Shown here piece by piece: positions 1 to 54,340 of a stretch of DNA of 54,340 nucleotides. The notes beneath the pieces were generated by a model that saw nothing but the letters and a program-made list of their open reading frames with translations, searched no databases and was not told the DNA's origin. Location: positions 1-54,340 of the forward strand of contig JAEOUH010000022.1 in assembly GCA_016839365.1 (NCBI GenBank). Direction: 5' to 3'. The first letter of the stretch is position 1; each line of letters starts with the position of its first letter. The translations under genes and the position numbers were made by a program. This DNA comes from Candidatus Hermodarchaeota archaeon. GTDB lineage: Archaea > Asgardarchaeota > Hermodarchaeia > Hermodarchaeales > Hermodarchaeaceae.

Positions 1-139
1 AAATGGTGATGACGTGTATAAGAAGGAATTTCGGGCTAATTGGTATCCTATGGTTGGTATTATCAGATTCATTGTAAGATACCTTAGGAGCAGGATAGGA
101 ATAGATCTTTACGGAGTCAAAAAGACATCAAAAGAATAA
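1..139 (+). pseudogene. Degenerate, frameshifted duplicate of the 5' end of the downstream methyltransferase gene
   Basis: Reads KW/(+1 nt)DDVYKKEFRANWYPMVGIIRFIVRYLRSRIGIDLYGVKKTSKE* against KWNEIYKKELRGIWYPMLGVIRFTARYLKRKIGIDLYETKKESKR of ORF 159..908; stop at 137-139. Confidence 0.8.
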
Positions 140-158
140 CATATTGAGATGATTCAAA

Positions 159-908
159 ATGAAAAAGTGGAATGAAATATACAAGAAAGAGCTTCGGGGA
201 ATTTGGTATCCCATGTTAGGAGTAATTAGATTCACGGCGAGATATTTGAAGAGAAAAATTGGAATAGATCTCTATGAAACAAAGAAAGAATCTAAGAGAA
301 TCATTGACTTAGGATGTGGGAATGGAAATCATGTTGTTTTCTTTGCAGAACAAGGTTTTGATGTTAGTGGTTTAGACCTGTCTGAAGAAGCAATAGAAAT
401 TGCAGAGGCATGGTTGAATAAGAGAAATCTGAAAGCGGATTTGAGAGTTGGAGATATAGAAAAATTACCTTACCCAGACCAGTCTTTTGATGTTGTCACA
501 TCACATGGTGTTCTTGATCATATTCCCTTTGAAAAGGCTAAAAAAGCCATGGAAGAAATTAAGAGGATTCTTGTACCTGAAGGATATGTTTGCATATCGT
601 TGAGGTCAACAGAGGATTGTGAATTTGGAAGAGGAAAGAAAGTAGCCCAAAATACATTTGTTTTAGAAGAAGGATATGAGAAAGGAGTAATACAACATTA
701 CTTTGATTTCCAGGAGATAAAAGAACTCTTCAAGGATTTCAAAATTTTTGATTTAGAATTACACGAGGAAAAATTCCCAAGCATTTTTACTGTTGATAAA
801 TCCTTTATTCAGAGCTCTGGAAAGACCAAAGAATACATTGATGTATTCAAACCAGTTGAACTTAAACTAAAGTATTCCAGATGGTGGATATCAGCTGAGA
901 AGGTGTGA
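159..908 (+). CDS. Class I SAM-dependent methyltransferase
   Basis: Motif I IIDLGCGNG, GLDLSEEA, GDIEKLPYPDQSFDVV. Confidence 0.9.
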   Translation: MKKWNEIYKKELRGIWYPMLGVIRFTARYLKRKIGIDLYETKKESKRIIDLGCGNGNHVVFFAEQGFDVSGLDLSEEAIEIAEAWLNKRNLKADLRVGDIEKLPYPDQSFDVVTSHGVLDHIPFEKAKKAMEEIKRILVPEGYVCISLRSTEDCEFGRGKKVAQNTFVLEEGYEKGVIQHYFDFQEIKELFKDFKIFDLELHEEKFPSIFTVDKSFIQSSGKTKEYIDVFKPVELKLKYSRWWISAEKV

Positions 909-951
909 GCAGGAACTACTCGTTAACACTAGCTGGGAAGGGATTTAAAAG

Positions 952-1620
952 ATGAAGAATGTTATCGTCGTTTCAGCCCATCCAGATGATGAAACATATG
1001 CTGTAGGAGGAACAATTGCCAAACTAACCTCGAATGGAGTTAATATTGAATTAGTGATCTATACGAAAGCATTTCCTCCCGAGTGGGACGAAAAGGAGAT
1101 AGAAATACGAAAAAACGAGGCTCTAGCCGCTGCAAAAGTCCTTGGGATCAGTGAAGTTCATTTTCTTGGATATCTAACAACCAAATTGGATATAACGCCT
1201 CTCAGAGACTTGATTAATGATTTGGATTCGATTCTTAAAACGAGGAAGGCTGATACGCTTTTTTTGCCATTTGCTGGTGATATGCATCAAGACCATAGAC
1301 GTTTATTTGAAGTGGGAGTAAGTGTTGCCAAACCTACCCCAGATCAAGCCCTGAAAAGAGTATTTACTTATGAGACATTATCATCAACCGAATTTGGGAG
1401 CCCTTTTTTCGAGAAGCCATTTATTCCTAATTACTATGTAAATATTAGGGATTATTTGGATGACAAAATCAAAGCAGTCTCCTGTTACAAATTAGAATTA
1501 AGGGAATATCCTCATCCTCGCTCAATCGAAGGGGTAAAAATCAAAGCAAAAGCACGAGGGATGGAGGTAGGACTTGAAGTTGCTGAAGCCTTCAAGATAT
1601 TGAGGTGGGTAGTCGATTGA
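952..1620 (+). CDS. PIG-L/LmbE family N-acetylsugar deacetylase
   Basis: SAHPDDE and HQDH metal-binding motifs. Confidence 0.9.
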   Translation: MKNVIVVSAHPDDETYAVGGTIAKLTSNGVNIELVIYTKAFPPEWDEKEIEIRKNEALAAAKVLGISEVHFLGYLTTKLDITPLRDLINDLDSILKTRKADTLFLPFAGDMHQDHRRLFEVGVSVAKPTPDQALKRVFTYETLSSTEFGSPFFEKPFIPNYYVNIRDYLDDKIKAVSCYKLELREYPHPRSIEGVKIKAKARGMEVGLEVAEAFKILRWVVD

Positions 1621-1704
1621 AAGGACTACGCTGCAACAGGATCAATAGCAGAGAAAGGAATGGCCAAGATAGTGTTTAGAATAATGAGATGGAAGGTATT
1701 TTCC

Positions 1705-2127
1705 ATGTCAAAAGATCGTTTCAAAGATTGGGAATATCCTGAATTCGATGAGAGGGGTCTTACTAAGTGGAATTGGATGTGTCAATATCCCGAGAACCTT
1801 GAACTTGGAAAAAATACTGACATAGGTGCTTTTACCTACATCAATGCGAGATTCACGGTACAGATTGGAGAAGGGGCAGAAGTGGGATCTCATTGCTCCA
1901 TCTATTCGCATTCAACAATTGACGATAAGAGAGGCAAGGTTGTCATAGAACGAAATGTGAAAATCGGAACTCACTCAGTGGTTATGCCGGGTGTTACTAT
2001 AGGAGAAAACACCATCGTTGGTGCGTTCAGTTATGTGACCGAAAGTCTGCCTAGGAATGTGATCGCCTTTGGTATTCCTGCAAAGGTAATTAGACACCTA
2101 GATGAATCAGAGAACAAGGGGGTGTGA
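1705..2127 (+). CDS. Hexapeptide-repeat (left-handed beta-helix) acyltransferase
   Basis: IGTHSVVMPGVTIGENTIVGAFSYV...GIPAKVI; start probably MSKDRF at 1705 (track starts 1660). Confidence 0.88.
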   Translation: MSKDRFKDWEYPEFDERGLTKWNWMCQYPENLELGKNTDIGAFTYINARFTVQIGEGAEVGSHCSIYSHSTIDDKRGKVVIERNVKIGTHSVVMPGVTIGENTIVGAFSYVTESLPRNVIAFGIPAKVIRHLDESENKGV

Positions 2128-2133
2128 AGCGTT

Positions 2134-3258
2134 ATGGAGATTCCACTTTTTAAGATACATTGGAGTGAGGAGGATATCAAACGAGTTGAAAAGGTAATTC
2201 GATCAGGCAAGCATTGGTGTATTGGTCCTGAGATTGAAGAGTTCGAAGAAAAAATTGCGCGTTATTTGGGCTTGAAAGAATGTGTTGTTCTTAATTCAGG
2301 AGGAGCGGCATTATTAGCGCTTATGGAATCATATGGTTTCTCGAAGGGTGATGAAGTCATCATCCCCTCTTTCACATTTATTGCTACAGCGTATGCTCCT
2401 CTATACGTTGGAGCCAAGCCAGTTTTTGCTGATGTGGAGGAATTGACCTATGGGTTAGATGTATCAGATGTAAAGCAAAGAATCACGGCTAATACGAAAG
2501 CGATTATACCGATTCATTATGGTGGAATGCCGTGTGAAATTGATGCCCTTCAAGAATTAGCAACGGATAATGATCTAATTCTAATCGAAGATGCAGCTGA
2601 ATCATTTGGAGCAAAGCTTGGAACGAGGTTTACAGGAACATTTGGTGATTCAACAATATTCAGTTTTTGCCAGAATAAGGTGTTTACGACAAGTGAAGGC
2701 GGCGCTGTTGTTACCGATAATGGTGACCTAGCGAATAAAATCAAGTTATTCAGGTCTTATGGTCGAGTTATTAGTGGAGATTATTTTTCGGGGAATGGGG
2801 AGCTGGATTACGTGGAGACGGGGTACAATCTTCGAATGTCTACGATTCTTGCAGCCCTGGGTGCCTCTCAGATGGATAGAGTGGGAGAGTTGATTTCAAT
2901 GCGAAGGAAAAACGCGCACTATCTGAACCAACGACTAAGCGAGATTGAAGGAGTCATTCCCCCGACTCCTCCAAGCGAGGAGTACTATTCTGTGTATCAG
3001 ATGTATACAATTAGAATCAAGGAGGGAAAGAAGAAACGAGACAAACTAATTCAACATCTAAAGAGGAGGGGGATAAGTTCTAAGGTTTATTTCGAACCAG
3101 CACACAAGTATTCAGTACTAGAGAAGCTTGGTTTGGGAGATATCAGGTTACCTGTAACCGAGCGTCTTACATCCGAAGTCTTAACTTTGCCAATGTATCC
3201 TCATATGACTCAAGAGGAGCTTGATTATGTTTCAGAGGCAGTAAGCGAATTCTTTTGA
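2134..3258 (+). CDS. DegT/DnrJ/EryC1/StrS family PLP-dependent sugar aminotransferase
   Basis: PSFTFIAT, IEDAAESFG, SFCQNK (PLP lysine), EGGAVVT, LTLPMYP. Confidence 0.93.
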   Translation: MEIPLFKIHWSEEDIKRVEKVIRSGKHWCIGPEIEEFEEKIARYLGLKECVVLNSGGAALLALMESYGFSKGDEVIIPSFTFIATAYAPLYVGAKPVFADVEELTYGLDVSDVKQRITANTKAIIPIHYGGMPCEIDALQELATDNDLILIEDAAESFGAKLGTRFTGTFGDSTIFSFCQNKVFTTSEGGAVVTDNGDLANKIKLFRSYGRVISGDYFSGNGELDYVETGYNLRMSTILAALGASQMDRVGELISMRRKNAHYLNQRLSEIEGVIPPTPPSEEYYSVYQMYTIRIKEGKKKRDKLIQHLKRRGISSKVYFEPAHKYSVLEKLGLGDIRLPVTERLTSEVLTLPMYPHMTQEELDYVSEAVSEFF

Positions 3259-3354
3259 GTTAGACTGTTCAAGATTGAAAACAAGATGATTTTAGTTAGT
3301 TGATGACTAAGCTTTTGTGATTATAGTGTAGAGTTTCTGTGAGGAAGTTGGTCC

Positions 3355-6300
3355 GTGTCCGCTGAACCTGATGCTAATTCGCTGTTTAAAGTTGGTCGAG
3401 AGTACTATTCGAAGAGGGCCTTCAAGGAAGCCCTGAAAGTTTGGAAAGCAGCTCTTGAGCAATACCAGAAAGAGGGGAAAAATCGGGAAAGTGGTATCGT
3501 AGGTGCAGAGATTGGGAAAGCCCTGTTAGCGCTAGGGCAAAAGAAGGAAGCTTTGGTAAGCTGTACGCAGGCTGTCCGTATTCTTCGTGAGCAAAATGAT
3601 CCCAAGGCTTTGCGTGCAGCGCTTATAATCATGGGTCATGTAATGGATGAGCTTGGATATATTGAGGAAGCGAATCGTGCCTTTATTCAAGCTATTGAAA
3701 TACCTGAGGGTGTTGAAGACACCCGTTCCCAAATTATTCTCTTAAAAAGGATAGGCAAAAGCCTAGCACGAGTAGGAAATTATCGCGATAGCGCCACTCG
3801 GTTTGAAGAAGCCATAAGGTTATCTTCAAAGGTGGAGGATGTCGAACTGCGTGGAGAAACTCTTGCGGACTATGCCCGAATTTTACAGTACCTTGATGAG
3901 CATGACAAGGCGGAAGAAATTCTTATCCAGCTCATTCACCTTTGGGATGCTTCGGGAAAACCAGTATTGAGTGCCTATGCAAATTTAGGTTTAGCCAGTT
4001 CTTATTTGTCAGAAGGATACATGGATAAGGCTCATGCGATAATTCAACGAGCCCAATCTGTTTTCACGAGTTCCTCTGATCAAACCGGAATGGCCCTCTG
4101 TGAATATCATCAAGCACGCCTTCTTCTTCAGAGTGGTAAGCAAGAGGAGGCATTAGCCCATGGTGAGAAGGCGTTGAAACACTTTGAAAAGGAGAAAAAC
4201 TATCTAGCTTATGCGGAAACGGCCATTGTTATTGCGCAGGTTTTAGGTCGTCTGGTTCAAGATGTAAGAGCTCTGCGGCTTTTTGATAAAGCAATCGAAT
4301 TCTTTGCCCATTTAAGAGAAGTGGCACGTGAAAAACAAACCCATGTGCTGAAAGGAAAAGCGCTACTACGAATTGGTCAGCGAAACCAAGCAGAACAGGA
4401 ATTTACCGTAGCCATCCGTTATTATCAAGAACATGGACTCAAGGACCGTGAGGCGCTAGTTTATCTTGAGGTTGGAGAGATGTTTTTCGAACTCTCCCAA
4501 TTTGCGGAAGCGTTAGCACAAACTAAATTGGCATTACACCTCCTTCAAACCTTAGATGAGGAAAAGCTCGAAATTCGTGGTTTTAGACTCTTACAAAACG
4601 CAACTACAAATATTAATCAAATCGAAGAGGAACTTCCCTCTTTCAAGGAAGGGGTCAAAAGAGCTAATGCCCAAAGAAAAACTGTACTTGCTTCCACTCT
4701 TCAATTAATTATCGCGCAACTTTCTGTGGATATTCAGTCGCCTGAGCAGTTACAAAGCGTCTTCGAAAAAGCCATTCATAATGAGCAATTACCTACTGAG
4801 TTACGGGCTGAAGCTGCTATAAGTCTTGGTTTAGCATTGATGAAAACCGCACAGTATTCAGAAGCAGCTCAATATCTCAGCCAAGCCATTAGAGATTTTG
4901 GTAAAAGCCCAGGATTCGATCAGTGTAAGACGTATCTGCAATTAGCTGAAGCATATAAAGAACTGGGTAAACCAAGCCTGCAAAAGGAGGCACTACAGGG
5001 AGCCATTGAAACTCTTGATCCCCAAGGAGATAGTAAAACCAAGGCTAAGCTATTTTATGAACTCGCACCTTTGATCGAAGGTGAGGATATTGTAAAGGCT
5101 TTGGAATATTACGAAAGAGCCAGTGAGATTTTTAGAGAGGAGGAATTTCCACAGGAATATTATCAGACCCTCCTCAAGCAGGCTATCCTTCGTAGCGAAT
5201 CCTCGGATTTTGAGTCAGCTCGCCAGACAATATCAAAGGCAATAACCTTGGGAAAGGAATTGGATATTCCCCTTGACTTTGGAACAGACAAGTTACCTCT
5301 TCCATGGGAACATGTCAACGTTGCCCTAGTAGAAGCCATTTACATTGGGGCGCAGCAGTATGCCAAACATCAAGAGCGGAATATTATCGACCATATCATT
5401 GATTGGTCAAGTCCAAAGAAAGTTGCATACATCCATCCTTTCTTAACAGATAACCTTGGCTACCAACGCTGTAGTGAGCTTTCAAAATTACTTATCGAAG
5501 AAACCAAGCTTCTAAAACGCGCAAGTGATATTCGACGAGAACTTAGGCAGCTCTTACCTAAGGGAATCCCTGAGGGAGAATATCGATCTCGCCGAAACAC
5601 CCTCCGTAGTGAATTATCTGAAATACTTGAACAGATTGAGGTAAACCGTAACGTAATTGCAGCTGCCTGCCCTGATCCGGGAAGAGGTATGATCCCTCAG
5701 GATTACAAAATGCTCCAGAAATTATCTGCTCTCATGCCTCCAGACCGTCGTTGGCTCATCATCAATTTTGATCTACTATTAGAGAAACAAAAGTTGTTTG
5801 TGACAACCTTAGACCACGTCGGCCGCCATAATTTCCACACCATTCCAATTTCTGCCGACCTGCCATCTGTAATTCAATCATTGCGGACCATGAAGACTTC
5901 AAAGGAGTTCCCTTCGATGGCTGACCTAAAGGATATAGCATCCTTTCTTTATCGAAGTTTAATCCCAACTCGCCTTGAACGAGAACTCGAGAATAATAAA
6001 TACGGCTTTCTTCAGTTTGTCACAGATGGATTTCTCAACAATGTTCCGTTTGAACTCATCTTCGATGGCAAGGAATATTGGGGGTTGAAGTATCCCATGG
6101 CTTGGGTGCCTGATTTCCAATTCTTTGAAAGCACACTCAAGACCAAAGCCTTAGCCCAAGCCAGCTCCACATCGGTCTTGTTAGGTGTCAACGTTGATCC
6201 TGAACAACAGCCTTCCCGAAGAGAATTTGCAGAAGAAATTGCGAACTCATTTCTTACAGCCGTTCCAACAAGGCAGGGAGTTTCAGAACCTGTTGTGCTT

Positions 6301-6774
6301 TTTGGTCGTGATTTTAATCGTCGTCTGCTAAAAGCAAACACCGATTCGCCTCGTTCTCTTCTCTACTTTTCAACGCCTACAACCCTTCACCCCCGAAAGG
6401 GAGAAATCGCGCTCCAACACCCTGACACCCTAAGGGTCATTGAAATTGGGGTAACGAACTATTTCACAGGCGCACCAATTCTTATCCTGGATGACTGTTT
6501 CCGACCTGAGCCAAGAGAGGATGGATTGGAACTCGCAGGATTTCTTCGTCACTTAGTGACAGCTGGAACACCTTCTATTGTCTTCACTCGATGGCGTCCC
6601 GAGGAACAGCTTCAAGCAGTATTTACCCAGGGAATCGTTCGACAACTGTTTGAAGGAGACCCCATTTCCGTTGCACTTATGCACACTCGGCGACGATTAG
6701 CTAGTCGAGGACCATCCCCTCATAGCTGGCTATGTTATAGCCTTTGTGGAAATCCTTTCCCGACCCTCTTCTAA
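3355..6774 (+). CDS. TPR-repeat protein with C-terminal CHAT (caspase/HetF) domain, catalytic His apparently lost
   Basis: About 630 aa of TPR-like helices; CHAT motifs TDGFLNNVPFELI, LVTAGTPSIVFTRW, PHSWLCYSLCG; LYFSTPT where LHFATHG is expected; LILDDC keeps the Cys. Confidence 0.8.
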   Translation: MSAEPDANSLFKVGREYYSKRAFKEALKVWKAALEQYQKEGKNRESGIVGAEIGKALLALGQKKEALVSCTQAVRILREQNDPKALRAALIIMGHVMDELGYIEEANRAFIQAIEIPEGVEDTRSQIILLKRIGKSLARVGNYRDSATRFEEAIRLSSKVEDVELRGETLADYARILQYLDEHDKAEEILIQLIHLWDASGKPVLSAYANLGLASSYLSEGYMDKAHAIIQRAQSVFTSSSDQTGMALCEYHQARLLLQSGKQEEALAHGEKALKHFEKEKNYLAYAETAIVIAQVLGRLVQDVRALRLFDKAIEFFAHLREVAREKQTHVLKGKALLRIGQRNQAEQEFTVAIRYYQEHGLKDREALVYLEVGEMFFELSQFAEALAQTKLALHLLQTLDEEKLEIRGFRLLQNATTNINQIEEELPSFKEGVKRANAQRKTVLASTLQLIIAQLSVDIQSPEQLQSVFEKAIHNEQLPTELRAEAAISLGLALMKTAQYSEAAQYLSQAIRDFGKSPGFDQCKTYLQLAEAYKELGKPSLQKEALQGAIETLDPQGDSKTKAKLFYELAPLIEGEDIVKALEYYERASEIFREEEFPQEYYQTLLKQAILRSESSDFESARQTISKAITLGKELDIPLDFGTDKLPLPWEHVNVALVEAIYIGAQQYAKHQERNIIDHIIDWSSPKKVAYIHPFLTDNLGYQRCSELSKLLIEETKLLKRASDIRRELRQLLPKGIPEGEYRSRRNTLRSELSEILEQIEVNRNVIAAACPDPGRGMIPQDYKMLQKLSALMPPDRRWLIINFDLLLEKQKLFVTTLDHVGRHNFHTIPISADLPSVIQSLRTMKTSKEFPSMADLKDIASFLYRSLIPTRLERELENNKYGFLQFVTDGFLNNVPFELIFDGKEYWGLKYPMAWVPDFQFFESTLKTKALAQASSTSVLLGVNVDPEQQPSRREFAEEIANSFLTAVPTRQGVSEPVVLFGRDFNRRLLKANTDSPRSLLYFSTPTTLHPRKGEIALQHPDTLRVIEIGVTNYFTGAPILILDDCFRPEPREDGLELAGFLRHLVTAGTPSIVFTRWRPEEQLQAVFTQGIVRQLFEGDPISVALMHTRRRLASRGPSPHSWLCYSLCGNPFPTLF

Positions 6775-6787
6775 CTAGCCTAACTAA

Positions 6788-7612
6788 TCATATGAAAAAA
6801 GCATCAAGTAGAATGATAAGACAATCATAGGTAGCATGTGCAGCTATTGGTCCAGCCAACCGTCGACCACGCCACAGGAAAAGTAAACCCAGAAAAATGC
6901 CACCAATGGTGTGAATAACGCCAATTAGTGGATTCATATGCGCAAAACCGAAAATGATTGAGGAAACAATTAGCCCACCGATTCGTCCATAATGGACATC
7001 TAACGAATTTTGGATAAATCCGCGGAAAAAGAACTCTTCCGCAGGCGCAATGACCAGAATCACTGAAAGGCATAGCACGCCAACCCAAAATAGGTCAGTA
7101 GGAGTAGGTATGGAAGGAGGTGGTCCTCCAGGAGCTAAAAGCTCAAAGAGATCTAGTGCAAGGATAACTGGTACAATTACAGCCCCAACTACAATACCTA
7201 AGAACAAATCCTTCGCTAGTGTCAGACCTCCACCTGTAGTTACTCCCAGTTTTTCTGGCTTTACCTTGAGACTGGTAACGTAGGCCCAGGGTATTAAGAT
7301 GAAGACGAGTTCGGTAAGGATTAGTAAAATCATGAAGGCTGGGTCAAAAGCAATGATAGTGATTGCAAGGAGCGGAATTCCCCAGAAGAAGATGTAGTAG
7401 AACATGATTGCTATCGTAAGGAGGAGGAACACGCCATAGGTAATGCTGGTAATGATGTAGGTAGATATCGGTGTCCAAGGCCATAGTGGAGCTTGGATTT
7501 CCTTGATCGACCAGACAATTTCGGCGCCGCATATTTCACAATACTTGGTCGGTGAGGTAATAGGGGTTGTGCAGTATGGACAGAAGCGTGTGGGATACTG
7601 CTTCTCATTCAT
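6788..7612 (-). CDS. Zinc-ribbon + CPBP (Abi/Rce1-type) intramembrane glutamic endopeptidase
   Basis: N-terminal CPYC..CEIC; EEFFFRG, FGFAH and HATYD motifs; several TM helices. Confidence 0.88.
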   Translation of the reverse strand: MNEKQYPTRFCPYCTTPITSPTKYCEICGAEIVWSIKEIQAPLWPWTPISTYIITSITYGVFLLLTIAIMFYYIFFWGIPLLAITIIAFDPAFMILLILTELVFILIPWAYVTSLKVKPEKLGVTTGGGLTLAKDLFLGIVVGAVIVPVILALDLFELLAPGGPPPSIPTPTDLFWVGVLCLSVILVIAPAEEFFFRGFIQNSLDVHYGRIGGLIVSSIIFGFAHMNPLIGVIHTIGGIFLGLLFLWRGRRLAGPIAAHATYDCLIILLDAFFI

Positions 7613-8297
7613 TCATACTCCCTCCTTTGTATTGTGGATCCATGAGTTCATGGCAATTAGGACAGGTCCACTCGAGTTGTGGGGGAGAGATTCCTGGTTC
7701 CGAGGAAGCGATGATAGTTTCTAATCGTTTTGTTCGACATGATCCCCAACGATGCATTGAGGTTTTACAGTGGTTACATTCGATGTAAGCCCCCCATCGG
7801 ATTTGCTTGCCACAAACAACGCACCATCGCCTACTAGGAGAAATTGCCAATGCAGTTGCTATAGCAAAAATTCCTGGCGGAAGTGATATTATCCCAACTA
7901 TAACAAGTCCTACTCTAATTACAACAAGGCTCTTTTGTTGACGAAGAAAGAAGGCACACAGAACCAAGATAACAATTGTTAAACTCTGTATCGTAGCAAT
8001 CAGTTGGGGTACTCCATAGTAAAAAGAGGAGGCGAAAATGAGAAAAGCGACAGCGAAGACCGCCGAAAATATAATCTGAGCGCCGATTAAAACATAGGCT
8101 AGTCTGGATATGTAAATTGGTTGAGTAGGTGGCACCTCCGACTTCTGAGGCGAAACGAGAAGGCTCAGTTCAAATCCACAGGCTGGACAATGTGTAACCG
8201 ATTCTGTGGGCAAATCGAGTAGCGATTCACCACATAGAGGACAGCATTTAAGTGTCGTTTTTTGTAAATCCGCTTTGGACTGCGTTAGATCCCCCAT
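7605..8297 (-). CDS. Membrane protein flanked by zinc-ribbon/Cys-rich domains
   Basis: CPLC..CPAC at N-terminus, 3 TM segments, CVVC..CNHC..CPNC at C-terminus; likely start MGDLT at 8297; overlaps the CPBP start by 8 nt. Confidence 0.75.
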   Translation of the reverse strand: MGDLTQSKADLQKTTLKCCPLCGESLLDLPTESVTHCPACGFELSLLVSPQKSEVPPTQPIYISRLAYVLIGAQIIFSAVFAVAFLIFASSFYYGVPQLIATIQSLTIVILVLCAFFLRQQKSLVVIRVGLVIVGIISLPPGIFAIATALAISPSRRWCVVCGKQIRWGAYIECNHCKTSMHRWGSCRTKRLETIIASSEPGISPPQLEWTCPNCHELMDPQYKGGSMNE

Positions 8298-8429
8298 ACT
8301 CCCCCATTTTATCTTGACCTCAGGAAAAGGCTTTGGGTTATCCACTAACGGTGTTGGAGTAAAAATCCATCGTAACCCGACAGCTTATAGGGGTGAGAAA
8401 AATATGCTTGTGCAAGGTGGATTCTGGCT

Positions 8430-8930
8430 ATGGTTGTTATTGATCGTGAGACACTATTGCAGTTAATTGCTGAAAAGCAGCTTGTCACGAATATGATTGA
8501 TCCAGAGATTCAGGTTTCTCCTAACGGAGTCGAATTAACACTTCATGAAATCTTCAAGTTTAGAGGACCAGGGATCATTGATTTCTCGAATAGAGACCGC
8601 CAAATCCCAGAATATGAGAAGCTAGAGTTGAGGGGAGAAAAGTATGAAGTTGACCCGGGAACCTATATCGTCACCTACAATGAAACAGTGTCCATTCCAA
8701 CTGATATGATTGCAATTGGCCGACCACGCTCATCATTACTTCGCTCTGGTGTTACTGTTGAATCGGCAGTCTGGGATGCTGGTTATGAGGGTCGATCTCG
8801 GGGGCTAATGACCGTGTATAATCCACATGGCTTTACTCTGAAACCGAATGCGCGGTTATTACATCTTGTTTTTTTCAAATTGCACCAAGAAACCCAATCC
8901 TATGCTGGGGTGTATCAAGGAGAGAGCTAG
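8430..8930 (+). CDS. dut: Archaeal dUTPase (dCTP deaminase/dUTPase fold)
   Basis: PNGVELTL, RPRSSLLRSG, AVWDAGYEG, C-terminal YAGVYQGE. Confidence 0.85.
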   Translation: MVVIDRETLLQLIAEKQLVTNMIDPEIQVSPNGVELTLHEIFKFRGPGIIDFSNRDRQIPEYEKLELRGEKYEVDPGTYIVTYNETVSIPTDMIAIGRPRSSLLRSGVTVESAVWDAGYEGRSRGLMTVYNPHGFTLKPNARLLHLVFFKLHQETQSYAGVYQGES

Positions 8931-9473
8931 GTGCCACTGCTAAAAGCCAATGTTCTGGTTACAGGACTCCCTGGATGTGGAAAAAGCACCCTCGTCAACC
9001 GTCTTGTTGAAAAGGCTCGGACCAAAGGGATCATAGTCGGGGGAATCAGTACCCCTGAATTTCGACTATCTACAGGAAGGCGGGGAGGCTTTCTGATTCA
9101 AGATATAGCCACCGGGGAGAAGCAAATTATGGCTTCTGTGGACCGGTCTAGCCCTGTTTCGGTTGGTCGCTATGGCGTGAACCTTCAAGCGATACAGGAA
9201 GTGGGAGTAAAAGCAATCAATTCTGCAATTACAGAGGCGGATTTGGTTGTCGTTGATGAGATAGGGAAAATGGAACTAGCTGTTTCTGAATTCAAAACAA
9301 GCGTTGCGGGGGCGTTGAACTCCACGAAACCGGTTCTGGGGACAGTAGGGATGCGACTGAAAACCGCCTTTGTTACCGAGATCAAGAACCGGTCAGATGT
9401 TACTTTATTTGTCTTAACTCCCGAAACTCGTTCCCAAGTCTATCAAAACGTTGTGAACTTGATTGGATTATAA
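8931..9473 (+). CDS. Nucleoside triphosphatase, THEP1/NTPCR family
   Basis: Walker A GLPGCGKST, Walker B VVVDEIGKMEL; starts immediately after the dut stop. Confidence 0.9.
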   Translation: MPLLKANVLVTGLPGCGKSTLVNRLVEKARTKGIIVGGISTPEFRLSTGRRGGFLIQDIATGEKQIMASVDRSSPVSVGRYGVNLQAIQEVGVKAINSAITEADLVVVDEIGKMELAVSEFKTSVAGALNSTKPVLGTVGMRLKTAFVTEIKNRSDVTLFVLTPETRSQVYQNVVNLIGL

Positions 9474-9492
9474 AGAATGAGAGGGACCAAAG

Positions 9493-10317
9493 CTAACGTG
9501 CTTTGGTCGGATGATAGACGAGATAGAAGGAGGTCAGTAGGATGGTAGTTGCGACGACTAATGCCATGATAGCATTGAATAGAATCTCGATCATTGCAGA
9601 ATTGATGAGATAGACTTGGATATAGATGGCTGTATTCGGTAGTATCATTAGCAAGAGGAGGAAACTCAAGAGCAGTGGTAGGCGGCGCATTCGGAAATGT
9701 GGTTGTCGTTTCTGAGTTTCCACGTAGATGAGGAGAATACTACAGACGAGGACAAACCCAAGGGCAGAAAGCAGCAGAGGTAGCAGGGTGAAGATATCAA
9801 CTAGTCGGATGAAAGGAACAAGAACCCAGGCCATTTGATACCCACCAAATGATAGGCCAAAAATCGCTGTAAACTTGAGGAAAATCGGACCGATAGTATC
9901 AGAGTTTACTCCATGATCACCAGGAACGACTTCGCGTCTGATGAGGAGTGCCTCAACGATTATAATTACGCCCATTATCGAGAAGAAAATTGCACGGGAC
10001 CAAATTGTCCCAAAAATTGAGCTGCCGGTGCCAGAGAATGGTGGAATTAATATGAATATAACACCAATTATTAATGAAAGGAAGCCGACACCAAATAGAA
10101 ACGCCCAGCCTACATAATCGCGACCAGGTTTGTACACTTCATCAAAGATTAGAATTCCTGTGCCAATAATTATTGCCAAAAAGATTGCATAGAGCATAAA
10201 TTCAGGCGGAATAAGCCATCCGTAGAAGTATCGATACAGGCGATACCCAGCGTAGATGAAGAAGATGAGGGCGGTTAGTTGGAGTAGCCGTGAAAACAGA
10301 TTTGAATGCTTTGCCAA
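9493..10317 (-). CDS. Hypothetical integral membrane protein (about 8 TM)
   Basis: Long ORF with repeated hydrophobic segments; TTG start after GGTG. Confidence 0.75.
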   Translation of the reverse strand: MAKHSNLFSRLLQLTALIFFIYAGYRLYRYFYGWLIPPEFMLYAIFLAIIIGTGILIFDEVYKPGRDYVGWAFLFGVGFLSLIIGVIFILIPPFSGTGSSIFGTIWSRAIFFSIMGVIIIVEALLIRREVVPGDHGVNSDTIGPIFLKFTAIFGLSFGGYQMAWVLVPFIRLVDIFTLLPLLLSALGFVLVCSILLIYVETQKRQPHFRMRRLPLLLSFLLLLMILPNTAIYIQVYLINSAMIEILFNAIMALVVATTILLTSFYLVYHPTKAR

Positions 10318-10437
10318 TATATTACACCACGCAAGGGGAATATTTGTTAGGGCGTCCTTAGGCTAACTGTTTAGGACGAGACCGAGCCCTTCCATTACTT
10401 TCAGATATCTCATATTATAATCTTAGTGGCACACTCC

Positions 10438-12114
10438 TCACGAACCCATTTTTGGAACCCAATCCGCAAGAATCTCAAATTCGAAGGCAAGAGAGGGAGC
10501 CTCAATGCCAAAATTCGCTAACACGAGAGGATGGACTTCTCCAAGCACTCCAAGTTGTTGGGCCCCGATCTGAATGTTCGCAACACGGCCATTAATAAAC
10601 GAGGGATCCGACGCTTTTGTGACTTTTCCTTTCAATCCAAGGTTGCTGAGGAGAGTGAACAATTCGGCTTTCAAAGCCGTGATATCTACCCGTGAATTCA
10701 CGGTAACTGCGGCAAGATGCAGTACAGTGTCAGTGCAGGTTTCAGCATTTGGATTAATTGTCACAACAGGACCCACTTCAAAGATTCGATGTGGGAGTTC
10801 CTGAGCTGTATTCAGGCTTAAGAACTCAAGTAGCCCGGGTAAGAGACTATTCCTAGCGACGTGGTATTCCATTGATTTTGGATTGGCGATTTCAACCACA
10901 GTTTTTATCTTTTGATTCATTTTTTCAAACAGGGTACGCGTATTTGTGAGAACGTAGTTGGCTACTTCTTGGTAACCAAGCCCAACCATGAGATCCCGGA
11001 TGGTTCTTAACATCATGGTCATTGGAAGTTCTTGGCCCACTGTCATGGTTTTGGGGAGTTCTGGTTCGATTTGATTATACCCATAGCCAATCGCGACATC
11101 CTCGATGATGTCAACATCGTGAAGGATATCGACTCGGAACGAAGGGATTCCGACTTGAATCACTTTTTGAGTAGCCTTAGCGTCCATTCGCATTCGCTTG
11201 AGAGCTCGAGTCACTGCAGGAGCTCCAAAATCATAACCAATAGTTGCGTTAACTAAATCTAAGGAAACCTCTCGTTTAGTTAACGAGAGATTTGGCAATT
11301 GTTCCTGATGATCGGGGTATACGATATCTACAGCTTCAAGAGAGCCTCCTCTCTCAGCCAATGCGGTGATGACGATGTTAAGAGATTGCAGCGTAGTCTG
11401 TTTATGGGTGCCAGTAACCTCAACAAAGACATCCTTTGTGTTGACCAAAAGCCGCCCCAGATCATTACTGTTGATTATTGGTGGTAAACTCAAAACCTTA
11501 TCTTTGGCGTCCACAAGAAGGGGGTATCGTGGAAATGGTTTGATTATGTCTCCAAATTCCTGTCCCTTCGGGTGGTCTCGAAGTATCTGTTTGGCAGTCA
11601 GCTCTTCATGGAACTCTAATGGAACAAACTTGATGGCATCAGGTGGCGCAGTATGGTAATACACTGGAGGGGTAATAAGGTCCAAGACATATAATCCAAC
11701 GCTCGTGCGTTTTCGATTTCGACCAAAGGTTCCTGTCAATCGTTCCTGTAATTGCATGAATTCGGCAATGAGATTATCATCTAATGCTAAGCCCTTTACA
11801 ATTCCACAAGCTAGGTAGGGTCGCACCTTGGCAACGGACCGATCAACAATAGCCTGCCACTTTGACTGTTTTACGGGATATTTCGGTGCACCCGTTTCGA
11901 TTTCTAAGAATCCTCGTAATGCCCGTGCAATACCTTCAGTAGAGAGCATATCGACACGGTCTGGATTTACTTCAATGGTGGCCACTCCATCAGCTATCCG
12001 GTCGATTTCGCATTTAATTAGAAACAAGTTCTCTTCAAGTTCTTCCAATGAAAGATTTCGACCAATTAACTGTAAAAGATCCGAAATACGTACATCTACG
12101 TTCACAAGGTTCAC
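10438..12114 (-). CDS. pheT: Phenylalanyl-tRNA synthetase beta subunit (archaeal/eukaryotic type)
   Basis: NPDRVDMLSTEGIARAL, VLSLPPIINS, RVDILHDVDIIEDVAIGYGYN. Confidence 0.96.
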   Translation of the reverse strand: MNLVNVDVRISDLLQLIGRNLSLEELEENLFLIKCEIDRIADGVATIEVNPDRVDMLSTEGIARALRGFLEIETGAPKYPVKQSKWQAIVDRSVAKVRPYLACGIVKGLALDDNLIAEFMQLQERLTGTFGRNRKRTSVGLYVLDLITPPVYYHTAPPDAIKFVPLEFHEELTAKQILRDHPKGQEFGDIIKPFPRYPLLVDAKDKVLSLPPIINSNDLGRLLVNTKDVFVEVTGTHKQTTLQSLNIVITALAERGGSLEAVDIVYPDHQEQLPNLSLTKREVSLDLVNATIGYDFGAPAVTRALKRMRMDAKATQKVIQVGIPSFRVDILHDVDIIEDVAIGYGYNQIEPELPKTMTVGQELPMTMMLRTIRDLMVGLGYQEVANYVLTNTRTLFEKMNQKIKTVVEIANPKSMEYHVARNSLLPGLLEFLSLNTAQELPHRIFEVGPVVTINPNAETCTDTVLHLAAVTVNSRVDITALKAELFTLLSNLGLKGKVTKASDPSFINGRVANIQIGAQQLGVLGEVHPLVLANFGIEAPSLAFEFEILADWVPKMGS

Positions 12115-12118
12115 CTCA

Positions 12119-13660
12119 TCAAAATCTCAAAGATACGCTTCGTAACCAGCCAAGATCCCGTGTAACAAGTTCGCGAATATCATTAATGCCCAACGCTGCC
12201 ATTGCCAGTCGGTCAATGCCAATACCCCAGGCAAGGACAGGAAAATCAACACCAAGTGGCAGGGTGACTTCAGGTCGGAAAATTCCTCCCGGTAAGGCTT
12301 CCTTCCACCCTAGCCCTGGAATGTGTATGAACCCCTCAATGGATGGCTCTGTGAAAGGAAAGAATCCTGGTTTAAATTTGAGTTTCTTTATTCCCACGCT
12401 CTCGGCAATAGCGCGAAGGTACCCCATTAAATCTCGAAGTGTAAGTCCTTCACCTCCGATAATACCTTCACATTGAAGAAATTCAGCCGAATGCGTTGCA
12501 TCAAATTTCTCTGGACGGAAATTCCGGTCGATACTAAACATCCGCAATGGTGCTTGTGGGTGCTCTGTGAGGAATCGAACAGAAACCGCGGTGGTTTGAC
12601 TGCGCATGACGAGTTGGCGGGCAACATCAAAGCTATACTTGTACTGCCATCCTGTTGAACCAGTTTTCCATCCGTTTTCGTGGGTTTTCGCGACTTGTTC
12701 AGCGATGGTTCTGTTTAAGAGCGTCCCGGGGCCCTTTGGGATCTTTATCTGATACGAATCGTGAACCTCGCGAGCCACGTGGTCTTGTGGCATGAAGAGG
12801 GCATCATTGTTCCAAAACTCCAATTCAACCAGTGGTCCGGTGGCTTCTTGAAAACCTAACCCAACAAGGATTCGTCGAACACGATCGATGAATTCAACGT
12901 ATGGATGTTTCTTACCTGGATAAAGAGGAGGGGCGGGTGCCTGAAGATTGTAGGGAAGGAACTCACGGTTCTTCCATTGCATAGATTTCAAAATTCTAGG
13001 AGTCAAATCTTGAATCATATCTTTTTGTTGTCGTGATGCTTCCAGCGCCTTGATTCCCTTTGGAGTGATTGTTATAGTAACCTTCCTTCGGGATATTAGC
13101 TGGGCAAGTTGTCGTTTCTCAAAATACTGTTGGATACTTTTCCATGTCTTGGGATCAAAGTCAAGAGTGTCGAGAGATAATTCACCTGTTCTCCTGGCAG
13201 TATTCAATGCGAGCTGCAGTGGATGTTGGGATATTGCATTCACTGCAGTAGAAGAGAGCCGCAGCCAGGATTCTTCGCCACGCTTTGTAACGGAAATCCA
13301 TCCATTGCGGCGTGCCCATCCAATTGCCAGTTGGTGCTCAGTAGTATCCAGAATTTTGTTATCTTCCAGAGAGGACACGGAGGCTTCTCCACCCAGTTGT
13401 GCCAGTATTTCCACCAATCGAATTTCGGGAAGGCCTTTTTCAGCAAAACGCTGTCCTTCCAGAGTCAGTTGATATGATTGGATTGTCGAAGACTCATGGT
13501 CTTCAATGAGTTTCTGGTTGCGAAGACTTTCAACCAGGCTCTGAATGGTGTCTTCTTTTAATGATAGTGCAGTGGATATCTCTTCAAGGGATAAGGGGCG
13601 GCCCGTGGATTGCAGGTAGTCAAGGACCCGTTGAGCTTTTTCAGATAATCTGTACTTCAT
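12119..13660 (-). CDS. pheS: Phenylalanyl-tRNA synthetase alpha subunit
   Basis: FWNNDALFMPQDHVARE, DATHSAEF, FPFTEPS, AWGIGIDRLAM; N-terminal wHTH domains. Confidence 0.96.
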   Translation of the reverse strand: MKYRLSEKAQRVLDYLQSTGRPLSLEEISTALSLKEDTIQSLVESLRNQKLIEDHESSTIQSYQLTLEGQRFAEKGLPEIRLVEILAQLGGEASVSSLEDNKILDTTEHQLAIGWARRNGWISVTKRGEESWLRLSSTAVNAISQHPLQLALNTARRTGELSLDTLDFDPKTWKSIQQYFEKRQLAQLISRRKVTITITPKGIKALEASRQQKDMIQDLTPRILKSMQWKNREFLPYNLQAPAPPLYPGKKHPYVEFIDRVRRILVGLGFQEATGPLVELEFWNNDALFMPQDHVAREVHDSYQIKIPKGPGTLLNRTIAEQVAKTHENGWKTGSTGWQYKYSFDVARQLVMRSQTTAVSVRFLTEHPQAPLRMFSIDRNFRPEKFDATHSAEFLQCEGIIGGEGLTLRDLMGYLRAIAESVGIKKLKFKPGFFPFTEPSIEGFIHIPGLGWKEALPGGIFRPEVTLPLGVDFPVLAWGIGIDRLAMAALGINDIRELVTRDLGWLRSVSLRF

Positions 13661-13856
13661 TTGTCCTCCGTCCATTGATACTAATACTGAGCTTCAGGAG
13701 CTGATACAAAATAAAACTAGGGGAGCAGTAAGAACAATGCTTGTTCAAGATAATTGAAATTCCAAGGCATCAGCCCATCCTTGTTTTCAATGGAGCATCA
13801 TTACCTGATACAATATTTAAAGTGTCCGATTAAATCCGAGTGGATTTAAGTCGCAT

Positions 13857-15137
13857 TTAGGCGGGTAGGGCTTTCAGAATTTTCCCGTAAGGGATTTCGT
13901 AGCGATTTCCTCGTGCTCGATAAAAAACCGTGGGGTATGGGGCTTTTGTGAATGCCTTACGATGTTTAGTGTCCACCAGCAATATCATCTGTTTCAGACC
14001 GTTTTGTTTCAAAAAGGCTAATTGAGCGTGCTTCTTTTGGGTATATTCCTCTCGCCAGTATCCAATTATTTCGACAAGGACACGAAAGTCATTTTTAATG
14101 AGAGCAAAATCCGGAATAATCAAATGCGACCCGAATGTGAATGCTTCGGGTTCCCGGATGATATCCCAACCGCGGAATTTATTATTATGCCAGCTCCAGA
14201 AGAACTGCTTCTCTATCTTGGAATCCAGAAAGGCCTCTGAAGGCCGGGTCGAAGGGGACGGAAGAAGTGGAGGAAGCGATTCAGAGTCTAGCTCGACAAC
14301 ATACTTACGGTTTCGCAGAATCACATCTATGGAGAGGTTCTCCAATCGAATGTCGAGATTCGACGCATCTCGAAGAAGACCGCTGATTACTTGAGCGATA
14401 TTCCAACCAAAGGAGGAAGCCCGCCCAAAAAAGACACGGGGCCCAGCGATTGTTACACGAAGACCCGCATCAGCGGATTCGAGATCGACCAAGACGCCAT
14501 ATCGTTTAGTATATTTAAGCAATACCCGAGCTGTGGACCCAAGGCTTGTTCCACTAACAAGCAGTGTCACCGAATCAGAATTATAAAACAACGTTTCTAA
14601 AATTTCGTAGTTATAACCTTTGATCGCAGTTTCTGCCGTGGGCATTGAATTGCGGCGGTAAAGAAGCATCTCATCTTCACGATGGACCGTGAGTAACTGG
14701 TTGACGATTTCGAAGTCCAAGCGTAAAATCTGACCGGCTTTGTTGAGTGCTTCAGTGCGTTTCGATCGTGGAAAAAATCCACCATATGCATCTTGGATGT
14801 ATCGCCAAAACCATAGACGAAAATCTTCAAGAGAATCTATGCCTTGACGTCGGAGCTCAGTCAGTTGTGCATCATCGAGTAAATCGGTGAGAAGACGAGG
14901 CATAAATGAATAATTTCGGCTAAAAAGGGTAGCAAAGAGCGCTTTTACTACTCGATTGTCAGGTGCCCAAGTTAATGGAATATCCAAGTCAATTTCGCCT
15001 TTAGACTCACCGAGATGAGCTTCAAGATATTCGATTAAGCGTTGTGGGAGCGCTTGATCTTTAGGATGATTCAGGAAATAGGGAATGAGGTTTAGCCCTC
15101 GGATTTGGTATTTGAGGTATTGCAATCGCAGCACCAT
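13857..15137 (-). CDS. bax1: DUF790 family / Bax1 endonuclease (XPB partner)
   Basis: DSKIEKQF, WDIIREPE, IPDF, VEIIGYWREEY restriction-like nuclease motif; XPB nearby. Confidence 0.85.
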   Translation of the reverse strand: MVLRLQYLKYQIRGLNLIPYFLNHPKDQALPQRLIEYLEAHLGESKGEIDLDIPLTWAPDNRVVKALFATLFSRNYSFMPRLLTDLLDDAQLTELRRQGIDSLEDFRLWFWRYIQDAYGGFFPRSKRTEALNKAGQILRLDFEIVNQLLTVHREDEMLLYRRNSMPTAETAIKGYNYEILETLFYNSDSVTLLVSGTSLGSTARVLLKYTKRYGVLVDLESADAGLRVTIAGPRVFFGRASSFGWNIAQVISGLLRDASNLDIRLENLSIDVILRNRKYVVELDSESLPPLLPSPSTRPSEAFLDSKIEKQFFWSWHNNKFRGWDIIREPEAFTFGSHLIIPDFALIKNDFRVLVEIIGYWREEYTQKKHAQLAFLKQNGLKQMILLVDTKHRKAFTKAPYPTVFYRARGNRYEIPYGKILKALPA

Positions 15138-15160
15138 GAGTAGTTTCCCTATTCATAATG

Positions 15161-17095
15161 TTAGTAGATACCATCTTCGAGAAGTGTGCCCAACTCAAGG
15201 AGACGCAAACCTTGGCCCCCACGAATATAGATACGGCTACTACCAGTAGGATCAGAGTGGATTAACGCAAAGATTCGATATCGATCTTTGAGGCTCGGAG
15301 GAGGATCAGTTACGCGGAATTGCCCTTTCCCAAGCTTAACTTGTTCGCCTCCTTTGGCTTTTTCTTCTTGTAAGACTCCTTGAATGAGGAGCGCTATATT
15401 CCAGGTGAGTTTTCGACTCCGACAGATCAGGATGCTACCCTGTAGCAGTACAGTGTCTACACGGTCGATGACCGTCAACCAGTCCTGTAAATCCGGGTGT
15501 AGCTTGTCAGAGTTGAGGCTTTTTTCTGTGAAATATTCTGAAGGAGCTTCAGTGATTTCAACTAGTTCTTCTCTTAAAACCTCAACAGCAGTTGAATCTA
15601 AATTATGTTCCTGCAGCCAATTGAGCAGGTTCGTTGTAATTTGCTGAAATTCTTCATTCCTTTGGCAGCCTTCCGCATAATATACCAGAATCATTCGTTG
15701 AAGCACGGGATCAAGTAACTGATGCAAATCAAAATATTGAATAATGTGGATAACTTGATTGAGCAACTTCCAAGCTTCTTCAAAGCGTCTGAGTGCGAAG
15801 TAAATTGAAGATAAATCAAGGAGAAACCTGATCACTTCTTCTGGATCCGTAATCGAAGGAAATTCTGTCGATGTGATTTCTCCCCGAATAACTAGAAGTG
15901 CAAGATATAATGCCTGAGCAGTGGCTTGTTCGTTATTGAAGTCCCATTCTTGAACTTTCCGAGTGAAGATGGTAAAATACATTGTAGCGGATTCAAAATC
16001 CTCTAACAACAAGTTGATTGTGATACGGAGAATATGAGTCATCACCATTAACCGGCGATAGATGGATGTAGTGGGACGGACGTTCAGGAGAGTTCGGTTG
16101 CTCTCCTCAATGGCTTGTTTAGCTTTCTCTAAATCGCCACGTTCACCCAGATACAGATAACACAGCGCAGTCAGATAGTTGAGGAGAACCAGATCGGGTG
16201 TGATTTGTCGGATTAGCCGACGATGAGCCGTAGCTGAGAGTTCCCATGAAAGTAGAACAAGATGGTTATACAATTCCTCGCGTGCTTCGTCAATTTCGAT
16301 AACTGCATTACGATAGTTTTGTTCCTGGATTTTATTCACGTAGTTGGCATAATTGCGTCGTAGTTCTTGAAGGAAGTTCAAAAGACCTAAGGCTTCTTGG
16401 TCGGTCATCCCCACCAGGTCTTCTTCAGCAATGAGAGGCCCTCGCAGGGATCGGACCACATGAAAGGCTTGATTTTCGATAAGTTTGATGCGTGAGGTGG
16501 GATCATACACACTTTGTCGTGTGATACTGTATTTTATCTCGGTATGCAAAACGCGTTCACGAAGTTCTTCTAGAAATTCTGTATCCTGAGGATTGTCATA
16601 ACTACGTTCGAGAAGGTGCAACAGAAAGGCACTTCCCATCAAACCCTCTATTTCCGGTTCAAGGTTCCGAAGGGATTGGAGTAGTTGGAAGTCAGAACTG
16701 ATAAGTCGCTTTTCGTTCATTTTTTTCAGTAAAATAAGCAGTGACAGATCCGGTGCCTGGGGAACGCGCTCAACAACTTCTTTGGCTTTGTTAATGTAGG
16801 AGTCCAATTCCTTCTGAGTGATGTCAATCACTTCAACAACATTCAAAACATGTCGCCGGAGTGGTCCACGTAACTCTTTCATAACCTGAGGTGAAGAGAA
16901 GAGCTTAAACGAAACCCGTTCCGTAATCTCCTTGAAGCGATTCAGTGCTTGGGGTTTCTGAGCGAATGCAAGGATAAAGAAGTTCGCATCAACCGCCACT
17001 CGTGAATATGATTTCAACTTCTTTTCTTTGTTGGGAACAGTTTTTCGTTTTTTTGTTTTGCCTGTAGATGGGCGAGGCGACGGATTTTTTGGCAC
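15161..17095 (-). CDS. PIN-domain protein with long helical (TPR-like) region
   Basis: VAVDANF, VMKEL, PDLSLL and ISSDFQL supply the four PIN acidic residues; amphipathic helical repeats follow. Confidence 0.7.
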   Translation of the reverse strand: MPKNPSPRPSTGKTKKRKTVPNKEKKLKSYSRVAVDANFFILAFAQKPQALNRFKEITERVSFKLFSSPQVMKELRGPLRRHVLNVVEVIDITQKELDSYINKAKEVVERVPQAPDLSLLILLKKMNEKRLISSDFQLLQSLRNLEPEIEGLMGSAFLLHLLERSYDNPQDTEFLEELRERVLHTEIKYSITRQSVYDPTSRIKLIENQAFHVVRSLRGPLIAEEDLVGMTDQEALGLLNFLQELRRNYANYVNKIQEQNYRNAVIEIDEAREELYNHLVLLSWELSATAHRRLIRQITPDLVLLNYLTALCYLYLGERGDLEKAKQAIEESNRTLLNVRPTTSIYRRLMVMTHILRITINLLLEDFESATMYFTIFTRKVQEWDFNNEQATAQALYLALLVIRGEITSTEFPSITDPEEVIRFLLDLSSIYFALRRFEEAWKLLNQVIHIIQYFDLHQLLDPVLQRMILVYYAEGCQRNEEFQQITTNLLNWLQEHNLDSTAVEVLREELVEITEAPSEYFTEKSLNSDKLHPDLQDWLTVIDRVDTVLLQGSILICRSRKLTWNIALLIQGVLQEEKAKGGEQVKLGKGQFRVTDPPPSLKDRYRIFALIHSDPTGSSRIYIRGGQGLRLLELGTLLEDGIY

Positions 17096-17189
17096 GGTCA
17101 GAACTCCTTGAATTCTTGTATATTATACCATTTCCTACCTGAAAAGATAAATAGGCAGTTTTCTGTGTCTAGTTCACCAAATAAAAACG

Positions 17190-17543
17190 GTGTTGTTCAT
17201 GGCACGTCCTTCCCTTCTTGGCGGTATTATGATTGGTGCGGCAGCATGGCTCCAAGTGTTTGTCATTTTCTTTTTAACCCCTGTAACATGGCAGCTAGCC
17301 GTGATACCCGGTCTTTTCTTCCTTTCCGGATTGTTTCTGGCAGGAACAATGAGTGAGGAATCCCATTATGCAGAATTGGCAATTGGTGGGATTCTAATCG
17401 CAGTCGCCGTTGGATTTGTTGGATGGTTTTACCTAACCAGTTCGGGGACACTCTTAGTTCCAGCTCTTATTTCACTAGGTGCTGGCATTCTAATCTTAGT
17501 GGGTCTTGTCTTCATCATGGGTGGACAAAGCAAAGGTTACTAG
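17190..17543 (+). CDS. Small 4-TM membrane protein
   Basis: Four hydrophobic segments; fills the gap between flanking genes. Confidence 0.7.
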   Translation: MLFMARPSLLGGIMIGAAAWLQVFVIFFLTPVTWQLAVIPGLFFLSGLFLAGTMSEESHYAELAIGGILIAVAVGFVGWFYLTSSGTLLVPALISLGAGILILVGLVFIMGGQSKGY

Positions 17544-17562
17544 GAAGACGAGAAATGCCAGA

Positions 17563-19245
17563 TTAATCTGGTTCCTCCTCTTCAAACTGTCTTCGACGTG
17601 AGTGACCATCTTCTAAAGTTGCCTCAGTGACCAGTTCATATAGAATTGCCTGTTCTTTTTGCGGTCGCAGAAGCCGCCCCAAACGCTGAATGAATTCACG
17701 CTTGCTCCCAGTTCCAGAGATAATGATACCAACAGATGCGTCAGGAACATCTACCCCCTCATCTAGAACTTGGCCTGTTACAATTTTTGTCAATAAGCCT
17801 GATTTAAAATGCCGGAGAATTCTGTCCCGTTCTGGGACTTTAGTTTTATGCGTAATTAGTGGGATCCCGAATAGGTCCGAAAGATGCTCGACGACCTTGG
17901 TATATCGAGAAAAAACAATGACCTTTTCATCAATATGCTGCTGGAGTAGTGCTTCCACATGATCGATTTTTTCAGAAGCTTCAAGAGCTACCCGTCGAGC
18001 CTTTTCTAGATTGGACAACGCTTCTCGCGCATCTGGATCAAACACAGTACGCTTTACAATAGTATCAAATTCCCAGCCAGGTTCAATATCATCGAGTATT
18101 CGTGTATAGTTGCGAAAGATACGCATGTGGGAGTCATAGCGGGCTTTCTCTTCGGGTTTCAGCGTAGTTTCGATTCGACGGATTTCATACGGGGCTAAGA
18201 AGCCTCTTTTTTCAAGCAGTTTAGGAGCGATTCGGTACACAGTCGGTCCTACGAGGCGATCAAGATCCTGATGCAGTTCATCAAATCGTTCTGGAGTGGC
18301 AGTTAAGCCTAATCTATGTGGTGCCAAAGAGAGTTCAGCTGATAACCGATAGGTCGGACTGGGAAGATGATGAACTTCATCGAATATAAGGAACCCAAAG
18401 ACAGTGACATGATGATTAGCTAATAGTGAGGCAGAATCGTAGGTTGCAACCGTAATGGGCTGTAGCTTTTTCGTCCCTCCACCTAGCACTCCAACCACAG
18501 GTACATGTAAAAGCACTTCAAGCGCTTCGCGCCATTGGCTCAACAGATCAAGGGTAGGAACGACGATTAGAGTGGTTTCAGCGAGCCGTCGGATTGCCTC
18601 CAAGGCAACAATGGTTTTGCCTCCCCCTGTTGGTAAGACCACAACACCTCGCTTCTTAGCCCCCTGCCACCGATGTAGTGCATCTTCCTGATATTCGCGA
18701 AGAACCATATCTAGCTGAAGTTGATTTGCATATTCACTAGGTAATTTAAAATTAAGAGAGAAATGTGTGATGACTGGGTACCGCTTTTTTTCTAAGAACT
18801 CCAAGATTGTGTAATAGTCCATTATACGTGCATGAAATTGTTTTTCCTTGGCATTATATGTGAGAATAGATTTGATTTCTTCTAGCTCTAAAAAACCAAT
18901 AGGTTTCAGAATCAAATCACTTTTCCGGAGCTTGAGTTCCGCAAATTTCCCCACACCTTTCTCTTTCAATATGGCTTTCTGAAAGCCAGGAGAAAGCTGA
19001 TAATCAACTGCAAAAAATAGTTGTCTGAGTGCGTTTAGCTCAAGCTGTGATGCTTTCGAAAATTTTAGTTTGAATTGCATAGGCTCTTGGGTATTATCAG
19101 GATTTATCCGTTCTGCAATCTGGGTGAACCGCTTTAGGGTTTCTTCGTCGGCTTCTAAGACTTCGAAATATGGTGAACTCTTTCGAATTATCCGTGATAT
19201 GACCGACAACCTCCTATCAGACAACCATTTGCGCGGTAGTTTCAT
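17563..19245 (-). CDS. xpb: XPB/Rad25-like SF2 DNA helicase
   Basis: LREYQEDAL, PTGGGKT, DEVHHL, LGLTATPER, LDEGVDVP, QRLGRLLRP. Confidence 0.9.
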   Translation of the reverse strand: MKLPRKWLSDRRLSVISRIIRKSSPYFEVLEADEETLKRFTQIAERINPDNTQEPMQFKLKFSKASQLELNALRQLFFAVDYQLSPGFQKAILKEKGVGKFAELKLRKSDLILKPIGFLELEEIKSILTYNAKEKQFHARIMDYYTILEFLEKKRYPVITHFSLNFKLPSEYANQLQLDMVLREYQEDALHRWQGAKKRGVVVLPTGGGKTIVALEAIRRLAETTLIVVPTLDLLSQWREALEVLLHVPVVGVLGGGTKKLQPITVATYDSASLLANHHVTVFGFLIFDEVHHLPSPTYRLSAELSLAPHRLGLTATPERFDELHQDLDRLVGPTVYRIAPKLLEKRGFLAPYEIRRIETTLKPEEKARYDSHMRIFRNYTRILDDIEPGWEFDTIVKRTVFDPDAREALSNLEKARRVALEASEKIDHVEALLQQHIDEKVIVFSRYTKVVEHLSDLFGIPLITHKTKVPERDRILRHFKSGLLTKIVTGQVLDEGVDVPDASVGIIISGTGSKREFIQRLGRLLRPQKEQAILYELVTEATLEDGHSRRRQFEEEEPD

Positions 19246-19363
19246 GCGTCTTTCTACTGAATAGGCTTAAAGTGAATCGGCAGGTATCAATGATTAGGAA
19301 AGAAAAGCGTTAAATGTCCTAGTTCCTAGCGAATCTTAGGCTTGATTTTGGGAGGCTAATCTC

Positions 19364-20191
19364 GTGTCGTTAGACAAAGAACTCCGCGAAATAGGAATTC
19401 GAACCAGCGAAGCAAAACAGCTGGAGGAGGAAGGAAAAATACAGGAGGCCGTGGAGCTTCTGATGCAACTGTCCCAAGAACTCCGAGCACTCGCTGAACG
19501 AGCTAATACTTCCTCCCTTCGAGGGGTTCTCATGCAACGGAGCCTTGAATACGCCAATAACGCCACTCAACTGAAACGTCAATACCTAGCTGAAGAGGCT
19601 TCTGAGACGGCAGCAGACCAAGAGGGAGTAGCAGAGGTTCAAATTCTTCGGGGTCCGCATATTGCTGCACAACTTCTGAAAATGTTGCAATCAGCTCAGT
19701 ATAGAGTCCTCATCGCGACGCACGAGGTGCATGGTGTTGATTTAGTTGATCCTGAAGCTCAAAAACCAGCAATTAATCTGCTGACAATTTTGCAGGAACT
19801 GCATGAGGCTGGAGTGAGAATACGGATTCTGACAACACCACCTGCTCATATTGAAGGAGTGGACCGGTGGAAGCAGGCAGATGCGCTGCGAACTCTAGCA
19901 AATAGCGGAGTGGAATTCAAACTCTGTTCACACCTTCATTTCAATGGCATTCTTGTCGATGACTCAGGGATATGGCGGGGAACCGCAGCCCTTACTGAAA
20001 AAGGCTTAGCTGGATTGGATGATGTAGCTGAATATTCGACCGCCCATTGGCTGAAGGCAGTCTACCTCGATTTATTCCGTGCTCGTTGGGAGCAGAGCGA
20101 TTATTCTTGTTCTCATTGTTATGAGAAAACGTGCCTATCGAAATTCAAAGCCGAAGATCCACGTCGAAGCTATGAGGATAAATCCTCATAA
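19364..20191 (+). CDS. MIT domain + phospholipase D-like domain protein
   Basis: N-terminal three-helix MIT pattern (EAKQLEEEGKIQEAVELL...EYANNATQLK); degenerate HKD motif HFNGILVD followed by WRGTAALT; CxxC...C tail. Confidence 0.7.
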   Translation: MSLDKELREIGIRTSEAKQLEEEGKIQEAVELLMQLSQELRALAERANTSSLRGVLMQRSLEYANNATQLKRQYLAEEASETAADQEGVAEVQILRGPHIAAQLLKMLQSAQYRVLIATHEVHGVDLVDPEAQKPAINLLTILQELHEAGVRIRILTTPPAHIEGVDRWKQADALRTLANSGVEFKLCSHLHFNGILVDDSGIWRGTAALTEKGLAGLDDVAEYSTAHWLKAVYLDLFRARWEQSDYSCSHCYEKTCLSKFKAEDPRRSYEDKSS

Positions 20192-20862
20192 TCAGGAAAA
20201 GGAGACTCGAGAGTCGGTTCACTAGCATCATAGGCAGACACAATCTTCAGATAGCCGCGACGTTGAGCATGCCGTACGATTTCTTCAACCTCTTGTGTAG
20301 GAAGGTCGAGAGCCTCGGCAATGTCAGTGTTTCGATGTTTGCCATCGGATAGTATAATAACGAGTAACGAACTCATACCAAACCGTCGGAGAAGATCTTG
20401 CCGGATTGTTGAATCTTTATGGAGTAGCCGGGGAATCGCAGTGATTCGAACAGGAACAGGTTCTTTCTGTGGAGCGAATCCAACTAGTTTATCAACCTCT
20501 AATTCGAAGTGTCGAAGTAACTCGCGGGCACGGGGGCTGGTTCGGAGCAATGTGCTGAGCAGGATGATCTCATCTTTGAAGATTTTGAAGAAGGAATCAC
20601 GGAGTGATTCAAGTAATTTCTCTGTAGTTGCGTCCTTTTTGACACAGACTAAAAACACAATTCCCTGGTCAACGATGTAACTAAACGAAAGGTCTTCGAA
20701 GGTGATATCCTGCAATTGGCGTCCCATCATCTCACTTTGGAAGTGGACCAGGGATGAGAAGAAGCTGCTAAATAAGGTAGGATCAAATTCGAGAGGAGAG
20801 TATGCCTTATGGTAAAGGGGAATGCCGCTAGTATCAATTACCCATACAGCGTGAACTACCAT
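20170..20862 (-). CDS. Longin-domain protein with C-terminal winged HTH
   Basis: VWVIDTSGIPLY..DPTLFSSFFSSL longin signature; SDGKHRNTDIAEAL..RRGYLKI wHTH. Confidence 0.75.
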   Translation of the reverse strand: MVVHAVWVIDTSGIPLYHKAYSPLEFDPTLFSSFFSSLVHFQSEMMGRQLQDITFEDLSFSYIVDQGIVFLVCVKKDATTEKLLESLRDSFFKIFKDEIILLSTLLRTSPRARELLRHFELEVDKLVGFAPQKEPVPVRITAIPRLLHKDSTIRQDLLRRFGMSSLLVIILSDGKHRNTDIAEALDLPTQEVEEIVRHAQRRGYLKIVSAYDASEPTLESPFPDYEDLSS

Positions 20863-20964
20863 CTAAGGCACCTGGATATCCGAGCTGGTTACTAGAACGG
20901 ATTCATCTCTTTAAGCTTGCCTCGACGTTAAATTCCCCCGAATAAAGATTTTCCTTATGGCATT

Positions 20965-22275
20965 TCACGGGTGAATACGACTAGGCGTGCGCGGGAATAG
21001 ACAGGCTTCACGAATATGCTTTAACTTCAACAACCACACCAAAAATCGCTCCAACCCCATCCCAAAGCCAGAATGAGGTGGAAGCCCAAATTTCCGAAGC
21101 TCAAGATACCAATCATATGCAGATGGATCAAGTTTCTCATCTTTAATCCGCTTAAGCAACAAATCCAAATCATGGATTCGTTGGCCACCACTGGTCAACT
21201 CTCCAAACCCCTCGGGTGCAATCAAATCACTGCTGAGCGTTATCTCAGGGCGGTCAGGATCTGGCATATGATAAAATGAGCGCGCCGATGTGGGATACCC
21301 CGTGATGAAGAAAGGCGCCTTGAACTGTTTTGACACAGCACGTTCTGCCTCTGTGCCTAAATCTTCTCCCCAAGGCACCTTGAATCCTTGTTTTTCCGCT
21401 ATGGTAATCGCTTCATCGTAGGAAACCCGCTTGAAGGGTAATTTGGGTATCCGCACTTTCACCTTCAGAATATCCAGTTGAGGTTGAAAGTGCTCTGTAA
21501 TGTAAGACACTAAAGCGTGAACTAGGCGTTCTTCGACGCCCATAATGTCCTCATGGGTACCAAAGAGAATCTCAGCTTCCAAATGCCAATATTCGGTTAA
21601 ATGCCGTCGGGTTCGATGTTTTTCCGCGCGAAAACTCGGAGAAAGCAGATATACCTTCTCCAATCCACAAATCGCCGCCTCTTCATACAATTGTGCGCTC
21701 TGGCTCAGATAAGCCGTTGTACCAAAATACTTGAACGGAAACAGTGTTGCACCACCTTCAACACTGGCACCCACCATCACTGGTGGAAAGATTTCAGTAA
21801 ACCCTTCGCCATCAAAGAACTGATGCGCCGCACGACTCATCCCCGCCTTAATCTGCATAATCGACGTTTGGCTAGGACTCCGCAAGTACAGATGCCGCTT
21901 ATCATACAGGAAAGCTTCACCTGCATCCTTTTCCAGTGGCCACTCCGGGTCAGCAAGATTCACCACCGTAAACTCCGTCACCTTTAACTCAATACCAGTA
22001 GGCGCGCGCTTATCCACCGCAATCGTCCCTGTCACAACAATTGACGACTCCAGCGTCACTGTCTGCATCGACTCAAAGGCATCCGGCGCCTGTTCACGGT
22101 GCCCTGCAGCCTGGATGACACCTGTTGAATCACGGACAATCACAAAGATCACACCGCCATGCTCACGTTTCCGATGCACCCACCCAGTCAGCGTCACAGA
22201 TGCCCCCTCCATGGAGGTATCCAGCTCCGACACATAATGAGTTTTTCCAAACGTTTTCAGCACTTTATCCGTCAC
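20965..22275 (-). CDS. asnS: Asparaginyl-tRNA synthetase
   Basis: GWVHRKR, YLSQSAQLYEE, FRAEKHRTRRHLTEYWHLE, PHSGFGMGLER; likely GTG start at 22275. Confidence 0.88.
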   Translation of the reverse strand: MTDKVLKTFGKTHYVSELDTSMEGASVTLTGWVHRKREHGGVIFVIVRDSTGVIQAAGHREQAPDAFESMQTVTLESSIVVTGTIAVDKRAPTGIELKVTEFTVVNLADPEWPLEKDAGEAFLYDKRHLYLRSPSQTSIMQIKAGMSRAAHQFFDGEGFTEIFPPVMVGASVEGGATLFPFKYFGTTAYLSQSAQLYEEAAICGLEKVYLLSPSFRAEKHRTRRHLTEYWHLEAEILFGTHEDIMGVEERLVHALVSYITEHFQPQLDILKVKVRIPKLPFKRVSYDEAITIAEKQGFKVPWGEDLGTEAERAVSKQFKAPFFITGYPTSARSFYHMPDPDRPEITLSSDLIAPEGFGELTSGGQRIHDLDLLLKRIKDEKLDPSAYDWYLELRKFGLPPHSGFGMGLERFLVWLLKLKHIREACLFPRTPSRIHP

Positions 22276-22326
22276 ACTAAGTCCCACCAAACGCAGCAAA
22301 CAACAACAGGAGAATAACGGTACTGG

Positions 22327-22872
22327 TTAAGAGGATTTTGCTACACGTCGACGAATATACCCAAGCATCTCTTTCGCAATATACTCAAACGCCGGCGTCA
22401 CGTTCACATCATCCTTCGCGCTGGTTTCAAAATACGCCTTGAACCCATTCGCCTTTGCAAACTGGATCACTTCCTTCTGATCCACCGCCCGATGCAAATC
22501 CGCCTTCATCCCAACCAATACGATCGGGATATTCTCCGTATTATCGCGCACCAAGCTCAACCACTCATCTAACTTTAGAAAAGTGCTAAACCGATTCAAA
22601 TCAAAACACAACATCGCCCCACGCGCCCCAAAACAAAACTTCGGTAACAAAAACCGAAACCGCTTCTCCCCACCAAAATCCCAGATTTGGGCCTTGATTG
22701 GTGTGGGTCCGTGGCCATCGTTAATAACAATACGCTTGGCTGCGAAGGCAGTTCCGACAGTTAAAATGGAATCATGGTAGACGCCTTCGACGTAACGTCG
22801 TATCATGGTTGTTTTGCCGACGCCGCCTTCGCCGGCGACGACGAGTTTGAGCATGATGCCTTCGTCTTCCAC
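22327..22872 (-). CDS. Rab-like small GTPase
   Basis: G1 GEGGVGKT, G3 WDFGG, G4 MKAD, G5 ETSAK; RabF-like VGTAF, KAQIW, RFRFL, LCFDL. Confidence 0.9.
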   Translation of the reverse strand: MEDEGIMLKLVVAGEGGVGKTTMIRRYVEGVYHDSILTVGTAFAAKRIVINDGHGPTPIKAQIWDFGGEKRFRFLLPKFCFGARGAMLCFDLNRFSTFLKLDEWLSLVRDNTENIPIVLVGMKADLHRAVDQKEVIQFAKANGFKAYFETSAKDDVNVTPAFEYIAKEMLGYIRRRVAKSS

Positions 22873-22942
22873 GGTGTGCGCTTCCGCTTGGTCCGTTTGT
22901 TCACGTGTCAGTTAACGGTGAGGATAAAAAAACTGTTCGGTG

Positions 22943-22964
22943 GTAACCCGTTTGGGTCGGTTTT
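22943..22964. promoter_or_regulatory. Shared motif GTAACCCGTT-N4-TCGGTTTT (copy 1)
   Basis: Near-identical to 42927..42949; lies in the divergent Rab/ferredoxin intergenic region. Confidence 0.4.
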
Positions 22965-23028
22965 ATCGAGGTTGATTCACAAGTTTTTTGGCTGTGTTTC
23001 TGCCTGTTTTAAGCTAGTTGGTGGTGTG

Positions 23029-23565
23029 ATGGTGTTGCATATAGCTGTGGTGCCAGCACGGTGTACAGGGTGCCGAGTGTGTGAGCTGGTATGCAGTGAC
23101 GCCCATGAGGGCCGATTTCAGCCGAGTAAGGCGCGAATTCAAGTAGTGTCCTTTGATGAAACGGTGCAGGATGTGCCAATTGTGTGTCAGCAGTGTGCAG
23201 AGGCGCCGTGTATGGAGGCGTGTCCCCAGGATGCGATTTCACGGCACCCGGAAACCACGGCAGTGGTGGTGGACCGTGAGCTGTGCATACAGTGTGGGGC
23301 TTGTGTCCGTGCCTGTGTGATTGGTGGCGAGGCGATTAATCCGGAAAACAAGTTGGCGATTCGCCTAGATGATGAGGCGGAGATGCCTTTGAAGTGTGAC
23401 CTATGTGATGGTGAGCCGCAGTGTATCATGTATTGCCCAACGGAGGCGTTGGTGTTGACGGAGACATCATTTGAGGGGGAATTTTCTGTTGATGCGTTGA
23501 TGAAGGCGCTGGATTATTTCTTGAAACAAGCAGAGTTGCCATTGCCAAAACAGGAGGGTGACTAG
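23029..23565 (+). CDS. 4Fe-4S multi-cluster ferredoxin-like protein (AOR-associated)
   Basis: CTGCRVCELVC, CQQCAEAPCMEACP, CIQCGACVRAC, CDLC..CIMYCP; ATG at 23029 after GGTG. Confidence 0.9.
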   Translation: MVLHIAVVPARCTGCRVCELVCSDAHEGRFQPSKARIQVVSFDETVQDVPIVCQQCAEAPCMEACPQDAISRHPETTAVVVDRELCIQCGACVRACVIGGEAINPENKLAIRLDDEAEMPLKCDLCDGEPQCIMYCPTEALVLTETSFEGEFSVDALMKALDYFLKQAELPLPKQEGD

Positions 23566-25459
23566 CGTGTATCAAGGGTATAGTGGTAAGATTCTTCGTA
23601 TTAACTTGAATGATCAGGATGTCACATTGGAGGCAACATCACCGGAGATTGCGCGTCGTTTCATTGGGGGAACAGGTTATGCCAGCTACCTGTTGTACCA
23701 TGAGCTAGCAAAGGGAGTTGAGCCCCTGGGGCCGGAAAACAAGCTGATCTTTTGCACAGGGCCAGTGACGGGAACACCCTGGCCAACTGCGGGTCGGATG
23801 GCAGTTGTGAGTAAATCGCCTTTGACCGGAATTTGGGCTGAAAGTCACGTGGGTGGGCATCTAGGCCCGGAGATTAAATTCGCCGGATATGATTTCATTA
23901 TTATTGAGGGGCAGGCACGGGAGCCGACGGTCCTTTCGATTGTTGACGACAATACCGAGTTTCACTCAGGGTCACCGTATTGGGGGCAGAAAACTCTGAA
24001 AGCCTCCAAAAGGATTCGGCGGGATTTTAAGCAACCCCACGGTCATGTGGCGCTGATCGGACCGGCAGGCGAAAATGGAGTTCGGTTCTCCTCGATTATG
24101 ATTGATGGAGCCCGCGCCGCCGGTAGAACGGGATTAGGCGCAGTTATGGGGAACAAAAAGCTGAAGGGTATACTGGTGCGGGGAACTGGTAATGTGACAG
24201 TTGCAGACCCCCAACAATTCCAAGCCCTATGGCGTGAAGGGCATGACCGAGTGCAAACCAATCCCCAAGCCCTGGAAATGCGTAAGTATGGCACAGCAAT
24301 CCTTGTGGCTACAAAACAGAGTATCGGTGAACTGCCGACCTACAACCACCGCGAGGGAGTGTACGAAGGCTGGGATCGAATTTCCGCGGAAACCTTTCAC
24401 GATCACCACTACCACACAACCCGGGCCTGTGGGACTTGTCGCCTAGCCTGCAAGAAGGCCTTCAAGGTGAAGCATGGCCCGCATAAGGGGCTCATCACTG
24501 AAGGACCTGAGTATGAGGGGATCATGGCGATGGGTAGTAATGTGGGAATCGATGATATTCCGACCATTCTTGTTACCCAGCATCTTTGCAATGAATATGG
24601 AATGGATGTCATTAGTGCAGGAGCGACTGCGGCATTTCTGATGGAATTAGCAGAACATGGGTTACTAACGGAAGATGAACTGGATATCCGATGGGGCAAC
24701 ACGAATGCGTTGATTGAGCTGATGCATCAGATTGCCCAGCGGAAAGGATTGGGTAATTTGGCAGCTGAAGGGAGTCATCGGATTGCGAAACAAAAGGGAG
24801 AATCAGCTGAACCCTATGACATGACAGTCAAGGGTATGGAGATTTCTGGTCAAGATGGCCGGGCCCACCGATCCATGGCATTAGGGCATGCGGTGGCAGC
24901 CCGGGGTGCCGATCATCTCCGCAATCTCGTCACAATGGACCAGCTAGCCTACAAGGATGTGGCAGCGGAACGATTTGGTGCCGATAAGCTCCCTGAAATC
25001 TGCGATCCGTATGTTGAAACCTATAAGGCACTGGCAACGGTTGTGACTGAAAAAGTGTATACCATTCGGGATAGTTTGATTGTGTGCTGGTATACGTGTT
25101 CGTGGCCGCCTATCTTCTGGGTCGAGGATTTCGCACCACTCCTCACTTCGGTGACAGGTGAATCTGCCTTTGATAGCGTTGATGAGTTAATGCACATCGG
25201 TACTCGGTTGGTCACCATGAAACGGGCATTCAACGCGCGCGAAGGGATTCGGCGAAAAGATGACCGGCTGCCTCGTCGATTCACCCATGAACCTTTCCCC
25301 AAAGGTCCTAGTAAAGGTCAGACGGTTAATCTTGAGCCAATGCTCGACGAGTATTATCATCTCTACGGTTGGGACGTCAAAACCGGAATACCAACAGAAG
25401 AAACCCTGCGAAAATTGGGGCTTGAAGAGCTTATTAAGGACCTTCATGTTAAGAGTTAG
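23558..25459 (+). CDS. aor: Tungsten-dependent aldehyde:ferredoxin oxidoreductase family protein
   Basis: KSPLTG, IGPAGEN, AAGRTGLGAVMGNKKLK, CGTCRLAC, GPEYE, DDRLPRRF. Confidence 0.92.
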   Translation: MTSVYQGYSGKILRINLNDQDVTLEATSPEIARRFIGGTGYASYLLYHELAKGVEPLGPENKLIFCTGPVTGTPWPTAGRMAVVSKSPLTGIWAESHVGGHLGPEIKFAGYDFIIIEGQAREPTVLSIVDDNTEFHSGSPYWGQKTLKASKRIRRDFKQPHGHVALIGPAGENGVRFSSIMIDGARAAGRTGLGAVMGNKKLKGILVRGTGNVTVADPQQFQALWREGHDRVQTNPQALEMRKYGTAILVATKQSIGELPTYNHREGVYEGWDRISAETFHDHHYHTTRACGTCRLACKKAFKVKHGPHKGLITEGPEYEGIMAMGSNVGIDDIPTILVTQHLCNEYGMDVISAGATAAFLMELAEHGLLTEDELDIRWGNTNALIELMHQIAQRKGLGNLAAEGSHRIAKQKGESAEPYDMTVKGMEISGQDGRAHRSMALGHAVAARGADHLRNLVTMDQLAYKDVAAERFGADKLPEICDPYVETYKALATVVTEKVYTIRDSLIVCWYTCSWPPIFWVEDFAPLLTSVTGESAFDSVDELMHIGTRLVTMKRAFNAREGIRRKDDRLPRRFTHEPFPKGPSKGQTVNLEPMLDEYYHLYGWDVKTGIPTEETLRKLGLEELIKDLHVKS

Positions 25460-26660
25460 ACATTAATCGTGTTCTCAGTTCTGACACGAAAAGTTTGTAG
25501 ATAAGGCGAAGAGGGTTCCGTTTCATGCGATAGTAATCAGTTTTTCCTCGGGCAAGATCGAAGAGCAGTGCACCTGGCCAGCGCATAAACCGAGCCATTC
25601 GAAAACCACCATACTGGTGCGAGTGGACAAGTTTCGCGATGGTCCAGCTGAAGCGGAGTTCTTTGCCAAACCGTTGGGCAATTCTCGTTTGATAATCGAG
25701 GGTGGCTTCGGAGAGCGGTCTGTTGTATTTGATGATTTCAATCACTGCACGAGCACAGATTTGCCCCCCTTCAAGAGCATAACAGATTCCTTGCCCGCTG
25801 AAGGTATCAATGAATCCAGCTGCATCACCAACCAACAGAACCCGATTAGATGACAGAGGGAGGGGGGTTCTGAATACTGGAAGCTGATGTCCGCGAATAT
25901 TTTGTAATCTGAGAGTAGGCATCTCAAATTGTTCGCAAAACATCCGTACTAACCCTCGAAGTAAATTAGGAAGATTGCCTAGTTCACCAGCCATTCCGCC
26001 AACGCCGAACGAAAGACTTTGTTTTCGTGGAAACATCCAGAAATATCCGTAGGGGATATTGAGAAGCCACAATACAATGTTGGAGGGGTCGGGGCCTTGA
26101 TTCCACAGGGTTTCATGAATGGGCGTATCAACTTCGATGGCGACTCCAATTTCTCTTGCTGGCATCGTTTTTCGGACACCAATACTACGCCCAACGATTG
26201 ATGTAGCCCCATCCGCCCCAATGACCAGGCGTCCTATAAACTGGCCTTTCTTTGTCTGGCACCTTACATGGTGTTGAGACTGTTCGAGGCCAATCAAAGC
26301 GCATTCATGTTCGAATTGGGCTCCCGCAAGGACTGCCTGTTTTGCTAGGTAATCATCAAATTTACTACGCTTGACAGTATACGCTAGGAGATGCTTCGAA
26401 CGATACTCGAAGGGTTTCAGCTCAGGTCCCATGAATTGCAGCCCATGGATTTTCTGTTCAATGACGGCTTCAGGAACCTTTAAGCCGACCAGTTGGAGAG
26501 CCTTCAGTGAGCGAACAGAAACGGCCCCGCCACAGGGTTTGTCACGTGGAAACCGGGCTTTATCGACTAACAGGGTTTGGAGACCTGCTTTCGCGCAACT
26601 GTAAGCCGTCATAGAGCCCGCAGGTCCTGCACCAATGATTATTACATCGTAATGCTTCAC
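25449..26660 (-). CDS. Geranylgeranyl reductase family flavoprotein
   Basis: GAGPAG, FPRDKPCGG, GADG, GYFWMFP, VGDAAG..GQGI. Confidence 0.88.
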   Translation of the reverse strand: MKHYDVIIIGAGPAGSMTAYSCAKAGLQTLLVDKARFPRDKPCGGAVSVRSLKALQLVGLKVPEAVIEQKIHGLQFMGPELKPFEYRSKHLLAYTVKRSKFDDYLAKQAVLAGAQFEHECALIGLEQSQHHVRCQTKKGQFIGRLVIGADGATSIVGRSIGVRKTMPAREIGVAIEVDTPIHETLWNQGPDPSNIVLWLLNIPYGYFWMFPRKQSLSFGVGGMAGELGNLPNLLRGLVRMFCEQFEMPTLRLQNIRGHQLPVFRTPLPLSSNRVLLVGDAAGFIDTFSGQGICYALEGGQICARAVIEIIKYNRPLSEATLDYQTRIAQRFGKELRFSWTIAKLVHSHQYGGFRMARFMRWPGALLFDLARGKTDYYRMKRNPLRLIYKLFVSELRTRLMSNS

Positions 26661-26756
26661 GAAGAGCTCCCCGATGGTTGATTCTACCTGAGGTAATCGA
26701 AGCTCAACTGCATTGTCATCATATAGATTACCAGGGACTAAGGTTAAACTTTCCCA

Positions 26757-28775
26757 CTATTTCTTCACTGGTGGAAGGACATTAGCATAGCCATTCATGA
26801 CTTCGAGACCATTTTGGTTGGTCACTGTAAAACTGAGACGAAGGAGGTTCTTTTCAGGGACTTTTTCCGTCGCTTCAACTATAGCTGTGATTTCATCACC
26901 AGGAAAGACTGGTGCGGTGAAATTTACTTTCATATTGAAGGCAAGGGTGCCCAAACCCGGTAATTGCATGCCAATTATCCGGGCAACCAAAGCGCCTCCA
27001 ACGGGACCGTGCGCGATACGACGACCGAAAATCGTTGTCGCTGCGTACTCATCATCCATGTGCAACGGATTATAATCACCGGACATTTTCGCGTACCATT
27101 CAATGTGCTCATCAGTGACTTTCATTGACCCTTCAGCTTTGTCGCCAATCCGGATTTCTTCCAGGCTCTTCCCTATTGCGAACTTTTGTTCAGGTTCTTT
27201 CACAGGTTGGGAGGCAATTGGGGTGCCTTCGAGTATTTGGGGAGTAAAACGAAACATCCGAGCAAATTTCAGCAGCAGGTCCATATCGTCCGTGTCGATG
27301 CTGACCTGTTTCACCATCAATGCTTGCATGGCATCAAGCTGTCCAAGGAGAATGTTTCGCCACGTCGCAGAATCGGTCTTAACCGTCATGGTTGGCTTTG
27401 AAATTTCCTTCTTTTCAATTCGACATTGTTGATTCTCAATGGATAGTAACCACGGATCCTCATCTGCGAAAAGGAATTGAATTTTTGCTGAGACCCCCAT
27501 GGCCCGATCAGTACGAAAGCCGTTGGGTATCGCCATCATGAGTGTATTGAAATCAATCCTTTCAAGTTTTGAGATGACTGATTTTGAAATGTCTCCACGC
27601 TTTTGTTCGATATAGACTTCGCGTTGAATGAGAAACCGCATGATTTCCGACGTGCCCCCTCCGATAGTACCCAAGCGGGCATCGCGATAGTACTGCTCCA
27701 GGGGATAGTAATCTTTGACGTACCCGGCACCTCCACAGATTTGAATTGCTAAATCGCAGACTTGAACTGCAGCTTCAGTTGCATGAAGTTTTGCCATTGT
27801 GGCTTCCTTCGTGCAGGGAAGTCCTTTATCCACCATTCGGCCTGCAGAGATTGTCAAAAGTCGTGCTGTCCGCATCTGTAAGGCCATATCTGCGACCTTA
27901 AATGAAACGCCTTCAAAACGTGAAATCGGTTGATCAAATTGAATGCGTTGTTGTGAATACTCGACCGCGATTTCGAAGGGTTTTCGCATACAGCCAAGGG
28001 CCTCTGCGGCGATACCGACTCGCTCTGAATCTAATTCGTCCATGAGAATGAGAAACCCTTGGTTAAGTTTCCCTAGGAGGTTGTCTTTGGGAATCTTTAT
28101 GTTGTCAAATTTGATGTGCGAAACATATACTCCATTTCGGCCCATGAGGGAGAAGTCTCGTTCAACGGAGAATCCTTTCCAACCGGTTTCGACGATGAAG
28201 GCGGACATCCCACTTTTACTGTCTACTGTTGGATCAGTTATGGCAAAGACGACTATCTGATCGGCGATACTTCCATTGGAAATATAGCGTTTTTCTCCAT
28301 TCAGAATCCAGCATTGATCTTTTTCACTCCACTTGGCATTGGTTTCCATGCCTGCCGTATCGCTACCTACCGCGGGCTCGGTTATTGCCAGAGCCCCGAT
28401 TTTCTCCCCTTTCGCTAGTGAAACGAGATACTTCCGTTTCTGCTCCTCCGAACCAAAGCGGAGGATCGGAATCGCACTAAGAGTGCAACTGGCACCAAAC
28501 ATCATCGTAGCTGATGGGGACACGGCAGACAGCTCTTCACCAGCAATCAATTGGTACATGAACGGTTTGTTGGATCCGCCATATTTCTCAGGAATCAATA
28601 GCCCAGCTAACCCAGCCTCTGCAAGAAGTTTGAAGAACTTTCTATAATCGTATTTTCGTTCCTCAATTTGCTCACGGATGGGTAGAATCTTGTGTTCGAT
28701 AAAATCCCGAATTTGTTGACGAAATGCCAACTCATCAGTGGTATAGAGTAAGTGATCATCATTAATGACCGTCAT
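26757..28775 (-). CDS. Acyl-CoA dehydrogenase - SCP2 - MaoC (R)-enoyl-CoA hydratase fusion
   Basis: ACAD motifs ALAITEP..GSD, YYRDAR..IGGGTSEIMR; SCP2-like region about aa 405-515; MaoC SGDYNPLH..RIAHG. Confidence 0.85.
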   Translation of the reverse strand: MTVINDDHLLYTTDELAFRQQIRDFIEHKILPIREQIEERKYDYRKFFKLLAEAGLAGLLIPEKYGGSNKPFMYQLIAGEELSAVSPSATMMFGASCTLSAIPILRFGSEEQKRKYLVSLAKGEKIGALAITEPAVGSDTAGMETNAKWSEKDQCWILNGEKRYISNGSIADQIVVFAITDPTVDSKSGMSAFIVETGWKGFSVERDFSLMGRNGVYVSHIKFDNIKIPKDNLLGKLNQGFLILMDELDSERVGIAAEALGCMRKPFEIAVEYSQQRIQFDQPISRFEGVSFKVADMALQMRTARLLTISAGRMVDKGLPCTKEATMAKLHATEAAVQVCDLAIQICGGAGYVKDYYPLEQYYRDARLGTIGGGTSEIMRFLIQREVYIEQKRGDISKSVISKLERIDFNTLMMAIPNGFRTDRAMGVSAKIQFLFADEDPWLLSIENQQCRIEKKEISKPTMTVKTDSATWRNILLGQLDAMQALMVKQVSIDTDDMDLLLKFARMFRFTPQILEGTPIASQPVKEPEQKFAIGKSLEEIRIGDKAEGSMKVTDEHIEWYAKMSGDYNPLHMDDEYAATTIFGRRIAHGPVGGALVARIIGMQLPGLGTLAFNMKVNFTAPVFPGDEITAIVEATEKVPEKNLLRLSFTVTNQNGLEVMNGYANVLPPVKK

Positions 28776-28936
28776 TGAAATGGCTCCCTAATTTTCATCC
28801 AGCCTGATAGTATTGAGACTTTTAGGATTAATCTTGTTCGACTATTCGTAGTTGGAGTGAATTGAATAAGAATAAGTATTACAAACAGTTGCATTGACAC
28901 CTGAATCTGCAAGTAAACATGTGTAGGCGTTGAAGG

Positions 28937-30595
28937 TTGCGTTTCTTTGGGCATCTCATCAAAGGTGAAATCACGACACCAGAGGAAAAACAGACCCGTA
29001 GCTTTCCGAATATGAATAAGGCGATTAGTGACCCACGAATTCTTTTTGCCATGGCTTTAGCCGGTCAAGATTCAGTTAGCCGTTTTGCAACCCGCTACTT
29101 CAGTGAACAGCTCCCTGAAAAGACACCAGAAATCCGATTACTCAAAGACTACATTCGGGTTCATGGCTATCCCAAGGCCTCAACCGATGAAATCCATGAG
29201 ATCCAATTTGCCGAATACGCTGTTGGAGGTGTAAAAGAAACCACTATCGCCTGTGAGGAAGCCGCACGGATCCGCCATCTGATGCATCGCGAATTGAATG
29301 AGAGTGGTAACGGATTGACCCTTGAGGAACGAATGAAGAGCATTCTAACCTTACACAATATTATGTCGAAGCATTATGACACATTCAAGACTATAGGAGT
29401 CGCTGAAGGCACTCCAGTCAAACTCTTTGATTGGCAGACCACCAAGACCTTCGATACCCTTTGCCAAGAAAAAGCAGATTTCATTGCAGACCGGCTGGGA
29501 CCAAAGGAGATACCCTGCTCGGTGGAAGGAGAAAGAACAATCCTCACACGTTATCCTTTCGGTGCTGTGGGCATTTTTCCACCCTATAACGCTGCCTTAG
29601 GCTTGGGATTTATGGCAATTCTGAGTTCTTATTATGCTGGAAACGCCAATGTGACGCGCACTCCAACTCGAATGCCGCTCACGAACATGGAACTCGCTTA
29701 TGTTCTCCGGGATGCCATGGAAACTTTAGACTTCCCAACGAGTGCCTTCCAAGCAATAATTGGCCCTGCCCGTCCTATTGCCCAATACATGGTTAAAACA
29801 GCTCCGTTAAATGCAATTGTATATTACGGAGATTCACAGGTCGGTCTTGGATTAATGGCTCAGGCAATCCAACGGGGAATGCACTTTGTACCAGAGCTTG
29901 CAGGAAGCGGTGCCAGCCTCGTCTGGAAGGATGTCGACATTGAAAAAACCGCAGCTTTTGTATCTCGGGCACGGTTCTTTGGATCCGGGCAGATTTGCCT
30001 AGCAGCTAAGCGGTTGTTCCTCCATGAGGCTATTTATGATGAGTTCATTGAGGCATTGGTACAAGAAAGCGAGAAGCTGAAAGTAGGTTATCCTGCAGAT
30101 CCATATACCGATTTGCCCATCGTGGGAAGCCGGGCCCTATATCAAATCATCGACATGACCCGCGAAGCTGTGAAGAAAGGCGCAAACCTGGAATGTGGTG
30201 GATACCGTATTGATGTTTACGGTGAGCGAGATGATGCAGGCCTATTTTACAAACCAACCGTGCTCCGAGATGTTCCCTTAGACTGCCAAATGTGGTATCA
30301 AGAAACCTTTGGACCCGTCCTACCCGTCATGAAGATTCGGAGCTTCGATCAAGCCATCGCACAAGCTAATAACACCCCTTATGGGATTCGCACTTCAGTC
30401 TATAGTGAGGATCCACATATTTGGCAACGATTCTTTGATGAAATTGAAGCCCCCGGAGTTGCAATTAACACTGACCATCTTCATTTCGATACATTCTTCC
30501 CACACCTTGGCGGGCTCAAAACGAGTGGCGTGTTTGGTGGCAAATATTTCTATGAAGCGCTGACTTATCTGAAGTATCGACACTTCCCTGCGTGA
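28937..30595 (+). CDS. Aldehyde dehydrogenase family protein (divergent)
   Basis: PPYN, PELAG, GQICLA, ETFGPV, ANNTPYG; the FTGS motif reads YYGD. Confidence 0.85.
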   Translation: MRFFGHLIKGEITTPEEKQTRSFPNMNKAISDPRILFAMALAGQDSVSRFATRYFSEQLPEKTPEIRLLKDYIRVHGYPKASTDEIHEIQFAEYAVGGVKETTIACEEAARIRHLMHRELNESGNGLTLEERMKSILTLHNIMSKHYDTFKTIGVAEGTPVKLFDWQTTKTFDTLCQEKADFIADRLGPKEIPCSVEGERTILTRYPFGAVGIFPPYNAALGLGFMAILSSYYAGNANVTRTPTRMPLTNMELAYVLRDAMETLDFPTSAFQAIIGPARPIAQYMVKTAPLNAIVYYGDSQVGLGLMAQAIQRGMHFVPELAGSGASLVWKDVDIEKTAAFVSRARFFGSGQICLAAKRLFLHEAIYDEFIEALVQESEKLKVGYPADPYTDLPIVGSRALYQIIDMTREAVKKGANLECGGYRIDVYGERDDAGLFYKPTVLRDVPLDCQMWYQETFGPVLPVMKIRSFDQAIAQANNTPYGIRTSVYSEDPHIWQRFFDEIEAPGVAINTDHLHFDTFFPHLGGLKTSGVFGGKYFYEALTYLKYRHFPA

Positions 30596-30674
30596 CCTCT
30601 TATGTCGTATTATGTGAAAGGCTTTTAACCTAAAACGTTCTGCAAAGGCACAGAGCACAAGGTGCTGGGTAAGC

Positions 30675-31838
30675 ATGTACGATGAAGAACTTACTAATTT
30701 AATGATTCCTGGACCGGTTCCCATTCATCCACGCGTCTACCGAGCTATGTCGCGGGTAATATTCGGTCATCGAACTCCTGAATATCAAAACCTCTACAAA
30801 GAAACCGTATCGCTGCTTCAGCGACTATTGCAAACCGAACAGGATGTTTTGGTCTTCGCGGGATCAGGTACAGCTGCAATGGAAGCTGCAATCGCAAATA
30901 CCTTGGAACCCGGTGAAAGAGTCCTGAACCTAGTAAACGGCAATTTCAGCGAACGTTGGACCGAGTTGACCACTACCTTTGGTGGAACACCAGTCATTCA
31001 GGAGTATTCCTATGGGCAAGCAGTCGATCCTGAAAGGGTGCGCGAAGCCCTAGCCTCCGATGCCTCTATTCGTATTGTTACAATGTGTCATAACGAGACA
31101 TCTACAGGCGTTTTGAATCCTGCAAAAGAAGTTGGACAAATCGTTCGTGATTATGACCGCCTTTTCCTTGTCGACGGAATTACCTCGGTGGGTGGAGATT
31201 ATGTCTTTCCCGATAAATGGAATTTCGATATGTTGGTCACCGGCAGCCAGAAATGCCTTGGAGTCCCCCCTGGGCTATGCGCAATCTGGGTAGGCTCCCG
31301 CGCTTGGCAAAAAATCGAAAAACGAAAACAGCCAAGCCCAACCTTTTACCTGAATTTATTAAAAGCTAAGAAACGTTATGATGGGTTCGGTGACTCACCG
31401 TTCACGTCAGCAGTCAGCCTCATGTATGGCCTTCACGAATCGCTCAAGATTATGTTTGAAGAAGGCTACGAAAATCGAGTTGAGCGACATCATCGACTTG
31501 GACGAATCACCCGTGCCGGTTATTTGGGCAGCGGATTAGAGTTATTAGCGGATCCAGCTCATTATTCAAACACAGTCACCGCAGTGAAGTATCCTTCCGG
31601 AATCACTGACAAGGAATTCCGGGGTCAGCTTCAAAATCTAGGGATATTAGTTGCGGGTGGCCAGGGACCCGTGAAAGGTAAGATTTGGCGAACCAACCAC
31701 ATGAATATCTGCACGGAACGTGATGTACTTTCCACTTTAGCAATAATTGAGGTCGTGTTAAAGCGCTTGGGATACGAATTCCCCCTTGGATCCGGAGTCC
31801 TTGCAGCTCAAGAGCAGTTATTGAAAGAAAAAGTCTAG
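30675..31838 (+). CDS. Class V aminotransferase (serine-pyruvate/alanine-glyoxylate family)
   Basis: MIPGP, GSGTAAMEAA, HNETSTG, GSQKCL. Confidence 0.92.
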   Translation: MYDEELTNLMIPGPVPIHPRVYRAMSRVIFGHRTPEYQNLYKETVSLLQRLLQTEQDVLVFAGSGTAAMEAAIANTLEPGERVLNLVNGNFSERWTELTTTFGGTPVIQEYSYGQAVDPERVREALASDASIRIVTMCHNETSTGVLNPAKEVGQIVRDYDRLFLVDGITSVGGDYVFPDKWNFDMLVTGSQKCLGVPPGLCAIWVGSRAWQKIEKRKQPSPTFYLNLLKAKKRYDGFGDSPFTSAVSLMYGLHESLKIMFEEGYENRVERHHRLGRITRAGYLGSGLELLADPAHYSNTVTAVKYPSGITDKEFRGQLQNLGILVAGGQGPVKGKIWRTNHMNICTERDVLSTLAIIEVVLKRLGYEFPLGSGVLAAQEQLLKEKV

Positions 31839-31957
31839 CACTCGACATTTCATGACGCGTCATCCTTATAGCCGGTGAGGAGAATCAATTAACGTCGTAG
31901 AAAATCAGTGAATTGACGTCCTACGTGAGAGACCGAATCAGGATTGAAGTGAAAAAA

Positions 31958-34900
31958 ATGACCCCAAATGATGAGAACCCCCCAGCTTCATCAAAGAAGG
32001 AAGAAAGTGCTGCTCAATGTGCACCCCCTATTGAGATTTCGTCTGAGTTGTTAACGGCTTTGCAAGTGCGGTTTAAGCTCACGGAGTCTCAAAGTCGTGC
32101 TTACACCGTATTGTTGGTATTAGGTCAGTTGACTGCAGATGAAGTCAGCAACTATTCGGGAATGCCGATGACCAAGATAAAAAGCACCATTAAAACCCTT
32201 GAAGATAAGCAACTAATCAAGCCTCTACCCGGTGTTGTCACCCGCTACCGAGCTTTTGCACCCTATAAGGAGTTTGCTGATGAAGTTCAATCGTTCACTA
32301 AAGACACTGAAAAATCTTGGAAAGAATTACAAAAACTCCAAACACAAACATTGAGTGAAATCCATGACGAGCTGCAAACGATGACGAGGCAAACTCGTAG
32401 CTCCTTAGAGAACCTGAACGAACGGCAAGGAATTGCATTAAACGAAGCGGCAATGGCTACTAACATTGTTTTGAGCAATGTGGCTGAAAACCTGCAGAAA
32501 TCCTTGGATAGCCTTACAACGACGAGTGTGAATGAGATCTCTGAGCACACAACATCAATCCAACAGGCTCTCAGCACCCTCGTTGATAAGGGATTTTCTC
32601 AATTAGATGCCGATCAACAACTCGCCCTAGATGATGCATCAAAGGCAATGAGTGCCCACCAAGAGGATGCGAACCAATGGGTTAGCTCCATATTGGAACA
32701 AGTCTTAGATCGAACTTCTGGAAGTGCCCAGCAATTTACAACCCGTTTAGATGATGCAAAGGTCCTTTTCGACCGTAATATAGATTCCAGCATCAAAAGC
32801 GTTGTAACCGAAGTCACCTCACAGAAAGAAGAGACCACTGATATCATCGAGGATACTGCGAATACTGTCACAGATGAAATCACAACCCACACCCACGAGA
32901 CGCAACAGGTGTTAGCCGCGTTACAAAAGGAAACCAAGCAAGTTTTAACAAAACACAATCAGGATCTCTCATCTCAAATACGAAATATATGGGCACAGCA
33001 GACACAGGCCTTGGATAACGCAATTATGGACCTCGAAAAAACTGTTCAAAAGGAAAATCAGCAACTAATTCAGGAAAGGGATATAGCTGCTGCAACAATG
33101 AATACAAAAATAAAATCAGGGCGTGAAGACTCAGTACAGATTATAGAAACGCTGTTTCAAGATTTAAAGAAAACTCAACAGCATATTAGTTCCGAGTTAC
33201 GGCGGCTCCATAAAGAAGCTGAAACAACCATTGCACAATGGCCTCCCTCATCACTGAATTTTTCACAATTCTCTAAAATCAAAACCACAACATCGAAACT
33301 AGTTGAGCAAGTAAAAACTGAACAGGTTCAGGTGTTGGATAGTACAAGCCAGAATTTAACCGTTGAAATGCGAGATACTTACTTAACAAGTCTTCTTGAA
33401 GTCCAGAATCTGCTACAGGCACTTATTGAAGAAAGTAAGACGCAGAAAACCAAGCTTACGGAAAATTTCAAATCGATTGCTGATCAAGTTGGACGGCGAC
33501 TCAAACGCCGATTAGGTATAATTCAGAAAACAGCCGAAACATTTCTGTCAGATTTTCAGTCCAATGCGGATTCATTGGAAGCCCAACATCAGGCCTTTGG
33601 CAAACAAATGCAAAAACTTCTCAAAACAGAGGCCAACGCCACTCTAAAAGCACTTGAAGAAACTGAAGCCCAGATTAAAGATTACAGTGGCACCCGATTA
33701 CTCCAAGCACAAGATGCCATAAAACGGTCAGTTAAAGAGAATCTGGCAAAAGCCACGAAAGAACAAGAGGGCACATTAAAACAAGTAAGAACTTTCCAGG
33801 CAGCAATGAAAAACGCGATTAAGGAAGCAACTAAAGAATTACACCAAGAATTTGCCAAGCTTGAAGGTATCGTTCGGCAATATTCTGATGGAATTGAAAG
33901 CACCGCTGATAAGTTCCGCTCCGAACAAATTCTAAAAATCGAAACGGCAATTGAAAAGTACCAGCCTGAACTCACAACACTACAATCGACCCGTGATAGT
34001 GCAATCACTCGCGCTATGAATTCATTGGCAACCCAACTTACCAAGCGAAGCCAAAACACTTTGAATGACTTCAACACTCTCATGTTAGAAATCATTCCAG
34101 TTTATGGTCTCTCTGCACTGGATTCATATCAAACTACTTTTCAAAAAAATGCAATCACTCTAGAAACTAAAGCTCTATCAGCAACAGAGTCGGCAATACC
34201 GGTGCAACTCACTGCATCAGAGCTTGAAACCATTGATACAGGGATTACAAAGGCTCTGAGCAAACAGATAGATGATGTTTCGGCGAGTTTCGAAGACTTC
34301 CTTGCAAGCCAGCAAACATTGCAGGATTCACAGTCAGAAACTGCATTAAGTTTAGCGCAGGATGAGTTAATCGAAGTATTTGGGCAGCAAATCTCTGAAC
34401 ACAACGAGGCCCTCGCGAAATCGTTCAGAAGTAAACTGAAACCTGTTTTAAACCAATGCAAAACCAAGATTTCGAACCAGATAAACCGTGAAGAACAGAT
34501 CATCAAACTAATCCAGACAGCACAAAAAAAGATCAAGACAGCGTTAACCCCATTTGTAGCCAGGCGATCAAAAGCTATTCGTGATAAACTCGATGAAGAA
34601 CTCGAATCAACCTTTCAAACTCTTAGATCTCAACTAGAAAAACAGACCAACCGTGAAGCTAAAGTCGTAGAAATTATCGACTCAACCGCAACCAATCTAG
34701 AAAAGTTATCAGAAGCCCAATTCATGAAAGGGTCCGAGAAAAACCTAAACGAACAAGTATCGAATCTCCTAGCAATTTTCACTGAATACCAATCGGCCCT
34801 GAAACGTCAACACATGACCAATACAAAAAGTATCACTACTGAATTTCAAGATTTGTTTAATCAAATGATAGAGGCAAGTTATGTAGGAAGCTTGAAACCG

Positions 34901-37336
34901 CAAATAAATAGCCTCCTGCAAAAAACTTGCACAGAAGTGTTAGAACTTTATCGAACAAAAATTGCAGCAGAACAAACAACCTTGATTGAAAAGGCAGAGG
35001 TAGCCTATCAAACTGCATTAGATAACCAACTCCGCACTCAACTGCAACCCAGAATTAATGAGTATTCAACCTCTGAAAACCCTGCAATCAGCGCTTTAAT
35101 TGATGAAACAAAAATCGTTCTTGCAGAGACAATTAAAAAAGGTGATGCAAACAATCGAACTCTCATTGAAAAGTACTGGTTGCCTCTGACAAAAATCATT
35201 GAGGAATATTCCTCTGCCGTAGTGGGTAACCTCACAGCTCTAAACACGGCAACCGGTTCTGCAGTCGACCAGACAACCTTGAATGTCAACACGACCCTGA
35301 CGAATTTCGAAGATGACTCGAACAAGTTATTGACAGCTACTGTTCAAACTCTTGATCGAGAAAAAAGTGGAATCAACGAGCAAATCATGCAAAGCTTCAC
35401 CGAATTGCAAGAGGACTGCATCGCACAGCTTCAAGAAGCTCAAACCCTCCTTGAAACATTGAATAGTGATATTGTGGCACGAAAGGCTGCAACAACTGAT
35501 AAAATCGAAAAGATGGCGGGGGAAATTGATGCCACGACAACCTCAAATTATGCAACTACTCGGGAAATCGCTAATTCCTTTGTAGAGAAGGTCCAAAATG
35601 AATTAGCAACCCAGGGAGAAAGGGTTGAGAACCTCAAGAAAACTATCCAAGATCTAATCCATAAACAGGGAGTGGCTCTAAACGAGAGTGTGGATCGAAT
35701 CTTAACACAACTGGTTGAGTTCTCAGAAACGCAGATACCAAAAATGCAAGGCATCACAGAAGAGATAGGGCAAAATTGTGTGAATCGCATCGAAGAGCAA
35801 AGAACTATCACGGACCAAAACTTAGATGAATTCGCGCTTGCTCTTTCGAAAGAATTAGACAAGTACACTTCCACATTACAACAAGAGTTGGAACAGCTAC
35901 AAACCATTTCATCAAAATTAGTGGAGAAAATCGGAAAAACCACTGACACTATTGATACGGAAATTACCAAGGAAACCGACACCAGCAAAGTGAACCTGCT
36001 CAACGCGATCAACACTCAACAGCAGACATTGAATCAGGATATTACCGCAACGTTTGAATCACTAGCTGAGAAAACACAACAAATTCAGGTTCAACTGCTG
36101 GATAACCTAAATCGTGTTCGAGAGGAAGGAAAAGAAGCGCTTGACCAAGACCAAAATGAAATCACTACTGCTTTAGATACCACTCTCAACTCAACAGTGA
36201 ACAAAAGTGAACATTCCATTCAAGCACAACTCGAAACACAGAAGACAAAAACTCAATCCCTAATCACACAACTAGGCGAAACTCTTTCAACCCTTAGAAA
36301 TAGAGTAACCACAACCTCAGATAGTCTTCAGGAATCAGTAACATCTGCGTTGATGAACACTCAAACCGAACTCACAAAGATTCACTCAAATTCGAAGACA
36401 TTAATAGAAGAAGGAAATCAGGCCCTTAAAACTGAAATAGGACAGGAAGCGGAAAAGGCTCTGCAAAGCCAAACCAAATCGATAGGCTTAACTGAGTCTC
36501 GATTAAAGCGGGCAATCCAGGATAGTATCCGTCGAACGAAGGAAAGCCTACAGAGTTTGAAAGGTACAACATCAACAGATCTTCAGCAAAAGAACAAATC
36601 CTTCATTGCATCCGTCACTCAAGTTCTGGAGAACGCTAAAGACGGACTAGTGACTCAAACTCAACAAACAGGGAGGCGTATTAGTCGTACCCTGAGCAAA
36701 GAACGCCAAACTTTGAAAACTGATTATCAGACTCTGGCAAAAGAAATTAATACACGAGCTAAGACTGCCGAGACAACAGCTGTGAACTCGTTGCAACTCT
36801 TCTCGGCACAAACTGAGCCAACTCTAGACCGCTTGCGAACACAGGCAGTTCAAACGGAAGACATTCTTATCGGTCTATGGGATACGCTTACAAAACTAGA
36901 ACCCCCTGAAGCTGAGCGAACTTGGCGTATTGTTACCTGCGAAGGGATTCAAAACCATTTGTTAGACATGTTTCGTAGAGTTGATGAAACGATTACCTTG
37001 GTATATCCCTCGTTTGATGAGGTGCCAGTAACGGAACTTAGTAAAATTCAACCAAAAAGCCGTGTACATATAATTACCACGTTTGATGGAGAAAAACAGT
37101 TGGCTAGTGCCCAGAAGCTCTTACAACATGGGAATATCCGAATCTGGGATAACCCGAATATGGAGTTCTACGGTGGATCCAGGGATGGGGAAGAAGTTCT
37201 CATCGCCCCTACCTATGGGAATCAGGGGGAAATCGTTGCAGTTGTTAGCGACCAAGCAAGTTACATTGCATTATTCAATCAAACGTTAGGACCACGATGG
37301 GTTTCCGCATCAGAGGAAATTCGCCTTCGAAGTTGA
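31958..37336 (+). CDS. Giant TrmB-family protein: wHTH + about 1,550-aa helical/coiled-coil insert + TrmB PLD-like domain
   Basis: LTESQSRAYTVLL..TADEVSNYSG..LEDKQLI..YRAFAP; Q/E/T/L-rich Pro-poor middle; C-terminal RDGEEVLIAP. Confidence 0.8.
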   Translation: MTPNDENPPASSKKEESAAQCAPPIEISSELLTALQVRFKLTESQSRAYTVLLVLGQLTADEVSNYSGMPMTKIKSTIKTLEDKQLIKPLPGVVTRYRAFAPYKEFADEVQSFTKDTEKSWKELQKLQTQTLSEIHDELQTMTRQTRSSLENLNERQGIALNEAAMATNIVLSNVAENLQKSLDSLTTTSVNEISEHTTSIQQALSTLVDKGFSQLDADQQLALDDASKAMSAHQEDANQWVSSILEQVLDRTSGSAQQFTTRLDDAKVLFDRNIDSSIKSVVTEVTSQKEETTDIIEDTANTVTDEITTHTHETQQVLAALQKETKQVLTKHNQDLSSQIRNIWAQQTQALDNAIMDLEKTVQKENQQLIQERDIAAATMNTKIKSGREDSVQIIETLFQDLKKTQQHISSELRRLHKEAETTIAQWPPSSLNFSQFSKIKTTTSKLVEQVKTEQVQVLDSTSQNLTVEMRDTYLTSLLEVQNLLQALIEESKTQKTKLTENFKSIADQVGRRLKRRLGIIQKTAETFLSDFQSNADSLEAQHQAFGKQMQKLLKTEANATLKALEETEAQIKDYSGTRLLQAQDAIKRSVKENLAKATKEQEGTLKQVRTFQAAMKNAIKEATKELHQEFAKLEGIVRQYSDGIESTADKFRSEQILKIETAIEKYQPELTTLQSTRDSAITRAMNSLATQLTKRSQNTLNDFNTLMLEIIPVYGLSALDSYQTTFQKNAITLETKALSATESAIPVQLTASELETIDTGITKALSKQIDDVSASFEDFLASQQTLQDSQSETALSLAQDELIEVFGQQISEHNEALAKSFRSKLKPVLNQCKTKISNQINREEQIIKLIQTAQKKIKTALTPFVARRSKAIRDKLDEELESTFQTLRSQLEKQTNREAKVVEIIDSTATNLEKLSEAQFMKGSEKNLNEQVSNLLAIFTEYQSALKRQHMTNTKSITTEFQDLFNQMIEASYVGSLKPQINSLLQKTCTEVLELYRTKIAAEQTTLIEKAEVAYQTALDNQLRTQLQPRINEYSTSENPAISALIDETKIVLAETIKKGDANNRTLIEKYWLPLTKIIEEYSSAVVGNLTALNTATGSAVDQTTLNVNTTLTNFEDDSNKLLTATVQTLDREKSGINEQIMQSFTELQEDCIAQLQEAQTLLETLNSDIVARKAATTDKIEKMAGEIDATTTSNYATTREIANSFVEKVQNELATQGERVENLKKTIQDLIHKQGVALNESVDRILTQLVEFSETQIPKMQGITEEIGQNCVNRIEEQRTITDQNLDEFALALSKELDKYTSTLQQELEQLQTISSKLVEKIGKTTDTIDTEITKETDTSKVNLLNAINTQQQTLNQDITATFESLAEKTQQIQVQLLDNLNRVREEGKEALDQDQNEITTALDTTLNSTVNKSEHSIQAQLETQKTKTQSLITQLGETLSTLRNRVTTTSDSLQESVTSALMNTQTELTKIHSNSKTLIEEGNQALKTEIGQEAEKALQSQTKSIGLTESRLKRAIQDSIRRTKESLQSLKGTTSTDLQQKNKSFIASVTQVLENAKDGLVTQTQQTGRRISRTLSKERQTLKTDYQTLAKEINTRAKTAETTAVNSLQLFSAQTEPTLDRLRTQAVQTEDILIGLWDTLTKLEPPEAERTWRIVTCEGIQNHLLDMFRRVDETITLVYPSFDEVPVTELSKIQPKSRVHIITTFDGEKQLASAQKLLQHGNIRIWDNPNMEFYGGSRDGEEVLIAPTYGNQGEIVAVVSDQASYIALFNQTLGPRWVSASEEIRLRS

Positions 37337-37360
37337 GAACCCAGATTGTAGAAGACAACG

Positions 37361-39100
37361 CTATTCAGTGCGACCAACCCGGTTGGTTGCCGCCTTCCGT
37401 TGGAACTGTGAATCGTAGAGCTCTTGCACATGTTGGATGGTGTCAGCTTCATTCGGATCTTTATCATAGCGTAGTCGTTTAATTCGTGCGAAGCGAAGCG
37501 CCATGCCGGACTTGTACGTAGGGCTTTGTTGAATCTCATCATATTCAACTTCGACCATAATCCGTGGGTGTACTGTGACAATGCCCCCACGTTGTTCAAT
37601 CTTAAGATCCAGGAGATGCTGGGTAATCTCTTCAAATTCCGCATCCGTTAGCCCCTTGAAGGTTTTTCCAAGCATGTGAAACTCTCCAGTTTCAGGGTCC
37701 TGCGCGGCAAGATGATAGTCACTCAGCCATCGATGTCGTCGCCCCGTTCCCCATTCAGCTGCAATAATCACCAGGTCAAGGGTTTCCATACTTTGTTTAA
37801 CCTTCAACCAAACCTTTCCTCGTTTACCTGGCTGATAGGTACTGTCTAAGCGTTTTGCAACAAGACCCTCATGCCCAGCCTCGATGGCCTTATCAAAAAA
37901 CGATTGGGCCTTTGAGAAATCGGAGGTCACAAGTTGTTCAACTAGGTTAACAGCGCCACTAACCTTCTCGAGGCGCTTTCGACGGACTTGGTAGGGTGAG
38001 TCAATGAGGACATTTCCGTCTTCCATTAATAAGTCAAACAGGTACAAGGTTACAGGAATTTCTGCAATCATTTCTTCAACGTTGTGAACCCGTCGGAACC
38101 GTCGCATTAGATATTGGAAGGGATAAGGACGTCCGTCAGGTCCTTGTGACAGCACTTCCCCTTCAAGGATACAGCTTTGTAAACTAACTTGGTTGCCAAC
38201 TAATTCTACCAGATCAGGAAGGCTTTCCGTGACCTCGGTCAACCGGCGACTGTAAATGCGTATCTGGGTCTGGTTGACAGCCCGTTGTAGGTGAATCTGA
38301 ACACGGGCGCCATCCAGCTTCATTTCAAAAGCCGATGTTCCATCATGAATTTTCAGGGCATCTTTGACATCTTCGGCTTGTGCGGCCAACATAGGAAGCA
38401 AGGGAACGAACGCGCAAAGCTCCACCTTTTCCAACCCTTCAGAGCCCTCATGAAAAGCCCTCCGTGTTACCTCACCAATATTACCTGTGAGCATATTCGC
38501 ACGGCGAACCAAGTCCAGAGGTATATTCAGCGTTCGGGCGATTGCACTTTCCAACATTCCAGCACTGAAACCTATCCTTTGATCCCCCACAAGCAGTTTT
38601 GCGATATACTTCGCCTCTAGCGGTGAGGCACGTGTGAATAAGGCTCGGAGTAATGTGGTTTTTCGTTTTCGGGACCCCGGGCCCTGCGCATCTGCGATTT
38701 CGGTAAAAGTGGAATGGACATCCTGTATTGTCAAAGGCGTTGTAAACAATGTCGATTGCCGGATAGCTCCCGAACGAAGATACAATTGGTATATAACTTC
38801 ACCAATATCTCCTGATTGTGCAAAGAGTTCATTTAACAATTCCCGCGATGGGTGAAGAAGCTCCTGGAGAATCTGATTGAGGGCTTTCCAATCAAGAGCC
38901 AACGTCCGTTGGCTAGTCCGTGGAAAAGGACGCCCAATAAGGAGTAAGGCCCCAATTTCAGTCTCATCAACCGATAAATTTGCCAGGAACGCCCCAGCCA
39001 GATCCATTTTTTCTAAACGACCCGAGGTTCCCATAATAGCCTCAGAAACATCTGCCAAGACCTGAAACGGAGTTGCGGGAGTAGTAACCGCCTTCGACAT
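37361..39100 (-). CDS. lig: ATP-dependent DNA ligase
   Basis: EMKLDGAR adenylation motif, LEGEV, EGLVAK, WLKVK, ALRFAR..LRYDK. Confidence 0.96.
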   Translation of the reverse strand: MSKAVTTPATPFQVLADVSEAIMGTSGRLEKMDLAGAFLANLSVDETEIGALLLIGRPFPRTSQRTLALDWKALNQILQELLHPSRELLNELFAQSGDIGEVIYQLYLRSGAIRQSTLFTTPLTIQDVHSTFTEIADAQGPGSRKRKTTLLRALFTRASPLEAKYIAKLLVGDQRIGFSAGMLESAIARTLNIPLDLVRRANMLTGNIGEVTRRAFHEGSEGLEKVELCAFVPLLPMLAAQAEDVKDALKIHDGTSAFEMKLDGARVQIHLQRAVNQTQIRIYSRRLTEVTESLPDLVELVGNQVSLQSCILEGEVLSQGPDGRPYPFQYLMRRFRRVHNVEEMIAEIPVTLYLFDLLMEDGNVLIDSPYQVRRKRLEKVSGAVNLVEQLVTSDFSKAQSFFDKAIEAGHEGLVAKRLDSTYQPGKRGKVWLKVKQSMETLDLVIIAAEWGTGRRHRWLSDYHLAAQDPETGEFHMLGKTFKGLTDAEFEEITQHLLDLKIEQRGGIVTVHPRIMVEVEYDEIQQSPTYKSGMALRFARIKRLRYDKDPNEADTIQHVQELYDSQFQRKAATNRVGRTE

Positions 39101-39200
39101 CAATAGCCCCTTCTTTTCCTCAAAATCTTGCATTCCTACAAGCTTAAAAAGTGTGCCTTGATACATCCATGGTAACTTCCAATTACGTAGGTTCTAAAAA

Positions 39201-39539
39201 ATGAAAGTCCATGAATTAACTTCCGCATCCCGAAGTGTTAACATTCGGTTGCGTATCCTTTCCTTAGAGCCCGTTCGAGATGTGGAGACACGCTATGGCA
39301 AAGCCCGAGTGGCCACGGCTCAAGCGGGTGATGAAACTGGCACGATCAAGCTCTCATTATGGAACGATGATATCGACATGGTCGATGAAGGAGCCATTGT
39401 TGAAGTTGAAAACGGGTTCATCAAAACGTTTCGTGGAGAAATGGAACTATCTGCAGGACGATATGGAACCATCTCACTAGTTGATGATCCAGAGTTTCCG
39501 TCACGGGAAGAAATTATGAGTAAGCATCCTGGTGAATAA
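39201..39539 (+). CDS. ssb: Single OB-fold single-stranded DNA-binding protein
   Basis: GDETGTIKLSLW, VENGFIKTFRGEMELSAGRYG. Confidence 0.85.
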   Translation: MKVHELTSASRSVNIRLRILSLEPVRDVETRYGKARVATAQAGDETGTIKLSLWNDDIDMVDEGAIVEVENGFIKTFRGEMELSAGRYGTISLVDDPEFPSREEIMSKHPGE

Positions 39540-39580
39540 GCTAACGCTTCAGGTCTAATAGTGTTTGAGGAAGACTGTAA

Positions 39581-40417
39581 TTGTTTATTGATCAATTCTT
39601 TGCCTGGTTACAGGCTGTAGATGCGTGGATTGAAGGCCTCATGTGGCTCCTAATCTCATGGGTCCATGCCTTAGGTCCTCTTGGCGTCTTCATCGGTGTA
39701 ATGATTGAGACCTTTATCGCACCGATTCCTTCACCCTTAGTTCCAATGGCAGCGGGAGCCATTCTAACCATTGGGTTAGATCCGGTGCAAGCGCTTCTTG
39801 TCATCCTGTTTAGCGTCATGTTTGTTGGAGCCCTTGCAGCTACTATTGGATCGTTCTTTGCCTATGGCATCGCTTACTTTGGTGGCTACCCCATCATTGA
39901 ACGATATGGCAAATATCTTGGGACTTCAATTGAGGAAATTGAATATACACGACAAAGTTTGGAGAAGTCTTCACGGGATGAAATCTTCTTATTCACTGCC
40001 CGTGCGATCCCAGTTATTCCCCTCTCAGTAGTCTCGTTATTGTATGGAGCCATTCGATCGGATCCAAAACGTTATACCCTCCTCACGTTCTTGGGTTGCT
40101 TACCGCGGTATCTAATTCTGGGCATCTCGGGGTGGCTCTTAGGATTAGTTTTACTCAATATCATTGATTTCTTCGAAACGGTTATCCTGGCATTTCTCCT
40201 CATCTTCTTTGTCGGTTATGTGCTTTACCGGATTGTTATCCGCCGGCGATCAAAAAAGATACAGGCAGCGATAAAAAAGAAAGCACCAGAGTCAGACAAT
40301 CAAACTAGCCTTCAGAGTGGGGATCACCCACAACAGCTGGTCGTAACTCGAAGAAAAACATCACCTTACAGCCCTGTCTTTGGAGATCAGCTTGGAGAGC
40401 TGCAGCACGACCCTTAG
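39581..40417 (+). CDS. DedA/VTT (SNARE-associated) membrane protein
   Basis: ETFIAPIPS, GSFFAYGIA, RAIPVIP. Confidence 0.85.
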   Translation: MFIDQFFAWLQAVDAWIEGLMWLLISWVHALGPLGVFIGVMIETFIAPIPSPLVPMAAGAILTIGLDPVQALLVILFSVMFVGALAATIGSFFAYGIAYFGGYPIIERYGKYLGTSIEEIEYTRQSLEKSSRDEIFLFTARAIPVIPLSVVSLLYGAIRSDPKRYTLLTFLGCLPRYLILGISGWLLGLVLLNIIDFFETVILAFLLIFFVGYVLYRIVIRRRSKKIQAAIKKKAPESDNQTSLQSGDHPQQLVVTRRKTSPYSPVFGDQLGELQHDP

Positions 40418-40589
40418 CGTCGTGAATGGATTCATATAATGGTGAAACACAGATCGGTGTGGTCTCTCCTTCAGGAGTGATACATCTGAAATCCTCGGGA
40501 ACCTTTGCAGGGGCAGGTAACCGCGAGGATACTCGGAACTTTCCATCGAGAATACTGAGCCAAATTTCAGGATACTTACACTCTGTCAT
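40305..40589 (-). CDS. Possible small hypothetical protein overlapping the DedA tail
   Basis: 94-aa globular-looking ORF filling an otherwise empty gap; overlaps DedA by 113 nt on the opposite strand. Confidence 0.4.
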   Translation of the reverse strand: MTECKYPEIWLSILDGKFRVSSRLPAPAKVPEDFRCITPEGETTPICVSPLYESIHDAKGRAAALQADLQRQGCKVMFFFELRPAVVGDPHSEG

Positions 40590-40684
40590 AAGCGCCACAA
40601 GCAAGCAAAGTAAGTAAGAACTAATAAGCCTGAGTAATTGTTAATGGTTTCGGAACAAAGAGAATAACTAGGTTGGTGTTGTGA

Positions 40685-41341
40685 TTGACGCATCAAATTG
40701 TGGGTGTCGATGAAGCAGGTCGAGGTCCTGTCATCGGACCCCTAGTGATTGCTGGAGTTGTAATAATTTCGTCCCAAGAAGATACTCTTATTGAATGGGG
40801 GATTCGGGATTCAAAGACGTTAAGCTCTCGTCGCCGTGAATTGCTTGCGCAGCGGGTTTATAACCTCGCCAATAGAGTCGAAGTGCTAGAGATTAGTGCA
40901 AAGGAAATTGACGCTGAACGAAAAAAGAAGCGTAGTTTGAACGTCTTAGAGGCAGAATGGATGGCGAAGGTTTTGAACAAACTCAAATGGGATGTTGCAT
41001 ATGTAGATGCCTCGGATGTGAATGCTGAACGTTATGGGCGAATTATTTTTTCACAGTTAACCACACCGAGAAAGATCGTCAGCGAACACAAAGCTGATTC
41101 AACATACCCTATCGTTGCCGCAGCCTCAATTATCGCAAAGGTTCGCCGCGACCAGCGGATACGCGAATTCCATCAAAAGTATGGAGACTTTGGTAGCGGC
41201 TATCCAAATGATCCCAAGACAAGACGATTCCTTGTTGGTTGGATTCGAAAGAATAGCGAGTTTCCTGAAATCGTACGAAAATCGTGGGAAACGGCACGTG
41301 AAATCAGTGCCACAAATCGTCAAGGATCCCTTACTGATTGA
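40685..41341 (+). CDS. rnhB: Ribonuclease HII
   Basis: GVDEAGRGPVIGP, DSK, EHKAD, AAASIIAKVRRD, GSGYP. Confidence 0.96.
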   Translation: MTHQIVGVDEAGRGPVIGPLVIAGVVIISSQEDTLIEWGIRDSKTLSSRRRELLAQRVYNLANRVEVLEISAKEIDAERKKKRSLNVLEAEWMAKVLNKLKWDVAYVDASDVNAERYGRIIFSQLTTPRKIVSEHKADSTYPIVAAASIIAKVRRDQRIREFHQKYGDFGSGYPNDPKTRRFLVGWIRKNSEFPEIVRKSWETAREISATNRQGSLTD

Positions 41342-41384
41342 AGAGCTGTGGATTGAGAATCTAGGTAGCTTTCGCTTATTTTTC

Positions 41385-42875
41385 CTACTTCTTTTCTTTC
41401 TCTTCTTTTTTCTTCTGCTTCTCTTCTTCCTTCCGCTGCTTCTCTTCCTCTTTCAGCCGCTTCTCCTCAGCCTTCCGCGCCTCTTCCTCTTCCTTCTGCT
41501 TCTGCTTCTCCTCAGCCTTCAAACGCTTCTCCTCAGCCTTCAAACGCTTCTCCTCAGCCTTCAAACGCTTCTCCTCAGCCTTCCGCGCCTTCTCTTCTTC
41601 CTTCTGGATCCGCTTCGCTTCTTTCTCATCAACTTCAAGTAACTCAGTGGTTTCTGGAGCTTCTGTCTCAGCAAGTTCAGGAGGTGGAGTCATTTCCGTT
41701 TCCATCTCGGGAAGTTCTTCTTCACCCTCTTCCTTCTTCCGTTTCTTGCGTTCCTTCATCTTCTCACGCATACGCATGTACATCTCACTGAGAAGTTCAA
41801 GATGCCGTTTCGCGATATCTGGATGAATGTCCTTGGCCTCTAAGCGTTCCTGGATACGGAGTACCAGAAACTCAGGGAAAAAGGACTCAAAGTGCACATC
41901 AGCAATTAACATAATCAGGGGGTCATCGTTGGCTGACACCTCAACAGTATCCTCACCCATCTTCGTAATCACTTGCACCTGCTCTAATCGACGCAATACA
42001 TTATCTAGCGATGCTTCCTTCTCAACGACACCAACCAGCTCGGATTTATGTGCGATTTTCCGTCGTAGGGTCTTGGTTACATCATAGATATCAGGATCAA
42101 GCAGCAGCTGGCCAATCATAATCGTATCTTCTTCAGTCCACTGATACTCCTCGAAAAAGCCCTTCACTCGTGTCTCATATTCGGCATACTGTTGTTTGTT
42201 CAAACCGCCACTCTTGGCTAATTTTAGTGATTGTTCAGGTGGAAACCGTGCCCCGAGTAAGTCATTGACTAAAAAGACACAGTTATCAGACACAGCGTTA
42301 ATCCAATCCTCTTCTACTAGCCCACTACGCAATAAGGACAATGTTACCAGACCTAAGTCTGGATAGTGCTTCCCGGTCTGCAGCTCAAGCCATTCTCGTA
42401 ACTCCTCGGCTGAAATCCCACCCCTAGCCAACTTGTGCATGAGTAATCGGGTCTCCTGATCCACGAAGACTTTGGCAAGCCGCTGCTCCACCGACAGCTC
42501 CACCATCCGCTTCAGCTTCTCAAATACTTCACCCAAATACTCCACAAACTCGGGCTCACCAATATTCTCCACAATCTCACTTGACGCAAGCGTCAACCCC
42601 TCCTCATACGCACGTGGCTCCTCATCCAGCTCCATAAACAACATAATACAGAACTGATCACGGCCTCGAAGAATCCCGGTGTAAAAACTACTCACCGCCA
42701 GATTCGTTCCTTCAAGCGTCATCGTGAGAAACCCAGCCTCGGGTTTACCCATCGCATGGGCAGTGAATACTCGCAACATATCATCTTCAGAAACTTCAAG
42801 ATTGCGAGGGTACACCCCAACGATACGAAGTCCGACCTTGTCGTCCCACCTGCATATGCTTAGACCTTTTGGCAT
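41385..42875 (-). CDS. uDENN/NPRL2-like longin protein with winged-helix repeats and K/E-rich tail
   Basis: N-terminal CRWDDKVGLRIVGVYP resembles the uDENN/NPRL2 beta-hairpin; wHTH-like GISAEELREWL..LLRSGLV; ATG at 42875. Confidence 0.6.
   Translation of the reverse strand: MPKGLSICRWDDKVGLRIVGVYPRNLEVSEDDMLRVFTAHAMGKPEAGFLTMTLEGTNLAVSSFYTGILRGRDQFCIMLFMELDEEPRAYEEGLTLASSEIVENIGEPEFVEYLGEVFEKLKRMVELSVEQRLAKVFVDQETRLLMHKLARGGISAEELREWLELQTGKHYPDLGLVTLSLLRSGLVEEDWINAVSDNCVFLVNDLLGARFPPEQSLKLAKSGGLNKQQYAEYETRVKGFFEEYQWTEEDTIMIGQLLLDPDIYDVTKTLRRKIAHKSELVGVVEKEASLDNVLRRLEQVQVITKMGEDTVEVSANDDPLIMLIADVHFESFFPEFLVLRIQERLEAKDIHPDIAKRHLELLSEMYMRMREKMKERKKRKKEEGEEELPEMETEMTPPPELAETEAPETTELLEVDEKEAKRIQKEEEKARKAEEKRLKAEEKRLKAEEKRLKAEEKQKQKEEEEARKAEEKRLKEEEKQRKEEEKQKKKEEKEKK
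41504..41583. repeat. 21-bp tandem repeat, about 3.8 copies, encoding KAEEKRL on the minus strand
   Basis: GCTTCTCCTCAGCCTTCAAAC three times plus a 17-nt partial copy. Confidence 0.95.
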
Positions 42876-42926
42876 ACTTTCAAACTCCCGTTTATTCAAA
42901 TAGGTTCTGTAGCTATGGGTTTTAAA

Positions 42927-42949
42927 GTGACCCGTTAACACTCGGTTTT
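42927..42949. promoter_or_regulatory. Shared motif GTGACCCGTT-N5-TCGGTTTT (copy 2)
   Basis: Near-identical to 22943..22964; directly precedes a TTTAAAA box on the minus strand. Confidence 0.4.
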
Positions 42950-43060
42950 GACTATCTGGATTCCCGTATTTAACTTGTTTGTCGGTTCCGGAATTCCGAG
43001 GTTTCAAGTTGTAGCTTTCTGCAATTTTTCGCAAGAATAATGAGGATTTTTGAGTTTTCG

Positions 43061-43930
43061 CTAGTCTGTGGTTGCTTCTGCCACAGCACCGAGAATGATT
43101 TTGTAAAGGATTTCACGGTAGCGGGGATCGATGGCGACTAATCCGTAGGCTTGCACTCCGAGGATGCGTTGAACGAGTTTAGGGGCGAGGGCACCGGGAA
43201 GGTCTTGTTTGTTGGCGATGGACCAGACTATGGAAGATGGAGAGTTTTTGCGGACGATTTCGAGGATGTCGCGGGTTTCGAGGACGTTTTTGAGGGTGGA
43301 GTCGGTGACGAGTAAGACGGCGTCGGCGTTGCGGAGGTAGTAGTTCCAGAGGCTGCGGAAGCGGTCTTGGCCAGCAAAATCCCAGACGGCGAGTTCGTAG
43401 GGACCGAAGCGGACGCCCTGGAGTGTTTCGATGTCAACGGCGATGGTGGGGTAGTAGTCGCCGGGGATGCTGTCGGCGGTGAGAAGTTTGAGCATGGTGG
43501 ATTTGCCGACCCCGCCTTGGCCGAGGAGGCAGATTTTGAGCATGGTGACAATGACATTGTCAAGTTCGGTCGCAAAGCCTTTGAAGGCTTCGCCAAGGGG
43601 GACGGGTTTTTGGATATAGGCGTCAATTTCGTGGTTGAATTTGGTAATAAGGAGTTCCTGGGTTTTTTTGAGTGTGCCTTTGATTTTTTCATCTTCGTCA
43701 CTCATGTCGACGGCAAAAACAAGGAGGAGATGGGTGCCGGCTTCTTGGTAGATGAACTTGATGTTTTTGACATGGATAGGGAGATCGACTTTGCTGCCAA
43801 GTTCGGATTCGAAGTGTTTGTAGGTGGCAAGGAATTCCTGTCGTTCTTCGGAGGTGATTTCCACTGACCAGTATTGGCGGTGGAAGGCAAGGCGGCCGTC
43901 GCGGGTCATGATGAAGATGTTGTGAATCAT
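43061..43930 (-). CDS. Longin domain - Arf-like small GTPase fusion
   Basis: MIHNIFIMTRDGRL longin start; GQGGVGKST, PTI, WDFAGQDRFRSLWNYY, NKQDL; ATG at 43930. Confidence 0.88.
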   Translation of the reverse strand: MIHNIFIMTRDGRLAFHRQYWSVEITSEERQEFLATYKHFESELGSKVDLPIHVKNIKFIYQEAGTHLLLVFAVDMSDEDEKIKGTLKKTQELLITKFNHEIDAYIQKPVPLGEAFKGFATELDNVIVTMLKICLLGQGGVGKSTMLKLLTADSIPGDYYPTIAVDIETLQGVRFGPYELAVWDFAGQDRFRSLWNYYLRNADAVLLVTDSTLKNVLETRDILEIVRKNSPSSIVWSIANKQDLPGALAPKLVQRILGVQAYGLVAIDPRYREILYKIILGAVAEATTD

Positions 43931-43952
43931 CGAATGGTGTTTCTCCTTTTGG

Positions 43953-44972
43953 TTATTCGGCACGGGTGATGGCTTTTTCTTGAGGTGTAGCGCGTCGCCG
44001 TCGTTGTTTGTATTGGGGGAGCTTTTTTTCATCCGAACTCAGGAGGTTGCGGAGCTCCCGGTAGTTGCGACGCAGTGATGTACGTGAACAACCCACAAGT
44101 TCGATTATATCGTTTTCGGGTATAGAATCCCCGGTTTGTTTTGCACTGTAGTAGGCAATGGAAGCGGCGATGATTGGTCGTGGATGCCCTTGGAAGAGAC
44201 CTTCTTGCCCGACATATTCAACGATGTTGTGGGCGTATTCTTCAGTTTCTGGTTTCACCTCCAAGATTGCGAACAGGCGATCGAGGATTGCATGAACTGG
44301 CTCAGTCCAGACACCTGGTTTTGCTTCTTTAAACTTCTGTCGCTCTTGATCGTAGTCTTCGAGGATGCGTTGGATTCCAGCACGGACCAACTGGCGAGCG
44401 TTTGCGAGTTGGTTTTGGCGTTGTCGTCGAATATAACGGGGACATTGGGGGTATCCGGGCATGTCATAGATTGTTAAATAGCATTGTTTCTTAACCACGC
44501 GGCAGAAGGAGGTCATTTTATCGGTCTTAATTGGTCGTTCATAGACGTAGGGACACAGCGATTGGTCGCGTGACCCACCACGACGCTCAATTTTTCTGTA
44601 GCTATCCGAAAGAATTTGCCGATACCGCCGTTTTCTATTTGAAGGGTTCCCGCTTGTTTTTGTTATTCGCTGCAATGTCCTGAGGAGAATTTCCTCATAG
44701 GCGGAGCCCTCTTCTTCAGCCGTAAGAAGCACGAAGAGACAGATATCGTCTTCAACACCATCTAGCAAGAGACGTGTGCAAGCAACTGCTGCACGTTCCT
44801 TAACCTCTTTTGTGGGAAAAACTTGAAAGGTGGTTCCCAAGTCCTGTGGAGCACTGCCATAATACATCATGGACATGTCGCTGACCTGAAAGTCCAAGGA
44901 ACCAGGATACTTGGAGAGTATCTTCAGTCCTTCTTTGGTGTCCCACTGACTAACAACCAGGCCCCGAGGAAT
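43953..44972 (-). CDS. uDENN/longin-like + Cys4 + TFB (TFIIB) C-terminal cyclin-fold fusion; probable ATT start
   Basis: Frame is open upstream of the track start: IPRGLVVSQWDTKEGLKILSKYP; Cys cluster CPY..C..C..CPRY; C-terminal GLFQGHPRPIIAASIAYY..VGCSRTSLRRNYREL. Confidence 0.7.
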   Translation of the reverse strand: MPRGLVVSQWDTKEGLKILSKYPGSLDFQVSDMSMMYYGSAPQDLGTTFQVFPTKEVKERAAVACTRLLLDGVEDDICLFVLLTAEEEGSAYEEILLRTLQRITKTSGNPSNRKRRYRQILSDSYRKIERRGGSRDQSLCPYVYERPIKTDKMTSFCRVVKKQCYLTIYDMPGYPQCPRYIRRQRQNQLANARQLVRAGIQRILEDYDQERQKFKEAKPGVWTEPVHAILDRLFAILEVKPETEEYAHNIVEYVGQEGLFQGHPRPIIAASIAYYSAKQTGDSIPENDIIELVGCSRTSLRRNYRELRNLLSSDEKKLPQYKQRRRRATPQEKAITRAE

Positions 44973-45122
44973 GATGAGTCACCTTTCATTACAGACAGAG
45001 CTGTAGTTTACGAACTTGTCGATTGGCTTAAGTCAAGTTTGGAAACGCCACAGAAAAAGGTTTTTGCATATCTGAAGGTTCCGTAAATTCATTCCGAGAT
45101 ACTGAAACCACTATAAAACACA

Positions 45123-46289
45123 CTACGGGGTTCTACGCTTCCAAAGCAGAAATACTAAAACGACAGAAATACCCAGAATCGTGACTCCCAACATGAAAGG
45201 GAATAGCTGGTCCCACATCGATGCAGGAAGCCTAATTGGATCACCAATGATTGCCGGGTAGATGAACTCATCGAAATATGCATAGTATTCCTCGGAGCCA
45301 TAGGGGGCGGCACCAAAAGCAAGAACAATATCTTCTTGGGGAAGTACAAAAACCCGCATACCCCCTGCACCCCTCATTGAATAACCGGAGATGGGAATAT
45401 CAATCCACCATTGATAGCCATACCCTTCCCCATAGCTAAAGACAAAGTGGGGAATTGTGCACTCCACAATCCATTCATCGGGGAGAAGTTGTGAGGCCCC
45501 CCATGTGCCGTTATTCAGATACAGAAAAGCGATTTTTGCCAAGTCACGTAAGCTCAAGCTCAGACCCGCCATACCTGTCGTGACTCCTTGCGGATCATCA
45601 CCCCATTCGTATGTTGAAATGCCCATGGGTGTGAACAGTCGATTATGCACAAGGGTTTCCATTGACAACCCTGTTGTTTCCGTAATAATTGCCGATAAGA
45701 GATGGCTGCAGCCACCATTGTAATTCCAGAAGTCACCGGGCTCATTCGACATGGGTGAATCGAGGAGATATTGGACCCAATCAGGTTTTGTCCCCAGTCC
45801 AAAATCACTGCGTTCCAAACCAGAGGACATGGTAAGAAGATGCCATATTGACATGGTGGATTTCCAGGGATCCGGGTTTTGAATTGTTCGATTTGGAAAG
45901 TAATCAAGAACGGAATCGTTAACACTGGCCACTAATCCATCTGCTAGAGCTAGCCCAAAGGCAGCAGCTGAGACACTCTTTGTGCAGGAATAAATGCGCC
46001 AGAGGTGATTTGGACTTATTCCCGGGGCGTATGCCTCAAATAGAATATATCCGTTGCGAATGAGAAGGAAACCTTGCACGTTGTCAGTGGAAGATATTGT
46101 GTGCCAGAATGCTTGTAGCAGGGTAGTATTCATTCCTTGTACTTCAGGTTGAACACCGCGCCAACCCGTTGTGGGCCAATAATCTCTTTGGAAATCTGTA
46201 TTGTGTAGGACGCTTGGTTCTGCGCTGATGGCTAGGGGAGTCAAGAGTAGGAAGGTAAACAACAAGAACCATTTTGATTGGAGAACCAT
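45123..46289 (-). CDS. Membrane-anchored serine hydrolase (AmpC/beta-lactamase-like)
   Basis: Signal peptide, SCTK (SxxK), HLLTMSSG, YGYQWW, C-terminal TM + KRR. Confidence 0.88.
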   Translation of the reverse strand: MVLQSKWFLLFTFLLLTPLAISAEPSVLHNTDFQRDYWPTTGWRGVQPEVQGMNTTLLQAFWHTISSTDNVQGFLLIRNGYILFEAYAPGISPNHLWRIYSCTKSVSAAAFGLALADGLVASVNDSVLDYFPNRTIQNPDPWKSTMSIWHLLTMSSGLERSDFGLGTKPDWVQYLLDSPMSNEPGDFWNYNGGCSHLLSAIITETTGLSMETLVHNRLFTPMGISTYEWGDDPQGVTTGMAGLSLSLRDLAKIAFLYLNNGTWGASQLLPDEWIVECTIPHFVFSYGEGYGYQWWIDIPISGYSMRGAGGMRVFVLPQEDIVLAFGAAPYGSEEYYAYFDEFIYPAIIGDPIRLPASMWDQLFPFMLGVTILGISVVLVFLLWKRRTP

Positions 46290-46342
46290 TATTGAATCCG
46301 ACCAAAGGGTGAATGACTATTCGATTTTTGGTATTTTTCTAT

Positions 46343-47329
46343 TTATGGACAACGTATGGCTATTTGCCATCGTTTCCGTGTTCGAAGATCAATGGCAAGC
46401 AGTACAACAAAGAGTACCACAAAGCTACCTCCAATTAGGGCTAGAATTCCCATGTACAGTTCGAGGGGCATTCCGGGAGAAGTGTTAACGAGCCAACTAG
46501 ATACTTTGTACATCAGATTCCATTCAGAATCAGGATCTTGGAGATTCTGGTATGTGGGCCAGTGGGTAATGTGATCTTGGCTCAGCCCATCTCGATCGTT
46601 TCCTTCTTCGAACTCAGTGTGTGGGCTAGACAACATCACAGTTCCTTGTCCATATCGGAAGGCAATCACCCCGAGTAATTCAGTATCAGCATAGGACAGT
46701 ATTGGGATAATGTTGGTATTGTCGTGGAATTCGAAGTAGGATGCCCCCGAGGTGAAGACCATATAGGAAGGTGGTTCTTCTGAGAGGTCTGGACCAGTGA
46801 ACGCTTGGTTCACGCGCATCTCTGTAATTTTAAGTTCACCAGTATGATGATCATGACATTGAACGCCTGAAGGACCAACATAATGCAAAGTGGCATCAAT
46901 TATTCCTAAACTGGTGACAACAAATACCGTGCCGTGGCAGACACTGAACAAAGATCCACCAGTGGCTAAGAATTGTCGGATACGTTCCTTTCCCAATGGT
47001 GCTAATTCGCGTTGATAGGCGCTAGGGGCGAATGCCGGTAAGACGAGAAGATCGAAATAGCGTAGGGCACCCTGCTGGATGGCAGTACCATTGAGATGTT
47101 CTACCGTGGCATTCATCCACCGGAACATATGCGAACAAGCCGTGAAGCTATAGTTGTCATTCCGTTGCACATCATAGATAGCTACACGCGCCTGAGTCAT
47201 ATCAGGAGAAGATTGGGCCAAGGTGTCACTAGAATCAAACGGCAATACTGAGGGAGCAACAGCCACCATCAGCAGAAGAAAGAGTAGTAAAGTGCTTTTC
47301 CTTAGTAGCCACGGAATATAACTTGGCAA
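46343..47329 (-). CDS. Membrane-anchored BPL_N / class I glutamine amidotransferase-like protein
   Basis: IRQFLATGGSLFSVCHG (Cys), SPHTE (His-Glu), signal peptide, C-terminal TM. Confidence 0.75.
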   Translation of the reverse strand: MPSYIPWLLRKSTLLLFLLLMVAVAPSVLPFDSSDTLAQSSPDMTQARVAIYDVQRNDNYSFTACSHMFRWMNATVEHLNGTAIQQGALRYFDLLVLPAFAPSAYQRELAPLGKERIRQFLATGGSLFSVCHGTVFVVTSLGIIDATLHYVGPSGVQCHDHHTGELKITEMRVNQAFTGPDLSEEPPSYMVFTSGASYFEFHDNTNIIPILSYADTELLGVIAFRYGQGTVMLSSPHTEFEEGNDRDGLSQDHITHWPTYQNLQDPDSEWNLMYKVSSWLVNTSPGMPLELYMGILALIGGSFVVLFVVLLAIDLRTRKRWQIAIRCP

Positions 47330-47488
47330 TGTTCAAAATCTCCTTGAAGTAGTCTTATGAAAAAAACCGTAGAAGGGTGATTTATGGTCTTGGATACCGG
47401 CTAGGGAGAAAATTCTGAAAACAAACCTAGCTATTGCATCTTTTATGAACCTAATAATTCAGAAAACGACAGTTTCCATCATATTGGT

Positions 47489-48064
47489 TTAGCAGAGGAA
47501 TTCGGATTTTAAGAGGCCAAAAAAGACAAGACCGTAACGGGATCCGTTTTCAATTCGTGCTTCCCGAAAATGACCCTCTCGTTTAAACCCAAGTCGTTCG
47601 GCGAGTTTGATGCTTCGCAAATTTGTATCGCGTGTAATCACGATAACTTTGTGAGCTTGTAAATTGTTGAAGAGGAATGTTAGAGAACGGTTTGCGGCTT
47701 CGGTAGCCAAGCCTTTTCCGAGAACTCCTGCATCAAGGAACCAACCAAGTTCAAAGGAAGGTACATTCCATTGATTCGGCTCGATCCAAATCTCACCAAT
47801 ATAGAGGGAATCTTTCTTCCTCCAGATACCCATGACAAATCTTTTCCTATCCTCCCACTCCTCAGCGTGTTGGCGAACCTTGACCTCTGCGGCATCAATG
47901 TCTTTGATTTTCGCAACCTCTTCCACATTCGGGAGGAGAAACTGCCGATTGTTATTCCTTTCCAGTAAAGCAAGGAGCGCTTTTCCATCTCCCGCTTTAT
48001 ATTTCCTGACAAGGAGCCTGCCTGTTTCTAAGGACTCAGAAAGCTTCGGATATGCCGGATCCAT
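47489..48064 (-). CDS. GNAT N-acetyltransferase, RimJ/RimL family
   Basis: LETGRLLVR, ELGWFL..GKGLATEA, NLRSIKLAERLGFKREG. Confidence 0.9.
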   Translation of the reverse strand: MDPAYPKLSESLETGRLLVRKYKAGDGKALLALLERNNNRQFLLPNVEEVAKIKDIDAAEVKVRQHAEEWEDRKRFVMGIWRKKDSLYIGEIWIEPNQWNVPSFELGWFLDAGVLGKGLATEAANRSLTFLFNNLQAHKVIVITRDTNLRSIKLAERLGFKREGHFREARIENGSRYGLVFFGLLKSEFLC

Positions 48065-48087
48065 TAATCATCCCTGGCAAAAGGTGA

Positions 48088-48459
48088 TTATTTTGCCGTC
48101 GAGTCGTACTGCATCATCCCCATAAGGTTTCCTTCAGTGTCTTTGAAGTAAACGTAATAGCCCACACCGGGAATAGTGATTTTTTCACCGATTATGGTGC
48201 CGTTGTTGGCTTTGATGAGCTTGATGTATTTGTCGATGTCTTCAACACCGATTACGTTGACCGTGGCTCCTTCTGGGAAATCCTCGCGCCGGGCAAATGA
48301 TCCATTAATCCCAGGCTCTGCATCATCACCTGTGATTAAGAACCAATGGTCGACTGGACCTTTCCATTTTTCAACCTTCCAGCCAAAGACGGTTTGATAA
48401 AACGCTGTTATCCGTTTGATATCATCAGCTGGAATCTCAAAATCGATAACTCTGGGCAT
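48088..48459 (-). CDS. VOC/glyoxalase family protein
   Basis: FEIPADD..FYQTVFGW, IPGVGYYVYFKDTEGN. Confidence 0.9.
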   Translation of the reverse strand: MPRVIDFEIPADDIKRITAFYQTVFGWKVEKWKGPVDHWFLITGDDAEPGINGSFARREDFPEGATVNVIGVEDIDKYIKLIKANNGTIIGEKITIPGVGYYVYFKDTEGNLMGMMQYDSTAK

Positions 48460-48533
48460 TACAAACCACATCCAAGTAGTGTATGAGGATTCTATTCTAA
48501 GTATCAACTATAGTATGTACCGGTCCCGGCATT

Positions 48534-49340
48534 CTATTGTGTCTTACGGGCGTAGCGGCTTTGATGTGGGATTTTTCCTACAGGAGAAAGATAGACCACG
48601 AATTCATCATTTCCATCTAACTCGAGTAACTCATCAAGCGCCTTTTGATCATATGCGGCAATGGCACACGTTCCTGCCCCTATTACCTCACAAGCTAGGT
48701 AGAGATTTTGGCAGATATGTCCGGCTTCAATTGCAGTCCCTTTGTGTGCAGCGACACTATACCGCCATTCGATTCGATATGGAATTACTGCCCAAATAAA
48801 CACCACCGCCGCACGGGCGACAAAGTTCTGTCTCAGACAGATGTTACTTAGCTGGGTTGCAAGATCAGGTTTCGCTGGAGAGAGGAATAGGAGTTTGTGT
48901 TCAAGAGCAAGGTACCGGTACATCCCAGGTTGAAGCCCAGACACGTGAAAGACCACTAGATAGGTTTCATATGGATGCCGGGATCCACCTGAAGGAACCG
49001 TTCGTTTTGTGGTTTTGATTCGCCCATGTCTACTATCAATCGCTACTTTATGGATTCCTTGGGTTACCCAGAGCAAAAACGAAAGTTCTTCGAGAGAAAG
49101 GGGCTCTTTAATATATCCACGATGACTTTTGCGACGGTTTATTGCCTCAAGCAATGGGATTGGGAACAAATCAAAATCTTGCGGGGCGACTAAGTCAATC
49201 ATCTGTGAAGCTTTCGAAAAGGGTTTCTGGAATGGAGGCGGAGGTAGACCCTTTTGTTGATCTGTAATGATATCGGGAGTTGATGTCCAATCATGTGCTT
49301 TGAGAAATTTACGACCTGCGTCCATCATTGATATCGCCAT
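48534..49340 (-). CDS. SagB/ThcOx family nitroreductase-like dehydrogenase
   Basis: RRKSHR, RTVPSGGSRHPYETY, EAGHICQNLYL. Confidence 0.9.
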   Translation of the reverse strand: MAISMMDAGRKFLKAHDWTSTPDIITDQQKGLPPPPFQKPFSKASQMIDLVAPQDFDLFPIPLLEAINRRKSHRGYIKEPLSLEELSFLLWVTQGIHKVAIDSRHGRIKTTKRTVPSGGSRHPYETYLVVFHVSGLQPGMYRYLALEHKLLFLSPAKPDLATQLSNICLRQNFVARAAVVFIWAVIPYRIEWRYSVAAHKGTAIEAGHICQNLYLACEVIGAGTCAIAAYDQKALDELLELDGNDEFVVYLSPVGKIPHQSRYARKTQ

Positions 49341-49423
49341 CGTTCTTTTGTTATCGGTTATTTGTGAGAAGAAAAATAAATAATGAGTACCCTGATGCAA
49401 AGTGATCTGGAGCATTAAACTAC

Positions 49424-49693
49424 ATGATACCATTCTCTGAAGTTTGGGAACGTATCGCTGAAAACGCAGGTAAGGTTTTCTACACCAAGAAGCGATTGAA
49501 ATTCACCTACAGCTTGAACGAAGACGCACTCATCACGGATCAAACTGAGTACCCATTAACCCGTAGGGAGGTAATGGCGGCTTTCCGACATGTCCCCCTT
49601 AAAGGACCCGGAGAGCTTACAGGTCTCGTTCACGGAAAAGATTACATTTGGGCTATCCTGCATGACAAACGTATCCGTCAGCAAGACTGGTAA
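49424..49693 (+). CDS. Small hypothetical protein
   Basis: 89-aa ORF with protein-like composition (FTY, GPG, YIWAILHDKRI), followed by a T tract. Confidence 0.7.
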   Translation: MIPFSEVWERIAENAGKVFYTKKRLKFTYSLNEDALITDQTEYPLTRREVMAAFRHVPLKGPGELTGLVHGKDYIWAILHDKRIRQQDW

Positions 49694-49768
49694 GCTTTTT
49701 TTGTTATTTTACAACTGAACAAATTTTTAACAGGTTTTTTATCACATCATTAAGGTATGAAGATATAG

Positions 49769-50548
49769 GTGAGATTTTTGGGACTCGTAAGAACCCCTGA
49801 AGAGTTGAAAAAACGCAAGCAGCATTACGCCGAAGGTTCGATGGTCTGTGACACAAAGATGGTCTTTGCTTCATTCCTCACTGATCCCAAAGTTGTAAAA
49901 CGCGTATTACCCCCACCCCTCGAACCTACACCGCTCCCAACCGGCTTAGTCTATGTTGCAGAATTCGGGAAAGCTAATTTTAGCGAACCTTACAATGAAG
50001 CAGCAGTTTTTCTCTCGGCCCAATACAAAGGCGTGATTGGGAACTATTGTATATCGATGCCAGTCAACCTAGATACACCCATGTGGCTAGGCCGAGAAAA
50101 TCAAGGATACCCAAAGAAAATCGCCGAATTCATTGCTGTCGAAGAACGTGGTAACTATGTGACCGGCACTTGTGTCCGACGTGGTAAACGCATCATTACG
50201 CTTACGCTTCAACTCGAAGGTCCCTTGAAACAGGAACTCCCCAAAACCGCTACTTATAACATAAAAGCCGTCCCTAGTGTGACCGGTGAAGGGTTCGAGT
50301 ATCCTCCTGTGCTTATCCGCCTGGAAAACGACTTTCGTTGGAATACTCCGGAAATCGGTAAAGGACGTCTCACCTTTGGGAAATCAACATATGACCCAAT
50401 CTACGAAATTCCTGTGAAAGAAGTAATTCTAGCAGGATATGGTAGCCACATCGAAATCTGGACTCAACCCGGAGAAGTCGTAGCCGAACTTGATCCACTC
50501 GAATACGAAGCCTATTTCTGGAACAAACAAGATTGGGAATTGGATTGA
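49769..50548 (+). CDS. Acetoacetate decarboxylase family protein
   Basis: PYNEAAV, GRENQGYPKK (Schiff-base lysine). Confidence 0.85.
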   Translation: MRFLGLVRTPEELKKRKQHYAEGSMVCDTKMVFASFLTDPKVVKRVLPPPLEPTPLPTGLVYVAEFGKANFSEPYNEAAVFLSAQYKGVIGNYCISMPVNLDTPMWLGRENQGYPKKIAEFIAVEERGNYVTGTCVRRGKRIITLTLQLEGPLKQELPKTATYNIKAVPSVTGEGFEYPPVLIRLENDFRWNTPEIGKGRLTFGKSTYDPIYEIPVKEVILAGYGSHIEIWTQPGEVVAELDPLEYEAYFWNKQDWELD

Positions 50549-50550
50549 TA

Positions 50551-50577
50551 GAAGCGGCAAAGGATGCCTTCCTTTTT
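50551..50577 (+). terminator. Possible hairpin + T-tract terminator
   Basis: GAAG.GGCA..TGCCTTC followed by CTTTTT just after the stop codon. Confidence 0.4.
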
Positions 50578-50638
50578 CAATGACAGGAAACCAATTGCTA
50601 ATTTTATTCGGAGAGAGATGCTACCAGCATCCCGGTGA

Positions 50639-51037
50639 TTACCGCGCTTCGATGAGAGGCTGAAATTTCTGATAAAAGGAAAGATCTAAGATAAACAAGA
50701 ACGCCCCCTGGATAATGATTCCAATTCCATTACCAAGCATGAATTGGTCAACCCACAAGAACACAACCAATAACACACCGACCAACATGTACCCAATATC
50801 CAAGAAGACATTGATGCGAAGAAACCGAGCCACCTTATCAGCAGATTGCTCCTTTTGCCGGAAGATACCGACCAACGCGATGATAATGTCGATGATACCC
50901 CACAACAGAGCTTGGAGACCAACACCTTGCAGCAGGCTAACGGGCACCAGAAGGAGAATCACACCCACGATAATGCTAGCAATGCTCCAAGCGATTAACG
51001 CCCTTCCCAACTGACGAGCCAGCCTCGTTGTTTCCAT
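50639..51037 (-). CDS. 4-TM hypothetical membrane protein
   Basis: WGIIDIIIA, INVFLDIGY, GIIIQGAFLFILD; ATG at 51037. Confidence 0.75.
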   Translation of the reverse strand: METTRLARQLGRALIAWSIASIIVGVILLLVPVSLLQGVGLQALLWGIIDIIIALVGIFRQKEQSADKVARFLRINVFLDIGYMLVGVLLVVFLWVDQFMLGNGIGIIIQGAFLFILDLSFYQKFQPLIEAR

Positions 51038-51355
51038 ATTCGTACAACCTCCAGATACCAAGTCTAAGGATAGGAGGTTATGATTCGGGAATAAAATCCG
51101 TTTCGAATACACTAACAAAACTTGCTTCACACCGCTTACCAGGGACCATTGATTTGTGTAATTCTAGGAGTGGTGCTAACAGGAAGTATAATCCTAAATG
51201 TGTATCAGTATAGAAGTCACAAAAGAAAGCTTCCGAATCAAAAGACCAAAGAAGCGGAATAATCGTGACTGACTAATTCAATCTCATTTATCAAACAAAA
51301 GCTCCAACAAACAATCTATTCAGTCCCGATGAAATAATCCATGGTGACCTTACTT

Positions 51356-52003
51356 TTAGGGTAAAGCCGTGCCAAAATGGTACTTCTCTAATTCCATTTC
51401 CACCACACTCAATTGTGGGTGGAGCAACGCCTTGGCATCGGACAACTCCTTCACTAATCCTTGGGCTAACGCGTTCTGGAGCCCTTGAGACGCTTTCCGC
51501 AACAGGGATAAACGCAAATCCTTCCCCGTCATCCCACGCACGGCATGATACGTCTGATCAAGAATCGTGTCGACAGATGCAGCTATCCGACTAATGAGGA
51601 TCGAATTTCCAAACTCATCAACCGGCTCAACTTGCGACTTTTCAAAGGCTTTCAACGTCACCTTATCATCCATAATACCATGCATAATCACATAAGCGGC
51701 AAAAAATTGAGTTTGCCCTGTAGGATCAAACGCATCCAACATCCGCAAATCCTCCTCTAGATCCGCAACCAGCCTTCGCCAATCCTTCAACACTGCCTTC
51801 CGCGTTGTCTCCTCTGCGGTCACAAACTCCCGAATTTGCGGTAAGAATCCCGCAGCTACACGAGCCACAAACCGCTGGTATTCTTTCGGCTGTCTGGCAA
51901 ACGTTCTCCCCCGAAACCGCTGTTTTCGACCTTGTTTCCAATCCTGAATTAACCCATTAATCTGTTCATATGACACTGATTCATTCCCACTCATTCTTCG
52001 CAC
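51356..52003 (-). CDS. Hypothetical helical protein
   Basis: 215-aa ORF, no recognised motif. Confidence 0.65.
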   Translation of the reverse strand: MRRMSGNESVSYEQINGLIQDWKQGRKQRFRGRTFARQPKEYQRFVARVAAGFLPQIREFVTAEETTRKAVLKDWRRLVADLEEDLRMLDAFDPTGQTQFFAAYVIMHGIMDDKVTLKAFEKSQVEPVDEFGNSILISRIAASVDTILDQTYHAVRGMTGKDLRLSLLRKASQGLQNALAQGLVKELSDAKALLHPQLSVVEMELEKYHFGTALP

Positions 52004-52197
52004 TCAACCTTTTTAGAATAGGGTAAGACGGCAAGTGTGCGCCCATTCCTCAAGGAAATCTTAACCTTCATTACATTCAGGAAAAAGCAGAAACTACAAC
52101 CTGTATACTTATACACGAGCTAATTTTCTTAGTCAGTCCTTCGAATGAGAAAATACACAATGGAAGTGTTTTTTTTCTTACAATTCATTACCTCTTA

Positions 52198-52356
52198 ATG
52201 AAGACCATGACAGACAAGGACTTAACTAAACGTCGTTATCATCGATACGCCCGCTCCAACCGCCCAGACAAACGAAAAGTGACTGGCGAAGAACGGCTCG
52301 AAAATACCCGAACCAAATATCGACCCGTAACCTATCGAACCGGTCGTTGGGCATAA
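52198..52356 (+). CDS. Small basic protein (52 aa), below the ORF-track cutoff
   Basis: MKTMTDKDLTKRRYHRYARSNRPDKRKVTGEERLENTRTKYRPVTYRTGRWA*; T-rich TATA-like tract upstream. Confidence 0.5.
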   Translation: MKTMTDKDLTKRRYHRYARSNRPDKRKVTGEERLENTRTKYRPVTYRTGRWA

Positions 52357-52405
52357 CCGTACTCCAACACTATGCATCCTTATTTTTCGACTGTAGAGCA
52401 TTAAT

Positions 52406-52753
52406 ATGCTAGAATATATTCAACTAATACCTAGGGTATCAGTTGGAGAGAAGCGACGCCATGCACCCAAAAAAACCAGACGATATGTTGTCGTCCTCAT
52501 CGTCGCCATAGTCATAATCCTCGTGTTTGTAGTAATCAGCTATAACATATTAGGACCTATGTTCTGCCAGTCACCGTGTGAATGGGTCGTGACCTGAGGG
52601 AGTGGGTTCTGTGACTGCACTCCGAGACCCCCATGACCACCTGAGATAACCGGACTCCCCGAAGGCATCCCTGGCTACCCGGGGGAAGCCGCACTTTTGG
52701 GAATCCTGGTCGCAGTAGTCTTCGCCGTAACGATTTGCCACTGAAAACAGTAA
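52406..52753 (+). pseudogene. Surface protein with IPGY-type C-terminal sorting signal, interrupted by three in-frame TGA codons
   Basis: Same frame continues ...EWVVT*GSGFCDCTPRPP*PPEITGLPEGIPGYPGEAALLGILVAVVFAVTICH*KQ*. Confidence 0.6.
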
Positions 52754-52853
52754 AACATGATCTGTTACTATCCAGAGCTCATCCAGATAAAAGAACCTTC
52801 TCAAAGGGATCAAGTAATTAAAAGACAGTAGTATACTTTGATGAATTCTGTCC

Positions 52854-52881
52854 ATCTGCGAATATTATCATATTTGCAGAT
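52854..52881. repeat. 28-bp imperfect palindrome
   Basis: ATCTGCGAATAT-TATC-ATATTTGCAGAT, 11/12 arm match. Confidence 0.7.
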
Positions 52882-52949
52882 TTTTCTCAGGTCGATACGT
52901 CTTAACTGGGAATATATGATGATAATGGAACATATGTCAGATTACAAGT

Positions 52950-52983
52950 AAAAAGAAAGAAAGGTGCCCCCAATGGAGACACC
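52950..52983 (-). terminator. Hairpin + U-tract terminator for gene 53015..53392
   Basis: Minus strand GGTGTCTCC-ATT-GGGGGCACC-TTTCTTTCTTTTT. Confidence 0.65.
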
Positions 52984-53014
52984 CGTAAATTTTGCTAAGA
53001 TAACATAAGTTTGT

Positions 53015-53392
53015 CTAAAAATACTTCTTGACGAAGAAGAGGTAGATGACGATGATTAGTGGGATAATCATGTTAACAAGTTGGAAGTAATCCGTAAAAC
53101 CAGACATATAGAAGCTATAGATACTAAGTATTACCGAAATGAGGTTAATGATGAATGCGAGCCACCAAGCCCATCCTTTCAGACGCCAGAGCCCGATGAA
53201 GAGGATCAACCCAATGATACCAAAGATGAGCGCCATTGCACCTATTGCAATTAGAAAGATCCCAAAGAACGGAATAGCTAGACCAGCAAGAATGCCCATA
53301 ACTCCGGAGAAAAGCAGAAGCAGAGCAGCGATTAGTTGCAAAATAGCTAGGATTGTTACTCCAAGTGGACGTTCAGCCAATTTTTTCACCAA
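53015..53392 (-). CDS. Small 4-TM membrane protein (RPxGVTILA type)
   Basis: RPLGVTILAIL, GLWRLKGWAW, IIVIYLF..VKKYF. Confidence 0.8.
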   Translation of the reverse strand: MVKKLAERPLGVTILAILQLIAALLLLFSGVMGILAGLAIPFFGIFLIAIGAMALIFGIIGLILFIGLWRLKGWAWWLAFIINLISVILSIYSFYMSGFTDYFQLVNMIIPLIIVIYLFFVKKYF

Positions 53393-53524
53393 TTTATTAT
53401 AGATGAATTATTTCTTACCTTTCTTCAAGGGTAAGTGTTCCATATTCTATCAAACGCCTTAAAAACTCAAGTATTACTTGAAGAAATTCATAGAATCGGA
53501 ATAGGGTAAGCAAATTACGGGATC

Positions 53525-53749
53525 TTATTCGACCCGCCGTGCTTTGTAGAAAGCTAGGATTTGTGTTGTGTGTTGACCCGGATTATTGTCTATGGGTCAA
53601 TCGATGATGAATTGCTCCCAATCAGGGCTTGTGGTCATGCGGTACCAATCGTTATTGGGATCAGTGAAAGGATAACCTAACTCGTCCCATGGAAGACCAG
53701 AGGTCATGATGAGGAGATCTTCAACAGTAATAGCTTGTTTACGAGCATC
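53525..53749 (-). pseudogene. Internal fragment of an AmpC-like serine hydrolase
   Basis: DARKQAITVEDLLIMTSGLPWDELGYPFTDPNNDWYRMTTSPDWEQFIID*PIDNNPG; TGA at 53597-53599; aligns with HLLTMSSG..PDWVQYLLDSPMSNEPG of 45123..46289. Confidence 0.75.
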
Positions 53750-53929
53750 CAGAAAAGCATGAAGCCGAAAAACGGTAAAAGGTCAGAGAAGCTTTGAATT
53801 TCCTTCAAAGCAAGGAAAAGCCCTCGAAGTCATGGAATTCATACTTGATAAAATCAATTGCTATTTATTTTTCTTTAATATCACGTCAAAGAAAGGTAGC
53901 AATTTTACCGTCCAAGAAATAAATCAATT

Positions 53930-54229
53930 TTACAATGATTTAGATTTTATGTGCAGCTCTTGTACCAGCTGTTTATAGCGGCTTTGAATGGTATTGGCGG
54001 CCACCCCAATCACTTGGCTAATATCCCCCTGGGTCCGTCTTTCACCTTCCAAGATACAGGCAATATACAACGCCGCCGCCATGAGGCTTTCTGGCGCCTT
54101 CCGTGCCGTCAACCCCGCCTGCTCCGCATCCACCAGAATCGCTGCCGCACGCACCCGCGTCCGCGATGACAACTCCAACTCACCCACATACGGAGACAAA
54201 TCATACTTGGAAATTCTAGGACTTTTCAT
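53930..54229 (-). CDS. Stand-alone TFB/TFIIB C-terminal cyclin-fold protein
   Basis: GLTARKAPESLMAAALYIACILEGERRTQGDISQVIGVAANTIQSRYKQL; ATG at 54229 after GGGGTGA, TTTATAA upstream; no zinc ribbon or first cyclin repeat. Confidence 0.8.
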   Translation of the reverse strand: MKSPRISKYDLSPYVGELELSSRTRVRAAAILVDAEQAGLTARKAPESLMAAALYIACILEGERRTQGDISQVIGVAANTIQSRYKQLVQELHIKSKSL

Positions 54230-54340
54230 CCAATTCACCCCACCCATCGGGAGTGAAGCTTCCTTATAAACCGTCATATTTCTCCCTTTCGAAAAACAAG
54301 TTATCCTACAAATAGGATTCACAAGATGAGAAGAATTCGG

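Follow-up and report, generated by a model that had tools for sequence, protein, structure and literature searches.

What could reverse the strand asymmetry of silent sites in the middle of an intact gene? The window analysed here, a stretch of 54,340 nucleotides from a sediment Asgard archaeon of the Hermodarchaeia, contains a gene for a Rab-like small GTPase in which such a reversal takes place (Table 1; genes were called with our own script). Before Trp64, 47 of 60 degenerate codons end in C or A, whereas 90 of the 113 that follow end in G or T (p=1e-13); the contrast persists at four-fold sites (29/34 C/A before vs 37/46 G/T after, p=4e-9), and both two-fold codon classes flip as well. The cumulative keto skew reaches its minimum at 22,683 and the cumulative GC skew at 22,682, the maximum-likelihood change-point of this copy of the gene falls on codons 63-66, and the matched-filter score of the flip (Z=13.5) is the highest of the 2.2-Mb assembly. 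An earlier note on this DNA had attributed the switch to a fixed point source of strand-specific mutation, such as a local initiation or unwinding site, and its hand counts are reproduced exactly, both for the bases (11 G and 42 C in 22561-22680; 43 G and 17 C in 22981-23100) and for the codons (the 47 of 60 above, and 34 of the next 38 ending in G or T).

Table 1. Features of the Rab switch, its two arms and the second flip in the window
Feature	Position	Strand	Remarks
Left arm: 3' part of Rab and asnS-like class II tRNA synthetase gene	20965..22683	-	Pfam tRNA-synt_2
Rab-like small GTPase gene, 181 aa	22327..22872	-	Pfam Ras, E=1e-35; intact, without insertion; holds the switch
Trp64 codon, G3 box (WDFGG)	22681..22683	-	sharp edge of the switch in the source genome
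Near-neutral core, ~95 bp, Rab codons 31-62	22687..22782	.	between two half-steps in the ortholog average
Right arm: 5' part of Rab, divergent promoter region, 4Fe-4S gene, start of AFOR gene	22783..24500	+	
4Fe-4S protein (ferredoxin) gene	23029-23565		Pfam Fer4; four-fold sites G40/C9
Aldehyde ferredoxin oxidoreductase gene			Pfam AFOR; start only in right arm
Second flip, same kind, centre ~42,830-42,900	41385..44000	.	Z=11.5; ortholog profiles

The junction might have been a misassembly or a recombinant chimera, as the earlier note had allowed, and no observation favours this reading, which retains virtually no probability. It is refuted by contigs from three sequencing runs that cross the junction and show 0-2 differences (two runs, X2 and X5, are possibly source samples, and X14 is not marked as such), by the 5' and 3' halves of the gene, which give the same closest relatives, and by the recurrence of the flip in 15 of the 17 Rab orthologs present among 18 family genomes. 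At more distant Asgard Rab loci, a strong flip was found in 1 of 85. Across lineages, the best single change-point ranges over codons 27-71. When 24 orthologs are averaged, the flip consists of two steps flanking a neutral core rather than of one, the mean residual being -0.44 to -0.67 before the core, about -0.1 within it and +0.6 after it; this core of some 95 bp, with an AT content of 0.51, is described here for the first time. Q62 and W64-E69, which belong to the conserved catalytic motif, are invariant in the alignment (A1).

On both sides of this centre, the strand that points away from it, minus on the left and plus on the right, is rich in G and T, and the bias fades outward with a decay constant of ~0.9 kb. 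In the left arm, the plus-strand residual is -0.72 beside the centre and ~0 past about 1.8 kb, and four-fold sites of asnS carry G56/C9 in the first 200 codons and G27/C19 in the last 200; in the right arm, the residual is +0.3 to +0.6 up to 1 kb, and past 3 kb the skew around the Rab site is ~0. The substitution spectrum, derived from few genome pairs under an assumed equilibrium, indicates that G accumulates on the outward strand through A>G, T>G and C>G, while C>T is not elevated at flips.

The Rab switch is real, but it is one of dozens, which had escaped the earlier note. The assembly contains 45 upward and 11 downward flips with Z>=5.5, chosen by the same signal that was later profiled, so that the innermost bins are inflated; within-contig shuffles gave no flip and a maximum Z of 4.5. 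Thirty-three of the 45 lie inside genes and 12 at or near intergenic promoter regions, and small GTPases are over-represented among the genes concerned (6/29 vs 3.4%, p=4e-4). Paralogs tend to be marked at matching places, the centres being 5 codons apart in the HdrA pair and 3 in the porB pair, and in both porB copies the flip lies no more than about 6 codons from the NxAYxN-T motif, an intein site in other microbes. The second flip in the window, at or near an intergenic promoter region, is bordered by the gene of a longin-domain small GTPase (43061-43930) and by a conserved gene of uncharacterised product; an atlas search with the gene at this flip returned unnamed clusters only. The longin GTPase, a paralog 27% identical to Rab, switches at its own WDF codon (about 43,385) in 6 relatives; this switch of a distant paralog at the same codon in several lineages is likewise new, and two further WDF-bearing paralogs show no step. 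No k-mer motif beyond compositional words is shared by the 45 sites. A bipartite motif was rejected, its two genome copies both lying in the window and being matched only in two very close relatives, and a sigma-70 promoter scan, with a consensus irrelevant to an archaeon, remained at chance level.

The bias does not depend on which strand a gene occupies, is the same in intergenic DNA and crosses gene boundaries; four-fold divergence near flips is raised rather than lowered (0.35-0.39 vs 0.28, p=2e-8), and a gene found at the second flip in only two relatives has taken on the bias. These observations support the earlier claim that strand-specific mutation issues from a fixed point, and indicate that this source acts in cis. 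Silent sites might alternatively be shaped by selection, either for codon use or for fold-back of DNA or RNA; in favour of this, the C/A-rich and G/T-rich arms have complementary compositions, and the mRNA of the 5' part of Rab is slightly better folded than shuffled versions (z=-1.6); however, no long inverted repeat is centred on the site, no Rfam match was obtained, and the bias disregards gene boundaries, strands and coding status. The raised silent divergence largely refutes this explanation, which keeps a very slight probability. A cryptic promoter inside the gene, firing in both the sense and the antisense direction or giving rise to R-loops, would expose both non-template strands, and the polarity agrees with this, as does the location of the second flip and of the 12 promoter-proximal sites. 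Nevertheless, across the genome the four-fold sites of coding strands are poor in G and rich in C, which is the opposite bias, flips are no closer to gene starts than random positions (p=0.39), sense and antisense genes are equally affected, and the half-flips at intein junctions described below would be left unexplained; we consider this reading highly improbable.

The upward direction of the Rab jump, which the earlier note took as the mark of an origin, does match the polarity of the ORB/orc1 origins in a relative (G010) and in G024. A canonical replication origin at the Rab site is nevertheless not supported. Archaeal Orc1/Cdc6 origins combine ORBs with a DNA unwinding element (PMC5333045), and that of the source genome is represented by orc1 and five clustered ORB copies on contig C76, one of three contigs with Orc1/Cdc6 genes (with C47 and C15). 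At the Rab site there is no adjacent initiator gene and no AT-rich unwinding element, the AT profile over 40 flips is flat, the ORB consensus (<=1 mismatch) is absent there and near all flips, and depth, in assembled contigs, is flat. The skew at the G010 origin extends ~16-20 kb and is still ~0.1 at 16 kb, against the few kb of the Rab site, and the short-range amplitude of flips is 2-3 times that of this origin. However, the flip at the G024 ORB origin is only 3-5 kb wide and the skew at the G029 ORB origin likewise spans a few kb, so that range alone does not rule out initiation. The flips might therefore be secondary or dormant replication starts devoid of ORBs, whose outward strands are exposed for 1-2 kb during priming and unwinding, through abortive firing or an error-prone start-up polymerase; inteins would share the mark because homing also primes synthesis. 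In the source genome, which is 84% complete, no Y-family polymerase was found. The three initiator genes, the density of ~45 sites per 2.2 Mb, a weak pooled skew tail (0.01-0.03) reaching 12-16 kb around flips and the RadA-dependent, origin-independent replication of Haloferax (PMC5333045) are in agreement with this reading, in addition to the polarity and the narrow G024 flip. The missing ORBs, AT-rich elements, shared motif and gene co-orientation, the short reach and high amplitude, and the intragenic position of most sites, several at intein-type motifs, speak against it, and on the whole we regard it as unlikely.

The five inteins resident in the source genome (two in MCM and one each in RNR, PolD DP2 and PolB) all bear half-flips at their splice junctions, with pooled residuals of -0.38 on the left, -0.05 inside and +0.50 on the right, against ~9% of intein-sized elements expected near a flip by chance. 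The closed genome G029 has the same mark at its MCM, Hel308 and V-ATPase A inteins, and in an Odin genome (G019) the same mirror pattern flanks a 34-nt BHB intron within the actin gene; BHB motifs near flips in general are at expectation (1 observed vs 0.7). This shared mark points to break-and-repair synthesis, and we lean, on balance, towards reading the Rab switch as a scar left by repeated breakage at a specific site and by the synthesis that recombination then primes. The site would be long-lived, repeatedly broken or nicked, and mended by homologous recombination; the broken 3' end would enter an intact copy and prime synthesis across the break and ~1 kb outward beyond it. Since such synthesis runs outward, the outward strand would at once be the new and the displaced one, much as happens at origins, though along a shorter tract, and it would slowly gain G. 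A stretch copied on both strands would stay neutral, as the interior of an intein and, perhaps, the core in Rab. Further points in favour of this reading are the porB flips near an intein motif, the matching centres of paralogs, the excess of small GTPases, the switch of the longin GTPase at its WDF codon, the decay constant and the raised silent divergence.

The mirror bias, with its range, conservation and action in cis, the raised divergence and the recurrence of the mark at resident inteins and at a BHB intron are shown, whereas the occurrence of breaks, the route of repair, the way in which G is gained and the cutter are inferred. The cutter would most likely be an endonuclease of the homing type that works in trans or is the remnant of a lost element, and its target would be the G3 box of small GTPases or a position close by. 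Five intein endonuclease domains, a free-standing LAGLIDADG gene and a weak HNH match are candidates; no nuclease or mobile element was found for the Rab site. No insertion occurs in the 17 family and 9 metagenome orthologs, and none of 121 longer homologs of Rab, an incomplete sampling, holds an intein, although many inteins were recovered from porB in the same way. Across 400 Asgard genomes there is no G3-box insertion of 14-45 nt, the source-genome site has no BHB intron, and viral Rab-like genes were not found. The Rab junction (Q-I-W-D-F-G) lacks the Cys, Ser or Thr required as first C-extein residue, and Ser/Thr occur in this region only within the neutral core, at codons 35-57. None of the 13 empty intein sites of the source genome shows a flip, so that being a homing target is insufficient by itself. 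The two WDF-bearing paralogs without a step and the lack of a motif common to the 45 sites also count against the scar reading.

Most strong flips are without a known element, and the breaks may instead be made by the host, as programmed recombination hotspots that leave the same repair scar, for instance through a second TopoVI (Spo11-family) pair. Two complete Top6A+Top6B pairs, 30% identical and both with the catalytic Tyr motif, occur in most genomes of the genus, and the ~100-bp neutral centre and the slightly elevated GC at flip centres recall meiotic hotspots. However, no evidence links either enzyme to these sites, G019 and G029 have flips with one Top6A match each, G021 has a Top6A, yet its 135 kb contain no flip, and the flank polarity is the reverse of that at human SPO11 hotspots; we hold this origin of the breaks to be improbable.

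If the scar reading is true, silent-site skew maps sites of recurrent breakage and re-copying in uncultured Asgard archaea, and unsampled mobile elements or nucleases are predicted to target eukaryote-signature genes such as those of Rab GTPases and actin. In these genomes, a local jump in GC skew should not be taken as evidence of an origin, and the 45 sites are fixed coordinates for direct testing. Sites programmed by the host would be relevant to how meiotic hotspots or multi-origin replication arose, and it is conceivable, although we think it unlikely, that Asgard archaea maintain dozens of sites, under host control and stable in evolution, at which breakage is programmed (by the second TopoVI pair, for example) or replication is primed without ORBs; such sites, legible as mirror skew scars, would be prokaryotic forerunners of meiotic hotspots or dispersed eukaryotic origins.

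Among known systems, the homing of inteins and introns by LAGLIDADG endonucleases involves a cut at a fixed site, followed by recombination-primed repair and co-conversion of the flanks. The Rab site shares with it the fixed position in a conserved coding motif, the mirror mark, identical at the resident inteins, and, in the proposed model, the mode of repair; it differs in the absence of an element, an endonuclease and an intein-compatible residue, and searches of the open-access literature yielded no account of a compositional scar that persists at sites of homing. Orc1/Cdc6 origins have an upward GC/keto jump of the same sign, whereas the Rab flip lies mid-gene, is one of dozens per genome and is accompanied by no adjacent orc1, ORB or AT-rich element. 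Human SPO11/PRDM9 hotspots combine fixed centres, a symmetric core of ~100 bp and a raised mutation rate with strand-asymmetric mutation footprints and repair footprints of 1-2 kb (Hinch et al. 2023, PMC7615360), features that are paralleled at the Rab site, where the 0.9-kb decay constant resembles the extent of the human footprints (PMC7615360). At human hotspots, however, C>N and A>N changes accrue on the strand that is resected and runs inward (PMC7615360), a polarity opposite to that observed in this archaeal host, where C>T is not raised, and the model consequently requires outward synthesis to dominate. Finally, recombination-dependent replication from D-loops, known from phage T4 and origin-less Haloferax (PMC5333045), differs in that Rab-type sites are fixed and reach ~1 kb, but it shares with the proposed scar the invasion of a 3' end that primes outward, leading-strand-like synthesis with origin-like polarity.

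The abrupt silent-site switch from C/A-rich to G/T-rich (an upward flip) within the Rab-like GTPase gene is neither an artefact nor the product of chance. The base counts claimed in the earlier note (11 G and 42 C at 22561-22680; 43 G and 17 C at 22981-23100) were borne out, and the break that it placed near 22,680 coincides with cumulative skew minima at 22,682-22,683, in the Trp64 codon of the G3 box (WDFGG); its count of C/A endings before Trp64 (47 of 60 codons) held, and that of G/T endings was extended, to 90 of 113 after it. The flip persists at four-fold sites alone (p = 4e-9), where vanishing would have spoken against it, contigs from three sequencing runs bridge the junction, and the suspected chimera is contradicted by identical nearest relatives for both gene halves. 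The nearest named relatives are Hermodarchaeota. The same flip occurs (p < 0.01) in 15 of 17 family orthologs. The Rab/ferredoxin gap (22895-22990) carries, in every ortholog of the genus, conserved non-coding blocks that comprise a BRE/TATA-like element as well as a palindrome, TTG-n5-CAA, that is imperfect; they are probably promoter and regulator sites.

Features at the Rab flip and at two other loci
Feature	Locus	Position	Strand or arrangement
Ras/Rab-family GTPase ORF		22327-22872	(-)
asnS-like class II tRNA synthetase gene			next after Rab ORF
4Fe-4S protein gene and aldehyde oxidoreductase gene			upstream of Rab, divergent
Actin-family gene intron	L136	G019:C1 ~535,630-535,670	34-nt insertion, bulge-helix-bulge fold, at skew flip centre
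Canonical oriC	L111	G000:C76:570-2075	ORB (origin recognition box) cluster upstream of orc1, two inverted around AT-rich spacer

On the strand running 5' to 3' away from a flip centre, G becomes commoner and C and A rarer, with T also up at two-fold sites, and this shift is equal in intergenic DNA and in genes of either orientation; divergent transcription is a very improbable source of flips. The bias decays with a constant of 0.9 kb, the residual at Rab falling from 0.62 close to the centre to 0.01 at 3-4.5 kb, and the mean of 24 orthologs resolves the Rab switch into two steps flanking a neutral core (codons 31-62, ~95 bp). Four-fold divergence is raised near flips (0.35-0.39 versus 0.28, p = 2e-8), so mutation, and not constraint, is at work; selection is a very improbable explanation. 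Assuming equilibrium, and from few pairs, the three changes to G (A>G, T>G, C>G) run about twice as high and C>T is not raised. At the second flip (~42,830-42,900, between a longin-domain GTPase gene and an uncharacterised gene), a gene occurring there in two relatives only shows the bias, and the effect is therefore positional.

A scan covering the 2.2-Mb assembly (genes called, third positions corrected for codon-box expectation) gave 45 upward versus 11 downward flips at Z of at least 5.5, and 0 in shuffles; the Rab flip ranks first (Z 13.5), directly followed by that near 42.85 kb of the window. Flip strength is kept across species (Spearman 0.48, n = 301 orthologs), and flips occur in the Asgard lineages G019, G024 and G029, with none within the 135 kb scanned of G021. 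Downstream of the longin-domain GTPase gene, 41385-42875 (-) encodes an uncharacterised protein without Pfam match, its first 182 aa 94-99% identical across the genus and its end a Lys/Glu-rich repeat; a 1807-aa ORF (31913-37336, +) has a strongly A-rich skew (AT skew ≤0.35). Elsewhere, two HdrA-like paralogs carry flips 5 codons apart near an IGGHMA motif (G000:C38:10046 and C27:4073), a flip at G000:C19:54124 sits between genes for tRNA-Asp and tRNA-Tyr, both intron-bearing, and a free-standing LAGLIDADG gene (G000:C56:140-2400) adjoins the genome's strongest downward step.

Small GTPase genes are over-represented at flips (6 of 29 versus 3.4%). The longin-GTPase, a distant paralog of Rab, switches at its own WDF codon in six relatives, and two other WDF-bearing paralogs show no step, which points to a target near the G3 box that is set by sequence, if degenerate; three further paralogs switch closer to switch I. 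No intein, intron or nuclease came to light for the Rab site, with 26 orthologs, 121 longer homologs and, for insertions of 14-45 nt at G3, 400 Asgard genomes covered; its junction lacks the Cys/Ser/Thr that inteins require; homing there may be entertained as a candidate reading.

All five resident inteins of the assembly are flanked by half-flips, the interior being near-neutral (bias -0.38 left, -0.05 inside, +0.50 right), as are three intein-bearing genes of the closed genome G029. In G019, a closed 1.4-Mb Odin-like genome, taking the insertion out of the actin-family gene restores the conserved PPERMYSVWIGG frame, and it is thus an archaeal-type intron within a eukaryote-signature gene. 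Both porB paralogs lack an intein, yet flip at a motif occupied by one in other microbes. None of the 13 other empty intein sites of the assembly has a flip, and upstream bias there is ~-0.07 in empty versus ~-0.2 in occupied alleles, reaching -0.3 to -0.9 at the common MCM-a and DP2 inteins; the mark therefore tracks occupancy more than target status. Very strong flips in G029 (L147, L420), in intein-free V-ATPase B just before Thr in MPVL-TMP (C1 ~605,570, Z 15) and at the rps12 3' end (1,066,806, Z 9), are candidate unsampled homing targets.

The point source proposed in the earlier note stands as a positional mutation effect but not as a canonical origin. The assembly has three orc1/cdc6 genes, and its ORB origin, conserved in G007 and G010, shares the polarity of the flips; that of G010 has a weaker skew near the centre, yet extends ~16-20 kb, although range is an imperfect criterion since the skew at the G024 and G029 ORB origins likewise spans only a few kb. 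Neither ORB, AT-rich element, shared motif nor gene co-orientation was found at flips. The Rab flip thus lies outside the ORB-origin family, and initiation at ORB-less sites is an unlikely source of flips.

The favoured and moderately probable reading of the flips is breakage at a fixed site, where each 3' end would enter an unbroken copy and start synthesis running across the site and on outward; the outward strand would be both nascent and displaced, origin-like but over ~1 kb, and sequence copied on both strands would remain neutral. Host-programmed breaks, with a second complete TopoVI pair as candidate cutter, appear improbable as the source of flips. Two complete Top6B+Top6A pairs are present (G000:C17:43563-46678 and G000:C25:7735-10700), the two Top6A subunits being 30% identical and both retaining the catalytic Tyr motif, two matches occur in 11 of the 15 genomes compared within the genus, and one allele, in G003, contains an intein. 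D-loop priming of the kind that break and outward synthesis would require has been described in archaea (PMC5333045). At human meiotic hotspots a symmetric core is likewise bordered by flanks that are asymmetric for 1-2 kb, but the strand damaged there is the resected one that runs inward, a polarity opposite to that of the flips (PMC7615360), and plain resection damage therefore fails to explain the flip sign. In summary, the Rab flip is genuine and conserved, a mirror-image mutation scar of short range that is related to known break-repair and origin skews.

Follow-up and report, generated by a model that had tools for sequence, protein, structure and literature searches.

The 54,340-nt stretch of Hermodarchaeial DNA analysed here, hereafter the window, carries on its minus strand (43953-44972) a gene whose 339-aa product is built of four parts: a longin domain, a four-cysteine (Cys4) module, a basic helix and a single cyclin repeat homologous to the second repeat of TFB. 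In all loci that extend far enough, this fusion gene is followed in the same order by a gene for a longin-fused Arf-like GTPase and then by a paralogous longin gene. Our preferred reading, which we put forward tentatively as a real possibility, is that within a small-GTPase module of three proteins, specific to Hermodarchaeial archaea, the fusion protein is the subunit that faces transcription or DNA; its place in an operon with a small Arf-like GTPase suggests a link from a GTP switch to gene control without proving one. We found no published account of a longin-Cys4-TFB repeat fusion in the literature searched. The features of the locus are, from 5' to 3' on the coding strand:

45088-45103, minus strand: conserved leader block AGTATCTCGGAATGAA, ~120 nt upstream of the start and nearly invariant in the 15 genus-1 loci
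45051-45065, minus strand: conserved leader block AAAAACCTTTTTCTG, invariant in the genus-1 loci
44979-44984, minus strand: Shine-Dalgarno-like AGGTGA, 6 nt before the start codon
44970-44972, minus strand: non-canonical ATT start (ATC or ATT in 19/19 loci)
44580-44972, minus strand: longin domain, residues 1-131, with the motif W12-D13-x3-G17-L18 (AF2 topology, VIA, hhalign)
44442-44579, minus strand: linker and Cys4 module, residues 132-177, RRGGSRD..CPY-x14-C-x6-C-x12-CPRY (family alignment)
44334-44441, minus strand: conserved basic helix, residues 178-213, RYIRRQRxxQLxNARxxVRAGIQRIL (AF2, alignment)
44034-44306, minus strand: single cyclin repeat, residues 223-313, with a helix-turn-helix (HTH, GCSRTSLRRNYREL), homologous to TFB repeat 2
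43953-44033, minus strand: disordered basic tail, residues 314-339, then the TAA stop (AF2 pLDDT below 50)
43061-43930, minus strand: partner 1, a 289-aa GTPase starting at the ATG at 43930, with a longin at its N-terminus and an Arf/Rag-like G domain (Pfam)
41385-42875, minus strand: partner 2 (the third gene), 496 aa starting at the ATG at 42875, a paralogous longin with a winged-helix-like helical part and a tail rich in K and E (homology)

All 18 genomes of one Asgard family (Hermodarchaeial) have exactly one copy of the fusion gene, which is absent from the 381 other Asgard genomes searched. The original prediction had allowed for a fusion unique to this contig; its recurrence in all family genomes, which come from independent assemblies, indicates that it is not an assembly artefact. 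The GTPase gene adjoins it in every related locus reaching that far. In the window it starts 22 nt past the stop of the fusion gene, behind AAGGAG, and its product matches the Pfam models Arf (1e-19), Roc (2e-20) and Clat_adaptor_s (5e-4). The third gene, likewise present in every related locus extending far enough, encodes a protein that is 71-93% identical across the Hermod family and belongs to an Asgard-wide family detected by profile search in 296/400 genomes. The C-terminal part of that family (~240 aa) is helical and winged-helix-like, the winged-helix matches of the third-gene protein being weak; an AF2 model of this protein from a shallow alignment reached a pLDDT of 48 and was set aside, and an ESM Atlas search with it returned Asgard clusters only. 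Among 27 loci of the third-gene family from other Asgard families, none carries the Cys4-cyclin part, and in 15/27 the third-gene-family gene is no more than ~3 kb from a gene homologous to the operon's GTPase, which argues that the longin-GTPase link predates the fusion. By genome profile search, most genus-1 Hermod genomes contain only two members of the third-gene longin family, which we take to be the two in the fusion operon, and this number fits an obligate pair.

We compared the start of the gene in 19 loci, namely the window and 18 related loci. The extent originally given to the gene proved right: no stop interrupts the frame after the TGA at 44979-44981, although an ORF-listing program finds only a TTG start, at 44897. 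The conserved N-terminus, IPRGLVxSxWDxKxG, begins at the ATT at 44970-44972, which aligns with Met1 of the third-gene paralogue (IPRG versus MPKG). In none of the 19 loci does a canonical start codon occur in frame between the upstream stop and the conserved coding part, and an in-frame stop stands just 5' of the ATC/ATT codon in most of them. Synonymous changes 3' of this codon among related loci show that the stretch is coding. The final three bases of AGGTGA are themselves the in-frame TGA closing the upstream frame; the GGTG core of this Shine-Dalgarno site is present in 19/19 loci, with the full hexamer AGGTGA in 14 and AGGTGT in five. Judged by this conservation, the fusion gene starts at an AUU/AUC codon preceded by a strong Shine-Dalgarno site. 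This start accounts for the N-terminal truncation of most database entries for the family, and it is a rare and well-supported archaeal example of near-cognate initiation. Escherichia coli infC, which encodes IF3, also has an AUU start codon. The two genes share a near-cognate start behind a good ribosome-binding site, conserved in the fusion gene, a combination that implies low or regulated translation; they differ in that the fusion gene is archaeal and shows no sign of autoregulation.

Each of the two leader blocks is unique in its own genome, both are missing from 3/4 genus-2 loci, and the leader has no Rfam match. As neither block recurs in the genome above control level, they do not represent a regulon motif. 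The block AAAAACCTTTTTCTG could be a promoter element resembling BRE/TATA or else an anti-Shine-Dalgarno segment. An RNAalifold consensus predicts that ACCUUUU of the leader pairs with the Shine-Dalgarno sequence GGAAGGU; both sides are invariant, and hence no covariation backs this predicted pairing.

The original prediction had read the N-terminus as uDENN/longin-like, and structural modelling agrees. Its secondary-structure order in the AF2 model is ββαβββαα, and the nearest solved folds in VIA are a Loki longin (8yqg_B, Z 13.2) and NPRL2 (8fw5_B, Z 12.4), followed at lower scores by Lst4 (Z 10.6), FLCN (Z 10.5), C9orf72 (Z 9.0) and also Npr2; Foldseek retrieved NPRL2 (2.9e-4) and a chain of the FNIP2/FLCN complex (8.8e-4). 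As modelled, the N-terminus is thus a longin of the NPRL2/FLCN/C9orf72 structural type. It aligns by hhalign with the Asgard-wide third-gene family (98.2%, E 2.8e-14, 127 columns), and tblastn gave 22-31% identity with a common MPxG...WDxKxG signature. The alignment ends at residue 136, and the fusion protein lacks the helical C-terminal part of the third-gene type. In a maximum-likelihood tree, the fusion-protein longins sit on one very long, fully supported branch that attaches inside the longin family without resolution, a placement that a recent duplication and an old paralogy would fit alike.

In C9orf72 the WD motif is W33-D34, four residues before G38, and longin GAP subunits have a GP motif before strand 2 (PMC12290439). 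The W12-D13-x3-G17 of the fusion protein has the same spacing, and W10-D11-x3-G15 is invariant across the Asgard-wide third-gene family. A GP motif before strand 2 was not found in either protein of the operon, which read G17-L18 in the fusion protein and G15-L16 in the Hermod third-gene partner; G-P at this position occurs only in some short paralogues elsewhere. The family alignment further revealed an invariant R60 in the fusion protein, and alignments of the fusion and third-gene families uncovered no family-wide Arg finger in either longin. The RGRDQ loop of the partner, a candidate Arg finger, is invariant within Hermod genomes and is not kept across the wider family. Lack of a family-wide Arg finger, together with GL in place of GP, does not support GAP chemistry of the eukaryotic kind.

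About 90 aa near the C-terminus had been assigned to the second TFB repeat, and independent comparisons corroborated this assignment. Alignment of the fusion family to a TFB alignment with hhalign (98.6%, E 1.2e-15) placed residues 227-317 on TFB columns 220-310 of 326, and the NCBIfam TFB model aligned residues 229-311 to its positions 224-306 of 312. The Pfam profile PF00382 fell below threshold for the window protein (E 0.03) and matched 21/29 fusion-family members (best 4.7e-6). A fusion-family profile run against 1.84 billion proteins gave ~130 matches outside the family (best E 3e-11), at the C-terminal domain; all eight outside matches checked in Pfam have TFIIB repeats, and 3/8 also have the TFIIB zinc ribbon. 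In each of the host's own five TFBs, this profile gave repeat 2 a higher score (8-23 bits) than repeat 1 (1-6 bits). The AF2 model of the fusion protein, with a mean pLDDT of 79 and a pTM of 0.48 that leaves the inter-domain arrangement uncertain, superimposed on Pyrococcus woesei TFB (1ais_B, chain residues 1171-1294) with Z 13.3 and an rmsd of 1.3 Å over 89 residues, in keeping with a predicted cyclin fold of the C-terminus. Sequence and model together indicate that the C-terminal domain is one TFB CLR/HTH2 repeat. In TFB, CLR/HTH2 is the reader of BREup and the TBP stirrup is touched by both repeats (PMC4581349), which agrees with the background originally given for the second repeat.

Compared with the second repeat of TFB/TFIIB (P. 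woesei, 1ais/1d3u), residues 223-313 keep the terminal HTH and the signature R-(R/N)-(N/R)-Y-(K/R)-E-L. The recognition helix (G-C-S-x-T-x-L-R-R-N) is invariant in the fusion family, as is the arginine aligned with that of TFB VRNRY. However, the helix starts with SRTS instead of the TEVT of TFB, so BRE specificity is not implied, and the repeat is net acidic (9 K+R versus 13 D+E). The fusion protein also differs from TFB in being joined to a longin and a Cys4 module and in the parts that it lacks: neither the protein nor its family has a PF08271 (Zn_Ribbon_TF) match for the TFB zinc ribbon; a second cyclin repeat is missing, as Pfam finds only one TFIIB stretch and hhalign aligns residues 227-317 alone, to TFB repeat 2; and a long helix at 178-213 stands in front of the repeat. 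The zinc ribbon, B-reader/linker and first repeat are therefore absent, as had been proposed. Without them the fusion protein would be unable to recruit RNA polymerase or to serve as a general initiation factor, and would act as a competitor/repressor or as a tether.

The spacing first proposed for the cysteine motif, CPY-x14-C-x6-C-x12-CPRY, was recovered exactly, and C140, C157, C164 and C177 are all invariant in the fusion family. The Cys4 module (mean pairwise identity 0.70) is among the most conserved parts of the protein and folds in the AF2 model into two short β-strands of moderate confidence. There are no CxxC pairs among the four cysteines and hence no knuckles of a classical zinc ribbon. 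No relatives of the module were found in the PDB (profile search, chance-level, E above 0.4), Pfam or ESM Atlas; a Pfam hit to Rab15_effector in 3/9 members (E 0.007 to 0.012), whose 15 bits fall short of the cut-off of 27, was taken as chance. The module probably binds metal (Zn or Fe-S) and might supply a redox or metal input. In the AF2 model a single long helix spans residues 178-213 (mean identity 0.72; 9 K+R versus 4 D+E), and hhalign does not align this segment to TFB repeat 1; this basic helix and the recognition helix are the most constrained parts of the fusion protein. The tail is variable but basic, with an end motif T/S-R-A-E kept in most members.

In the mechanism that we propose, the fusion longin would pair with the third-gene longin, by analogy with NPRL2-NPRL3, FLCN-FNIP and C9orf72-SMCR8, and the longin pair would be a platform binding the GTPase of the same operon, whose nucleotide state would then control engagement by the Cys4 module, basic helix and HTH of DNA (a BRE-like site) or of a TBP-promoter complex, and the weak start codon would probably keep the fusion protein below the level of its partners. 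The invariant recognition helix, the conserved basic helix and the GTPase operon make the idea of a BRE/TBP repressor or tether plausible; the net acidic repeat counts against it, as does the frequent use of cyclin folds for purely protein binding.

These last points also speak for the most serious alternative, which we regard as rather unlikely, namely that the fusion protein is purely a GTPase-regulator subunit (GAP, GEF or scaffold for the adjacent GTPase), being itself the NPRL3/FNIP/C9orf72-like member of a longin heterodimer, and that its Cys4 module and cyclin fold replace the ancestral winged-helix part in protein-protein assembly only, touching neither DNA nor the machinery of transcription. 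Cyclin folds are widely used as scaffolds for protein binding, with many cyclins at Z 11-12 against the AF2 model; in eukaryotic longin GAP subunits, protein contacts are made by the C-terminal domains (DENN, NPRL2 C-terminal domain; Liu et al., preprint 10.1101/2020.10.19.343400); and HTH-type folds are already in use in the third-gene family, given its winged-helix-like part. Nevertheless, TFB repeat 2 and not a cyclin is closest to the repeat by both sequence and structure, the recognition helix and the arginine matching that of VRNRY do not vary, and the repeat is flanked by the conserved basic helix and the basic tail.

The invariant cysteines, set with CP motifs in so conserved a segment and with no classical zinc ribbon, could also speak for a metal- or redox-sensing transcription regulator independent of the GTPase, in which a Zn or Fe-S Cys4 gates DNA binding by the HTH and the longin only dimerises. 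We deem this improbable, as the GTPase gene is strictly conserved 22 nt downstream, the family of the longin is repeatedly linked to the same GTPase type across Asgard archaea, and searches of PDB, Pfam and ESM Atlas yielded no similarity of the module to known metal-sensor folds. That the lone repeat 2 and another partial TFB, such as the single-repeat TFB at 53930-54322, rebuild a split or alternative initiation factor is very improbable indeed, for although the genome encodes five complete TFBs and, besides these, a divergent TFB-like gene and a stand-alone single-repeat protein at a distance of 9 kb, the stand-alone repeat goes undetected by the fusion-family profile (which also dismisses it as repeat donor), no zinc ribbon or B-reader is encoded nearby, and what all loci keep next to the fusion gene is the GTPase module rather than a TFB fragment. 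The divergent gene, which lies on contig 74, was rejected as a paralogue of the fusion because it is a zinc-ribbon TFB.

A partial TFB acting as a regulator, as we propose for the DNA-facing subunit, has a counterpart in Sulfolobus TFB3, a truncated TFB paralogue that keeps the N-terminal TFB part without the DNA-binding cyclin core and is not a general initiation factor; the fusion protein, in contrast, keeps the C-terminal repeat only, joined to unrelated domains. With NPRL2-NPRL3 (GATOR1), FLCN-FNIP and C9orf72-SMCR8 the module shares the longin fold and the W-D-x3-G motif spaced as in C9orf72, and, at the level of gene order, two paralogous longin genes beside an Arf/Rag-like GTPase mirror their heterodimer-plus-GTPase logic. 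It departs from these complexes by GL for GP, by the lack of a conserved Arg finger, by a GTPase that itself carries a longin, and by a Cys4 module, basic helix and TFB repeat in place of a C-terminal DENN or NPRL2-type domain. Asgard NPRL2-like longin proteins include fusions to two-component signalling domains (Liu et al.), and the Asgard-wide family of the third gene is of that general kind. The fusion protein, likewise confined to a narrow lineage of Asgard archaea, also joins an NPRL2-like longin to a domain for signal output, which here is a TFB piece and an orphan Cys4 module.

In its most specific form, the proposal is that, in archaea closely related to eukaryotes, a small Arf/Rag-like GTPase directly controls promoter occupancy through a longin pair, one subunit of which carries a BRE-reading repeat and a metal-binding sensor, with the AUU/AUC start setting the stoichiometry. 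We hold this version to be unlikely; if true, it would constitute a prokaryotic pathway from a GTP switch to transcription initiation, analogous in function to the Rag/FLCN/GATOR1 logic by which eukaryotic nutrient signalling leads to control of transcription. Small GTPases and longin/roadblock proteins are many in Asgard archaea and rarely stand in operons, which makes GTPase-regulator pairs hard to predict (PMC10933270). The locus described here is a conserved, testable trio of one GTPase and two paralogous longins of the type found in eukaryotic nutrient-signalling GAP complexes, one member of which bears part of the machinery of basal transcription. Should the link be real, the three small soluble proteins would provide a tractable system for ancestral longin-GTPase biochemistry, and archaea would have connected small-GTPase signalling to gene control before there were organelles.

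The gene at window positions 43953-44972 (minus strand) was modelled with AlphaFold2 from a 29-sequence family alignment, which yielded a mean pLDDT of 79.4 and a pTM of only 0.48, so that domain packing is uncertain. The model delimits the following parts:

Residues 1-131: ββαβββαα domain
Residues 139-177: Cys cluster with two short strands
Residues 178-213: one long helix
Residues 223-313: five-helix bundle
After residue 313: disordered tail

The N-terminal domain has a longin fold, in agreement with the original prediction. VIA comparison with the full PDB scored it at Z 13.2 against a Lokiarchaeal longin (8yqg_B), 12.4 against NPRL2 (8fw5_B), 10.7 against yeast Npr2, 10.6 against Lst4, 10.5 against FLCN and 9.0 against C9orf72, with SNARE longins such as VAMP7 scoring comparably; in Foldseek, NPRL2 ranked at the top together with one chain of the FLCN-FNIP2 complex. 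As judged from profiles and the model, the C-terminal bundle corresponds to the second TFB cyclin repeat, as had also been proposed. It aligns with 1ais_B at Z 13.3 and 1.3 Å rmsd over 89 residues (chain residues 1171-1294), and hhalign of the family against a 22-sequence TFB alignment placed residues 227-317 on TFB columns 220-310 of 326 (98.6%, E 1.2e-15). Searching 1.84 billion representatives with the family profile returned ~130 significant matches outside the family (best E 3e-11), which all fall at roughly 200-295 of the profile; each of the eight checked against Pfam has TFIIB repeats, three of them also a TFIIB zinc ribbon, and in all five TFBs of the same genome the profile favoured repeat 2 over repeat 1. 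No hhalign match to the TFB alignment was found N-terminal of residue 227, and Pfam searches together with this alignment revealed no zinc ribbon, B-reader or first cyclin repeat, so their claimed absence stands. The Cys4 motif was likewise recovered with the spacing first described, CPY-x14-C-x6-C-x12-CPRY, C140, C157, C164 and C177 being invariant in the family.

This family, named 'cyclin family protein' by NCBI, is single copy in all 18 genomes belonging to one GTDB family (titled Hermodarchaeota, with two genera, here genus 1 and genus 2), and a search of 381 genomes in 32 further families of the phylum gave no match at E ≤ 1e-10, which indicates a real, lineage-specific and universally retained fusion that extends beyond its source contig, a point on which the original prediction had called for a search. 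Library-wide, its members fall into a single cluster at 50% identity, apart from fragments. Pairwise identity averages 0.72 in the basic helix, 0.70 in Cys4, 0.65 in the cyclin repeat and 0.51 in the longin, with about 0.3 in linker and tail; thus, the orphan middle part is the most constrained. Two further TFB-like genes were located in the genome:

Window 53930-54322, minus strand: stand-alone ORF with one TFIIB repeat, at the end of the contig (PF00382, E 4e-15)
Contig 74 of the same genome (L030), 10588-11595, minus strand: divergent TFB-like gene of 335 aa that encodes a zinc ribbon and scores only weakly for TFIIB repeats

The fusion-family profile did not detect the stand-alone repeat, which is therefore not a close relative. 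Besides the divergent gene, the 2.2-Mb genome carries five canonical TFBs.

In every related locus extending far enough, the fusion gene is followed by a longin-Arf-like GTPase gene and by the gene of a 496-aa third protein, hereafter the partner. The GTPase starts at ATG 43930, 22 nt past the TAA of the fusion gene and preceded by AAGGAG; its G domain displays the Arf-type motifs GQGGVGKST, WDFAGQ and NKQD and matches Arf/Roc/Ras in Pfam, and the N-terminus of the protein is a sigma-adaptin-like longin. The partner starts at ATG 42875, is 71-93% identical across loci, far more conserved than the fusion protein, and combines a longin paralogous to that of the latter (hhalign 98.2%, E 2.8e-14) with a helical part of weak winged-helix similarity (ArsR/SmtB, MarR, TFE; E 0.03-0.3) and a charged tail:

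Window 41385-41640, minus strand: K/E-rich tail with EEKRLKAEEK repeats

This tail resembles one long charged helix, and its length varies highly among loci, being nearly gone in genus 2. The fusion gene is immediately preceded by a second GTPase paralogue (41-44% identity) in genus 2 and one genus-1 locus (L010, L015-L018), giving the order GTPase-fusion-GTPase-partner. Genus-1 synteny spans window 37361-48064 and comprises genes for GNAT, a BPL_N-like and a beta-lactamase-like membrane protein, the three-gene module, RNase HII (opposite strand), a VTT/DedA-domain protein and an ATP-dependent DNA ligase.

The frame of the fusion gene, with its stop end at 43953, is open as far as the TGA at 44979-44981, and the ORF listing gives TTG 44897 as its sole start. 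The 25 codons from 44972 to this TTG translate into IPRGLVVSQWDTKEGLKILSKYPGS, homologous to the partner N-terminus, MPKGLSICRWDDKVGLRIVGVYP. Two elements were mapped at and upstream of this stretch:

Window 44970-44984, minus strand: conserved start and Shine-Dalgarno region, AUU/AUC codon 6 nt after AGGTGA, 19/19 loci
Window 45051-45103, minus strand: conserved non-coding leader blocks, near-invariant in 15 genus-1 loci

In the window and all 18 related loci the first codon of the conserved peptide is ATC or ATT, mostly immediately preceded by an in-frame stop, 6 nt after the end of AGGTGA (AGGTGT in five of the 19), with no canonical start to take its place; downstream, substitutions at third codon positions mark the stretch as coding. 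These features indicate a conserved near-cognate AUU/AUC start, which leaves most database homologues short of 20-45 N-terminal residues, and the originally predicted 339-aa frame from 44972 is correct. The paralogous partner gene starts with ATG or TTG. Six partner-family genes in other Asgard lineages (L042, L050, L052, L057, L064, L068) apparently have no ATG where the conserved (M)PxG peptide begins (IPRG, LPQG, KMKG), and unusual starts may be common across that family. As for the three leader blocks, the two searched in the same genome are each unique there, and Rfam returned no match for the leader. One of these two blocks, AAAAACCTTTTTCTG, could be a BRE/TATA-like promoter or, alternatively, base-pair with the Shine-Dalgarno sequence through 7 predicted bp that show no covariation. 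The blocks are missing from three of four genus-2 loci, where the second GTPase paralogue sits upstream.

Defined by the globular 370 residues of the third protein, the partner family is Asgard-wide (296/400 genomes, 65/85 genera, often two or three copies), with W10, D11 and G15 invariant. Of 27 partner-family loci from other Asgard families, 15 have a homologue of this GTPase, with 39-52% identity in its G domain, no farther than about 3 kb away and mostly right after the partner-family gene, so that the longin-GTPase association is old; the Cys4-cyclin part occurs in none of the 27, and in Hermodarchaeia a second longin subunit, with Cys4 and a TFB repeat, was thus gained or reshaped. By profile search, genus-1 genomes mostly contain only two proteins of this longin family, taken to be the two operon proteins. 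In the tree, the fusion longins form one long, fully supported branch of uncertain attachment, and they have diverged between the two genera about four times as far as the partner. In 3 of the 27 loci, the partner-family gene has another, short longin of this type as its neighbour. Two short longin-only paralogues of the partner family, from another Asgard family (L043:6514-6861; L049:7345-7719, minus strand), carry the full W-D-x3-G-P as in C9orf72, adjoin a full-length member and are candidate heterodimer partners.

In a 2025 survey, eukaryotic GAP-type longins are defined by a GP motif before strand 2 and an Arg finger; in C9orf72, W33-D34 stands four residues before G38-P39, and 'FLCN/SMCR8-type'-like longins have been reported from Asgard archaea (PMC12290439). 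The W-D-x3-G spacing is identical in the fusion protein and its partner, whereas both have Leu in place of the Pro, and no family-wide conserved Arg was found that could serve as the finger. We therefore do not assign the fusion protein to the eukaryotic GAP-type families, as fold and WD feature agree but the defining catalytic features do not.

The likeliest reading, held tentatively, is GTPase-gated engagement of DNA or of the TBP-promoter complex through a longin heterodimer. Fusion protein and partner would dimerize and bind the co-encoded GTPase, whose state would gate the Cys4/basic-helix/HTH half; this half would engage DNA or the TBP-promoter complex and act by competing, repressing or tethering, since the polymerase-recruiting parts are missing. 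The original premise that the second repeat carries the BRE-binding HTH and contacts TBP is consistent with the CLR/HTH2 of TFB entering the major groove at BREup and both repeats flanking the TBP stirrup (PMC4581349). The HTH reads GCSRTSLRRNYREL versus (A/G)(R/V)TEVTVRNRYKEL in TFB. An invariant recognition helix, an Arg aligned with that of TFB, the conserved basic helix and the basic tail favour DNA binding, whereas the net acidic cyclin repeat and specificity-side residues unlike TFB speak against it. A cyclin fold serving purely as a protein scaffold is a less likely rival reading. A metal or redox sensor independent of the GTPase is improbable, and part of a split TFB is very improbable. 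GTPase-to-transcription coupling is an attractive, unproven hypothesis.

Asgard NPRL2-like longins fused to two-component signalling domains have been described (Liu et al., preprint 10.1101/2020.10.19.343400), and Asgard GTPase genes generally do not share an operon with those of longin or roadblock proteins, so that pairings are difficult to predict (Tran et al., PMC10933270). The literature searched contained no mention of a longin-TFB fusion. Collectively, this is a real, conserved domain fusion, unpublished as far as that search shows, and the longin-Cys4-TFB protein represents a variation on a known theme, that of Asgard longin/GTPase modules.
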